The notes under the pieces: model-generated
What the model saw: only the letters and a program-made list of their open reading frames with translations
What the model was told of the DNA's origin: nothing
The model's database searches: none
Assembly: GCA_046563655.1 (NCBI GenBank)
Contig: CM102288.1
Location: 5,084,001-5,148,000, forward strand
Source of the DNA: Yuukianura sp. NJ FZ-2021
Lineage: Eukaryota
Length of the DNA stretch: 64,000 nucleotides
Direction: 5' to 3'
Part shown: positions 1 to 64,000 of the stretch, in pieces
Numbering within the stretch: the stretch's first letter is position 1
Layout: every line of letters begins with the position of its first letter
Translations under genes and position numbers: made by a program

Positions 1-3000
1 ACTCGGACGCCGAGACGGAAGTCCTCGTAATCCCTCGGCAGATTGGACGTTCCGTTGATTTGTATTGTGGGTTTCTGCGGAGGAAGAACCATCAGAAACG
101 ACTCTGACGGTATGATCTTGATCTCCTTGCCAGACTCACATCTACAGTAAAACAAAGTGACAATCAACTGTAATCCAATTACACTTGATTGTAATCCAAT
201 TAATGAAGTCTAATTAATTTAATGAACTGAGTTGCTTTGCCTCTCTCAACCCAACTTACACGACTTTTGTAGCCAAGAGAAGGTTTCTGCGTCCAGGCGT
301 AGGGAATTCCCGAGTGTTGATGTAACCAACTCGACGAATCAGCGTTTCGATATCCGTTCGGTTTTCACCTTCTACCGTGATCTGCGTCATGTCTGTTACA
401 ACACACAAAAGCATCTCAAGTAAGTAAAATACATAACAACAAGATTTTTTAGTGCAAAGAATCTCACCCGTGTTCGTCATGAGTTGCATGCCGGGTTGGA
501 CAACTTCGATTCCCGGGACTTCAAGGCTCTCCTTGCACTTGTGTAGGCAGGAGAGGACCCTTGGATCCTCCTTCTTGCCAAGCAGAAGCGATAGTCCAGC
601 CAAATAGCCTCTGAAGAAATGCTTGAACTTTGTCTCAGACCCTTGCCAGCATGCACCGATGCTCAGAGACGTGTTGAGGCCCTTGGCGGGATGCAGCGGC
701 CAGTCGTCAATCACTTCTGGATTGTTCTTGTCCTGATGCACAGCTTGCCCATCTACATACAGTTGAACCTCTGGGAAGTCAACCGTGATGGCAAAATGAT
801 GCCACTCGTCGTCACACACCTAAAAACACAATTTGAGAATATTAGCTGAAGGATAGGTTATTCTAGGTTAAGTTAAGATAGAAACTTACCTGTGAAACCT
901 TCCATCGCCACTCGGCTGGCCGAAAAGTGTTCAAATCTCCTTCCGAGTGCTCTCTGCGCACGAGCAGGATGAGACGACAGTTTCTGACGAAGAGAGCAAA
1001 GTGATGACGATTCATCTCTGAAACAAAGTTAAGACAAACAATTCCATAAAATCCTCTCTCTGTTCCTGGGTAAATTGTAAAGAGAAAGAGAAGCAGAAGT
1101 GGAAATTACTGTGATCGTCGGCGTTGCAGATGATGTGTTCCTTCGTGTGACGATCCTGATCAGAATGAGCTGCATGTTTCATCCATGTTGCAATCGTAAA
1201 GTTGTCACCCAGCGGTCCAGCAACTACTCCGTCCGGCACGAGGACGGCAGTGCTGGTTCCATCAAATTCAAACATCGGGTCACTTTCATGACCTTCGTCC
1301 GTCGGCAGAGATTTTGTCCACTCTGCTCCCAGGCCGGGTGAAGGGAGCAAATCAACACTCTCCGAATTGGCTCCTACAAAAAAAAACGCTTTAATATTAT
1401 AAAATTTATAATATTACATTTGAAACATAAATCATGAGGCAGTTCATAATTAACACGGTGCGTGAAATGTTTTGTTGAGTTATCTGATTCCTCTAACCTA
1501 CTTTCTTTCTTTCTTACTTTTCAACACATCAATCAACATAATGTCGAGTGCCAAAGTAAATAGGACTTTGGAAAAGGTTTGACATTTGAGAAATGCATAG
1601 CTCAATCATTGTAGTACACAATAGCATGGGAATCACACACTACAATTCCATCAAGTAAACAGCTCATAAAAAGCCCCGTCGGTGAAAGCGAAAGTATCGA
1701 TTTCCATTCTCAAGTCCGCGTGACGTAAAAGAGAAAGAGGTTTTTTGCATGACTGTTGGTTCTGTCACAAAAATCAACTCAAACTGCCAGCTTAAGTTCC
1801 ACACTCAACTTTGGGAATGGAGGTAATTCTGAAGTGCACATTTTTGGCTCTTTGACATTTGGTCCTTCAATATTCACTCCACTCCTGTTTGGCCAAATAT
1901 GCTAAGCCCCTAAGCATCTAAACTACCTCAATTTTGTTGCTCGTTTAGCTGAACTGGGATTGGACGGGGGTTCGTTTTGCTTTTTAAGGTGGAAGTGTGC
2001 CACTCTTACCACATAATTTTCGCTGAGAGTGAACGCCATAAGTGTCTCTGTCGCACCCCAGGCCTGAAACAACACAAAACATGAGAAACGTGAGAGAGAG
2101 GCACGATGAGTTTATTAGATTTCTGGGAAGGATGGTAACTTGCCGATATGATTAGTTGACAACTGGAGCTTTGTTTCGATCGTATTGATTGCGCATGGAA
2201 TGTCACATAGTTCCAGAGTGGATTCTGGAAAAAGATCCTGACGTGCAGATCCTGGAGCGTAGTCAATTCTCTCCGGAATTCCTGCAACAAAACACAAAAA
2301 CTCCATCAAATTTAACATAATATTTCGAACTACTAAGTTAAACATGGTGAGATTTTTAGGTGAGAGTTCAAGAGGTTAGGTATGAGGAGGCAAGAAAGCA
2401 TGAGTGGACATGGAACATGTTAAGTGGCGTTTCCAAAGTGGAGTGCTTGATGCTTGGTGCTTGAAATCTTGATTGAAGGAAGTGGTGGAGATGAGCTTTA
2501 GTGAAAGAGCGAGTTTGAAATCCAATTCCAGCGCTGGACTCGTGTTTTCTCTCTCTTTAGCTCGAGAGTTGAGGGTGAGAACAAAGCACGCCGTCCATGG
2601 AGGAGCAGATGGGGAGCATAAAATCGATAGAGACATCTCAGGCTTCACATCCTTCGAAGGCGACATTTTCGTGGATGAGTCAGTGAGTCGTAGAGAAGGG
2701 AAAGAAGAGAAGGCGGAAGTGGGTCCTCCGCATTCAATCAGATGCTCCACTCTCTCTCTCTCTCTCTCCATATTCACTTGAATGTTCCGCTGGAAACGAA
2801 GCTCCAGAACCACAATGTGCTAAATGCATTTGTTGAGGTGGAACGACTTATCGTTCCAGCTCCTCCGTTCATTGAATAGAACCAAACAAAAGGTGGAGAC
2901 CATGCTTAAAATATTAGGCAACTGAGTTACTGGAGGGTGCATCCGGTTAGGAGCTGAATCAGAAAGTTAATGCTCAATATAAACTTGCCTTTCCATCCCA

Positions 3001-4956
3001 AAGTGCATACTCGACCGACTTGGATAGTGACGAGAACTGGGAGCGATCGCTTCATGCCGCAGTCGTAGGCGACGACGGTCAGAATATGATTGTGACTCTG
3101 TTCGTAATTGAGGGCCTCCGTGTTCCGAATGACCCCTGTAAACAAACATTCCGTATGAAATTCCAATACAGAAACAAAAATCCAACAAATTCGAAATTCC
3201 TATCAGCTTTTACCTAAAAAACTATATTAGATTACGTTAGGAAAACGAAGTAGTCTCACCGTCATTGTCGATAACAAATGGTTGATCTTCTGAGAGGATT
3301 TCATACTTGCAGATATCCCCAAACTTGGCCGTACAATCGCGATCCGTAGCTTCGACGCGGAGAATCTGATCGTACAGCCTACCTTCATCTACCTGTTGGA
3401 CATACGACGGTTCCAGGAATGTTGGCGAGTACTCATTCACGTCAATCACTCCGATCCGAACGGTCGCACTGAAACAAAAGAATCATTAGCTACCATTGGT
3501 CAGTTTTCGGAATCCATAAGGTTCTTCATCTTCATGTTAAATATCCTTGAGAGTGGTACCATCTTTTATTAACTCATCGTCTTTTTTTTTATCCTATTAA
3601 TTTTTCCCATTACGTAGTACTTGTGGGATACAATGCATAAAAATCGTGTGTAGGTTTAGCGTTTTCAAATGTAAACCCGTAGGCGATCTTATGTTATTAG
3701 ACGAGAAGGGACGTGCCTAAGCACGCAAAAGCTCGTTTGAGTCGAGTGAATTTTATGCTAAGACGTCAAATAACTCTAGACATCTAATAAAAATTCAGCC
3801 GTAACTAATTTTTAAGATGGTAAGGAATTACGAAGTGTCTGATTCTGTAGAAAAGTATTTGATCGTCTTTCTCAATCACAAAATTCAAATGTTACTACAC
3901 TGTTGCCTCTGGAAAAATCTATAGGGAGGCGCAAGGTTTTTCGATTCATGAGGAATTCAAACGACCTTGGGAAAGCGGAAATGACTACGAAATAAGCTTA
4001 CTTCTGAGAAATTTGTCCACGACAGCCCACAGCAACAATGCTGAACTGATATTCGTTTCTCCTCTCGCAATTCAGTTGATGCTTTGCTCGGATTTCGCCC
4101 TCTCCTGTTTCTTCATTTTTCAAAATTATCTGTAACAAATGAAATGATGACATAAATTATAAGTAAATCTATACTTACTAATTCATATGGAATGCATTTT
4201 TTTCTTGGACTAGGAGGTTTTCCATTGTTACTGGATAAGTGGATGTGTACCAGTCACGGTTAAGTTAAAAAAAATGATGTCGTCACTGACGACTCTTCAG
4301 GGTCAGACAAATGCGTCAAAGGAGATAATCGTCCGGGTTTACCTCGAAAGGTGTGTCTCCGTGATGACGATCGACGATACGGTAGCCGCAGATCTCCGTT
4401 CCAGTGGCCCGTATACTCGGAGTCACTTCGACGATATACTCATCTTCACGAATAAGTCCATGGTACCCTTTAGTTACATCTTTAAGCTCCAGCCGAGGAA
4501 CTATCAAACAAAAAGTCACAAGGTGAACCTAGCATTCAATAAAACTAAAAAAAATAGTAGCAACTTTTCCGGCGGCAGTAACGTTGAGGGTACCAATTAT
4601 AACACCCGACTGTAACTTGTAACACCCTTAGTTGCATACCTATGTTACGTTAGGCTATGGTTAACGATTATTACTAACTAATAATACTCAACACTACAAA
4701 AGTCCACAACCGGATATTACGACTAGGTACAATAGGCTGTTACCATTGGAACCCTCAGCCTTACTCCAGCCTTTTCGGCAGTCTTCTCATGCAATTCTCA
4801 ATTCGATGTCGACATTAGAGTTTGAAGATAACTTTGCGTTAATGTGTTAAACCGAAACTTTAGTTTTTTTTAAATCTTAGTAGTTGTACCTTTATCGGTG
4901 GATGAGGAAATGTGAACAACGAGGGAGAGGAATAAAACTGATGGGAATAGCCACAT
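1..4956 (-). CDS. Cals: Calsyntenin-1-like cadherin-superfamily protein (multi-exon; 3' part continues beyond window start)
   Basis: Signal-peptide exon 4890-4956 (MWLFPSVLFLSLVVHISSS). Cadherin repeats (IDVNEYSPTF, VEATDRDC, LTVVAYDCG) and a LamG-like region (VCDDEWHHFAITVDFPEVQLYVDG, IIDDWPLH-like, GACWQG, NTREFPTPGRR). GT-AG junctions join the ORF fragments in frame; one GC-AG intron at 2282-2988. Confidence 0.95.
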
Positions 4957-6591
4957 CTTTGCTAGATTGAGAAGGATACGTATCCGCGACGTTCCCACTG
5001 ACGAATTATGTCTTTACTTTACGTTGTATTTGTGTTGTTTACTGATTAATCGCTGACTGACAAGTTAGTTCACTACTAGTTTGATGTGTAGCAGTGTAGC
5101 AGCGTCTGGAGGGTGTCACTCATGTCCAAACCCTGTCCAGCCACTAAGTCACTAGGGTACTCGTTCCGATTGTTCTGCAAAAAATAAACCCAACACCCAC
5201 TTAATTAACGGTGACTTTGAAAGGTTGTTTTATTGAATAAACTGAGCAATGGGCAACGACTAAGTAAGTTCCCACTTCAAATGCACCACTCCCACTAAGC
5301 TCTAAGCTCCCCTTCCTTACCAAAAGAAAGTCACATCATCTCGATCTCATCTCCTTCGTCTTCTCTCTCCTTTCGTACCTTGTCGTCTCGTACAAATAAT
5401 CCTACCGTCGTCCGTCGTCTATTGTGTTCGTCGACTTCCGTGTTCGTCCGGCGGGTCGGTCAGGTGAGTCTCGTTCAGGTCACACAAACTTCCATTGACA
5501 CAGGCGCACAGATGTGATGAGATGAACATTGAACATTGAAACTTCAAACATCGGATCTCCAGTTCAGTCGTTGAGTAGTAGGCATAAATTGCCACCAATT
5601 CGATTCGCGAGGATTGTCGGGCGAATTTGATATCAGTCGACGCCAAATTTTGTCTTAGTTTTTAAAACAGTGATTAGTTTTGTAAATAAATGTAAATAAA
5701 TAAATTTTGTTATAAATAAAACGACGTCATGATTTGTCTCTTGGTTGCTGTAAACAAGAAGTAACGCTTGTTGTGATCGCACAATCTAAAACCATCTACA
5801 TAGTTTCCTTCCTTGTTTATGCTATCATTTGAATTGTGTATATCATTTAGTTTTTCTCGCGAAAACCGAAGGCGCGAATGCAGTTTCCGCGAATGTAAAT
5901 AATAGTACGGTACCACTTTAGCCTAACCTACATGTTCTGTGGCAGGCAACATTAAGTTTTCAGACATTATAGTGGCCCATTGCACATTCCGAGTTGCTAT
6001 CTTCGCGTGCGCCATACCTTACCTCAATCCTTAGCGCATTTTCCCAAGAGTCCGTTCTTTGTTGTATATGCACAGACTGTAAACTTACGTTCAACCTTGT
6101 ACTGTACACACAAAACAATCTAATCTCTGCCGTAAATTCCAAGGGTGTACTCACATCGCCATCTACTCTATTTCCTTATGCAACTTCTTTCCTATGCTAA
6201 AAAAAGATAAAATTTTTAAAGTTTTGAGATTGAGTATTTTTTGTATCAGCTGTTCTGCGTAGGAGTATTTTTAACATTGATGCTTGAGCTTGATGGTTTT
6301 CCTTAATATCTTTAAGTAACATGTAAATACATTATCCGTTTTTAGGTTAAGGTTCATCTTATCGTGATTTATTTTCCTCCCTTTGCTGTGTTTGTTTTTA
6401 ATTTGATCAGGAGTTATTTGGATGAGTCATTTTGGTGGAGGAGAATGTGCATGACGAATTGACCAAAGAGCAGGACCCGAACTCTTCTCAACTTACTAAA
6501 AATCAAAACAAATCACATCAAACACAAACACAGGGATTATTCGGAGGACTGAAAATTGGAATTGGAAGTGGACGACGTTTCCGCTGCAATA

Positions 6592-8349
6592 ATGGTAGGT
6601 AAAGTAAACTAAAGATTAGTTGATGATTGAAGGCTAATGAAACGTTGATGTTATGTTCATAGGAGGAAGGGGACAAAGGCGTAGCGGTTCCTGACAATGG
6701 ATTCAGTGGACACGGAGATGCTGCAGCGGTGGGATCTCCACCGGAGTTTGGAGTGGGGTACGACATATACGATGGGGATGTTCCTTCGACAGACACAAAT
6801 GGAGCGCTGCTCCCTTGTGGTAGTGACCTCAAGCCAAGAATAATGTTGATGGGCTTGCGCAGGTTCGTACTTCTAGAACAATCACAGCGTATTTAATAGT
6901 TTATTATACGTGGGCGTGATGTTTGATGTGTTTTTGTTATTTTGAATGCGCAGGAGTGGGAAAAGTTCCATTCAGAAAGTAGTCTTTCACAAGATGTCTC
7001 CCAATGAAACTCTGTTTCTGGAATCAACAAACAAGGTGGTTAAGGAGGACGTGGCCAACTCCTCCTTTGTGCAATTTAATATCTGGGACTTTCCTGGCCA
7101 AATTGATTACTTGGACGCGAGTACCTTTGACTCTGATTCTATCTTCGGCGGATGCGGGGCACTTATATTTGTCATTGATGCACAGGTACTTGTTAGATCT
7201 TAAGAAAATGTAAATACTTAACATCCGAATATAGAAGTGAGAAACCTAATTCATTTAAATTTGAATTTAAGGACGAATACATCGATGCATTGGAGCGACT
7301 TCATCTAACTGTAACACAAGCTTACAAGTACAACCCCCGCATCCACTTTGAAGTCTTCATACACAAGGTGAGGCACAAAGTGAAGGCTGTGTTAATTCGA
7401 TATTTCTGAAAGCAATGTAGCAATGAGTAATGTTCTGTTACAATTATTCATTGGGTTAGGTCGATGGACTGTCCGAGGACTACAAAATGGAGACACAACG
7501 AGATATACATGAGCGGGCAAGTGCCGAGTTGACAGACAGAGGCAAATAAGCTCAATCTCTCCCGATATGCATGCATGGATCAATTACATTCAAATTATTT
7601 TAATTCCCAATTATTTGTGTAACAGGATACGACAGGCTGCATCTCAGCTTCCATCTGACGTCAATCTACGATCATTCTATTTTTGAAGCCTTTTCAAAAG
7701 TAGTGCAGAAACTTATTTCGCAACTTCCGACACTTGAGAATTTGCTCAACATTTTCATTTCCAATTCCCTTATAGAGAAGGCCTTTCTCTTTGACGTTGT
7801 TAGTAAGTCACTCTCATTTTTCTTCAAAAACTTGTTGATTTCTTTAACAAAACACTTTTCCTTCGTTTTCAGGCAAAATTTACATTGCCACTGATTCGTC
7901 TCCGGTTGACATGCAATCGTACGAACTGTGTTGTGACATGATAGATGTAGTGGTGGATGTTTCTTATATCTATGGACTCAGCAGTTTGGACGACACGAAT
8001 CCTGCCTTTGACAAACACAGCAAAGCTTCCATCAGACTCAACAACGGCACACTTCTGCACTTGCGCGAAGTGGATCGCTTCCTCGCTCTCGTCTGCATCC
8101 TGCGAGATGATGCGATGGACAAACAAGGTAAAATGTGATACAAAAATATCCATGTTAATAATTATAATATGTGAAAGCGATATAATATGTGATAACATTC
8201 AATTTCTAGGCATGATCGAATACAACTTTGCTATGTTCAGATCTGGAATTCAGAAAGTGTTTGACGTGCGACAAAGTCAGTTCAAAAGTTTGACGAAAAA
8301 CGCCCTCAGCCTCGGAAATGCAATCCAGGGATCGGAATCACCCTGCTGA
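6592..8349 (+). CDS. RagC-D: Ras-related GTP-binding protein C/D (Rag GTPase), multi-exon
   Basis: [83 protein letters not shown]. Start inferred as ATG 6592 immediately before an intron. Confidence 0.95.
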
Positions 8350-9141
8350 AAGACGAAGCATTTCGCTGTATTTAGTACTCGTGTAATCCACTAAAATGTT
8401 AGGTTTAATTGAATTGATTTATTACACTCTTTCCGTCACTCCAACCCCCTTCCGCATTTTCACCTTTCACATTGACAACTTATGAGAGCCACTTGTTTCG
8501 TAATTAAAGAGTAATTAATTAGTGATTCAACTGACAGGAAACAGAGTGCCCTGCGTAAATAGAATACTTGTTGGAATAACATCAACTCAAGTCCCATTTG
8601 GACTCAGTTTAAAGCATTTCTAAATGATATAAGATTTCTAACACTTTCTTCTCATTGCACTCCATTAATCGATTAACTTAAGTTATGAGTGGGACTAAAG
8701 GGAAGAGTAGCCATGTGCACAACGTAACTTCTTAACCAAAATCACAGGGTTTCAACTATCAGAATGAGAGGCAGGCAAATGTGCCGGAGGAGTGTATTTC
8801 CAAATCGTCAGAAACGATTTATACTGGGAGTCACAACCTCCGCCGACACATCAACAGTCCAGTAGCCTTTCAATTTGATAGTGAAGTGGGGATAGTAGAA
8901 CTTCGTCTAAATAATTCCGAAGTTAGTCCTAATTAATTAAGATACAAGGCATCGATCATCCTTCGACATCTCGTTCAGCCTACAATCTATCGTTATCGTT
9001 ATATATCTACCCTTATTCCATTTTGTCCCCTCCCCATTCGCACAAACTCCCACAGACATGCAAAATTAAGTTTTATCGACAGAATTCTCAGTTGCAAATT
9101 GTAACTCGTTTGATGATTGGAATCTTGTGTTCATGGCTCTA

Positions 9142-12100
9142 CTATTCAGTGGGTTTTACAGGCTGCAGATTCCACACGTCGCCACCAACGTTAATGTCCT
9201 GCCCAGTGGCGCTGGGTTCCGGAGCCACAAGTGCTGCCGCTGTAGGTGGCTTGGGCGTAGTTCCACTGTCTCCACTTCCGCCAAATAGCAAAACTAAAAC
9301 AAAAACGAAAATCAAAAACTGAAAAACGAAACTTCGTAAAAACCAAGAAAACTTATAATGAAACCATAAACAAAAACTGAAACGTCTAAAGAAACAAGCC
9401 AAGCACAAGAAAGAAGAAAGCTTTCTAGTTTCTACAAATCAAACCACATGCTTACTTAAATCCACAACAAAATACTTCCAAATCAATTCATTCATCCATA
9501 CACATTCCACATTCCGTTATACTTCCACGACCAACACTTAACTGCAACCGAGGTTTCAGCTTCAGTTTCGTTGGCCTGTGAAAAGTTAGTGAGATCAATT
9601 GATTGAAAGCTGATTACTTTGAGTTTCTCCGCAACAAGCAGTGGCTTGGCATCGAGAGATAGAAGGATATTTGTTAGTCCAGTACTACTATTTCACTACT
9701 ACACTTAATTAGTAAACTTAAGCTAATACAGGGATTAGTTCTCACTTCAAACTTACTCAGCAAATGGCAAAACAACAAAGGCCATTCCTCTTATTAGGCT
9801 CAACTCTACACATACCTTAACTCTTGATTAACGTTAGTTAGCAACTGATTGACGATGATTTAGGAAGCAGAGGGCCTTAGTTAATGGGTTTCAAATTCCG
9901 TTAGTCGAACGTTTAAAACAGCGTCGCTGATGAGGGATGAAGAGCATGACAAAGTGAGTTCGTTAGTAGTGGACAGAGGTTGTGAACTTGGATGAAATTG
10001 TAGAATACTGGAATGATCTAACTTGTCTAAATTGTTGTACAGTAGCACAGTGTCCAACTTCCCTTTGCCTTCCAAAAGTTCTTTTACATTCATTCTATGT
10101 TCTGCCGCCTTACATAAAGTTACCTGCCGGATTCCAGGCACACAGAGTTCAGCAAAGACAGGAAATTTAGCAGAGAAGGTGAGATGGAAATGAGAAAAAA
10201 AGAAACAAATGATTAGAGGCCACAATTTACAAGAATTGGACCGGGATTGGTAAGGAATTAAGCGGAAGTGAAAATGCAGAGAGAGGTATTGTCATGTTTC
10301 AGCTAAAGTTCCCTCATCCTGGCGATTTCTCCAGTATCACCACTACTGGCGACATCTACACTCCTACAGTCATCTCTACAAACCAAGGTGATTTTAGATA
10401 GGAGAGGCAGGGAGAATGGAAATGACATTTGGAACAGGAGTTACAAAGCAGTAGCTACTGGAAACACAAAGGTTAGGAAAGAGAACAACGTTTGCCTGGT
10501 TCCCTCGACTGGTGTTTTGCCACAAGTAGTTTAGAGACAGGGTGAACAGACATGGGCGGATCGATGCGACTGAACAGAAGATGTGTCCAACTAGTATTGA
10601 GTTATTAGCTGAGCAGAGTTAAAAGGAAGAGCAACAACAACGGAGAAAAGGTCACTTCTGCACACAGAGTGACGGCGACAGAAAGGAGGAGAAAGACTGG
10701 GAGGTTTCTGTTAGTAGTGACACTAAGATCCTGCACGAGATGTGGGCTAAGGTTGGTGGTTGACTCTGGTCAACTTCACATGAACTTACTTGCGATAATG
10801 ATGATAATTATAAGACCAATCACTCCCATTATGATCATCATCTGAAACACAAATCAATACAATTCATAAGTTCATTGATTCATAGATCTTCGATTATCAA
10901 TAAGTGGGTGGACATTAGGAAGTTATGAGTCACTCACTTTCAAGTTTTTCCACCAGTACTTCCTTTTCAGCTTGCCCGCCTGCTGCTCAAATTGCGAGGC
11001 CCCTTGTTGGAGTGCATCTGAAACAAAACAAACATTTATTAGCCACCAGTAGCATGACGTTGAAGGGAATGGCATGAAAAGTCATCATCGTTCCCACTTT
11101 GATCACATAGGAAATCGATAAGCTAAGCAAAGGCTAGAGATATGGACAGAAGCTTAAAGTGTTCAAAGATTACAGAGTCACTTTGGTGCTCTTTCTGCCG
11201 TAAAATAAACAGAATTGACCACAGCTGTTGTAACTAAGCAAAAGAAACAAAAAACAGAGATGATAAGCATCGCGTGCGGTTGAAGAAGCTTAATAAAATT
11301 AGGGAAAACTGAGAAGCAGTCAGTCAAATAAACGGATGTTACAGTTAAACGGTAATAATTGCAGCGGACAAAAAACAGAAAGTAAATTGGAATGGAAAAA
11401 GATGAATAGTAACCGGCTCTGTCATCCAATTCTGAGAGCTTCTGATCTCGTTCCAGCACTTTCTCCACGTTCGTCCGCATTATGTCCACCACCTAATGGG
11501 CACAACAAAGTCCAATTTCCAAGTATTCCATCCTTCATCGTCGTTCATTAGATTTAGATTATGAAACGCAGCTGAGTGACTTAGACAAGAACGACGAGCG
11601 AAGACAACCATAACTAACCCCATGAGTCATTTCAATATTCCCAAAAATTATGAAACCATGAAAACTTTAAGACCAAACACCGTCAAACATTAGCCCCAAA
11701 CATACAGCCGTTTTAGCGCCAAATTCTAAAGAGTCAATTGCGAAGTGATTCATCTAACAGTCGTCCCTAAAGTATCCGGGGAAGTTAACTCTTTGTTTTG
11801 TTTTATGTTGACATTGAATCTGAAATATTGCCAATTTGAAGGTTAAGCTTGGGATGAGTTACCTGATCTATCATCCAGTTCTGATAGTCTCTTGTCTCGT
11901 TCTAAAACTTTTTCAACATTCAATCGCATTACGCCAATCACCTGCAAGATAAGAGGGACAGGATATAAAGGCCATTTGACGATTCGCCTTTGACGTATTG
12001 ATCAGGCCAAAAAATAATTTAAATCGCGCGATATTCGTTATATTTGGACCCTTGAATCGAATCATAACAAACACTCCCACTCTAAGTTTGAAAATGCGCC

Positions 12101-12512
12101 TCGCATTTTGGTAATTCAGCTTTTTGATTGATTCTGTATGATTGGCGTTATGATTCTTCGCTCCAACGTTCTAGTGTCACCAAGCAGATACGTGATGAGG
12201 CAACCCTTGTTAGTTGCTTATAAATTGTTTCTGACCTCATCAACTTGAGCCTGCGTCTGTTGAAGTCTTCGTTGGGCAGCTTGCTGTTGATGTGTTCGTG
12301 GACCCCCCACAATGGGTTCGCCCCCACTCGTTTCCCCACCAGGAGCCGACCTGCAATTAGGAATAAGAATTAAGGAATTTCATTTCCGCAATCTTTTACG
12401 CAACAAACCGTATCATTCTAGCGTTAACTGAAATGATTGATTGTACAAGTAACTGTCACAAACGAGTGACATTAGATTGTCTATGTCTAAAGTTTAAGTC
12501 TAAAACTTACAT
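9142..12512 (-). CDS. Syb: Synaptobrevin / VAMP (R-SNARE) with duplicated alternative SNARE exons and alternative C-termini
   Basis: Split start AT|G at 12511-12512, exon 12236-12350 (..[15 protein letters not shown]), alternative exons 11863-11941 and 11414-11492, exon 10938-11017 ([26 protein letters not shown]), TM exon 10790-10841 ([17 protein letters not shown]), distal exon 9142-9293. Confidence 0.95.
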
Positions 12513-13076
12513 GACTGAGAACCTCTTTGGAGAGAAGAGATGACGAATTAACGGAAGGAAGAGTACCAGAAATGATTGATAAGTTGACCTTTCTCACTTG
12601 TGTGGTTGCTGACTAAATTGAAACTGACGAATTGTGCAGTTGAAGTGGTTAGTTGATCTGATAGAATAGAGATAACGAGGGAGTCTATGCAGTAAGAGTA
12701 GGAGTGATGAGTAACCAACACCTACAAACAGTATGGCGCTGCTCCCCTTCCCCTGTCAATCAACTCCAACCTCAGTCGAACTAAAGCACACACACAAACT
12801 CCGCTCTGCAGGCGACGGGCATCACTCAATCAATAAGCAATCAAAGCAATAATTATCGTCTATCAAACGACAATAAGTGCATTGAACTCTCCTAAGATAA
12901 ATTCTCCTAGTGTGGTTTTGTTTTAGAATGTTTTAAGGATTTACCAAATGTGCTTTCGATAGAACAATTATTGTGCAGTAATAATTCAAGCACCCTTGGT
13001 AATTTTCACAGGCCTGACTCACTTACAGTAAGGATAAACTGTATCTGTTGTGACTACTGTGAAACCAGCCGATGTA

Positions 13077-13270
13077 CAGAGGAGTTTCTAACTTATGAAA
13101 TGGGCAAAATACCAAACAAATGGCAATTGCACAAACTGGGGTTAGAAAATTTCCTGACGCTGAGGTCCTATTGTCATTGCAAAATTCACTCAACAGGCGA
13201 ATTTTGCAATGACAATAGCAAATGGGAAGGGAATTTTGTAACCCCCGTTTGTGCAATTCCAATTTGTTTT
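13077..13270. mobile_element. Palindromic MITE, partial copy of the family also at 61356-61581
   Basis: TA|CAGAGGAGTTTCTAACTTATGAA.. and internal inverted arms (GCAATTGCACAAAC..GGGGTTAG / TAACCCCCGTTTGTGCAATT) shared with the 61.4 kb copy; right end truncated. Confidence 0.75.
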
Positions 13271-13369
13271 TTATTTTAACACTTATTCTTTCAAAAGAAG
13301 TTGATCTTTTTATATATTTTTTATATTATACTAGTTCATATATTTATTATAATATTTAACATAAATCAT

Positions 13370-13555
13370 TTAAGGACAAGAGTAGAGGCAAAATTCAAAT
13401 TCACGGTTGCATCCCGTCAAATTGGATTTACATTTTTTCAACTGGTTTCGGCAAGCCAATTGACATGTAGTCGTGGCCGCTTCAACGATGTCCGGAAAAA
13501 GAGCAACCATGGCAATGGTCAGAATCAAAATGGAAAAAATCCGAAGCATGAACAT
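13370..13555 (-). CDS. Small secreted cysteine-rich peptide (61 aa, 6 Cys)
   Basis: Real ATG, hydrophobic signal peptide ending VEA, mature region C-x3-C-x6-C-x6-C-x6-C-x3-C. A 5' UTR intron (donor ~13674, acceptor ~13576) and upstream TATA/Inr support a real transcription unit. Confidence 0.7.
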   Translation of the reverse strand: MFMLRIFSILILTIAMVALFPDIVEAATTTCQLACRNQLKKCKSNLTGCNREFEFCLYSCP

Positions 13556-13704
13556 TGCTCAACGTCGTTCGATTTCTAAAAAAAAATCATAAGTAGGTAA
13601 TCTGCTACCCGTACAATAAATCTACTCAAGATACCAAATGAGTAATATTGTTAACATAACTTGTAAAACTAACCTTGCTTATGTTATTAAAGTTAACGCC
13701 TAAT

Positions 13705-13748
13705 TTAACTGTGAGCGTAGTTTACAATTTCTGTACTAAACTTTATAG
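13705..13748 (-). promoter_or_regulatory. TATA box plus Inr-like core promoter of the small peptide gene
   Basis: Minus strand CTATAAAG (13741-13748) followed ~30 nt later by TCACAGTT, then a splice donor AAG|GTTAGT. Confidence 0.5.
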
Positions 13749-14139
13749 TGCAAGGCAATGGCAATGTGTATGTTCAGTAGCAATAATTTCAGAAAATGAT
13801 TTTATTATTCCCATAAAAATATAATATAGTTGTGCAATAATTACCTTTTCGTTCTTCCTCGTTAGAAGTCCAATGACAAACAAGAAACTGCGTACTTTGA
13901 AGAAACACAAACACCTTAACTACAAAACCTGTTTTTAAGATTTTTATCTTGTTACTATGATTATTCCGTGTCCACTGCATGGTATATCACCATCCGATTC
14001 CATTAGTTTAGTTATATGTGAGCAGTTAATGAGCGTCAGTGCATATAGTCCCAAATCCCAAATCCACGTCCATCGTCCAGTGCAATTTTTGTCTCTGTAT
14101 TGAAACTCTGTCGAAGGTGTGTGCTCTAGAGCTTCTTAA

Positions 14140-14722
14140 ATATTAAATAGCGATGCTTCGCTACTTTATGCATCGACATTGTCTGTCTGCCCGCAGGAGC
14201 GAATGGCCGTCCGTCGGCAGTAATAGTTGTGCCGGAAATGGCTCAACCCTTTCGTGATTCGTTTTCAATGGTAAAAACCTTGCCCCGGAATATTCACGGT
14301 TCAATATCATCCCACAGGGGAACTGCTAGGGTCAACGGTCAACTTCAACCGTTACGGCAATAGCAAGGTTGCTATAGCGACCATTTATACTAAAATGGCG
14401 TAAGAGGTTATGTCATAACTTCGATTTAAAAAACAACAACAAGAAAAAACAACTTTTGTACCAATTTTGTACCAATTTTGTTGATTTTCACAATAATCTT
14501 TTAAATTTCTCGTTGCTGAGTCATAGTTTTGATTTCGAATTGCTAACGCAACGGAGCCGCGTCAGAAGTACGGTTCAAAAAATTTGAAAAAGAAAATAAC
14601 GGAGTTTTGACATAACCTTCTAAGAAGAAATAAACAAAATTTCGAGTTAAACAAGCTTGGGCAATAGTACTTCAACATTTTGTACTAGTATTGCCTGTCA
14701 AGGCTGGCAGGCCATTCGCTTT
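14140..14722. mobile_element. Dispersed repeat, possibly Helentron/DINE-1-like
   Basis: GTCTGTCTG/CCGTCCGTC microsatellite-like 5' part and a short terminal hairpin (GCCTGTCA..TGGCAGGC). Segment ~14365-14625 recurs in inverted orientation at ~38430-38690. Confidence 0.5.
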
Positions 14723-14974
14723 TAACCAAATCAAAATTTTAATACAAATTTTTGTTTTAAATTAGCTCGTTTTTTACAGCAATTAATTAATTATAATTAA
14801 TTTCACAAAGGCTTCGCGGAACAGAATTTACGAAAGTATTTACTGTTATCCTTTCCAACCACATTTTCTATTGTAGATTTTAATATTTACGAAGTACGAT
14901 GTTCAGGGTATATTTTCGTGTTATGAGGTTTGTCGTTAAAAAATTCTTCAAAATTCAAACTTAAAAAACAATTT

Positions 14975-15672
14975 TTAACATTTTGAATTTGGGTAAACCT
15001 TTTCGTCGGGCTTGTCGATATGTGCTTCCATGAACCGAATTGCATGAGCTTCGTAGTCCACAGTTGCATATGGGTATGACTCAATGTAGTTACCTCCATA
15101 GTAGTAGACGTTGTAGTGCCAACACTTCTTTCGGTATTCTTCGCAAATCTGTTTAATGAAATAAAAACACCTTGTTTTCGGTATACATGTGTATTGCATC
15201 AACATTTTTCAATATTTTGGTTAATTATTGAAGTTTGTACCGGTTTTTCGTTATTGCGGGTTCCGTGACACTCAAAAGCTCCAACGCCGCCAGGGTAGTT
15301 TTTCTCAACTAGAGCTGTTGCAATTTTGGCAATGGATTCTCTAGCATCTTTAAAAACGGGACACCCTATTCAAAGAATTCAAAATTAGTTAAAATAACAA
15401 TGTAAAATACCGTTTTTAATCAAAATTTAGCGCTTTTGCTTACAAGTATTGTAGTAGTGAACCCAGGTTCTGTCTTTAATGAAATCTTCATAGTTGTCTT
15501 CATTCAATTTGACGATGTTCTCTTGCCCCGGAACTCCTTCCCAAAAATCATCTGAATTTACTGAACTAGTATTGTTGCAATCCCGTTCAGTACAGGAAGA
15601 AGCAATACTCTCCTGTGCTAATGTGACTTGAAGTGTCGCAAGACTCATAACAATAAGAAAAATGGCGGCCAT
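14975..15672 (-). CDS. Secreted single-domain thioredoxin/PDI-like protein with atypical WCPVF site (3 exons)
   Basis: Signal peptide; W-EGVPGQENIVKLNEDNYEDFIK..WVHYYNT|WCPVFK resembles PDI a-domain (V.HL....F..F......V.FYAPWCxxCK). Exons ~15447-15672, ~15241-15366, 14975-15148. Confidence 0.7.
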
Positions 15673-16085
15673 CTTGAAGCAGTTATTAGTTTAGGAGACT
15701 TCGTTTGGTTCCTTTCTCTACCAAAATTCCGCCGTATTTAAGCGGGATGAATACAACAGATAAACCGCAATACAGGGTGACTAGTTTCCCGGAAAGTTAG
15801 AATGTGCAATAAAAATGACAGTATATAAATTATAAACATGAATGATGTACAAGGTTTCAAGGTTTGTGTTACAATTTATGATTAATGCCATTTTGAAATA
15901 AGGCAAGGTAGGAAAATTTTCCAATTAGGGGTTTGATTGTAGTACTTTAGTTTGGTGTTAATCGAGCCAGGACTAACAATGTATCATGGAAATCTAAAAA
16001 TAGGGATGAAAAGTTTGTGGATAAAGTTATATGTCTGTGCTACAATTTCTGAATTCTGACTGTTATTTTTTTTTGTTGCAACGTG

Positions 16086-17732
16086 TTACACTTTCCAAGT
16101 TTCCTGTATTTCTGGATACTCCAGCAGCAGAATGTCACACATTTCAGATTCTACTGAACCTTTCAGTCCTTTATGTAAAATATCATAAGCTTCTTTGGCA
16201 TAAATGACTGTGTTGAATGACTGTTCTTCCATTCCTGTTACCACCAATCTTAGATCCTCCAGATCCCTCGCAGCTAACCATCGATGAAACCGAACTCTTC
16301 CTGCAAATTAAACAAACTTCAATTTAATAATTAAGATTTAAGACAACAGCAATTTAAAAGTTCATATTTAGGACAAACTGAGATTGATGTAAGAATGTGC
16401 TGGAACGTTTTGCATTCGAACTTACGAAAATTAACGTACCGACAAACATGTAGTATGATCCAGGAAACAACTTTTCAAGTACTGCCAGTACTTGTTCTGC
16501 GCAGGTAAATTTTGTTTTCAATTCTCCTTCTGAGTGGAGTTCCTGTATCTGACAGATTTGAAACATTTCTTGAATGATGAGAGCGTGATTGGGGTGTAGC
16601 CACTTTTCTTTTTCAGTTCTGCTAAGCGTGAGATTGACTGTGTCTTATCGATTGTGGCCAGTTTAGCTTCAACATTCCTCAATTGGATGGAGATGCTTGA
16701 CGATGCTTCGTCGTCCAGAACTTGATTGCAAGTCAAGCATTTCCACTGGAGACCATTCCATGGAGCGAGGCTAAAGTTGGAGCATGATGGGCACAGAATG
16801 GAGCTGAAAAACGAACCGAATTCGGTGGGATCTGAACATCGTTGACAAGTGCAGACGAATCCCCGGGATGAAAGGAGTCGATATCTCTCCGAGGCTGAGC
16901 TTAGAACGGGAACATAGGTGTTCGTAATCGCTTCTCCCGCTAGAATTTCCTTGGCTGCCATGACAACAACCCGGGAGCCTTGCGGGTCAGGGTCAAACTG
17001 GATATCGGTGTTCATGCAACAGGAATGAGCCATGAAGGAACCTAAAAAGTACAAATTCTCAACACTCTTTTGCTTCCGAAGCTCACTAAAAGCATTAGTT
17101 CTGAGGACTCCGAGGCAGTGAGCAGCATTTGTTAGAATGCTCGCAGTATTTTCATGGATACTCATGGCATTGCGGGCTGATTCCACTGGTTTTGAATTTG
17201 GTGACTCAAATAGGTCCCACGACAGAAGTGACATTGCATGGTACAGAGTCTGTGACGACCATGCCGAGGTCACCGACATGGATTTAGTTTTCGAAACGTT
17301 TGAAGATTGTAGTTCATTAATTTGTGTCCATTTTAAGGGATGATGTCGTTTGGTGGCCAAGGAGCGAATGACATTGATGAACTGGTAGAGGTCGTTCTCC
17401 TTATGCAAAATTCCTAGAAGACTAGGGATAGTAGAAAAGATGCGACATTCGATGTCATGTTCATGTGAACCATCCTCGAGACAACTGTGTGAACAAAATG
17501 ATAAGAAGCATTTGGAACATTGACATGCTAATGAAGTGTTGTACACGGAAAAACAGACTAGACAAACGGCTTCCGAGGAATCCAGAATAGCACTGGGACT
17601 TGGTCCCTGTACAATCGCTTCTTCGTCAATGATTACTTCTCCTGCACGGATGTCTCTTGCTGCAACTAAATGTCTTCCAAGCACTCCGTTCCATTTGATA
17701 GTATAGGGAGGTTGTTGATCCTGCATTTGCAT
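16086..17732 (-). CDS. SET and MYND domain protein (SMYD/SmydA family), with apparent frameshift near 16605
   Basis: GRHLVAARDIRAGEVII, MYND cysteines (CLVC..CSKC..FCS..C..H..EC), FMAHSC, GEAITNTY, FVCTCQRC. The C-terminal LHPNH motif lies in another frame; last exon ~16086-16300. Confidence 0.85.
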
Positions 17733-18799
17733 TGTTTCTTTGCTTCAGTCGTCTACAACCTGCTAGTTCAGAGATAATTTCTTATAGTTAGGTTTGAATT
17801 TTCCAATGGACTTTGTTAGTAAATTACTTTTTTAACGGTTGATAACTTACCTTCTTACCGCAGAAAGTAATTGAGTTGACGATGTAAAACTTTTTGTCAA
17901 ATTGAGATTTTGAGAATTGATAAAAAGACCGGGTGGAAGTAAGGTATAACGACTATCGTCGTAACCTGAAGGGTGGACAGAGCCAATCCGCCCATCTTAT
18001 GTGGGTACAATAGGGACTACACTACAGCTAGTGAAGAGATTTGTAGCCGCTAAAATCTAAAAACACAACGTATCCTAAATCGGCTACACATGTAGCCGCA
18101 CACCTACCGTTGGTTGATTTACTATGGTAAACTATGATTTAAAACTGTATTTTGGTCAATAAAAACGAGGTTTTGGTTTTTGTGTGTGTTTTTATACAGC
18201 AAAACATGAAATTGAACAAAAACAGCACAAGGAAACTTTAAGTTGACAATTTCCATTTTCCTATGTGTAAGTTTTTCCCACTGGCGTCTACAACACTATA
18301 TAGCAATATTTAATTTAACAAGAGGCTTCAAGTTTACGATCTCTAAATCGATGAGAACAATGTAATTCATATACAAAATCCAGATTTGATTTGATTTAGA
18401 CAAAAAAAAAAGACATATTGATGAAACAAAAAACCATTGTTTTTCTATTTTTTGACAAAAAAAACAAACAAAAGCTACCGACACAAACCGACCACAGCCT
18501 AGCCTAAGTACAAAGATTGTAGCCTCAAAGTGGCTACACCTTGTGGCTACGCCGTGTGCCTACAACTATGAGAGTTAAAGGTTACTCCAACCTAAGAGCG
18601 GGAGGAGGAAGGAGGGAGAGAGACTCCACCCGCGCGGGACTCCTCTTCTGTCTCGTCTCTCTCCTTTCTTTTTTCTTGTCAATCACTTGCTCAGTAAATT
18701 TCCAACGGTAAACATTTCCATTTTTCAATATCTCCGTCGTCCGTGAAAATCGAAACCAGATCAAGGGTGTTACAACTGGTTTTTTCAAACGGCTCTAGT

Positions 18800-21700
18800 A
18801 TGGCCGGAACATGGCGGAATCAAGCACAGTATCAGTCTCCAGAACTTATACTCGGAAGTTCCTCGGAGGAAGAAGACGAAAGTGGCCATGGATCAACACA
18901 AGCATATGAAGGTTTACAGAAAATTGACGACAGCGTTGAGGATGTCCGTGCGGACTCACCCCATGGCGGAACGCCATTGCAACCCAGAGAAAACGAGCCC
19001 ACGAACAGAGTGGACCATTTGGATATGAGCGATACCGAAGACAAGGAATCACCATTGATAAAGATCGTCAAAAAGGGAAGTACTCAGCGGCAGCGAATCT
19101 TCTCGGACTCAGATGACTCAGAAGAGGACAATTACGCATCGGCTTGCTCAGATAGCGCAGCAGAACAATCTATTCAAGATGTGGCCTCGTCATTGAATAG
19201 TTTCGCAGTATCTGTCAACAATGTACCAATAACTTCTACTACTCCAATGGGATCTGCACCCGCAAAGACATTCAACTTCAAACCGAAGGGCACTGAGCCC
19301 AGGATGAGCCAAATTCCAGTCTTGGTTGAAGAACAACCCGACGATGGCGCAGAAGCAGATGACGACGTCACAGAATCGTTCCGGTTGCTTGACATTGACG
19401 ATGATGATCAGCCTGCTCAACTTCAACCGAAACCACACTCACCTAAGCGATCTGAACAGCCCGGAACCAGTTCAGCCGGAACTGCTCATGGTCGATTGCT
19501 CAAACGTACCGAAAAGCCTGGCAGAAGTTCTGACGAGGGGACAGTTGATCTTGATCTCGACGATACCAATCCAGTACAAATCAATGACAGTCCAGAAGTC
19601 ATCGCTCCAGTCAGGATTCCACCCAAAGTCCCAGCATCTTCACAACCTTTGAAGACAATTTTTCTGGAAGAGTTGCCACAGAAACCAGTAGCAGCAGCAT
19701 CCAGCAAGGACTTTCTTCCGCCAGCGACTGACCATCATCAGGTTGACAGAGCTCTGACTCTTCTGGCCAAGTCCATGGAACTCGTTCCAGCACTGGAAGA
19801 GCAAGCTCCAACTCCGGACGGTTTTAAAACCAAACTATACCCTCATCAAGCTTACGGACTTCAGTGGCTCTGGTGGCGAGAACACCATGCCCCGGGTGGT
19901 GGCATCCTCGGTAAGCATTTTTCAATTAACTAGATTCCAATTTTCTAAATTTTGAATTTTTGAAAATGAGTTTTTGAAATTATGAATTTTTTGTTGATTT
20001 CAGCTGATGAGATGGGCTTGGGTAAAACTGTGATGATTATGGCGCTTGTGATGAAAAGTTTGGCAGAAGGCTCCCCCTCGTTTGAAAAGAAGGAAAACGA
20101 CTGGCATGGATCTCACAAAAGTAAGACTAATTTTGCATAAATTATAGTTTACTTGTTATAAATTATAATTTATAAACTATAAATTATGAAATAATTTTAT
20201 CACTTTATTCGCTGAAACGCTGTTTTTTGTTTTAGAGTTGACGCCGAGTCGCTGTACACTGATCGTAGTGCCACCAAGTGTCTTAGGCCAATGGGAGCTG
20301 GAGATCAAAGGGAAAACGGCCGGGCTTACTTACTATGTGTATCATGGACCCAACAGAGACAAAAGTGTCAAGAAGTAGGTTGAAAAAATATTTCAAAAAT
20401 TTTGTTAAAAATGTACGGGAACTGGAATTAATTTATAATTTCGTTTGATTTATATTTCATTTTTGTTTAGACTGAGTCGGTTTGATATCGTATTGAGCAC
20501 TTATTCCATCATTGCCAGCGAAATACCAAAAATTGGCCAAGACGAGCGTCATTACGTGGTAAGTATTTTACTTGTTTTTTTTTATGTTAACTCGAATTTT
20601 GAATGTCCCGAACTTTACTTGAATAGGGGGCCAGTCCACTGGTCAACATATTGTTCGAGCGTGCAGGGTTGGCAAAATGACGTCTTTTTCACGAAAATGA
20701 CGTCAAAAACGTTTAAAACGTTAAAAACGCGTCAAAAACGTCAGAAACGTCAAAAACCTTTCCTCCAAAAATTGAAATCTTTAATTCTAAATTGCCGGTT
20801 AACCTACATTGTAAACCTGCTAACTATTAGATTATGACGTATAACCGCTGTCAGTTCTCACTGCTGTTTATTCAAAATCCATTTCGTCTTCCATTAGTTC
20901 TTCTACGCCGACGTTGTTGTCTTCGTTTTCGTCATCTTCATCGTCCTGTTCCAGTTCCAGTGCCTCATCTGGAATATTTTGATCTTCCCATACCCACTTC
21001 AGATTTGATTGTAGTTGCTCTTTCGACGCTTTGGAATTGAGGTACTTATACATAAATGTCAGTTTTCCCGCTTTTGTATTTCCTAATCGATTCCGCAATT
21101 TTGAACGCACAAGTCCAAATGTGGAAAAAATTCGCTCCAGTCCGGCAGTTGAGGCGTTTGCTGAAAGATATTGAGCGCATAATTTTAGCCACGGCTCCTG
21201 TAACTTCCCCCAGTCGAAGATTAAATTGGGAGAAATCTTGACGGATCTCCACCATGTAAGTGGTGCAGTAGTTCGTAGTGTCTCTAAAAACAGATACGAT
21301 GGATCTAGATCAAATTGTTCCCAGATTGGGTCTTTTCCCCGGGGCATAACGATAAAGTGATTACTACGATTGACGGAAAAGTCAAAAAAACAAAAGGAGA
21401 ATTAAAACTATCCACGACAAAGTAACGACTTCTTTTGTTTGTTGTGAATTCCGCTTTCAAACCATCGAACGCCACGGGTTTTACTTAAAAATTTGAGCGC
21501 GAATGCAAGGTTTTATAAAAAATGAATTTGACAAAAAAGACGTTTCTGACAAGGGGTCTTGTCATAAACGTTTTTGACAGACGTTTTTGACCGACGTCAT
21601 TGTCATTTTGCCAACCCTGCGAGCGTGTCGTCCTAGACGAAGGACATACCATCCGGAATGAGAAGACCAACTGTGCTTTCGGGGTTTGTCAAATCCATTC

Positions 21701-23864
21701 TAAACATCGATGGATTGTGACAGGCACACCCATTCACAATAGGTAAATTTTTATTATTGAAATTCCAACTTTCATATTTTCCTAAAATTTTAAACTGAGA
21801 CCTGGATTTTTTTTAGGCCTAGTGACATGTTCTCTCTCGTCAAGTTCATCCGGTTGAGTCCTTTCGACGACGCAAAGTTATGGGATTACTGGATCGGCTT
21901 AAAAAAAATCTCCGACACTGCCAATAGTCAAGCAAGACTCAACCTCATCGGACGAGCGCTGGTTTTGCGACGGACCAAGGAAGAAATCGCATCTCTCGGA
22001 GACAACTGTCCATCAATTCCTTCCAAGACCATGATCGACGAGGAGTTGATCCTAAGTGATGCAGAGCAAGAAATCTATGACCATCTCGAGGGCTATGCAG
22101 CGTAATCCACACTTCACTGTTTTCTAATATGATTTGAAGAGTTTTTGATTGATTTTTGAAGAAAAAAATTGTTGTTTCCAGGTCCATTTGCAAACAATTT
22201 TTGAAGGAATTTGAACAGAAGCAGATGATGCGTGAGAAGCAAAGTGCTGCCAACAAGTACATTGCAAATGCTGCGAAGCCAAAGAACCCAAATGAAGTCA
22301 GTTTTACAGCTGTGTTCACCTTAATTTTGCGCCTGCGTCAATGCTGCCTCCTGCCTTACTTGATACATGAGGTAACATTAAGTTTAACTAAACACATTTA
22401 ATTAATTAAAAAGTTAAACTAATTAAGTTGATTTATTTCTTGAACTTTTAGATGATCGAGCCGGACGAACTGGATGGCGAAGCAGATCCGAACTCCTCCG
22501 ATCTCCCCGAAGAGGACGACATCATTAGCTTGAAGAATCCTGTATTCGCCACGGACTTTGTTTCGACAAAAATTTGTCGGGTGAGGAAATAATCTAGTAG
22601 TTTATACTAATTAGAAGTTACAGCTGAGAAGGAATTCCGGAATTTCATAATTCATTTGCTTAGTCTCAAAATTTTTAGCTTTAAAGCCACCGTTGGCGCT
22701 AAAACTTGCTAAAAATGTAGCTTCCTCGACTGGATTTAACGTAAATTTTCCAAACTCTACTTTTTTTAAACAAAAAAAACTTCACCACACTTTCTAACTT
22801 TCTAGCGTATTACTTTTGGAGAAAATTCATGATTGGGCTAAGAATATCTCTAAAATGTATTTTCCTTATTCAAGAAAAATTGAAATTTTCCAAAATATTG
22901 TTTTTTGAAAACGCCATGCCACCGTCTGTCTAACTTTTTAACGTAATTACTTTTCGAAAAAAAAAAGTCATAGTTTCGCGACAAAAGTTAGGACGATTGC
23001 ACGGGTATTAGGGCGAAGCCCCAGCAAGCAGGCGCTGCATTCACCGTTAAAATTAACTATTTTTGCCAAAATTTTTCAAAAACAGAAAGTACTTTAACAA
23101 GTTTTTTTTTTCTTTTTAGTTAATTGAAGACTTAAAGTGTTTACGTGATGCTGCTCAGCGTGAGAACCGCAAAATGGAGAAGGTCGTGATCGTGTCGCAG
23201 TGGACATCATTTCTCCATCTCATTAAAACTCATCTCACGAGACATGGGTATAGGACGTGTGAAATCACTGGTAAGCGATACAATCTCCAGTGAAGATCGA
23301 CGATCACCAGTGAACTCTTTTGTTTTTTGTTTTAGGAAAAACGAAGATTGGTGACCGAGCAGATATTATGATGCAGTTCAATGGTAAACAGAGACGTCCA
23401 GAAGTTATGCTCCTGTCGCTGATGGCTGGTGGCGTGGGGCTTAATCTTGTGGGAGCCAATCACATGTTCTTCATGGATTTGCATTGGAATCCGCAGAATG
23501 AACTCCAAGCGCAAGATCGGATTCATAGATTTGGCCAGACGAGAGAAGTGATAATTCACCGGTGAGTTGACTAAGATTTTTCTTCAAATTATGAATTTAT
23601 AACTCCAAAGTATGAAATTATGACTCTGATTTATGGAGTAAGGGAATCAAAATATGAATTTCTGGAATCAAATTATGGAATTATGTAGTAGCATTGTGGA
23701 ATGTTTTGTATTTCAGGTACTTGGTTAAGGACACAATTGAGCAGCGAGTCCTGAAACTTCAACAGCAGAAACTGGATTTAGCCAATGGACTTTTGTCCAA
23801 CAAGAACAAGAAGGTGGGAACTGGGCTGTCCATCCAAGAAATGCGACAACTGTTTAATCTCTAA
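18800..23864 (+). CDS. TTF2: Transcription termination factor 2 / lodestar (SNF2 helicase), interrupted by a hAT insertion
   Basis: Acidic low-complexity N-terminus; LYPHQAYGLQWL..GGIL|ADEMGLGKT, TLIVVP, RVVLDEGHTIRN, TGTPIHN, LRRTK, LILRLRQCC, KVVIVSQWTSFL, LLSLMAGGVGLNLVGANH..DLHWNP..QAQDRIHRFGQ. Confidence 0.92.
20664..21619 (-). mobile_element. Non-autonomous hAT DNA transposon (956 bp internal-deletion derivative)
   Basis: Perfect 18-bp TIR CAGGGTTGGCAAAATGAC; perfect 8-bp TSD CGAGCGTG (20656-20663 and 21620-21627); internal ORF with hAT C-terminal motifs. Confidence 0.95.
20868..21347 (-). CDS. Truncated hAT transposase ORF (N-terminal stub fused in frame to the C-terminal dimerization domain), 159 aa
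   Basis: MPRGKDPIWEQF (BED-finger-like start) joined to PLTWW..LSANASTAGLERIFSTFGLVRSKLRNRLG..KAGKL (hATC motif S..ER.FS...R.RL) plus an acidic tail. Confidence 0.8.
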   Translation of the reverse strand: MPRGKDPIWEQFDLDPSYLFLETLRTTAPLTWWRSVKISPNLIFDWGKLQEPWLKLCAQYLSANASTAGLERIFSTFGLVRSKLRNRLGNTKAGKLTFMYKYLNSKASKEQLQSNLKWVWEDQNIPDEALELEQDDEDDENEDNNVGVEELMEDEMDFE

Positions 23865-24966
23865 GCACTCGATTGACGAATTATTGATTACTCCTGGAAC
23901 ATGGAACTCCACACAAGTGCGTAATAGTTTTTCAATGTTAATTGCTCAAACTACGTTCAAGCGTTTTCCTCCCTCAAGCATATGAATTGACATTACTTTT
24001 ACTAGGGGTTACTATGGGAGTAGAATTATTTTTGAACTGATTTCTTAATTTCATGATTAATAATTATTTGTGCTTGATTGTTTGAGTTCAAGCTACACCA
24101 CTAACTTGTTTTAACTTATTTTCGTTTACGTGCATTCAAATAACTGTGCTCTTTACGAGTTTGCTACTAGTAATAAAAGAACCATTGACTTTGCGAAACC
24201 TGACAAGAAGTAAAAAATTAAGTTTAATACCGGAAAAAGTTTTGTCAAACGAAACACAAGTTGTGTTTACACAGCGTTTGGTTAGGTTAACCTTGAATCA
24301 AAATTAAAAGTTTGATCAAATAGGAGAGACTTTTGTGAAACGCAACAAAAGTTTGGGCAAACCTGTACATTTTGTTTTAATTCTTGCATTTTACGACTTG
24401 TTTCTTTTTTAGGTCGTGCGTAATTAACAAAATTAAATTAACGCTGTCCGTCCGTGACCGGAACTTTTCCGGTGCTGGGCATGTTAAAAATAAGTTTAAT
24501 CACCCATGTTCTCGTCCTTATTGCCGAAGTCCATAAGTTTTCTAGATTCCGTGATACATCAAACTAATGAAAGTCAAAATTGTGCTGATGAAGAGAAGCG
24601 ATCAGATTAATATTCAACATAACTACACACCATTAATCATCACCATTCAGTTCGACTCACGTTAACTTAATCAAATTCCACTTAATTAATCTTAACTTCG
24701 CTTTTGGTCGTTAATCATTCATGGTTTAATTCTTTGTCTCTTCATCTTTCTTAATTTTGAAGACGTTTTTTTCATCAGTCTTCCTGAAAACGTAACTTCT
24801 TGAACCAGTTTCAATATAAATCTTGATAAAACACAACACTTTTAGTTTCTTCAGTTCAGTCGACGCTTTTTAATCGTTTCGGATGCACAGAATTCGGATC
24901 TTGTTTTGAAGTTTTGATTAAAAAGTTTTCGGAATTTTGAAAGTTAATTTTGCGTCGTTTTTCAAA

Positions 24967-26653
24967 ATGATGGGCAAGAAGTCTCTGGCGGTGTTCGGAT
25001 TGATGCTAAGAGTGACCAGCTTCATGCGACTAAACACCTTCAAGGTTACCAAGAATGGCGACATGAGCTTGGTCATCACTGCCTCGTCGCCCGCAACATC
25101 ATTTTTTGGTTTTCTGTGCAGTCGCCGAGCGGGGTTCAAGACCATGATGGTCCTGGTATTCATCAACTTTGGATTCGGCGCAGTTAGAATCCTCCAATCA
25201 CTGCTGTTCTTGGACTCCTCCTTCCAAGATCTCATGTTTCAACTGTTCATCCTCAGCGTTGCATTCTTGTCATGTGTTGTCAACGCAGCCATGGTCCAAA
25301 GCATGGACGACTTAGCATGGATCATCTCAGCAGCAGTCAACTACGACCAATACCTCACAAGTAAGCGTAAGCAGAAAAAATAATGTAATGTCGTTACATA
25401 TAAGTTCACTAACACAAAATCCATCATACATCAAGGTTTTTCCACAACCAAATTGTAAATCCCACAATAGGTTGTCCCATGACTAAGGGTTTAGAGAAAT
25501 GTTAATGGAAAATTTTTGACAAAATTGAAAAAACATGAGGTTTTCCCCAAGCTGTTAAAAGAATGTAACAAATGAAGAAACCTAGCACTAGCATTAGCGT
25601 TTAGCATAAGCTGTAGTTACATGAAGACGAAACACATAACTTGCTGTTGCATAAAAGCTTATAAAATTTAGAGTATTTTCGGCTTTTTTTAGTTTTTAAT
25701 TGGGGTAATTTTTTTTTTCAAATTCAAGAAAAGTACCAGATTCGACCGGTACGTGACCGAGCTCTGCCCTACATTTTGTTTTTTACTGCTTGTGCTGTTT
25801 CGGAGATACCGGCAGTTACGATCTTGTACATGCTGAATACGGAACAACCCGTGTACTTCGGTTCTCTACGACAATACATTCCAAAGAACTTGGTGTTCAT
25901 ACATGTTGTGGCGTATGTGCTGTTCCTGGGCTACGAATTCCTCATGATCTCCATCACCGTCTTCAGTTGTCTTCTTCTCTGCTTCATCTTCATCCTCATT
26001 CTACAGTCCGGTCGGTTCTGGCTTGAGGAAATTTGGTAAGCAGCACTACAGCTGACGATGAATTTGATGTTGAACTTAAATAAAATTCAAAATTTTGTAG
26101 CCCGCCAAGATTTAAACTGGAATTGACCAAAGGCACAGGCTTCACGTTCCAATCCAACTCAACAACTCACCCTGACCTGCGCTCTTTTGCCAACGTCGTC
26201 AATGTTTTCCGTTCTTGGCAGTTCATCATGAATTCCGTCGACGTGATTGGTCGAATTGGAATTACTGGACAGCACATAGCATGTCCCGCTCTGCTCATCA
26301 TATGTGCTTTCTCCACCATCCAGTTCTTTGGATTCCACAACTTCCGCACAATCGCAAGTGCCATTTCGTATCTCATTTTCCCCTGCGCAGTGGCCATCTT
26401 CTTCACATGGATCTTCCTCATCCAGCCACAAATGTCTGACATTTGCATTGCGTCGGAGGAGGTACGCTACAAATGGCGCCAAGTGTTGCAGCGGGACGCG
26501 CCTGAGGAGCGGAAGAGGAAAAACAAATTTCTTCGCTCTTTCATGAACATCCGCGTAGAAGTTGGTGATTTTTTTCATTACAAAGTGACGACGATGCCCC
26601 AGGTCATGGACGAGTGTGTTGACAACACCATCAACCTACTTATGGCATCATAA
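24967..26653 (+). CDS. Divergent multi-pass membrane protein, GR/OR-superfamily-like chemoreceptor (3 exons)
   Basis: Exons ~24967-25361, ~25728-26035, 26101-26653 give many hydrophobic helices. C-terminus KFLRSFMNIRVEVGDFFHYKVTTMPQVMDECVDNTINLL resembles the GR/OR last-loop/TM7 layout but lacks TYxxxxxQF. Confidence 0.65.
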
Positions 26654-27488
26654 GTCAGTTAAACTAACGTTAGGTTAACCATTGCTAACCTAAATCAACA
26701 TCTTCTGTCGCTTGAAGGCTTTGAAACTCCGCAGGAAGAAGCACGTGATCCAGATACTGAGTGTGTTGTTATGGCTGGGGTTTTTGTGTGTTGGCCTCCG
26801 TTCTACGTTATGAATACTTTGGTATTTGAACTATTAAATAAAACCGTCAGAAAAGAAAAATTAGGAAGTTCATTTTTCGATTCCTCTTCGAAAACCTCTC
26901 GATTTTTAAAAAAAATCTACGTTTGTATTGCATTGCATGGAATAAATAAATAACTTCTTACTCCAGTACGCCACATGGGATTAAAAAAAATTAAAAGACG
27001 ATTTACACAAGCATCTCTAAAAAAGTTTGTTCAACATGCGATGACAACTACATTTACTAATCAGATATATGTCAGAAATTTTTTCTCAAAATGGGTAAAT
27101 TATTTAAAATATTTTATTTGTATCACTTTGATTGTTTGTATAAGAATTTTTTGTGATTTACCACTTTTTTTGTTAATCATACCGTATACCGCATTTACTA
27201 TTAAATTCTCGAATCCAGAACACTCACCGGCGAATCCTGTTTTTCACTCTGCGACGGTGCAGATTCTTCGTCAATCCGAGACTGTGCAGATTCTTCATCG
27301 GACTGCGTGTAATTTTCAATTGAGCTGTAGATATCGTATTCGTCCTGTTCGGAGAGCATTCTGTCTTTCGATTTTGTGCTGTTCCTGGGTTTGCAGTAGT
27401 AGCGTCTCCAAATGACGTCGTTGCAGTACCCAGCAGTCAAGTTTAGCTTCCAGTGACTCCGCTTTTCTAATAAAAACTCAAAGTCATA

Positions 27489-27691
27489 CCGTATTTCCAC
27501 GCAATTATTACAGAACAAAAATTTCCTTTGGATTTTAAAAATTATATTCAACGACGGATAAGGGGACCGACCATATGCCAGGAAATACATACTTTTACAG
27601 AAACTGTATTAAGATTGTATCAGTTTTTACCACCTCTTTAACTTTGTACGACTGTACTGTATCCCAGGGTACCATATGCGAGGAAATACGG
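27489..27691. mobile_element. TA-flanked MITE (pogo/Tc1-type CCGTA termini)
   Basis: TA|CCGTATTTCCACGCA ... TGCGAGGAAATACGG|TA. Confidence 0.65.
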
Positions 27692-28623
27692 TATTCACTA
27701 AAAAACTATTTCAAAATGTTAACACTTATTAGTTTTTACCCATGCACTGTCGGTACTTTTTCTGACAGACATTTCCTCTTGTAAAACCTAGGTTTAAAAA
27801 AATTACATAGCTGTGAACTTTTTTAAACTGAATATTGAATACTGTAAATTTCAGTTTTACTGAAAACGAGGTAGATGCTGAAGATACAGTAGAAAATCAA
27901 GACGGAAATCCAACACTCACATCGTCTCATCTCCAACCTCGTAATAAATATTTTGAAAACTGTTTCTGGCCTAACCGTAACCAAATATTTGTTATACCTC
28001 AAAATTTTTGAAATTTTGAAAAACACGTTGAAGTTTGGTAGGAATTTGGAAAATATTGTATTGCAATGCATATTTCCATTGTTCCAATACGGAGACCTTG
28101 AAATGCCTATAAACCAAATTAATTTATCAAGTTTACAGAATCGTTAATGGAAGTCTAAATCTAAGTCCTGAAAAACTGGAAATTTTTCTCTCAGTGTTTT
28201 GCAAGTTGAAGCAACAAACCGTTGTGACTTACAATGTCGTCCTATATACATATTCAACAAATCAACAAGGTCGACAATTTTCCGTTACTAAGATGTCAGC
28301 GCTTCAAACAATGGAAAAAACCTTGATTTCGGTTTTTTCTGTAAGAAGATGACGAAAATTTTATTGCGTTCAAAGGAAGAAGAGGAATTATTCCGCTAGT
28401 ACCACGGCCGTATATTTGAACAAGTCGACTAAGTTTCAATTGTTTATTGATTAACGCCTTCCCGACAATTTCAAACACGATGAATTTAGCCTTGTGTAAT
28501 TTCGCTTTCATTGTGCTATTGTTTGAACAGCTTTACGAACGCACTTGAATATGCAATTCAGCATCAGTCTTATTTATTTCTTTGAAAGGGAGGACTTACA
28601 GCTTGGAACGAACCGATTGAACA

Positions 28624-29089
28624 ATGAAGTTTGCAATTACGCTAGGTCTGCTATGCGTCGTATTGCCACGGAGTGACGGAATGAGGGAGTGTATGAAAAT
28701 CAAGAAAGTGGCTCCTTTCGCAGAAGAGTTTGTAAGAATCATTTTCTTCTCCTTTCCCAATTATAAATCTTCAGTATACTCTAAAGTTTTAAAAGAAAAT
28801 ATACAAAATTTTGAATTTCTAATATTTTTTGTAGATTCGAAACGGGAAATTTCACTTTGCATTTCACTCTGACTGCACCAACTGTGAGGCTGGGGATGAA
28901 AAATGGAAGCCATTTCAAGGTCGAACGGTTCCAAAGACGGTGTGCTACAAGCTAGGTGGTGACATGATGGGGAAGCCATTTTATGCTGACTTTGAATGTA
29001 CTTACTCCACGAGTGGTCAAGGAGGCTGTGTACTCCTTCCAGGAAAATCAGACAACAGACCATGTAAGGAATTGATATTTCTCACTCTA

Positions 29090-29125
<36 letters not shown>

Positions 29126-29658
29126 CTGTAATTGCTATAAGATGTTATTACATAATAATAACATAACAATATCATTTATCCAGCGTCAAAAGTCTACGTG
29201 CAACTACTAAGTGTGCACCATGCACAAAATTGAACGTGGCAAATATCGCTTGTTTAAAATCGAAACTTCAAAAATGTCTTGCAAATGCAAATTTGAACCT
29301 GCCATGCGGTGTTGACTAAATACGCATTTAAGGCGGAATTTGACACCTCTTGTCAGTCCCAATCGAAAATAGATCTGCGTCGCCAGAATAATAAAACACA
29401 TTGTGCATGGTTGCAGTTGGTGGTGACCTTGTTCTGACGAAGACGGATAACAAGACGTACATAGCTGGAGTCATGTGCGTGTTTGGGTATGACCAATTCT
29501 TCTGGGTTGCATCGACCGAGGACAAGTCCGCTGACACGAAATTTAAGAAGAGGATGTTGAAACACTTTAAAGACTTAGGATTTGAGGTTACAAAGTTGGC
29601 AGACAAAGATGGACCGCTCGTTTTGAAAACCGTGGCATACCATCAAGACAAGTGCTAA
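28624..29658 (+). CDS. Secreted cysteine-containing protein, lipocalin-like
   Basis: Signal peptide; exons 28624-28731, 28835-29063, 29184-29210, 29417-29658 can be joined in frame. VLTKTDNKTYIAGVMC..FFWVAST..helix..LKHFKDLGF resembles lipocalin SCR2/SCR3 and the C-terminal helix. Confidence 0.55.
29089..29124. repeat. (ATT)n microsatellite in intron
   Basis: About 11-12 ATT units; source of the poly-Ile ORF tail. Confidence 0.9.
29211..29416. mobile_element. ~200-bp inverted-repeat element coinciding with a putative intron
   Basis: GTGTGCACCATGCACAA ... TTGTGCATGGTTGCAG: the terminal inverted repeat sits just inside GT/AG ends. Confidence 0.5.
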
Positions 29659-30641
29659 ATTGAACACATCCGGCCTCTCTTCTCATCCGGATCATTGGAT
29701 TTCCGACAGATATAACTTTTAACCGTGTAGTACATTATAGCTTTCAAAAAAAAAAATTAAAAAAACCCAACTTATATTTTTTCAACTTTTTATAAAACTG
29801 ACTCTAAACGTTCAAATTCCTCACTTCTTCTTACTATGTAGTCATGGCCAAATCTACGTTCGAAAACCATGTTCATCTTCTAGCTTTACATAAATTTACA
29901 TACGTTCTTGTCCGTCGTAGTGACAAACAGCATCATGCTTCATCAAATGTTCTAATTTCATTCTATTGGCTAACGATGGCATGAATGGAATTTTGAATTG
30001 CAGCGGGCAAAAACAACTTGAAGATCGAAAAATATCTCAAAGAGTGTTGGCATTTACTAAAATTGTGCTTTAAGTTTAATGCGTTTTCAAAAAGCCTTTG
30101 TCAGTTTCCCATGAAATATTTAACATTTCTATCACGAAATGTTAGCAAATATTGTAAAAGGTTCGCAAAATAAAGTAAGGCTCTGCAAAACAGAACGAAT
30201 AGCATAAGGATCGGTAAACAGTACTTCAATAGAAGGGTATGTCAATTTTGAAATTAATTTTCTTACGAAGTCGAAAAAATTAAATTCCTTTCATGTGGTA
30301 ATTGTTCGTAGTCTAAAACTGTGTCTGGTCAAACATTCAGTTGTTAAAGTGCTCTTGGCAAGAAATTGTAAAAAGCATAAGGAATTAATTCGTTTTTAGA
30401 GTTTAGAGTGCTAAAGGTATAATTTGCAATGCGAAAATCGAGTAAAACCGCTTTGTACCGATAGAACTCAGCCATTTCCAAATTTGCCATATAGACGCCT
30501 TCATCCTCTCATAAATTCCAGATTCTCAGAGTTTTTTAATAATTAGAAATTTGAATTTTTAAGTTTCTTAACAAAACTCACACTACCCATATAATAACAT
30601 TAAATATTCCCGAATTCAAAATTTTAAGTGCTGTTTAAAAG

Positions 30642-32054
30642 ATGGCAAATTCTGAATTTTCAGTTTCCGAAATCTCCCTCATTCGCGCCTTGGCTCGAAT
30701 TGGTAGTTTCATTGGGATATTCCCAATATCTTTGAACAATTCAAAATTTCACTTCCGCTGGAAAACTCCTTCCGGCATTTGTTCAATTTTTCTTTTTCTT
30801 TTTAATACCATTTTAGTTCCATGTATGTTTGTTTTTACTAAAATGTTAAACAACATCTTTGTTGAGGAAAGATCATTTGCCAAAGTATATAGCATGTTTT
30901 ACATCAAAATTGTCCAACTATTTCTTTATCTTAACCTTACCTGTAGCATATTGGTGTACTACACATACTTTTATACCCTCCCACGAATTTTGAAACTGTT
31001 CATGACAATAGCATTTCACGTTCAGAACAGCACATTTCAATGTAGTTACACATGTAAACAAATTGTAAGACTCGTTGCTCCTATTTTACTTTTTCTTGTT
31101 CACTATTCAATTTTGATGTACTACATTGTGCGTAGAATCAGGCTTTTTGAAACTGCTTCTTCAAAACTTGAAGAATATTATTTTCAAATTTTTTCTTACA
31201 TACACTTACTGGGTTTGACTTTACTCGAATTTAGTGAATTTTTCCTTGTTGCTGTTGTAACCTTAATAACATCAATAGTTGAGCGACGCCTATTAACGGT
31301 TGAGCAATCTCTATTTCCTGAAAAAACTAAACGTTTAATTTCAAAATCTTTGGATGACCGAGCATGGAGCGGAAGAAATTTTTTGCCCAATTTTCGTTTT
31401 GATGCCGCTGCAGCTGAAATAATTCGGTTGGCAGATATTTTTGAACAATTTGCTGACGCCGTTCAAATATTTCTTAGTATCCACCTAGGTTTTATGACAG
31501 TCATTGTTCTTATTTGTTCTTTCGAGCTCCTCACTACGTTGACAATAGCATGGCATCTTTTCCCTGTCGTGTATGTCATGGATGTGCTGAATTTTGCAGT
31601 GGTGTTTATGAAAATCGCTTGGATTGCCAATTCTGGAGAACGGGTTTCAACAAGGGTAAACAAAATTAAGCGGATTTCTCCTTTCAATTTTTCAAATTTC
31701 TTGAATAATGATGGATTTCCGGATGACTTAATTTATTTCGTTTTTGAAACGTTGCTGTTGTTTTCCTTTAGAAGAATCTACTTGTACAGAGAATTGCAAC
31801 AATCCCGACGACGCTGGTGTTGGATTCTGAGGGACTGAACTATTTGAACAACCTGGTAGCAAATGTTTCATTTCAATTGACAGCACTTGGATTTTTCAAA
31901 ATTCGGAGATCGTTGCTAACATCTGTAAGCAATTTAGGCAACTCTATAGTGCTAATAGAACTGAACTGAGCTTTGAAATGCCAAAACTTTTTTTTTCTAG
32001 ATTCTGAGTGCTGTTGTAACTTACAACGTCGTTTTATACCAATTTAACACTTAA
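30642..32054 (+). CDS. Gustatory receptor (7TM GR family)
   Basis: Long first exon 30642-31655 plus two short phase-0 3' exons (31772-31924 ..FQLTALGFFKIRRSLLTS; 32001-32054 ILSAVVTYNVVLYQF) carrying the diagnostic TYxxxxxQF motif. Confidence 0.9.
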
Positions 32055-32444
32055 ACAGTGAAAAAGGCAAAATCAACGGCTTGCAGCACACAAAATTGAC
32101 GGCGAAAAACTTAAATTTAATATAAATTAAATTACTGCGTTCCGAAATTACTGGTACTGTGCACGCGATTTAAAAATTTAGGTTTCTTGATGGAATGCAT
32201 GGAATTAGTTTGTAATGTCTGAAGAACTTTATCACATCTACGAACTAAAGTGTCATGTGCGGTGCGTACACTGCGACTGTGAGATGTTGAAGGAATTTAG
32301 CTCACACAGACACAGACGCCCCTCCATAGTTTAACAAGAGTCAGAGGAAAAGTTAATCCCGAACACAGACACTTTCTCACATCACATGTTATGATTTAGG
32401 AAGGATTCAAGAATAGGAACGACTTCACTTGAACTCTTGATTAT

Positions 32445-32641
32445 CAGGGTTGCAAAAAATATTTACTTCCCATGCCTGTAATGTTAACAAAATCAATATT
32501 TTGAGCATTTTTGTTACAAAATATTTATTTATTTCCCCATGCCCGTAATGTTAAGCTAGTAAATATTTCGAGCTTTTTCAGTAAATATTGCATTTATTTA
32601 AATATTTCGCTGGTTTTTAGTAAATATTTTTTGCAACCCTG
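32445..32641. mobile_element. hAT-type MITE (197 bp)
   Basis: TIR CAGGGTTGCAAAAAATATTTACT; perfect 8-bp TSD TTGATTAT; internal direct repeat CCCATGCCYGTAATGTTAA. Confidence 0.9.
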
Positions 32642-32725
32642 TTGATTATCCATTGCTTTTGGACACACACGCAATTAAAACGTATTTAAATCGTTATTTG
32701 TTTGGCGAATTTGGAAACAAACAGC

Positions 32726-34322
32726 ATGGCCGAGGCGGAGGATGCATTGAGTTCAGTGTTGGTCCAAGGGAATTGGAATGCGTTCAGGGAAGCATGCTTC
32801 GAACTCGAAGGCACACCGCAAGACGCTGGAGAAGAATCGACATTTCCGGGTGAACGTCAAGGTCAAAATGAGGCATTACCCTCACTGGCTAGCTTCATTG
32901 GAAACGAACGCTATAAAAACTTGTGTGAACACATTTCTCAGGCTGAAGCTCAGCAGCCGCCCTCGAATAACAAGTTCCGATGTCGTCAACGTCCTTTGAC
33001 AGACGAAAAAGTTGTCTTTCAACAAAACGCTTGGTAAGACGAGTTTTCGGTTTAACAAGGATTCGGTTTAACGGCGTTCGTTGTTTTATTTCAGGGATGA
33101 CGTCGAGTGGGACGAGCAACAGAAGGCAGACGCAGCACTGAAAGTCCAATACAACTCTGCAGTAACTGTCGACGAACAGCAACGAAACACGCTTGAGGTT
33201 GATGCATCTGAGAATTGGAGCAAATTCTACGCCATACACCAAAACAAGTACGTGTCAAAACAAGTTTTCTTTTTAGTATTCTTACATCGCAAAGCGATGT
33301 TATGAATCTACAATCCAAGCGTCGTAATCATACTGAATAATATCTCCTTACTCAGATTCTTTCGGACACGAACATGGTTGTTTTCTGAATTTCCTGATTT
33401 GATTGGCCCTTTCGGAGCAACTGCTGACCCTGAGCATTCCAGATTAGAGAGCGAAAAGAAACGAATTGGCGAGAGTTTCCCTGGAGAGAACTCTGGATTC
33501 CGTGTGCTGGAAGTTGGTTGTGGCAATGGGTCTACCGTGTTGCCGTTTTTGAGCTACAACAATCATCCTGAAACCTACCTTTATTGCTGTGATTTCTCTG
33601 AAGAAGCGGTGCAAATTGTCGCTCGACACCCAGATCTAGACACTAACAGGTAAACTAACAAGGTTAGTTATATTCCAAATGCAATTGTGTTTGATATGAC
33701 ATAACTGACGTTTGTCTAACTTACCTTGAATAGATGTACACCTTTTACTTGGGATATCACGCAAGAAAACCCATCGCTCCCATTCCCACCGGAGTCTCTA
33801 GACATCGTCACAATGATTTTCGTCCTCTCAGCCATCAGTCCGGAAAAGTGAGCGCCTACTAAATACAACTTTAAACTTATCAGGTTACGTCAACCTGAAT
33901 GTATCTTAGCTCTCTGACGTTTTGACATTTTCACTACTTTCAGATTTGACAAAGTGTTACGAAATCTCCACGCCGTTCTCAAGCCCGGGGGACGAATTTT
34001 GTTTCGAGACTACGCACTTCATGACCTGGTTCAGCTGAGGATTAAGCCCGGTCGCTGCATCTCAGAGAATTTCTACTTCAGAGGGGACGGGACGCGTGTG
34101 TATTTCTTCGGTGAAGGTAAGTAGAACGATAAAACAGTAGTGACAGAAATACAAATTGTGAGTTGCCTTTTATTTAATCTAACAGCCGAAGTGGAGGATT
34201 TGTTCCTGCGAAATGGCTACTCCAAATTGGCTCTCTTCACCGACAAACGACTTCAAGTTAATCGGTTAAAACAATTAAAAATGTTCCGAGTATGGGTCCA
34301 AAGTATTCAACGTAAAGTATAA
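32726..34322 (+). CDS. METTL2: tRNA N3-methylcytidine methyltransferase, METTL2-like
   Basis: [96 protein letters not shown]. Confidence 0.9.
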
Positions 34323-34594
34323 TAATAGTTCTAGAGGCTAGGTTTTTAGAAAAAGTTGACAAACAGTTACAGTTCTATGACTCTCTTGACGGTGGGTCAT
34401 ACGCCGTGATTTTATACATGAGTAAGGCCATCGATGACCTCTTGACATTATATGAAATGTTAACATTTTTAATTAAATAATAGTAATATTATTAATAATT
34501 TTTGCAACAGTTAACGCCCTTTGCGGTCATTATCTGTCAAGTGTTTCAGTCCCGTTTCCCTAACCGGTTGCTTAAAATAGGGAAGGCGGCCGAA

Positions 34595-37500
34595 CTACGA
34601 GGAACTGGAGGCATTCATGCCGGAGAATAGCGTTTGCGGAAATCCCGGATTGTTTCCTGCAACAAGATCATTAACATAAATACTTTAGAAAATAAGAATA
34701 ATATATTACAATAATACATAATTTATGTAAATAAGTACCAGTTGGGGTTGAAGGGGCTGACTGAACATTGGAATTGGAAGTGTTGCCTCCATGCGAGGAA
34801 GTTGAGGCAGCCGCTGCCGCAGCAGCAGCGTTTTGTCTCGCGTGTCTTGGCACCGGTGGCTGAAGGTATTCATTTTTAGCTAATAATAGTACGTCAAACC
34901 TGTCTTCCTTTCTATAGGCTAAGCACTGGCGTATTAGTTGCTGAAAACAGAATCAATCGCTTTCATAAGCCACAATATTCAATTTAACCTGTACTTGAAC
35001 AGTTAACTTACTTTGGCTTCTTGGGAGACGGTGGGCTTGTTGGGGAATTGAACATCAGTGGCCTTGAGGATTGTGTTCTCCTCCAGTATTGTTGCTTGTG
35101 ATTGGTTGTGTCCAAATGGCTACAAAGTACAAAATCCAAATTAATTGAATGAATTATTAGACGTTAATTATGGAGCTGAGCAAAACGAATCAGCCCCGTC
35201 TTGAAATCGCACCACCACTGATCATCTGGGCGCAAAGGAATCATCATAAAAGTTTAAACTTTAAGATTTACACGAACAAGTATCAATTTGCTACCTTCTT
35301 TCCGTAGAGACACTGGTAAAAGATGACGCCCACACTCCAGACGTCCACTTTGGATGAAATTTTGGGCGGAGTTTTTCCAACAACAAAGCACTCGGGTGGC
35401 AAGTACCAGTAGGTTCCAGCACCTTGTGATGTGAGGTCCATCCCATGCTCTGGACTATAGTTATCTTCGTCCATCACTTTGCTCAGGCCGAAGTCTGTTA
35501 TCTTGATTTCACCACAGACGTTTCCCTCCGTCAGCAAAATGTTTCCTGTAAGTTACACCGTCAATTAGGGTCTGATGTAATCGAAATACTGCAGAAATTA
35601 TGGATATACCTGGTTTGAGGTCATAGTGGATAATGGGGGGCTTGATTTCGTTTAGATACTTGAGAGCAGACACGACCTGCATCACGATTGACCTTGCCTC
35701 TCTCTCAGGAATGGTTTTGTGCTGCTTGAGGTAAAAGTCCAAGTCATGCCCATCACAGTACTCGAGGACAGTGCAGAACGAGTTGGCATCAATTTCAAAA
35801 ACGTCATAGAGCTTAACTACGCGAGGATGGTCCAGCGACTTGTGGATATTGTATTCCCGTAAGGCATGCCTAGGGAATAATCAATCAATTAACACCATGC
35901 TGGTTAATCATTGAAACTAATTGAATCAGTGACTTACTTGATATAGTTGGCTTTCTTGTCGTCCTTCCAGTCTTTGTTCAGCTGATGCACTTTGCATGCC
36001 ACATAACGCTGTTCCTTTAAGTCAAACGCCTAGAACGACACGGACAAAATTCGGTTAGGTCGAAGAGTTGCTCATTTATGCCATTTCTGAGTCATAATTT
36101 GTGACTTTCATATTTTTAAGTCTCACTTACCTTGTGAACCTCTGAAAACCCGCCCTTGCCCAGCAGCATGAGGAGGAGGTAGCGCTCGTTGAGCACAGTG
36201 TGATTGTTGAACCTTGATTGATCTTCGTTTAAAATTCGTTTGAGCTCACGGATGTGCAGATTTCTCTCCCTCTCCAGTTTTTCCATCTCCAGCTGTAAGT
36301 CTGCATCCTCTTTCTTCAACGCGTTTTGCCGCAACTGCAATGAACAAACAAAACGCTAAACTCAATCAACTCAGACTTAAGTTGTAGAAATGACGATGAA
36401 TACTGGATCAGTCCCGTCTTGAAATGCACCAACACGGTCATGTCTGGGGCAGTTGTATCATCACCTCTGTTGGTTTTGAGTATAAATTAAACAATACTGC
36501 TTGATTACCTTAAATATTTCATCTGATTCGTAGTACTCCTGCCAAGTGAGCTCTCGAACACTTTCAGGTTTCACGAAACCGTCGGAAGTTCCGTTGTGCA
36601 AACTACCACCAGCAGCAGATGCATTCGACGTTCGTTTCCTAGCTGTTCCCTGCCCTTCCGTGGCCGGCGGTCGCCTCTTCCCTAGCAGTTTCCTCTGACG
36701 ATCAATTTCTTCTTTTTCAGTAGAAATCTCCTCTTGCCGCCTACAAATCAAGTTAAAACACATATAAAACTCCACCACCGCCAAGTTAGTTTAACATTTC
36801 TGTTTAGATGAGCTTAGAATAAGTAGTACCTTGTAAGTTCTTGAAAGGCATAACCATCAGTCCAATTCTCCTGGAAAGAAGCACCCACTCTCTGAGTCAC
36901 AAACTGACCCAATTTCAGTCTATTTTGCATGCAACGCTGCCGCGCCTCCTTCTTCTCAATCGTCGACTTTTCTATGAGGAGTTTCTTCACAACCTACACA
37001 ATCGACAAAACATAACAAATTAAATGTTTGGTCGTCATGCATAAAATCCTCGATTTCATTCCAAATTCAAACCAAAAATGGTTTCTTACGTCTATGCATT
37101 TGCTAATTTGAGCTTTCTGCTGCTCCGTGATCCTCTGCTGAGCCGTCAATTGTGTCCTGAGGTCCTCACCGGACCTTGTGAGGTCATCAATGCGGCTTGT
37201 CCTGGCATCGGACTCACAGTTGGCTTGAGCCTCAATAGCCGCAAGTTTGTCTCCAGTCAAGTCAGTCTGCACGGCTTTACTCGTGAGCGTATTTTGGCTC
37301 AAGGTGGAAGGTGGAGGAGGTAGGGGTGCGGGTCCAGCGGAGGAGATTAAGGAACTGGAGTGCGAGGACACTGACGAGGGAGCGATTCTCGGAGGCTGCA
37401 TGAGATTGAGATTCGCATTGTATTCAGTCATGGACGAGGGGAGAAGGTTCGCTGGTCCGGAGCTGCCCACCGCTTGAAGAGGACTAGTGGGGAACTGGAA

Positions 37501-40500
37501 GACAAAAAAAAAAGTGAGAATTAGGAGACTCGGCTAAACTAATATTCGGAAGTTTTGGTTGAAGCGTCTTACGGAAGTCTTGGCAGAGGGCGAAGGGCTC
37601 TTTGCTCCCGAGTGTCTATGTGGACTTGGTGCGTTGGGTTTGGATGAAAAGTAGTCATTGATTTTCTTGTTGCTCTTGGCCGAAGAGGCGATGGAGAGCG
37701 TATTTGTTCCAGCCGAACTGCCCGAGTCATCGGCTTTCCTCTTCCGCTTCCGCTCCACAGGTACTTTGCTCACTGTCACTTTTTCAGGAGTATCCACCTC
37801 CTTATCACTGTGCGAAGAACCTATTACAAACAAAACAATTAACAAAACGTCAACTATTGATTACAATTTTTAGGCTATGCGTGCAGTCGGGGACCAATCG
37901 AGGATTATATTTCCTTTAAAAAAAACTTCTGTTGCACAACATGTGAAGGACTACAGCCCAATCGAAATTACGTATAATATCGAACTGATTACGAGATCCG
38001 TAAAGATCTAAAAACTAATTGACGAATTTACTATGGCTGGGCATGTCGTGGCTTGACTTATGGACTGGACAATGCAACCAATGATAGATTTAAAAAATTA
38101 AAAATTAAAAAGAAAGAGGAGGCTTGACCAACAAATCTCATTAATTACAGATTCGGATTCATCGCCGGTAAATCTAACTTGTCATAAGATGGTCGCCATT
38201 TCCGTTTTCAATGGGACCCAGTGTTGCTGGATGAATAAAATATTGCTTGTGTTGGATATATCCGGATATATTGGTTTCTTCCGGATGAAACTCAATTTCG
38301 TCCATCGGAAACTGGATTTTATCCGGATTTATCCCTTTATCCAGTAGATATCACCTGGACGAAATGCTAAAAAAGTAGATATCCAGCAACATTGAATTGC
38401 CTCTTCACAACGTTGTTTAAATTAAAACTTTTTCTTAGAAGGTTATGTCATAACTCCTTTATTTTTTTTTTCAAATTTTTGAAACGCACATCTGACGCGG
38501 TTCCGTCGCGTTAGCCATTCGAAATCAAAACTATGAATCATCAAGGTGAAAATTAAAATTTTTTAAAAGATTTGTTGTGAAAATCAACAAAATTCGTCCA
38601 AAAGTTTTTTTTTTTTGCTTTTTTTTAAATCGGAGTTATGGCATAACCTCTTACGGCATTTGTATAAATAGTTGCTATCGCAACCGTGTCTCTTCATGAC
38701 TACATTTAGAATAAGTAAATCGTACCTGCACTCATATTGGAGTCTTGACTGGTGGGAGGGGGTCCGGGGCCAAGTCCCGTGGACACAGTACAGTTTGTGA
38801 GGTTAGTGGAGGTGGGAGGTAGGGGGTTGCTGTTGCTGAGGTTGAGCCCACCGCAGGGCGGCAGAGGTGGCGGGTGGAGCTGACTGGACTGCTGGTGCAT
38901 CACATTGAATGGACCCACCGTGGGAACTGTAGAGTTGAGCATGAGCACACTGCCACAGTTGTTGCCGTTGTTGTTAAGGTGGATAGCACTGGCACTGTTT
39001 GGGGGACTGTTGGAGATGTTGAGAACGTGCGGTTGAGAGGAACTGATACCCTGATGAGACCCACCATGGTGGGCATTCGGATGTCCGGCGGAAGTGTTCG
39101 GTGGCCCAGTAGCGTGGTGTTGCATTGGGCCAGTGATGGGGAGGTGCGGAATGGACGAAGAATTCATGTTCCCACTCCCCATCCCGTGATTCAGTTGGTG
39201 GATTTGCTGTGTTTGCGTCTGCGCCATTTGGACATGGGATCCTCCAGATGACATCTGCCAAAAACATTAACAAAAATTAGTATTTTGGTAATTAACATAT
39301 TCTCATAGTGTATTTTTCAAGTTAATCCAGCATTAATTCATAACAAACTATTAAATGAAGATTTCGTATTTTCATTTTTTACGATTACAACTGTGGATCA
39401 AGTGACCTGCCTTAGTATGACATGACATAGCATAACCAAACCTTATCTACTGTGTGACATTGACCTCTTTGGACGAAATGAACCTATCTCAACGCGTTTT
39501 GGCACCTCAGGAAGAGAATTGAAGAGGTCAGTGGGAATACTGTGGAGAGTTTTGTAAAAATGGATCCGTGGCATTGCCTGGCAACTGTTCATCAACCAAC
39601 TGCTCTTTGTGGATAATGTAAAGGTGAAACTGAAGTTTAGAAGTTTTAGTCGTCATATCAAAGAGTCCCATGCCAATCCAAGGAAACAAGGGAAGGGCTC
39701 CGGAATGAACAATTCACCACCTCATCTCATCCATCCTCCAAATACTACTCTGCTTCTGCTTCACTTTCAACCGCATTTGGACCATTGAGCAACATCATCC
39801 CAGTCAACCTCATTTAGAATGTGGACTCTACGCAGAAATAGTCCCACTTCTCCTGTCCCATCCTCCACAAAAAATCGATTTTACTGCCCAAGGAACAACG
39901 AAGACAAGGAACAACAAGGACCCGAGATGATCCCACCATCACACACGCATACTTAACCCACCACCCCAAAAATACCAAATCAATGACCATTGCCCACGGG
40001 TCAACGGGTGCATAAAAATAGTCACCACAAAACTTATTCGTACAAAAACTGCGCATAGCCCCCTATCCTACCCCACCATAATGAAATGAGTGGATAAGGA
40101 ATTGGATTTGTACGAGAGGATTCCTGTTGTGGCAAAAGAGGTTCCAGCAAACCATGAACCTCTCCTGTGTTGGTTTGGAGAGCAGCGTGTGAAGCTTCGG
40201 AACTTGGTTCAATTGTGCCCCTTGACTCTGCTATGACTCCATCTCCGATTCATACTTGGCTCCTTCACTTGTCTCTCTCCTACTAACTCCATATTGATTT
40301 TCCTCTTCCTAAAGAGTTGAATGTTGTTTGGTGCATACACTTCAAGTGAACACAACCACTCCTCCTCTGGTAATATCTTCACAACTAAAACACAATGAAT
40401 TAGACTGATGTAGTGACGTACTCTGAATTCGGATGGATTCACAGGAATCGGGTAGTGAGGTGACCTCATAGCGAACATGACGGGAGCAGGGGCCCTTCCT

Positions 40501-43111
40501 TCATGGAGCCGCATTCGTCCAAGGGTCAACACTGCCCTAACGTTCAAACTTTCACCTAATCAACTATATTGAGCACTTTGTTAGTAGTAGTAGGAACAAC
40601 CCACACAACTCGGATGAGACCGTCGTCGCCTGATGTTCGTGAGGACTTACGTAGTGCAACCCCAATCCACAACTGACAAAGTTTTGCTCCTTGAGGAATC
40701 TACACTTCACTCAACTACACTTCCAGATTGTTCCCGTTCCAGGCCGAAGCAGCAGGGACGGCAAAGGAGGTTCCCCCATGCCTAAAGTAGACAGGAGATG
40801 AGATAGAGGTGCGCAACGGTGTTAAAGGCCTCACAGCTGACTCTGGGTGACGTTACTGCGCAAACTCAGGAACAAAGAATGCGAGTGACTGGATTCAAAG
40901 TGACCTGGCTTGATGGTGGAACCGTTGACCTACGTTGAACTTACTACTTCAACAGAATAACCTTCTACGTTCGTCTAACTTCAAATTCTGTACTCCACTT
41001 CGGTCCGTTCGATTCTTTCAACTGCGGATGATTATGTGAATGTGACGGTGATTGGGACACTGAAACAAGAAGGAAAAGAGAATTCACTCTCGTTCTACAG
41101 ACATAGACACCACACACTCTCCTCTTGCACTTTATGGGGGGAAAACGACCAAAACACGTCATCGCAGCACTTTTACTCATAGTGTGAATACGGTTCACTT
41201 TAAATCCTCAAGAATTAAACCTAGCCTGAATGTCCCTGAATTCATAACGCGGTATGGGAAAAGGTGTCTAATCCTCAGAATTGTTATGCTTAGAAAACCT
41301 AACCAAGAATTCCGAGGAATCGTCATTCCAACGTATACCGAGTTCTGAATTTACGCTAGTCTAGCCTTTAACGTAATTGTTTAGTTTACTTCCATCGCTT
41401 TAAATTTGCGCATTGTCGGGACCTAATGTCTAAATTAATTGCCTCCAGGATTCCTTGCAAAATGATTTGCAGATAATTATATTAAACAACGAAAACGTTT
41501 GGTAAATTTTGTTTTGTGGATGGAAATTGTATTCTCCCCATACTGTGTCACCCACTCCCTCTCCTCCCAGAAGAGCCGCATCTACGAAACAATCAATTAC
41601 AAAGTGTTCAGTTGAGCTCAGAAGAGTTCAGTTACCGAACCCTGTCTCCATTCAATTCATCCGTCCCAGAGACGAGAGAGTAGAAAATGGCCCCCATCTC
41701 CCTCATCTCTTAAGGAAAAGGAAAGTGGGGCCAACAACAGTTTTTTTCCCAGACTTCATAAGTCCATCTCTGAATACCTTTGGCATTAGCTCCAATGACC
41801 TCGCCCTCCAACCTCCCAAACCATACAAAAACCCACTGCAACAAGGTTCCTCCAGCCCTCCATCTCCCTTCATCCTCCTAACCTTAGTTTAGGCCACCTT
41901 AGCTAACCTAAGGTGTTGAGCGCAGAGAAAGCAGAGAGTGAAAGCGGCCTGTGTCCCGGTTCTTGGAGGGTGGTGCATCTTGTCGCTTCATCTCAATAGG
42001 TTACCGTACTCTTCCGAATAATAGCCGCAGGCACCACTTTGGCCGAAAGTTTTAGTCTTTCTGAGTGAGGAGTACTAATAAGGATACTAATAAGGGTATC
42101 CATTTCCAATGGGGGTACTATTTGGAAATCTACGGTACAGTGTGTTATGTTAGGCCAAACTCAACCAACTCAATATTGGACTCCTCCGTTTCCGCTACCT
42201 TATGAACATCTACACCACCTAATTCCCCGGTCACAGATTCAAAGAAAGGAATAGAAATTCGGGCACTTCGGAATCTTACGGAACAATCCAACAATTGCAG
42301 CGTGAGAAAGGAGATGCTACCACTACTGTGGTAGTGGTTATCAGGGGAAGAGGGACTCGGCGGCTATAACGAAGGGTGCTCACCTAAACCTTGCTTCACA
42401 TTATTTATAGAAAAAAAACTATTAAGTACCTACAAGAAAAAACGTACATGCCTCTACCCGCAACTAAAAAGAACTCATCGTCACCAGCAGCTTACTTAGA
42501 TTCGACAATTAAATGCTACACATCCATTTCATTGTATTAAAAACCGTTTTGGCTTCTACGCCCCACAAATGTCAACCTACCTAATACCTTTGACTAGGGC
42601 TTAGTTTGGACACTTTTGATTACAAAAATCGACATGGAAAATTTTTGACCCCCTAACCCTAGGGCCGTCAAAAAAAAAATTTTTTTTTTGCTCCAAACGT
42701 TCCAAAAACGTTTGAAACATTATAAAAAGTGAAAAAAAAAGACAAAAAAAAATATCTAAAATTTTGACCAAAGTTAGGTTGAGACTGAGAGGGACAGAAG
42801 ACGTCGTACGTACGAGATCTCTTTCTCCGGAAAACATCGAAGGGTGCCGGGAATCTTAATCTCCAATTCATGATTCTAAGTCGTGTTGCGTCCGCAGTCT
42901 CACCAACGCCACAAGACATTCGAATAATCGAATACAATAATGATTAATCGAGATGACCGATTGGATACATAGAAAAGGAGGTTGGTCAACAAAGTGCGAG
43001 GTGTAAACTGAAAATTGATGTATATGACACTGATCTTACTCGACTTCCTAGTAGCCGTGCTTCTAGCAGTTCTTGTTTTCTGGCATTTATAGCGGCGTTG
43101 AAGTTATCCAT
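34595..43111 (-). CDS. Tlk: Serine/threonine kinase tousled-like (multi-exon)
   Basis: First coding exon 43040-43111 ([24 protein letters not shown]); NLS RKRKRK; coiled coils ([17 protein letters not shown]); kinase motifs [41 protein letters not shown]; ends [11 protein letters not shown] probable non-coding first exon ends near 45261. Confidence 0.95.
35186..35251 (-). ncRNA. Intronic C/D-box snoRNA, U21/SNORD21-like (copy 1)
   Basis: Sense to Tlk: C box ATGATGA (35241-35247), D box CTGA (35190-35193) preceded by guide TTTCAAGACGGG, complementary to conserved 28S rRNA CCCGTCTTGAAA. Confidence 0.8.
36404..36468 (-). ncRNA. Intronic C/D-box snoRNA, U21/SNORD21-like (copy 2)
   Basis: C box GTGATGA (36458-36464), D box CTGA (36408-36411), 3' end TTTCAAGACGGGACTGA, matching my recollection of the vertebrate U21 3' end; paralogous to copy 1. 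Confidence 0.8.
38219..38394. mobile_element. Degenerate hAT-like MITE in Tlk intron
   Basis: CAGTGTTGCTGGAT ... ATCCAGCAACATTG inverted termini, internal GGAT/ATCC repeats; TSD not clear. Confidence 0.6.
38430..38690. repeat. Dispersed repeat, inverted copy of ~14365-14625
   Basis: Shares AGGTTATGTCATAACT, TGACGCGG.TCCGT.GCGTTAGC.ATTCGAAATCAAAACTATGA and GTGAAAATCAACAAAATT with the 14.5 kb copy. Confidence 0.8.
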
Positions 43112-43152
43112 TATTCATCCAAAATGGAGAGGAACGATGGCCCTGCAAAAAG

Positions 43153-43468
43153 GGTTAAAGTAAACTTTGACTCTGTCCGTTGTACCCCCCGAATTGCATT
43201 GTATTGTACCCCCTCATTATAATCCGTGACGGGAAATTCAAAAAAGCAACGAATCGTCCCCTCTACTGTTGATTTGTTTAGTTGCGCATAGATTTATGAA
43301 CTGTACCCCCCGTCCTTTGTTAGGTTAGGCTAACCTAACCTAACCTAGCCAACAATAGAGGGGGCGATTTGTTGCTTTTTTGAATTTGCCGCCACGGATT
43401 ATAATGTGGGGGTACAATACAATGCAATTTGGGGGGTACAACGGACAGAGTCAAAGTTTACCTCAACC
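43153..43468. mobile_element. Foldback MITE (316 bp) with 8-bp TSD, GG termini and a central TTAGG/CCTAA cluster
   Basis: Long inverted arms (GGTTAAAGTAAACTTTGACTCTGTCCGTTGTACCCCC.. / ..GGGGGTACAACGGACAGAGTCAAAGTTTACCTCAACC); TSD GCAAAAAG at 43145-43152 and 43469-43476. Terminus and TSD length are compatible with Merlin or MULE. Confidence 0.88.
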
Positions 43469-43754
43469 GCAAAAAGCAAACAAAAATGTCACTTCAAAGC
43501 CTACATTACTTCTATTTGTATTGCTTGCTTAGTTGTAAACTTAGATATGCGCCAATTTTATTAACATAGCTATGAACTTTTAGGCATGACAGCCCCGATA
43601 CACGAATGCTAGACGAGCAGACGGTCCATACGTCCCACTAAGGATTTAAATTGAAACTGAAGTTTAAACCCAAACACTTTCGAATGACAGGCTGGGATTT
43701 CTCTTGGACCAAAGTTAGCAAGGTTCTTCGCTTATTGAGACGTTGGCCAACATA

Positions 43755-44738
43755 CAGGGTGTACCACCAGAAAGGAAACACCAAGAATTCGTTGCTATGA
43801 GCAACTTAGCAACAACTTGTAAACATGGAGGGGAAAGCGTACTCAATAATGAGCTTTTTTTAAAAAAAAAAATTTTTTTTTTCTTAATTTCTGGATATCT
43901 CGTTTAAACAAATTGACCCGAGTTGTAACTGCTTCTTCAAAATGCCTCAGTTTACGGTGACAGAGAGAGCTGCACTAGCGAAAATTTACTACCAACAAGG
44001 AAGTTACCGAAAGGCGAAAGATTTTTACGCAGGGACCTATCCGAACAAAAGCATACCGTCAATTAAAGCGATTTATGGAGCGGTGAAGAAGTTGGAACAA
44101 AATGGTAAAATGGCAAATCGAAAACAAAAGAAACTCAAATCTGCGACAAATGACGTCATGTCGGCTAGTGTTTTAGCATTTGTGACCTCTAATCCGAATT
44201 CAACATTGAGGGAGATCAGCGTAAATTCTGGAATATCAGTAAGCTCAATTCGTAGAATCTTAAAGAAAGAAAAGTTCCTCCCTACAAAATGAAATTTCCC
44301 CACACGTTAAATGATGATGATGCAAAGAAGAGAATTGAATTTTGTGAAGAAACGTTGGACAAGTGTGACCAAAATCCTGGTATGAGCTTCCAAATCTGCT
44401 TTAATGAACATTTTTTCTGTGTGGAGGAATGAATCACCACAACTTCAGGTGTGAATTTCAAATTTTGTGTAACCAAATTTTGTAACAACAAAAAAAACCT
44501 CTGATATTTTGATTTGAAATCAGATACTGGGCCCACGAAAATCCTGACTGGATGAGTGAAATCAAATCACAAAATTCTCCAAAATTAAACGTTTGGGCTG
44601 GTGTGAACGGTGATCACATCGTGGGCCGTTTTTCTTAGTTTTGCTTTTTCAAATATTTGCTACGGTTTCCCCCTCATATTCGATCAAATAAACAAAGAAA
44701 TTAGTTTTCGAGTGTTTCCTTTCTGGTGGTACACCCTG
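43755..44738 (+). mobile_element. Defective Tc1/mariner-superfamily transposon (Tc3/DD37D-like), 984 bp
   Basis: 27-bp TIR CAGGGTGTACCACCAGAAAGGAAACAC with TA TSD. HTH N-terminus at 43942 (MPQFTVTERA..STLREIS..SGIS.SSIRRILK), frameshift at ~44280, NHHNFR|YWAHENP..KLNVWAG; remainder of the catalytic domain deleted. Confidence 0.92.
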
Positions 44739-44859
44739 TATATACGACGACTAGAATTTGTAGAAAATTATAATGATTACCCCGACTAATCATTAGGACA
44801 CCATAATTTAGTCCTAATCCACTAGCAATCAAAAATAGGGGTTATAGTAAAGATAGGTG

Positions 44860-45196
44860 TGTTAGAAAAATTTTCCGAGTGACATGACCTCTAACAACAT
44901 AATAAAAAAGACCTCTTACAAAGGTTGTTTAACTTAATGTATAGAGCATTTTTTGTCCTCCGGTCTATGAGCCAGTGACCACTTCCGGAGGCTACAAGTT
45001 AGGTTTCCTGAAAGTCAACAAACTGGGAGGCAACGTTACGTTTACGTTCCAACTTCACGTTACTCTTCAGTGTGTCGTTACATGGTCATAGGTCAAAGGA
45101 CAAAACAAAATGACCTACTCCTTAAGCCGACCAACTTTTGTAGAGGTCATTTTTTAGGTTTTGAGAGTTCATGTCACCCGGAAAGCTTTTCTAAAC
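44860..45196. mobile_element. Degenerate palindromic MITE
   Basis: TAGAAAAATTTTCCGAGTGACATGACCTCT.. versus ..AGAGTTCATGTCACCCGGAAAGCTTTTCTA inverted arms. Confidence 0.6.
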
Positions 45197-46373
45197 CAGA
45201 ACACAAATATTTAATATAACCGAAAATAGTAATAGTAGTACTCTTAAAATACATTTTTACCGGTGAGACCATGCATTCAGCAGCAGCGACACCACCACCA
45301 CTCTGGCGATGGTATGTTTGTAACCTAATGTTTGTAATCAGTTGTAAGTGTCGAAGGGTACTTAGAATGGATGTAGGTTGTTGATGTCAGTTGTTCCGTT
45401 CACTTGGAATTTTCCAAAACGATTAGACACCCTTCGCCTTCGGAACTGTATCCGGCTATGCCTCCAGGGTCCATCCGTTCCCATTGGCACGGGGTTTAAT
45501 TGATCACTGCTTAATCGACTTAAAAGTTGTCGACGAACAGCGAGCTCCGAAGTTTGACTGATGATGAGCACTGTCGAGTAGCACCCTCACTTTGCCTTTC
45601 TTTGATTCTTATCTGTCTCCGTTTCTTTTTAATTTGGAAAAAAAAGTGACAAAATTAAAAGGGACAACTCGCGAATGAGCAAATGACAAAAATCCAATTG
45701 CAATGGCATTTCCCGGGACTTACGTGCGACCACAAAAGCCGTAGCTCCCTCACGTAAGATGGTGCTTCAACATTCATCACGCCCATTTCAACCGTTAATT
45801 TCAGACAAAAACGCATCAATCAAAGTGAATTCACTTAAATTAATTAAAACGTTTCTTTATTACGACTCTGACGTAAGGAACGATTGTAGATATTTTTACT
45901 CTAAGCTGCCTTTTGAGACAATTACTATAAGTATGATAGGAATGCTCAGCAGGTGAAAATATAGGTACTTAACTGACAGGAAGACTATTCCACTGATTCG
46001 CAGATCCGCCGGTTTGGCTTCTGCGATTCCACGCATCGGCCAACATGAGGAAGAAGTTAGTTAAACCTTCCAAATGGGTAAATTGTCACTTCCAACGGAA
46101 GAAATGGCGATGAATTGGAGAAATAATATAATATTAATATTATGATAATAATATAATAATATGATATAATTTATTAATAATGTAAATATATGTAACAAGT
46201 CATCTAAGTCACACAAGCCAAAAACTTCTCTGAAAAAAATTCAGTTTTAAAAGAACTTGGAAAACTATTAACTTCCAAAACTTGTAATACGAATTAGAGC
46301 CAGTAAGTGACTTTAAACAAACTCATCAAATGATTTAATTGGATAGTATCTAAAGAACTATCCTTTATTCATG

Positions 46374-48544
46374 TTATTCGAATGAACTTCGTTGAACTTC
46401 GTTGATGAACAACACCTTGTCATGGTACTTCATGATAAGATTTGTGTCATGTTCCATCTCCGGAGTGGGGTCGTCGAAGGGCTGAGAACATTAAATAAAC
46501 ATGGAAATTTACTTTTAGTAAAATGTAATGTTCCAAAAGAAATATCATTCACATAAAAACTTTGGTTTGTTTGCTTGTTTTAAAAAAGGCAGAAAAAAAA
46601 GCTATTTACAGCAAAAACCAAACGATAGACTTTAAAAAAGCACTTTTTTACTGAGCACTGGTAACCACCCACCACATGCGTGGTTACCATTCCAACGCTG
46701 TTGGTTGATACAAAGGTGGTTATACTGGGTGGTTACAGCGTTTATAAGTTGCCAATGCCGTGTCTAGTGCTAGCGCCACGGATTGCCTAGTTGGCTAATA
46801 AAAAAAAATTGTTTCTAAACAAATTACCGGGTCATCGTGTGTCAAAAACGTGAGTTGTCGGAGACGTTTGAGCCGTCCAGTGGCGGAAGCGTACAAAGCA
46901 GGGTAAATGTAGTTAAACATGAATTCAATTTGAAGATCCTTCAGTTCTAAAAAAAATAATACATTAAGTTAAAATGCATTGCTAAAACTCGTCTTTAAAT
47001 GAGTTTTTTTTGCTTACTACTGATTTCTCCAATTGGATTTTTGTCAACGCCAAACGTTTTTCCTTTGAAATCTTTGATACGCTGAAGCACATATGCTCGC
47101 CCTCGGATGGAATTTATATCGTTGTCATACGGTTCGCCAGTTAGCACTTCCCATGCCCTTCCCGTTATCTTTAAGCTTTCCAAGTGAGGCAAATTTTTTA
47201 CTAAGGCATAAAACGCATCAAAATCTGGATGGAACGATTGTCCAGTGTCATTATGTTTCCGTAAATTCACACTAAGTTTTTTCAAATTTGGAAACAGGAA
47301 ATGTGCATAGTTTGAAGTTATGTTTGTGACACTGGTCAAACGTAGTTGGTGCACAGTGTAGAATGGGTTGGTGTGTAAATTAGGAAAGTCGTCATAGTGA
47401 CTATCGTCTTGAAAAAACTTGAGTTTCGCCAAAGGTAAAGTTTGAATCCACTTCCAAATTGAAGTTTTGAAATCCAAGTTCAGTTCAGTCGGAAGTGAAA
47501 TAGCAAGAGCAACAATTCTGGGTTGCGGAGTTAATGCTACAAGCTGATTGCAAACATTTTGAAACGCGTCGGTAATAATTCCGAGCCGAAGTTTGACTTT
47601 TGTTGATGTTGAGGGAAGGCAACGTAACAAGTTTGGTAACTTTTGGAGTTCGAGTGTGCGCATAATTTTTTCATGATAGTTACCCGCATTACCTGCACGG
47701 TAACGCAACTGCAACGGAATATCTGGGTAAATGTAGTCCACTCGGCAAAAGTAGGGATAGTAAAGTAGCGAAAGTACTTTCAGATGAGGCGAGTGCTTGA
47801 TTATGTTTTCACATATCGTTGGATCCTCAGAAGAATCTCCATAGGGATCTGTGAATTTGACCTTGAAATTTTTTAAGTTTCGAAACGCTTGAGCACAACT
47901 TGCTTCAGTTGTGGCGGGAAATTTGGTTCCGTAGCAAACCACTAGATACAGAGATGTTAAATTTGAAGCGGTAAAAAGCATAGTTTGAACTGATCGCCCA
48001 TAGTCTCTTCCCCATGAGTGACTTTTTGTTTTCCAATTTGGAAGATCCAAAGTCCATTTCTTACGGATCTTCGGCAGTATCCTGATTTCAGTGACTTGTG
48101 TAGTTTTCATAAAATGTTCAATTGTATTTAGAGCAATGTCTTTATCAACTTCAAACGCAAACTTGGAAAATGGAACTTCTGATCTTGGAGTCGAGCGCAT
48201 AAGCAAGGAGAAGTATTTAATGTCGTTGTTGCTTCGGAAGTGAATTGGCTTGTGACATTTTCGTAGCACAAGAAGCATTGATGGGTCGTCCCTCCAACTG
48301 CGACAAACCAGGCGACAATTCAGAATGTCGTTACTGGAAAGCAACGACGCTATTTGGCCAAAAACCTTTGGAAAAAGTAAAATATTTGACAATAAACTTT
48401 GTCAGTATGAATAACTCATAGAAAAATTTTGACAAAAATGTTTTTTTAAGTCAAAAATAAAAAAATTACTTCAGTTGGTAGAGTATCAAAAATATCATGT
48501 TGCTGATTTGCGTCTCCTGAAGCCCAAATTTCCTCCATCTCCAT
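46374..48544 (-). CDS. F-box protein with degenerate leucine-rich repeats (4 exons)
   Basis: Exon 48470-48544 splices to 48365, giving FDTLPTE|VFGQIASLLSSNDILNCRLVCRSW (F-box). LxxL repeats (FPNLKKLSV, LPHLESLKI); further exons ~46829-46947 and 46374-46481. Confidence 0.8.
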
Positions 48545-49558
48545 TCTAACTTTCGCTTTTTTCTAGAGATGTTAGTGGACTACACACTTAAAAATGAAAA
48601 ATTTGAAAAGTACAGTTTGTAAAAATTTTTTTTTAAATCGAAAAATGAAATAAGCGTCCTTTCAGTGTGGCAGGACACTTTACTTTGAATTCCTCGGGTT
48701 TTAGATATAACCTTTTCCATTCTTTTCCATTTTGTTCTTTTGTACTTTGCTCTAGGGCAAAACAAAAATACAAAACCCCAAACACTATAAATACAATTTT
48801 CCCTAAGTTTTGTATTTGGAATCCACCGAGGAACTTCTCATTATCGTCGTATTTTACAATAACTACGTTTGAATTTTTGTAAACTTGAATTCAGAAATGA
48901 AGCGTGACTTTCAGATGCATGCTAAACAAGAATGAACGTTTTTCTAAAATCTGCATTAAATTTTTTTTTTTGAAAAGCTTGAGCTGATTTGGAGAATTAT
49001 CGATTTTGTAAATTTGAAATTGTTGCAAGTTGCAATTTTCTTTAATTTCAATTCTTCAGTGATTACCAGTATCTGTTCTGTTGAATTCTTTAGATTTAAT
49101 GCTTACAAGTTAAAAATCATTCATTTATTTTAAAAACAAGTTTAAGGTAGAGTTCAAGTGATAGAATCTTTCGTCTATTTGAGAACCAGTTTCGAATGTG
49201 CAAATGTTTCAACATTGAGAAAGCTACGTATGAAAAGTGCAACCTTTTTGGTATCTGATCTCTAAAGCATTCAAGGTTTGTAAACAAGAAAATAGTTTTT
49301 TCTTCAACAGGTTAGGTAATAACTCAAGCGTTTAAAATTTTGTTTAAAAATTAGGAAAAAGTGGTTCGCCGTGCCTTCCTATGGTAATGATTTATATGCA
49401 ATCAAATGGGATTGGGGGAAAAATTGTTTGGAGCGAATTTTTTCGTAAACAGGACTTATTGCCAAACCTCTTAAAGCAAAACAATTTCGTTGCTATAGTA
49501 ACCTTGAAAGCATTGAAGGCATACAGACACCGCTTTACATGCGGCATCTGCTCCAAAA

Positions 49559-51094
49559 TTAAACTTTCGTTGGAATAGATTGTGGATTGAAGAAGAAGTT
49601 GTCTGGGTCGTACTTTCGCTTGACTTCAACAAGCCGTGGCAGATTTGTTCCAAAATAGCGTTCGAGTGGTTCCTCTAGGTCCAAGTCGACATAATTTTGA
49701 TAAGATTCCTTGTGATCAAAAATTTCCTTCCCAGTATCAAAGAATTTCTTCAAATATTGAGCAATTTGATCATGGATAGTTGAATTTTGAAAATCTTGAT
49801 CGTGGTAGTTAGCAATAATGTTGTAAAGCGTTCCATTTCTGTGAACAAATGCTGTCGCATTTTTTGGAATTTCGGCAACTGCTCCACCGTAACCTTCAAA
49901 GTAAATCAGCATATTCGTAGGCATACCGTCGACAAGTTTTTGAAACTCGCGAATTTCCGCTGCTCCGAGTTTCTTATTCACGTAAAACGATTTTCTTTGC
50001 TGAAAAATTTTGCCAGGAGATTTTCTGTCTAGTTTTGCCAAATCCGAGGCCGTTTCAAGTTTAACTCCTTCAGATAAAATTTCTCCTGAAAATTCCTTCC
50101 CATTTCGAAACAGAAAATCTTCGTAAGTCAAAAACTGTTTTGTTAAATTTCCGTTTTGTGGAAACTCGCTCAAGATTTTTTCAAAATTTGTGCTTTCACC
50201 AGTCCAGTCCATGAATTGCACAAAAACTTCTTCTCCCATTATGTCGAGCTCCATGGACAAGTCATCTGGTGCTGCCTGGACAACGTGTTGCCATTCACAG
50301 AACACTTCTGGAAATGAAGTACGTTCAAACGACAAAGTTCCCATGAACATCGTTTTTGGCGCGGGGTAAACTTTGAATTTGAATTTCGTGACAATTCCAA
50401 AATTTGATGCAACTCCACCACGCAAAGCCCAAAACAAGTCAGCATTTTGGTTTTCGTTGACCGTCAGAAGTTGACCTTGCGCAGTGACGATGTTGACCTC
50501 CACGATATTGTCCAGCGCTAGACCAAATTTTCTGACAAAAAAGCCCTCCCCACCGCCAGTAGCCATTCCAGAGATTCCAATCGTTGGACAAATCGCGAGC
50601 GGTGTGAAAACTTGTCCAAGTTGAAACAGTTTCCATGCCAACGGACCAGTTAACATTCCCGCACCAACGGTAGCAATCATCTTCTTTTTGTCAATATCCA
50701 CCCATTCAAAATTTCTTACGTCGACAATCACGGAATGCGAATTTCCAAATCCAAATTTTCCGAGCGAATGTCCGCCACCTTTCGGCACAAGTCGGATTTT
50801 GTATTGCTGAGCACATTTTACTGTACTGACAATGTCTTGTTCAGTGTCAGCCACAACGTATGCTAAAGGACTTAGGTTTTCTCCGTTTGCTTGCCATTGG
50901 TAGTTCAGATCTTGGTAAATCGCTGAATCGCATCGGCGCACAATGCTGTCCGACTTCACTCCCAACTTTTTCAAACACTTTTCAAAAAAGTCGTAATCGC
51001 ATTCACCCAAACTCTCAGTTTTAGAAATTTCTTGTTCACCAGTAGCCAGCATTAGCAAGGCGAAATGTATCAAAAGTGACTTCAGTTTAGTCAT
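49559..51094 (-). CDS. Secreted FAD-linked oxidoreductase, berberine-bridge-enzyme-like (intronless, 511 aa)
   Basis: Signal peptide; KGGGHS, VGAG, CPTIGISGMATGGGEG, GLALDNI, DLFWALRGG..NFGIVT, C-terminal YQNY.D..YFG.NL.RL..VK.KYDP.NFF..PQSIP (BBE domain). Confidence 0.93.
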   Translation of the reverse strand: MTKLKSLLIHFALLMLATGEQEISKTESLGECDYDFFEKCLKKLGVKSDSIVRRCDSAIYQDLNYQWQANGENLSPLAYVVADTEQDIVSTVKCAQQYKIRLVPKGGGHSLGKFGFGNSHSVIVDVRNFEWVDIDKKKMIATVGAGMLTGPLAWKLFQLGQVFTPLAICPTIGISGMATGGGEGFFVRKFGLALDNIVEVNIVTAQGQLLTVNENQNADLFWALRGGVASNFGIVTKFKFKVYPAPKTMFMGTLSFERTSFPEVFCEWQHVVQAAPDDLSMELDIMGEEVFVQFMDWTGESTNFEKILSEFPQNGNLTKQFLTYEDFLFRNGKEFSGEILSEGVKLETASDLAKLDRKSPGKIFQQRKSFYVNKKLGAAEIREFQKLVDGMPTNMLIYFEGYGGAVAEIPKNATAFVHRNGTLYNIIANYHDQDFQNSTIHDQIAQYLKKFFDTGKEIFDHKESYQNYVDLDLEEPLERYFGTNLPRLVEVKRKYDPDNFFFNPQSIPTKV

Positions 51095-51890
51095 GTTGAC
51101 GGTAAGCTGGGTTTTTAAGAAATTTCTTTTGCGCGGCGAAAGTGGAGCACTTCCTTATGTACCTGACTTGACTTTTTAGTTACATGCTAAATATAAAGTA
51201 CCAGTTGACTAATTGGGCCAGCAAATTAAAAGCACATTTGATAAAGCACTTTTGACAGCTTTAATATGTAGTAAGTCATGAGCATTTGAACTAATTACTG
51301 CAGTAATTAACTTTTGGCACAGGGTATTTTCCGGGTAAGTATGCAAAGTATTCAGGATAACTGTAATAAAACTTTTCTTAATTAACATTAACATTAATGC
51401 TTACAACAAATTGCTCTAGAAATCAATTACTGGTAAATGGGAGTGGCCTAATTTCCAGCAAACGCAACAAATTTCCTTGTACTTAAACTACAAAAACCAT
51501 ATGTACTTTAAATGATTGTTTTATTAAACGTTGTAACTATGGACATTATACATCTTATGAACTCTCGTAGACTTTGAACGCTCAACTATTTTATATTTCT
51601 GAATTCTATTCCAAGTGTCTTGTTAGAGAGTTAACTACAAATATGTTGCTAGTAACTACATGCTGATATTTTTAGTTCACTTTTTTCCCTCTTCAACTAT
51701 TGTTTTTTAAGTGTAGTAACACTAACACTCAGAACAGGTCTAACTAAAACGTTCTAAAAACTCCTTCTAAAAAACCTATCGTTTAACGTTAGTAGAAACA
51801 TGTTTTTGAAATAAGGGAGTGTAACACGCCGGAGTAATACAATATGCCTGCTATTTTTTGTGCAAATTGTTTTTCTTTCGTTACAAAAAT

Positions 51891-53982
51891 TTACTGTAGC
51901 CCTGTTGCATACAGAATTTCTGTCACAGCGGCATCCGTCATGGGAATGTTAGCGTCGCCCCACCCCCATGGTGATGCTCCTTCCTCCTGACCGTCGTGGT
52001 CATGACTCTGGTGGGACCCATCACCCGTTCGTTCCACCCGAGCTAAGACGACGTCCATCGGCACCGTCTTGAGGTCGTAGGCCCACCCTATCCACGCAAA
52101 AAAGTCCAGGAACGCTGCTGTCAAGTTTGTCCGATAGCGTCCGACTTCGTCCGTTTTGTAGTCCCAGGGGAACGTATGATGGTAGTTGTGCCATCCTTCT
52201 CCAAAGGCCAACATAGCAACGAACAAGTTCTCTGCTGGGCTAATATGCCTGAAAAATAGGTCAAGCATGGTCATGGTTAAAATGAGCGGTCAGTTCGACA
52301 CAAACCTTGGTTAAGCTAAACCTAAGCTGCTGTATTGTCGCCACGTATTGTTGCCGCCAGTGTGTATTTCCGTGCGCTTTACGGAAGAACTTTGTCGCCA
52401 GACCGGTAACGACAAATTAGGAGCGTACGGATAAAGAAGCATTAGACTAGTGGTTAGGTAAGTACCAAAAAAATGCTAAAACTTGGAAAACAGAGCGTTC
52501 AAGCCAAGAAGAAGCCAAAATTCGGCTACTGCTATTCGCGCTAAAAGAAGAGTTAAGCAAACCAAATTCGAATGCTCACCAAAATGCAAAAGCTATATTG
52601 TCCTCACTTGTCATAGGGTCGTGACCCCCAATGATGAGCAGCACTGTTGACTAGCCATGTTCCATGAAGGTTCAAGCAGTATCTAAGGAGGGTCGCGAAG
52701 AATATGGCTCCCACCGCAGACTCGTTCCAGAAATACATTGGTGCAATAGTGGGAATGATGAAGCCACAGGTAACCGCTAGCAACACGTAGTACCTAACGT
52801 AAAAAAAACTTTAATGTCAAGAACTTAATATATAAATGGTCGTTAGGTTTGTTGTTTGAGTTAACCAATGTTATACAAATGTAAGTAAACAGGTTAGATA
52901 GTAAGATAGATAGAACCTAACCTTTTAGCCTAACTTACTTTTTCTGAAACATGACGACGGGATCTGCTTCCAGGTCACTGAGGTCAATTCCACGTCCTTT
53001 TTCAATCACTGCTGGATGTTTTCTCACAAGCAGCCACCCCATATGTGCGAAGAAAAATCCGCGTTTGGCATTATGTGGATCAGCATTTGTTTCAGAGTAC
53101 TTGTGATGTACTCGGTGATCTCGACTCCATTCATGAATACTGTTTTGGACTGCAAAAGTTTGCATCGTCGCCAGAAGGATGCGCATTGGTAAGTTGGCCT
53201 TGTACGATATGTGTGACCAGAGTCGGTGGCAACCCGCCGTGATTCCGAAGCCACCAAATAAAAGAGCTACAGCAGCTATAGAATACATTAACATATTAGT
53301 CATCGTTGGTCACATCAACATCAGCTTGTTAAACAGGCTGGTTGCTAACTCTGTGTCTGCGCATTTTTCACATTCTATACTCCAGTTCTGGAAATAATAT
53401 TGTTCAAGTAAGCCTCAGTTACAAAAAATTGTTTCCCTATTTTTTGTCTACTCTTAGTTAAGCGGAACAGAAAATAATTATTCCATTTTTAATTGAATTT
53501 TATTTCTTCTTATTGCAATTAACGTTACTGAAGCTAGGGCGAATAGTACTGTTTTTCATGCTTAACCGTTTTTATCGAGCAAAATTGAAAACAACCTTGC
53601 AACAAACACCTTTTCAGTTTAGCCCATCATCAACTTTTACAACTTTAGAAAAAATGCACTATCGTAGGAAAGCATTTACTTTTTAAATTATTTTTTGCAA
53701 GCATGTCCTTTACTCACCAAAAATCCAGGTTTGCCATTTGATTTGTCCAGAGAAAGCCAAGTATAGGCCAAATGCTGCTCCCAAGTGAAGGTATAGAAAC
53801 AAAACTACATTTCTCCATACAATTTTCATGGGAAATGTTTGCTCAATCAGAGGCACGGGGTTTTTCGTAGGAGTCGAACTCGTGACGCCGTTTACTGTGT
53901 CCGATACCATGACCTTTGACTTCCTAGAGACTAGGAGCGCTTCTTGCCCCGGTTCCTGGCACGTCGTTGTTTTTTCCGTCAT
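51891..53982 (-). CDS. Acyl-CoA delta-9/delta-11-type desaturase (4 exons)
   Basis: IVWRNV, His boxes HRLWSH, DHRVHHK, HNYHH; TWLVNSAAH; DPHNAKRGFFFAHMGWLL. Confidence 0.95.
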
Positions 53983-55214
53983 TTGGAGTGTCGTAAACCT
54001 GAGTTTAGCCTACGAAACTTGAAGCTGGGTTATGTTTACCTCTATTACCCTGACGTCGGATTACTGAGACTGACAACTGGAAAGTCAGCGGCTAGTTGCT
54101 GCTGGAGACGATCGTAATAAGGCTGAGTCAACAGTTTGATATCAGATCTAACTAATTGCCTGACCTTACCTAACCTTAACTTAAGTAAGTATCAGTAAGT
54201 CTACCTATGCAAGTTATGGACATGACGTTGGCCGAATAAAATATTTATGTGGGAAGTTCTTTGAAAATAGTCACACTGTAGTGAAATACAATCAATCTCC
54301 TTTTAACTACAAAGAATTCCCATTCCAAGTAATTTCGATCGTTTGTTTTTGTCAAACTGTGTTTGCGCATATATTAACGTACAAACTTATTGTTAGAAAC
54401 TCCAAAATTAGATTATTCTAACTGACAATTCCAGGTATTAACCTCACTGAATGAGTTCATTGTCTCTAACAATCACATAACTACAATACAACGCCAGTAG
54501 GTAAAATTTTAGCCGCATCACAATAAGTCAAAGCAAAGCATTGGGTGGGTAATGCCCCCCTCACCTAGACGCTTTTGTTTTTGCAATTTTGTGCAATTTT
54601 TTATATTTTAGTTTTTGGTTCTGGCTCATTTTGGATTTAACATTTAACATTTAATTTACTTTGTAATTTAATTTTTAATTGCACTTTTGTGTAACTTATT
54701 TGTAACGAATTAAATAAAAATAAAACTTATTTTGTAATTAATTAAATAAAACTTAATCAAATAAAAACTAATCATGCCATGTTTTTGGCTTGTAATTGTT
54801 CATAAGTTGTTCCAGTGACGATATAACATTGAACTCCTAATTAATATAAGTAAAATGATAATCGTGAAATATCTAAATTTTGTTTAGAACAGTACCATTT
54901 TCAAAATGGCTGCGAATAGGCTTATCGCGTTTTCGATTTCGGCGATAGATGCAATTTTATTCTGGCGAACTCAATCTTGGCGCCATCTTGCCTCGGCAAT
55001 ATTTTTCGGTTCAAAACATAAGTTAAAGTTAAGATATATAAAATACCTATAAGAAAAAAGACATATTGTTAGGGTATTATGATATTCAATTTACACATGT
55101 ATGCATCACCTGTAGAGGAATTTTCGTAGTCGTAACCCGTTGTAGTGTTTACACTAAACCCTCTCTTCCGTCCAAGCGCTCTGATTGGTGGATTTGAGTG
55201 AGAGTTTCGGCGCG

Positions 55215-57788
55215 TTACCGTAAAATTTCAAATTCCGAGCTCAAAGGGTTGGTAGAGGCATTACGCTTTGTTTGTTTTCTGCTCTCCCTCCAAAACAGTT
55301 TTCTCCAAAATTCTAATCTCTCCGGTAAGTGAGAAAGTGAAACTAGGATGAACTTGAATTGACGAAAGAGAGGTTTTAGTGTAGCAATGTTAAGCAAACC
55401 GCGTAAAATGTTAGGTCGCTTGTGAATAAAGTCTAAAATATCGGTGGCAAGTAAGCGATAATCTGCTGTACAGCATAATTCCAAGAGATAGAAAACAAAC
55501 GAACATACTAGTCCTACAACGCAGAAGTAGGTGCAGGATAAAATGTTTGTGCCCATGGTTATTTTTTTCGGAATTCTGTTAAGAATTTTTAGCCTACTTG
55601 CATAAGATGTGTGGTCATTATAGTATTCCATACACCAAAACATCCAAAACAAACTTATTCCATTCTCAAGTATGGATTGCAGTTGTCGCTCAAGTCTCCA
55701 TTGGACAAGCCGAAAAAGGGGATAAGGAAGTTGAAACATAAAACCAGCAGGTAATGATATTGGGGTTTCTCCTATAGTAAAGCCAGGCGGAAACGAAGAA
55801 ACGTTGATACGTTTAGATTTCTTGAAGAGTACTTGAGATACCGACTTTTGAACAAGGTGTTTGCGCTCCACAATTGCAAACTTACTACATTTGAGAAACC
55901 CTGCAAGCATATGTCTCCGTCGGACTTTGTTATGGTAACTGTAGAAGGCGAGGTTGCCCTTTTTGGCAGAAACAGCAGCCACTAACCAATAATCTTGAGC
56001 ATTTTCAACTATGTATTGGCGACAAAACTCATACGTTACCTCGACTTTGCTAAGGTACTTGAGTCTCAAATACTTTAATTGGGATTTGATCCTAGGCGTT
56101 AAAGATGAACATGGGTGGCTACGTGAATGGGATTCCCCATGATGCACAGTTGGTGTGATACCTAACTCAACGCAATCGCAGTAGACTGGGTTTATGAACG
56201 TATAGGTTTGATTCAACTTTGTTCTGTGGTAATTCATTAAACTTAATGCACTATCTCCTGTAATTAAAAACCCGTCCAGGTCCTCAATGTTGGCCCAAGT
56301 GTGGTATACCTTGGGTGGGCCAGAAACCTGGACTGTTACAAGGCTTTTGTACGCAGTTACCAGAACCACAACCATGAGTAGCCAACCACCAAAAACAATT
56401 CGATGGTATATTTCTATTTTGAACTTTGTCAGGATTCCTTGTCGTATGGCGAAACTGACTTCTAAGAGGCCAAGCACTGTAGATTCCAAGTACATAGCCA
56501 ACAATACTACTGATTCCTTCCACGGCTGCTGCTGCTTGAGCGAAATAAGTGTCATGGTTGCAGGACCGAGCAAAGCCACAACTACGGTAATCCCAATCCA
56601 ACTTGTAAAGTCATATGGCTGAAAGTAAATTTCCAGAGACATGGCTGACTTGACTCCATCGCAAGTTGTGAATGTTATATCGGTCATGTGGGTTAAGCGG
56701 AGCCTTCTTGAAAACTGATACGAGTTTTCCACAAACAAAACGTTTGGATGCATGTAGACCCCGAAAATCTCTTGAACGATTGGAATTGTTAGTTGATGTA
56801 GAGGTACCCTGAACTGGTGATAGTTCTGTGGTAGCTCGGGCACCTCATCAACCACGGCGATTGTGTAACAGGACGGCAGCGCAGTCAGTAGCTGAAGAGC
56901 AAACACTATTTCAACATCAGTTATACGACGTTGAAATGAGTCAACTGAACGCCGTAGGTTTTGTAGGGTTGAACGTACTGTACTTGGCGAACCAACGAAT
57001 TTGGTGATAAATTCATCAGTAATGTTGACATCTGTTGAGCGACAAATACCGCCATCTTCTATGCCCAGTCGAACATATTTCCCGGTTTTCCTGAGTTTGT
57101 AGACCGTAAAGCGCAGCAAGTTGTTGTTGGCTGGTAGGCATATGTCGTCTGACCTACCGCTGTAGTTTAGTCGACACACTAGAGGCACTCGGTACATGTC
57201 GTCTCTTCTGTGGAATAGTACACCTATGAGATCAATTTCAACGGCAAAAAAGTAGCGACGCTGCCACTCAAGAGATGGCGCAAAGTACTCCTCAAGCCAA
57301 ACGACGGTAATCGGTATCTCTGGGTTTCTCACGACCTCAGATTTTGGGTACTCTGCTTTCCGATCGTGGAATAGTACAAAGGAAACTGCTGCACCCGGGA
57401 AAAACAAAAATTTGTCCTTGTCAAGTTGCTTGGTACCAAGGAGATTCCACCAGTTCATTATATAGTGTATAAAAAAATATATGACACAAAAGTGCGACTT
57501 GGAATTTTGAATATCCAAATACATTTCTTGATTCCAATTGGACAGCGTTCCTTTGGAGAAAAAATTGTCGAGGTTTCTTGGATTCGACCCTACGTCCCCA
57601 ATAATCAGAGGAATCGACGGCGTGACTAGGCCAACCGTATTGCTGTCGAGAAATAAGTGCACCCTGCAGTCGTTGTAATAGTTCAAGAAATAGTTCAAGC
57701 CTGTAACCATTTTTTCCCTATGATCTGCAAATGATACGGACAAAAAGAGAAGCGAGGTAAATATGAATATGTTGAAATCCATCCCCAT
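55215..57788 (-). CDS. Divergent ionotropic receptor (IR/iGluR-like), single exon, 857 aa
   Basis: Signal peptide; FTTC..YFQPYD..SWI (pre-M1/M1), RIVFGGWLLMVVVLVTAYKSLVT (M3, SYTANL equivalent), ILENGI..FW and final TM (M4). Confidence 0.75.
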   Translation of the reverse strand: MGMDFNIFIFTSLLFLSVSFADHREKMVTGLNYFLNYYNDCRVHLFLDSNTVGLVTPSIPLIIGDVGSNPRNLDNFFSKGTLSNWNQEMYLDIQNSKSHFCVIYFFIHYIMNWWNLLGTKQLDKDKFLFFPGAAVSFVLFHDRKAEYPKSEVVRNPEIPITVVWLEEYFAPSLEWQRRYFFAVEIDLIGVLFHRRDDMYRVPLVCRLNYSGRSDDICLPANNNLLRFTVYKLRKTGKYVRLGIEDGGICRSTDVNITDEFITKFVGSPSTVRSTLQNLRRSVDSFQRRITDVEIVFALQLLTALPSCYTIAVVDEVPELPQNYHQFRVPLHQLTIPIVQEIFGVYMHPNVLFVENSYQFSRRLRLTHMTDITFTTCDGVKSAMSLEIYFQPYDFTSWIGITVVVALLGPATMTLISLKQQQPWKESVVLLAMYLESTVLGLLEVSFAIRQGILTKFKIEIYHRIVFGGWLLMVVVLVTAYKSLVTVQVSGPPKVYHTWANIEDLDGFLITGDSALSLMNYHRTKLNQTYTFINPVYCDCVELGITPTVHHGESHSRSHPCSSLTPRIKSQLKYLRLKYLSKVEVTYEFCRQYIVENAQDYWLVAAVSAKKGNLAFYSYHNKVRRRHMLAGFLKCSKFAIVERKHLVQKSVSQVLFKKSKRINVSSFPPGFTIGETPISLPAGFMFQLPYPLFRLVQWRLERQLQSILENGISLFWMFWCMEYYNDHTSYASRLKILNRIPKKITMGTNILSCTYFCVVGLVCSFVFYLLELCCTADYRLLATDILDFIHKRPNILRGLLNIATLKPLFRQFKFILVSLSHLPERLEFWRKLFWRESRKQTKRNASTNPLSSEFEILR

Positions 57789-58755
57789 TTTTGAATAAAG
57801 ATTTCAGGAGTCAACTGATTGCTTCTTTGGCTCAACTATTGGCGTTTCAAACTGGCACAAAAATGTAATGCCGTGTAAACTGTTTTAGGTGTGGGCTAAA
57901 GAAGAGCATGACTAAAAACACGAAAATTGGTTTGAGTTTCATGTCAGTAAGGTTGAATATATTAATGAATTTGCACAAACATAATTCTTTCCTGTGGCTG
58001 TATAATATTGATAGAGTGTCCACGTGTCTACTTCAATTTGAGTATCCTAATTAAAAATGAAGCTTAAAAGTTCATAGTAGATTTGAAAAACTATTAATTC
58101 ACATCATGGCACGACTGTGGAAAATGAGGCGTAAAAGATGGTGGTCAGCAGGGGTTTAAGTTATGCCAACGTGGCTTTTCAAATTTTGAAATCAGTTAAA
58201 AGATAGGGCTACAATAATGGTCCAATTCCAATTGGAATTGTTGTAGGTTTTATTGTAATTCTTGATATGTTACAATTCATGGAATCAATTTCCAACCTAT
58301 TCCAGAAACAATCTGCTAACTATTGTAGGTAAAATTTACTGAAGATTTTCCTTTCAATTGTAACAATTCAAAACGTATTAAAAAATTAGCACCTTCCTGC
58401 ACTCTCTAAATGACACTTTCTACGCGGAGAAACAGTAACACTGCTTACGCAATTGACAACCGACTCCTCCTTCATGGACATCGTCATACTAGAATAGTTG
58501 TACAAATTGTGCCAAACTTTCCTTTTTTTTCTTATTTTTATCGAAAAACGACTTTGAAAAATTGTCTCTACGAGAGTTGCGTCAAGGAAGAAAGCTTTTA
58601 CCATTCAGTACTTGAAACTTGAGGAATCGACAAATTACATGGGAAACAAATTGGCACGGTCACAACCCTGGTAGGACGTTGACATAAAATTTGGAAGGGG
58701 AAACGTGGCCATTGAACTTGACCTGTAGAGGAAATTTTTTGTCGTGATTGAGTTG

Positions 58756-58791
58756 TAAAGGTCAATGACCTTTAGAGGTCATTGACCTTTA
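58756..58791. promoter_or_regulatory. Perfect 16-bp-stem palindrome containing two IR-1 (EcRE-consensus) elements
   Basis: TAAAGGTCAATGACCT-TTAG-AGGTCATTGACCTTTA; each arm contains AGGTCAnTGACCT. Confidence 0.4.
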
Positions 58792-61700
58792 GAAGTGGCT
58801 GCTTGTGTTTGAGCTGTAGCCACTGTGGGAATGCAGTTGGGGATAGTTCGTGACCTTGGAAGTGGGCTGTTGGAGGTGTAGATTCAGTCTTGGTTCGTGG
58901 TACTTAAGGATACTGGATTTGACAGAATGCTGGCCGCCACTGGACAAGTCCACCACCATTTGCTTCCTACCTGGCAGCGGCGTTTGGAATGTCGACAGCA
59001 CATTTAAGGAAGTCCCTTTCCCAATTTCCTGAAAAAATACAAAAAAATTATTGAAATCTTCCACTCTTTCCAGATTTTGAACCTTCAAAAAGTCAATTTC
59101 CTTACCCTCTTGACGTCTTGAGAACTGCTGAGGGATGCTGTTTTGCTGTTGAGCGAAGGAAGGATTCCGGTGGCACTTGATGTAGTTCCCACATTTGAAT
59201 TCCATCCACCCAGTTTGGACGGAGCCACCAACCCAAACCCGGTGGGACGCGAAGCTAAATGCGTCGTGAGCATGCCCCCACTTTCCCCACTCAGCAGACT
59301 CAGGCACTTCCCGGGCTCACCAAACACACCGAAGTTGGATTTCTAAAAAAGAAAACATTAATATAATGCAAATTGTCACTTTTCATAAATATCACAATAT
59401 ATATAAATGCTGGAAGAGAATTTAAAGTTGCTGGAATTAGTTCGATTCAGGTACATTTATTTTCTGTTTAACAAAAACTCTGTAGCTGAGCATTTTAATT
59501 GCAAAAGTTAGGCAGCGTGAAACTGATGCATTGATTTCCATTTGATTTACGTCAAAAATTTTCCATGAGAATTTTTGATTTTATTTTTCGAAAACGTCAC
59601 ACATCGTTAAAAAAATCACATTTTTTTCTTACATGCTTTTCTCCGTTGACGAGCGTGGTTGTGGCATAGGCTATGGGAGAATGACGATCTTCCACTACTG
59701 CATAATTGTTTCCATTCTCGTACTCGTTCAAATCATTTGATTTCCCGCATTTAATTGAAAGTTGTTTCGTCTGTTGTGAGTCAATCCAGAGATTGTCATC
59801 TGGGTAATGAGGAGGCATCGATCCGTCAGGAATCTCGGTAGTAGAAACTGAAAAAACCAAAGTTTTTGAAATATTTTTTGAATTCCTACAGTTTACAACA
59901 TTTCAAAAACTGTTCCACTCACCTCTGAGTTTGTCCATGTCATTCCGCAGTTGACACCTTCGCATGTACAGAGCAAAGACAAAGACGAGCAGCATCAGGA
60001 AAATAACTGAGCCAATGAGAGCAATGAACCACGCTTCTGTAAGGAACTCATTTGGATTGTCACTGTGACCTTGGCGATGACCTTGACCGTGCTCTAAGTC
60101 ACGCGATGACCCTCGCTGTACATTGTACACGTCCACTTCATTTGACTCTTCGTTCGCCGCTTTTCCTTCTTCCGGGTAGTCGATTTTCCCAAAATAAATT
60201 TTGTTTTCGTTTGTCTCTGCGATTACCTTGACTTCTGGCTGACTTTTCTTTCCCGTTGGGAAACCACTTTCATTTTTACTTTCTCCTTGCTGGTGTTTGA
60301 AATGGACAGTTTTCATGGAAGAGAAAGTTCCAGAGCCTTTTGAAGTGAATGCACCAATCTGGAGACTGTATGATTGACCAGGAGTGAGGTTACCAAGGAC
60401 AATGGACGAAGTTTCAGCGTCGGTCGTTCTGTTGCCTACAAGTTGTGGTCCAGACCACACTCTGAGCTGGTAGCCCAGAATCAGCCCGTGGTGGTATCTT
60501 GGTGGTGGTGGGGCCCATCTTACAACCAATGCTGAACCGTTCACCTGAAGCGTCTCGCGGATTTCTGGTGCCACTGATGGAACTACACAAGAAAAGAATG
60601 ACATTACAGTGGATTCTCTAAATAAGGGAAAAAATCACGATTGGAGGATTGGTAGCATGCGCCTCCCCCAGTACCGTAAGATTTATAACGGTCAGTCATA
60701 TGGAATTTAAGGCTAGGAACACCATTCTAATGAAAATTTCCTGTTTCGAAGTTCAGAGTATATAATTAATATTAATATACATAATATTCATATATTAATG
60801 CTAATTATATGTGATATCTATATACTAATCAATATTATATGGTATATTATATGCAAATTACGTTGTGAATGTCACCCTTATTAAACAGGTTATATATATA
60901 TTATGCGCAGTTGCGCAGTTGCGCAGGTTGTGCGCTGTTGCGCAGGTTGTGCGCTGTTGCGCAGTTTGTGCGCAGTTGCGCAGTTTGTGCGCTGTAGCGC
61001 AGGTTGTGCGCTGTTGCGCAGGTTGTGCGCAGTTGCGCAGTTTGTGCGCTGTTGCGCAGGTTGTGCGCTGTTGCGCAGGTTGTGCGCTGTTGCGCAGTTT
61101 GTGCGCAGATATATATATATAATATATATATTAATATTAGTTAATTTTATTTAATTATCTAATTACTTTTGTTTCGCACCAAAAAAAAATTAACCAAAAA
61201 AAAAACAATCGTAAAAAATAAGCCGATAAACTGAAACATACGTTCCCCCCAAAATTAAAACTTTACGGTACCGCGACTTCGAGTGAAAGTGAGAAAGAGG
61301 AGGAGCTCCTGTCCCTTATTTAGAGAATCCACTGTACTTCTTTTCAATAGATCTACAGTGGACTTTCTAATTTATGAATTGAGCAACATACAAAACCAAC
61401 GGCAATTGCACAAACGGGAGCTAGATAATTGCAAAATCCACCAAATTTGAGAATGGGTAGATTTAAATGAGAACTTTGCAATGGCAATAAGACTTCAGAG
61501 TAAGGAAATTGTCTAACCCCCGTTTGTGCAATTGCCATTTGTTTTGTATTTTGCCCAATTCATAAGTTAGAAAGTCTACTGTAGTTTAATTGAATCACTC
61601 ACCGTCCTGTGCAGTAGTGACGTTGAGGTAGTTTGACGGCCGTCCATCCACGTTTTTGTAGAAGGGGATTAGGAATATTTGATACGGTTTGTGCTTGTCT

Positions 61701-63214
61701 AGTCCTGTGATTTGGAACGTGAAAGCCCCTGTGTTGAGCACGGTCAGCATCTGATAGCCTAAGGTTTTACCGTCATCTTCTTCCGTATCGACATCAGTAC
61801 CGGTTTGGATCGGTCGAAAATATATGTAGAACCCTTCAATAAAATCACCGGAAGTCACGACCTGAAAAAGCACAAAAACTGATTTTGAGCAAGGTTTGTT
61901 GACTTTGATTTTTTTAACAGGTTGAGTAATACTTCTTGTTTTTTCGATTTTGCAAAAAAAGGGCGTGTCTTTCATTCCACGATATCGTAGTCATAACAAT
62001 ACAGCCGGATTTTTTAAATTTGACATACCACGAATTGGTACCAATTTTTTGGATACCATTTTTTTTCTTGACAACAAGACAGGTAGTAATCAACCTGTTA
62101 AAGAAACTTAACGTTCCGTTTTCAAAAAACCTTGGTTGTGGGCATTTTCTATATTTTTTAAAGTTTTGTAGGTTTTTTTTAAAAGTTGAACTTATACCTG
62201 CCATTCTAATTTTACTGAAGTAGAAGACGTAGCATACGCTGTTTTTAATAGGACGACAACCGGCGACTCGAGTTGTTCCCGCGCTTTGCTTACGTCATCG
62301 CCGGCACTCTGCCGAGTGGAGAACGTAGTTGTTGTGACAGGATCCGAAAGTGGACTGGGAGGTGACAAAATCCCATCAGCACTAACGCTTCTGACGAAAA
62401 ACAAGTATTCTGCATTGGGTTTAAGATACTGAAGAGTGGCTGTCTCTATGGATACTGTTGCTCCTAGCAACCACTCTGATTTGACCTCTTGAGCACTGTA
62501 GTACTCCACATTAAACGTGATTCTTCTAATCGAGTTTCCTCTACTGGAGAAAGTTGCAGTCGGCAGAGAGGGAGTCGACGATAATTGAAAATCTGAGGGT
62601 GTTGACTCGGGAAATTTGAAAAAATTTGTGGGAGATTCATTTGTAGTTTGATTGGAATTGGTTCTGGGCCTGCTTTGAATAATTAGATTGTACCCGCCGT
62701 CGTCTTCATCCTCGTCCTCCATTTCCCGCAACTTTTCGACGCCCGTCTCAAACTGCCCCAGTGCCTCCTCATAGTCATTGTCATCCTCATCTTCTTTTGG
62801 CGGTTCTTTCAGGTTCAAATTTCCTGAATTTGGATTGTCCGAGGAAAATTTGGCGCCAATTTTCAAATCCATGTCGTCCATCGGTTCATCTCCGAGCATC
62901 GGTTCGGTTTTTTCGGAGATTCGCTTTTCCGACTTTTGCTGAGTTTTAATAGTTACCCGGGGTTCAGCTGAATTCGGTTCGACCGAAAAGTACTTTGGGT
63001 GCCAAGCTATAGTGACTGAAGTGGAGTCGACCTTGACAATGTGTGGTTTCATGGGTGAAGGGCGCAGGATATCTCCGTTGGAACTTCCTGGAAAGCCGGG
63101 GTTAAAGTTTGGGGTATTTTGAGACGTAACGGTGAGGAAGCTTCTCCAAACGTATTTGCCCGAGCGTGAAGACGCCACGCACTCGTACATTCCCGCATCC
63201 TCCAAAGTGAGATC
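58789..63214 (-). CDS. robo: Roundabout receptor, Robo2/3-type (3' portion; 5' Ig exons beyond window end)
   Basis: End of an Ig domain (DAGMYECVASS), three FN3 domains (STSVKLEW, FLIPFYKNVDGRPSN, GLILGYQL), TM AWFIALIGSVIFLMLLVFVFALY, CC0-like YAVV and CC1 PIAYATTTLV; no proline-rich CC2/CC3. Confidence 0.9.
60607..61334. mobile_element. TA-flanked MITE (728 bp) carrying nested sequence
   Basis: Perfect 23-bp TIR CAGTGGATTCTCTAAATAAGGGA with TA on both sides; possible inner TA|CCGTAA..TTACGG|TA element at 60674-61268. Confidence 0.88.
60903..61109. repeat. TGCGCA-based minisatellite flanked by (TA)n
   Basis: Tandem variants of TTGCGCAG(G/T)TTGTGCGC(A/T)G, ~19-nt unit. Confidence 0.9.
61356..61581. 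mobile_element. TA-flanked palindromic MITE (226 bp)
   Basis: TA|CAGTGGACTTTCTAATTTATGAATTG ... CAATTCATAAGTTAGAAAGTCTACTG|TA; related partial copy at 13077. Confidence 0.85.
61918..62097. mobile_element. Possible TTAA-flanked MITE in robo intron
   Basis: TTAA|CAGGTTGAGTAATAC ... GTAGTAATCAACCTG|TTAA. Confidence 0.5.
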
Positions 63215-64000
63215 TAGAATCAGAAGATCAAACTTCTAAAAATAGAAAAGGGAAGCTCCCTGTGGAAAAAGTCATAAATTGCCCAGCTCATGCTTCATTT
63301 AATCTTGATTGAGTCTAACAAAAATGGCCAAGAACAAGCTGAACAACCCCCTGTAGGCCCCCCGCCAACTTTCTCAGCGGCAATTCCAACTTTTGAACAA
63401 CTTTGTTAAGAACCAACTTTCTGCCAATTTTCATAATTTTTCAAAAACCTAGCGATTTTCAATGTGCAGATTCTTTTTTGGAACAAACGAATTGACAAAA
63501 ATTTTGAATAAATTGTAAAAACTACAACAGAAATTTTGTTACACCGAAACAAGGAGTTTTTGCTCAACAAAATGAAACCCTTAGCCTTAAACCTTTAGCG
63601 CTAAATTCTTATAGTGTTCTATGCTTTTCCTATTGCTGTGTTCCAGTTAATAAATTTTTGAAGGAATTCGGAGAATGTTTCTGAGTCTTTTACTATACTT
63701 TTTAGTGTTCTAGAAACGCAGAGATGCTGGATGCTGGAGATTGAGGAATGTGTAGGTTTTAATTTTCCCAGAGAGAGAGAGAGTTTTGGAGAAAGTTCTC
63801 TTGTTCATCATGTTCCAGATTCTTCATTTCGCCTCAAAACTTTATTCTGTCGATTCAAGATTTCCCGCCAGGCAAAAGTTGAGAGCTGAGCGAACCGACG
63901 AGGGCTGAATCCGAATTTGGCGGAATGAGGGATGAGGGGAATGTGATCCGCATGCAAAGGAATGCGGCAGATGCTTTCTCCTAACCAACCTTCCCCTTAA

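Follow-up and report, generated by a model that had tools for sequence, protein, structure and literature searches.

In neurotransmitter release, synaptobrevin serves as the vesicle SNARE, and the usual assumption is that its SNARE motif does not vary within a gene. We found, on the minus strand of the 64-kb stretch of DNA analysed here (the window), a single synaptobrevin/VAMP (R-SNARE) gene, in which the exon for the N-terminal half of this motif is present in two copies. The exons are listed below in the order in which they are transcribed.

12511..12640, minus strand: 3' end of exon 1, 5'UTR plus the AT of the start codon.
12236..12350, minus strand: exon 2, the G of ATG and 38 further residues; a tblastn search with P0007, the closest relative, gave 95% identity over 39 aa.
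11863..11941, minus strand: exon 3a, the upstream alternative exon, 26 residues of a derived G-type.
11414..11492, minus strand: exon 3b, the downstream alternative exon, 26 residues of the D-type, n-Syb-like.
10938..11017, minus strand: exon 4, (D) followed by 26 residues, at positions 42-67 of the Pfam Synaptobrevin profile PF00957.
10790..10841, minus strand: exon 5, a transmembrane segment of 17 residues.
9142..9293, minus strand: exon 6, the last coding exon, which begins with 16 residues, runs to PVKPTE and matches the C-terminus of P0007 by tblastn; the stop codon TAG lies at 9144-9142 and is followed by the 3'UTR.

Exon 1 ends ...tcagtcAT/gtaagt at 12512-12511 (a slash marks an exon border), and the first base of exon 2, a G, completes the start codon; related proteins start M-S/A-A/T-P-G-G. 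The donor of exon 2 reads ...GAT GAG/gt at 12236 and the acceptor of exon 4 reads cag/AT GCA at 11017. Between them, exon 3a is bordered as cag/GTG ATT ... AGA TCA G/gtaact, and exon 3b as tag/GTG GTG ... AGA GCC G/gttact. The C-terminal transmembrane anchor encoded by exon 5 directly follows ...KYWWKNLK, behind the SNARE motif.

Exons 3a and 3b are each 79 nt long, bounded by AG and GT, and enter in phase 0 and leave in phase 1. They share 57 of 79 bases and 19 of 26 residues, and their alignment ends at the exon edges, with unrelated sequence on both sides. When either exon peptide was searched against the whole 64-kb window by tblastn, only the 3a and 3b sites were recovered (E values of 2e-13 and 4e-10, far beyond chance). 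No further copy of exon 3 was found by tblastn in the window, the next best match having an E value of 0.96; a decayed third copy in the introns was also considered and rejected, as the local alignment scores fell within those of shuffled sequences (12 to 115 of 200 shuffles). We then spliced the gene in silico. With 3a alone or 3b alone, the reading frame ran without a stop through exon 5; with both exons, a stop arose inside 3b (offset 68), and with neither, a stop arose inside exon 4 (offset 48). Only the inclusion of one of the two exons yields a synaptobrevin. The original prediction had described two paralogous 79-nt exons that differ at 7 of 26 residues and break the frame when both or neither is included; coordinates, translations and frame behaviour were all recovered exactly, the frame being lost through the premature stops in 3b and exon 4, respectively. 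Its net charge of about +2 for the variant exon holds as a difference only, since the counted residues give 0 for 3a and −2 for 3b.

Profile searches placed the two exons at the same point of the protein. Both cover positions 15-40 of PF00957, where exon 4 continues at position 42. Exon 3b scored 30.5 bits and exon 4 scored 32.2 bits, where the cut-off for a whole protein is 26.4; exon 3a, a piece of 26 residues, scored 26.1 bits by itself (E 7.5e-6), just below that cut-off. Residues 1-26 of both exons align to residues 42-67 of rat synaptobrevin 2 (chain 1sfc_A of the SNARE-complex structure 1SFC). Exon residue 15 is Arg in both 3a and 3b and aligns with position 56 of this chain, which we take to be the zero layer with its central Arg. 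Exon residues 17-19 align with the Q-K-L segment. The swapped stretch presumably covers layers −4 to +3 and, with them, the surface that contacts complexin and the Q-K-L segment cleaved by clostridial toxins. In the heptad register that we assume, core positions V1, M5, N8, V12, R15, L19 and L22 are the same in 3a and 3b, and the differences lie at flanking or surface positions 2, 3, 4, 7, 17 and 18 and at position 26 of the +3 layer (Ala to Ser). Seven of the eight core layers would then be unchanged, with only the +3 layer differing. In the window lineage, it is the G-type exon that evolved faster, with the changes I2, V4, L7, K17, R18 and S26.

The dN/dS comparison suggested for the variant exon was made here as pN/pS. 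Between 3a and 3b, pS was 0.74 (14 of 19 synonymous sites, saturated) and pN was far lower at 0.14 (8 of 59 replacement sites; Fisher p 1.9e-6). We also simulated neutral decay from a 3b-like start with 16 or 22 random substitutions in 20,000 trials; an open frame, intact AG/GT ends and no more than 7 residue changes occurred jointly in 0.9% of trials with 16 substitutions and in 0% with 22. Because synonymous sites are saturated while replacement sites are constrained, 3a is not a long unused exon. These results showed that exon 3a is under strong purifying selection and is not a dead copy, and it is presumably used in this organism.

To find relatives, we used as queries two uninterrupted read-through ORFs, of 46 and 52 aa, which span the exons and include intron-derived residues. 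A profile built from both ORFs, run against 1.84 billion representatives, gave 1339 matches at E<=1e-3, of which the best 150 were parsed; a full-length search with P0007 gave 3098 matches at E<=1e-20, of which the best 120 were examined. P0025, an ORF on a 652-bp contig, reads ...LHLQ, then 26 exon residues of which 24 are identical to 3a, then GN...; its read-through flanks match the window at only 4 of 20 residues upstream and 3 of 6 downstream, so that conservation is confined to the exon. P0203, found among the best 120 of the 3098 matches, lies on a 1.3-kb transcript-like contig in which exon 2, a 3a-like exon and exon 4 are spliced together, with the 3a-like exon alone at this place in a stretch of 38 residues. 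It has the same R18 and S26 signature as 3a of the window. P0210 is a G-type isoform within the clade that has the window's transmembrane segment. A metagenome scan matched at least 596 stretches, mostly intron-derived patterns, and L001, a 1278-bp metagenome contig of a relative, was the only locus confirmed among the matches listed. L001 carries an exon 2 with 71 of its last 81 nt identical to the window, then an 830-nt intron, and then an AG/GT-bounded 79-nt exon that begins VVGIMRLN and encodes 26 residues. The contig ends 202 nt past this G-type exon, which could be the only copy in that species. The comparison of 3a with the L001 exon repeated the constraint seen between 3a and 3b (pS 0.72, pN 0.084; Fisher p 2.3e-7). 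Identity to 3a was graded, from 20 of 26 residues in Orchesella to 21 in L001, 22 in P0203 and 24 in P0025. Among the best 120 of the 3098 matches, the named proteins closest to P0007 were those of the springtails Orchesella cincta and Folsomia candida.

All eight of the closest transcript-like proteins (P0007-P0012, P0182 and P0183) carry the 3b type, and 3b of the window is identical to their exon. This makes 3b the probable major form, and 3a would be at best minor or tissue-restricted. A search among longer proteins found no full-length protein bearing the 3a peptide: it gave 3 matches among 21 candidates, all of them bird VAMP1, in a setting where isoforms more than 90% identical would hide inside clusters.

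Both copies were found within one gene model in eight named species: two spiders, two isopods, an amphipod, a springtail, a mayfly and a thrips. These two-copy gene models are mis-joins that read both exons, and they are evidence for the arrangement of the DNA, not for splicing.

Larinioides sclopetarius and Argiope bruennichi, spiders: two-copy models.
Armadillidium nasatum: two-copy model, KAB7506010.1.
Armadillidium vulgare: two-copy model.
Hyalella azteca: two-copy model, KAA0202893.1.
Orchesella cincta, springtail: two-copy model.
Ephemera danica: two-copy model, KAF4533369.1.
Frankliniella occidentalis: two-copy model, KAE8750352.1; the first copy starts at residue 5 and its type is inferred from 'RVN'.

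In all eight, the G-type exon (VVGIMRxN, 'VVGIMRVN'-like) lies upstream and the D-type exon (VVDIMR/KTN, 'VVDIMRTN'-like) lies downstream. Models from nematodes (P0026 and P0190) and a rotifer (P0191), together with P0051 and P0099, seem to be whole neighbouring genes fused together and were not counted; P0033 was likewise left out of the two-copy count. For Artemia franciscana, RefSeq lists isoforms X1-X8 (XP_065560706 to XP_065560714), which may partly rest on model building; within each of the pairs X1/X2, X3/X5 and X4/X6, this exon is the only difference. Among the 156 spliced single-exon proteins examined (18 G-type, 137 D-type), these three were the only exact pairs from the same gene.

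The exon pair is thus an old feature of arthropods, common to spiders, crustaceans, springtails and insects, and 3a is the fast-evolving form that the ancient G-type exon has taken in the window lineage. This bears on several parts of the original prediction. It had treated 3a as a variant duplicate exon; 3a is indeed a real paralogue, but it is not young, as it descends from an ancient alternative exon of arthropods that still occurs together with its partner in the eight named species. Mutually exclusive use gained comparative support from the purifying selection on 3a, from P0203 with its spliced 3a-only message and from the three Artemia isoform pairs. The claim that such an exon pair was undescribed for a VAMP gene stands for the literature searched but not for annotation. 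Searches of the main text of openly accessible articles, papers on mutually exclusive exons included, returned no description of a synaptobrevin/VAMP exon pair, whereas automated public annotation (Artemia RefSeq) already holds the isoforms. The kind of mechanism is likewise already known and not new.

The reading that we favour, at a probability of about 0.85, is that the two tandem copies of exon 3 are spliced one or the other between exons 2 and 4, so that one gene makes two v-SNAREs with the same sequence outside the N-terminal half of the SNARE helix. The alternative exon pair is real and very probably functional. Either 3a or 3b would be joined between exon 2 and exon 4, and the reading frame, at a minimum, enforces exclusivity, because the inclusion of both or neither leads to a premature stop upstream of later exon junctions. 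A mis-spliced message would then be a target of nonsense-mediated decay or encode a truncated protein. Both isoforms would still assemble into SNARE complexes, as the core layers are mostly kept, and they would differ in N-terminal zippering or in regulator binding, probably in different cell types. The G-type exon would resemble the ubiquitous Syb and the D-type exon the neuronal n-Syb; a tissue specificity and a functional difference of the two isoforms may be expected.

Two other readings of exon 3a were weighed against this one. The pair could once have been alternatively spliced, with only 3b used in this species and 3a now decaying. The 3b type of all eight closest transcript-like proteins would fit such a history, as would the larger number of lineage-specific residue changes in 3a than in other G-type exons (identity to relatives of 20-24 of 26 residues) and its GC3 of 0.27, the lowest in the gene (0.37-0.69 in the other exons) and close to the intron GC of 0.38. 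Against it, 3a keeps an open frame, AG/GT borders, a strong pyrimidine tract (0.85) and the donor CAG/gtaact, its pN is far below its pS, and every core-layer residue but one is kept. The derived R18 and S26 signature, moreover, occurs also in P0025 and in the spliced P0203; these changes therefore predate this species and were kept under selection. We consider a decaying 3a very unlikely. Even less probable is that 3a acts as a poison exon, included together with 3b in order to shift the frame and lower synaptobrevin output without making a second protein. Joint inclusion does give a stop inside 3b, and 3a has the stronger splice signals; however, a frame-shifting cassette needs no conservation of its protein, yet the replacement sites of 3a are strongly constrained, and relatives make in-frame messages with 3a only or the G-type exon only.

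Alternative use of 3a and 3b in one gene may also be placed in a longer history, which we offer tentatively and hold to be somewhat less likely than its contrary. The G/D pair would be the ancestral arthropod state, older than the split between chelicerates and pancrustaceans. The c-Syb and n-Syb genes of flies would have arisen from a duplicated gene of which each copy kept one exon. In the window lineage, the G-type exon would have been retuned into a distinct v-SNARE core with its own zippering or regulator binding, through the loss of Asp at position 3, Lys-Arg at the Q-K site by the central Arg and Ser at the +3 layer.

The two exon signatures would match the two fly proteins, of which Drosophila c-Syb would be the G-type one. 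The suggestion that this gene achieves by splicing what flies achieve with two genes, Syb and nSyb, would fit these signatures. PMC8377282 describes that Drosophila c-Syb and n-Syb divide post-Golgi and synaptic-vesicle fusion between them, yet can substitute for each other. Whereas flies have two genes, the window and the eight named arthropods have both cores within a single gene, as alternative exons. The exon pair could be the origin of the fly division of labour, and the change between exons and genes may have run in either direction.

The nearest parallel within the SNAREs is SNAP-25 of vertebrates, whose exons 5a and 5b are described, in PMC2581893, as duplicated, mutually exclusive exons that swap part of the SNARE helix. 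The synaptobrevin pair resembles it in being a tandem duplication of an exon within a neuronal SNARE gene, by which part of the helix is swapped. It differs in that SNAP-25 is a Qbc-SNARE and its pair is restricted to vertebrates, whereas the pair described here lies in an R-SNARE and is shared across arthropods. In Artemia franciscana, the same exon is swapped (VVDIMRTN... against VVGIMRVN...) as in the window. The Artemia G-type and D-type exons differ at only 3 of 26 residues, whereas 3a and 3b of the window differ at 7, among them positions of the Q-K-L segment and the final residue. An alternative transmembrane exon is a further feature of Artemia; tblastn found none in the window. With a conserved old exon switch of this kind, arthropods would obtain two v-SNARE cores from a single locus, and the switch would be a natural experiment on the role of the helix's N-terminal half. 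It is also a warning, as current gene models often mis-join both exons, as they do in the eight named species.

Tandem mutually exclusive exons are common in arthropods. The Dscam1, 14-3-3xi and Mhc clusters consist of tandem, homologous exons of equal length that are chosen through docking/selector RNA pairing. The exons described here share this layout; unlike in those clusters, there are only two of them, and frame incompatibility alone could enforce exclusivity. The splice signals of 3a (pyrimidine fraction 0.85, donor CAG/gtaact) are stronger than those of 3b (0.65, CCG/gttact), and therefore 3a would need to be repressed wherever 3b is used. Among known regulatory motifs, GCAUG was absent from the region, and YCAY, YGCY and U-rich motifs showed nothing striking. 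Two candidate RNA elements, both speculative, were noted.

12134..12152, minus strand: candidate RNA element within intron 2, with complementarity to the start of exon 3a as well as to 11691-11707.
11691..11707, minus strand: a second candidate partner for the intron-2 element, within the intron that separates 3a from 3b, 14 of 17 positions complementary (pair I4).

The choice could be set by competing long-range docking/selector pairings, with 12134-12152 binding the start of 3a in one case and 11691-11707 in the other. The complementarity to the first bases of 3a (pair I6) is 13 of 14, which 0 of 100 shuffles reached; pair I4 adds to it, and the stem closes both the MFE and the centroid folds. 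However, the overall fold has a z-score of −0.11 and is equalled or surpassed by 83 of 200 shuffles; RNAduplex gave ordinary energies for the pairing of each exon's 3' splice-site region with the introns, with 31 of 200 shuffles doing as well; and a match that looked meaningful could have arisen in any of about 12 exon-intron combinations. In L001, the only related genomic sequence compared, the best pairing between exon start and upstream intron was 11 of 14, within the null, and the element is not conserved there. We regard such a docking/selector switch as unlikely. In base composition, a low GC3 is common to 3a and the L001 exon; it was considered as a sign of orthology and rejected, as exon 2 of L001 also has a GC3 of 0.28. 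The low GC3 of 3a, near intron composition, fits weak expression.

Both alternative exons are fused into one protein in the deposited synaptobrevin models of eight arthropods (database entries P0022, P0023, P0024, P0031, P0192, P0195, P0262 and P0297), and the joins between the two exons in these proteins consist of invented linkers or intron read-through. These two-exon models are annotation errors, and they conceal the exon pair.

RNA pairing around exon 3b was considered for the following two segments, designated pair I2:

11786-11803, A/C-rich, some 60 nt downstream of exon 3a
11021-11038, pyrimidine tract of exon 4, partner of the A/C-rich stretch

The segments are complementary at 16 of 18 positions, and their pairing would loop out exon 3b. 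Because both sequences are of low complexity, the complementarity may be due to chance.

The synaptobrevin locus of Artemia franciscana contains an additional alternative pair, in which the transmembrane exon is swapped (MWLIIGVIAIVVLIIIII in one form versus MMLIMGGVGLILLVIIII in the other; proteins P0013/P0014 and P0175/P0177). A tblastn search of the window found no second transmembrane exon.

Other open reading frames were present in the window:

13370-13555, minus strand, 61-residue ORF that contains six cysteines and whose start resembles a signal peptide
49562-51154, minus strand, uninterrupted 531-residue ORF with FAD_binding_4 and BBE (berberine-bridge-like) domains
16521-17744, minus strand, SET-domain open frame of 408 residues

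The 61-residue ORF (MFMLRIFSILILTIAMVALF...CQLACRNQLKKCKSNLTGCNREFEFCLYSCP) is located some 0.9 kb upstream of exon 1 of the synaptobrevin gene and may encode a small secreted peptide. The atlas clusters closest to the 531-residue ORF mix giant-virus, bacterial and fungal members; an intronless oxidase gene of the FAD_binding_4/BBE family may have reached an arthropod genome by horizontal transfer.

Follow-up and report, generated by a model that had tools for sequence, protein, structure and literature searches.

The closest described counterparts of the insertion considered here belong to the Ac/Ds system of maize, a hAT system. Ac has a terminal inverted repeat (TIR) starting CAGGG and makes an 8-bp target-site duplication (TSD), and one class of maize Ds elements, reportedly called Ds-del, combines an internal deletion with short TIRs of the same start, 8-bp TSDs, subterminal repeats and heterogeneous sizes; insertion of such an element into an exon gives a mutant allele. 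Exonic Ds1 elements can be spliced, having three donors and two acceptors near their ends according to excerpts of one account (PMC5432752). Introners with TIRs and TSDs are likewise DNA transposons in coding exons that can recruit an AG from the TSD, and the sections of Gozashti et al. (2022, PMC9860276) that deal with them describe excision in frame by their own or adjacent sites at many loci. Drosophila lodestar and human TTF2, SNF2 ATPases without a RING insert, represent the type of host gene involved, and the portion of PMC10481674 concerned with their loss describes mitotic defects in early embryos.

In the window (the whole stretch of 64,000 nucleotides that was analysed), a hAT element interrupts a coding exon of a gene of this type. 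The element resembles maize Ds-del in its internal deletion, TIR start, TSD length, subterminal repeats, variable family sizes (548-2441 bp) and exonic position; however, the host is an animal and no intact partner transposase was found among 13 candidates. In contrast to Ds1, it lacks an AG within its TIR and offers a donor-like site that is out of frame at this locus, and where Introners are excised in frame, use of the corresponding sites here would leave 8 additional nucleotides. The allele also differs from described loss alleles of lodestar and TTF2: it is a transposon allele of natural origin, the arthropod concerned is not a model organism, and orthology was assigned from best hits instead of a tree.

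Host gene

The TTF2/lodestar-like SNF2 helicase gene lies on the forward strand at 18800-23864 and encodes 911 aa once the element and one copy of the TSD are taken out, its start codon being a guess. Exons 1-4 are at 18800-19910, 20004-20120, 20236-20374 and 20471-20558, exon 5 is split by the element into 20627-20663 and 21628-21742, and exons 6-11 are at 21817-22101, 22182-22371, 22452-22580, 23120-23270, 23336-23561 and 23717-23864. Native intron 4 (20559-20626, 68 nt) is intact, with a phase-0 donor GTAAGT and the acceptor AATAG. The 5' part of exon 5 (GASPLVNILFER) carries the conserved residues L(-11), I(-8) and F(-6) before Walker B, while the 3' part holds Walker B (VVLDEGH) and motif III (VTGTP). 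Excising 20664-21627 gives GASPLVNILFERVVLDEGHTIRN within a 911-aa open frame of 11 exons and 10 GT-AG introns, and no further stop or frameshift was found across the 911 codons of the model, bearing out the initial annotation's view of a hAT insertion, with TIR and TSD, into a coding exon of a TTF2-like gene that is otherwise intact. The gene has one long intron (22581-23119, 539 nt), which contains a high-copy repeat with internal duplications of about 140 nt.

Pfam matches to SNF2-rel_dom and Helicase_C were obtained exon by exon, with exon 1 giving no match, and the RING pattern is absent between the lobes of the gene model. Four homologues were recovered with exon 6, the one that is named being a spider protein (P0003) labelled transcription termination factor, and this protein matches the TTF2-like gene best among the 17 SNF2 loci of the genome. 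A second intact TTF2, which the initial annotation had suggested looking for, was not found in two exon searches (13 and 6 matches, top candidates only being scored in the genome): one copy matched at 100% and the others at no more than 49% identity. The two best of these others were considered as a second TTF2 and rejected because of their motifs, by which we take them to be SWR1-like and Brahma-like SNF2 proteins. On best hits, without a tree, the gene is classed as single-copy and TTF2/lodestar-like.

The element and its family

The element (20664-21619, 956 bp) is antisense to the host gene. Its left TIR (20664-20681, 18 bp) is CAGGGTTGGCAAAATGAC and the right TIR (21602-21619) is the perfect reverse complement of the left; the 8-bp TSD CGAGCGTG is present at 20656-20663 and again at 21620-21627. 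Subterminal repeats of the AAAACGTC type occur near both ends. A remnant open reading frame of 159 codons on the minus strand (20868-21347) has the N-terminus of a transposase fused in frame to a C-terminal part, and its Dimer_Tnp_hAT match in Pfam (E=7e-4, 19.8 bits) is under the curated cut-off of 21.4. With its 8-bp TSD, short TIRs, subterminal repeats and transposase remnants, this internally deleted element is a non-autonomous member of the hAT superfamily. The 159-codon frame has kept its start codon and is overlapped downstream by an AATAAA (20872); it is speculative, but conceivable, that the truncated transposase frame could yield RNA antisense to TTF2 or a repressor-like peptide. Of 500 shuffled sequences, 3 gave an inverted 18-mer match, an upper bound since self-complementary 18-mers were also counted, and the genome contains 29 exact TIR matches compared with none for a reversed control. 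Together with the perfect 8-bp TSDs of 13 of the 15 two-ended copies, these figures argue against a chance pattern.

Searching the genome (98.7 Mb in 22 contigs) produced 37 matches to the element, and the 15 two-ended copies are 548-2441 bp long. Most of these have an internal deletion of their own, and the 956-bp form was found once. The matching segments of the other copies are 84-99% identical to the element in the window, and their TSDs are still perfect. The perfect TIRs and TSD had been taken to imply a recent insertion, but as most copies are perfect although they differ by up to about 15%, this feature dates an insertion weakly and loosely. The longest copy matches DUF659 (Pfam, E=4e-12), yet is broken; DUF659 is presumably a mark of hAT-type transposases. 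Among the 13 genome candidates scored, none was an intact transposase, though other haplotypes may carry one.

Two of the 15 copies are clearly, and one more is probably, in coding exons, as judged by reading frame and splice signals only. Pfam found no domains in the short flank peptides of copies L017, L014, L005, L022 and L015, so their exon status rests on those same two features. An in-frame AG in the TSD, on either strand, occurs in 4 of the 15 copies, one of these four being in an apparent coding exon. In the sister copy L017:947-1698 (G000:C6:5778899-5779650), also in an apparent coding exon, a TIR donor and a CAG in the TSD would allow in-frame removal with two amino acids added. A 97% relative (L014:1003-1699, G000:C2:229031-229727) lies within a Ser/Thr-rich open frame on the minus strand and has no matching 8-bp TSD, and its site is possibly rearranged or imprecise. 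Another copy (L015:1501-2430) is situated some 26 nt inside an intron, and the preceding exon resembles, by its motif, a myosin motor segment.

Reading frame and splice routes

The element splits exon 5 just before Walker B. When the frame is read through into the element it continues FERAGLAK and then meets a TGA at 20678-20680, within the left TIR, at codon 503; this stop supports the null allele that the initial annotation had given as its fallback. Skipping exon 5 entirely shifts the frame. The initial annotation had also proposed that splicing of 20558 to 21624 could remove the element in frame, and in the gene model its coordinates and phases (phase 0 at the donor at 20559), the cost of 11 aa and the retention of DEGH are all correct. 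As a route, this join is open in frame; as a rescue it is unlikely, since it would use a GAG acceptor (21621-21623, in the right TSD copy, with the exon resuming at 21624), bypass the intact native acceptor at 20627 and lose conserved residues.

The donor-acceptor pairs, counted without routes that use two cryptic introns inside the element, give a stop in 79 of 88 cases and an open frame in 9. All five open pairs that keep DEGH pass through the GAG at 21621-21623, while the other four, through 21637 or 21643, lose the Walker B Asp as read from the sequence. The acceptors at 21663 and 21666 also preserve the frame; they were rejected because they delete DEGH. Joined to the native donor, the competing acceptors CAG 21581 (out of frame) and TAG 21637 each run into a stop. 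The native introns have a YAG acceptor in 10/10 cases and a GTR donor in 10/10, these tallies covering only the ten introns of one gene. Excerpts of a moss study that cites earlier work (PMC3095350) give the acceptor preference as C>T>A>G, with very rare use of GAG.

The sequence before the proposed acceptor had been described as a pyrimidine-rich tract of right TIR and TSD with an AG. The tract is native-like, having 11 pyrimidines in 15 nt against a native range of 8-15, but the AG is not a novelty of the insertion: it is a base pair of the host TSD and is already present in the empty allele at 20658-20659, and there is no AG within the TIR of the element. Of the ten native acceptors, the one at 20627 is the poorest in T. 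A weak donor-like GTTGGC occurs at 20668, within the left TIR; its combination with the TSD AG adds 8 nt here and is out of frame. Removal of the element as an Introner was considered on this basis and rejected, the only pair that gives an addition of one amino acid being GC with GAG.

Consequences for the protein

Of 153 homologous proteins, 143 could be compared before Walker B, ten having been dropped (seven without the motif and three starting too near it). Relative to the Walker B Asp, position -6 is W or F in 143/143, positions -11 and -8 are each aliphatic in 139/143, and position -4 is Arg in 141/143. The form lacking 11 aa has Gln, Arg and Tyr at positions -11, -8 and -6; Tyr at the W/F position is a mild change. 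Scored across positions -12 to -5, the motif gives -19.1 for this form, compared with 9.6 for the native sequence and a minimum of -3.1 among the 143 homologues. Its spacing is 22 aa, and because 5 of 132 homologues equal or undercut this value the shortening would not by itself be fatal. An AlphaFold model is available for the homologue P0002 (66% identical, mean pLDDT 82), which represents neither the host protein itself nor the shortened form; in it, the lost residues fall on a helical turn (118-120) and on a strand (121-129), of which they cover the first half and which ends in the Walker B Asp. The form with one Arg added keeps all native residues and has an ungapped motif score of -13.7.

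Empty site and haplotypes

Contigs from four of the five DNA runs listed were compared, three (X1, X2 and X3) from one sample and one (X5) with another organism label. The empty-site allele that the initial annotation had proposed as a check is present: contigs of X1, X2 and X3 (3/4 runs) contain the exact empty site, passing from 20655 to 21620 with 964 letters skipped and eight letters fitting both sides, and in X2 a single contig of 1804 nt spans it with 1004 and 800 letters on its two sides. Because the exact pre-insertion allele exists in these contigs, the insertion is not fixed, whether or not their sample is the source of the assembly. The sample is possibly the assembly's own source, and presence of the empty site gives no allele frequency. 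A second X1 contig (20656-21621) skips the same length with only five letters shared at the joint, which may represent another haplotype or an excision footprint. The two X1 empty-site contigs have a summed depth of 239 compared with 246 and 260 for their neighbours; such values hint at a minority insertion allele, although the depth of a contig does not measure how common an allele is.

Neither insertion junction is crossed by any of the contig pieces listed, with 1238 further pieces lying outside the listing and rare variants being dropped from contigs. X5 has no joint at the insertion site, one of its contigs ending ambiguously at 20663, and in another X5 contig 395 nt of the intron 22581-23119 are replaced by 104 other letters. 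Contig depth over the element is roughly 8-60 times that of its flanks, which is not a copy number. Among the 35 of 394 listed differences classified in exon 1, those derived in the window comprise 4 nonsynonymous (N) and 6 synonymous (S) changes and those derived in the alternative 11 N and 8 S, so that exon 1 of the window haplotype shows no sign of decay in this small sample. Haplotypes of exon 1 differ densely within one sample (19153-19264, 19491-19525), with 14 substitutions and small gaps in about 110 nt, which suggests very high diversity or pooled animals.

Probable and alternative interpretations

The insertion is probably an ordinary null allele, rare or heterozygous, that was captured by the assembly while intact alleles segregate. 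A Ds-like, internally deleted hAT element would have entered, on one haplotype, exon 5 of the single TTF2/lodestar gene. Most transcripts of the insertion allele would be spliced to the native acceptor at 20627, run into the TIR and end at codon 503, ahead of both Walker B and the entire second ATPase lobe, and with six introns downstream they would be probable targets of nonsense-mediated decay. The null would be recessive and would persist sheltered by segregating intact alleles, in a heterozygote or in pooled animals, the haploid assembly having happened to retain the insertion allele. Any product spliced at the GAG would be minor and probably misfolded beside the ATP site. The anatomy, the frame with its stop codon, the family of about 15 copies and the intact empty allele are observed; the course of splicing, decay and recessive inheritance is inferred. 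The insertion could also be real DNA that is not inherited, arising from a jump that was somatic or new and confined to a few molecules or to one pooled animal, or else a mis-join of the assembly. The X1 empty-site depth close to that of its neighbours, a weak hint given that depth is not an allele share, and the X2 contig that crosses the site unbroken are consistent with this, but a mis-join would not produce an 8-bp duplication, pasting from another locus conflicts with a deletion structure unique among the 15 copies, a new jump finds no intact transposase among the 13 candidates scored, and contigs drop rare variants in any case; we regard such an origin as unlikely. That TTF2 is dispensable and the insertion fixed, through gene loss or because a second copy does the job, agrees with the reference carrying the insertion. 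The empty allele largely refutes this unless the sampled organism is a cryptic species different from that of the assembly, and the absence of other lesions from the 911 codons and of a second copy among the searched matches, the next being other SNF2 proteins at no more than 49% identity, makes it extremely improbable.

Function of the allele through spliceosomal removal at the TSD-borne GAG, whether from the upstream donor (-11 aa) or from a GC donor (+1 Arg), is quite unlikely overall, and a new intron is less likely than an ordinary broken allele, which is the most likely reading. In the first version, splicing of 20558 to 21624 removes the element within an enlarged intron and the protein works without 11 residues. 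The open frame with DEGH, the strong native donor GTAAGT, a tract with a native pyrimidine count, a weak native acceptor, Tyr at the W/F position and a spacing near the short end of that seen in homologues all speak for it, as does the precedent of spliced exonic Ds1 in excerpts of PMC5432752. It would nevertheless need an acceptor class seen in 0/10 native introns and very rare in the passages quoted from PMC3095350, the intact TAG at 20627 would have to be skipped while CAG 21581 and TAG 21637 compete and lead to stops, L(-11) and I(-8) would be lost with a score far under the homologue minimum, and no rescue is needed because an intact allele exists; it is therefore very unlikely. The second version, near-perfect removal between a GC donor at 20663 (CGT|GCAGGG) and the GAG at 21624, keeps the frame open with one Arg added, and the in-frame TIR-donor and CAG-in-TSD route of the sister copy L017 offers a parallel, as do Introners that use TSD splice sites and add codons in the relevant part of PMC9860276. 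Two poor sites at once would be required, however, a GC donor where the gene has GTR in 10/10 and a GAG acceptor, and the added residue would disturb a fixed W/F-x-R spacing (R at -4 in 141/143; ungapped score as given above), so that this route is even harder to credit.

Genomic context and significance

Other open reading frames with Pfam matches in the window are a SET domain frame divergent from TTF2 (16518-17744, minus strand), a 7tm_7 chemoreceptor (30639-31838, plus), an F-box frame (46995-48401, minus), a long FAD/berberine-bridge-like oxidase (49559-51154, minus) and an fn3/Ig protein (62192-63235, minus). The 7tm_7 receptor indicates an arthropod. An open frame of 862 codons (55215-57803, minus) matched no Pfam family at E<=0.01.

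The reference alone would suggest that TTF2 has been lost, although intact alleles exist, and calls of gene loss need to be checked against reads. If the GAG rescue were true, it would make the locus a rare animal example of presence/absence polymorphism of an intron; the conserved mitotic helicase would then have a non-canonical intron, newly born and segregating, adjacent to its Walker B motif. Under the preferred reading of a broken allele, it is instead a negative case beside the sister copy L017, whose TSD happens to provide an in-frame CAG, within a hAT family that appears to have been recently mobile and to strike coding exons.
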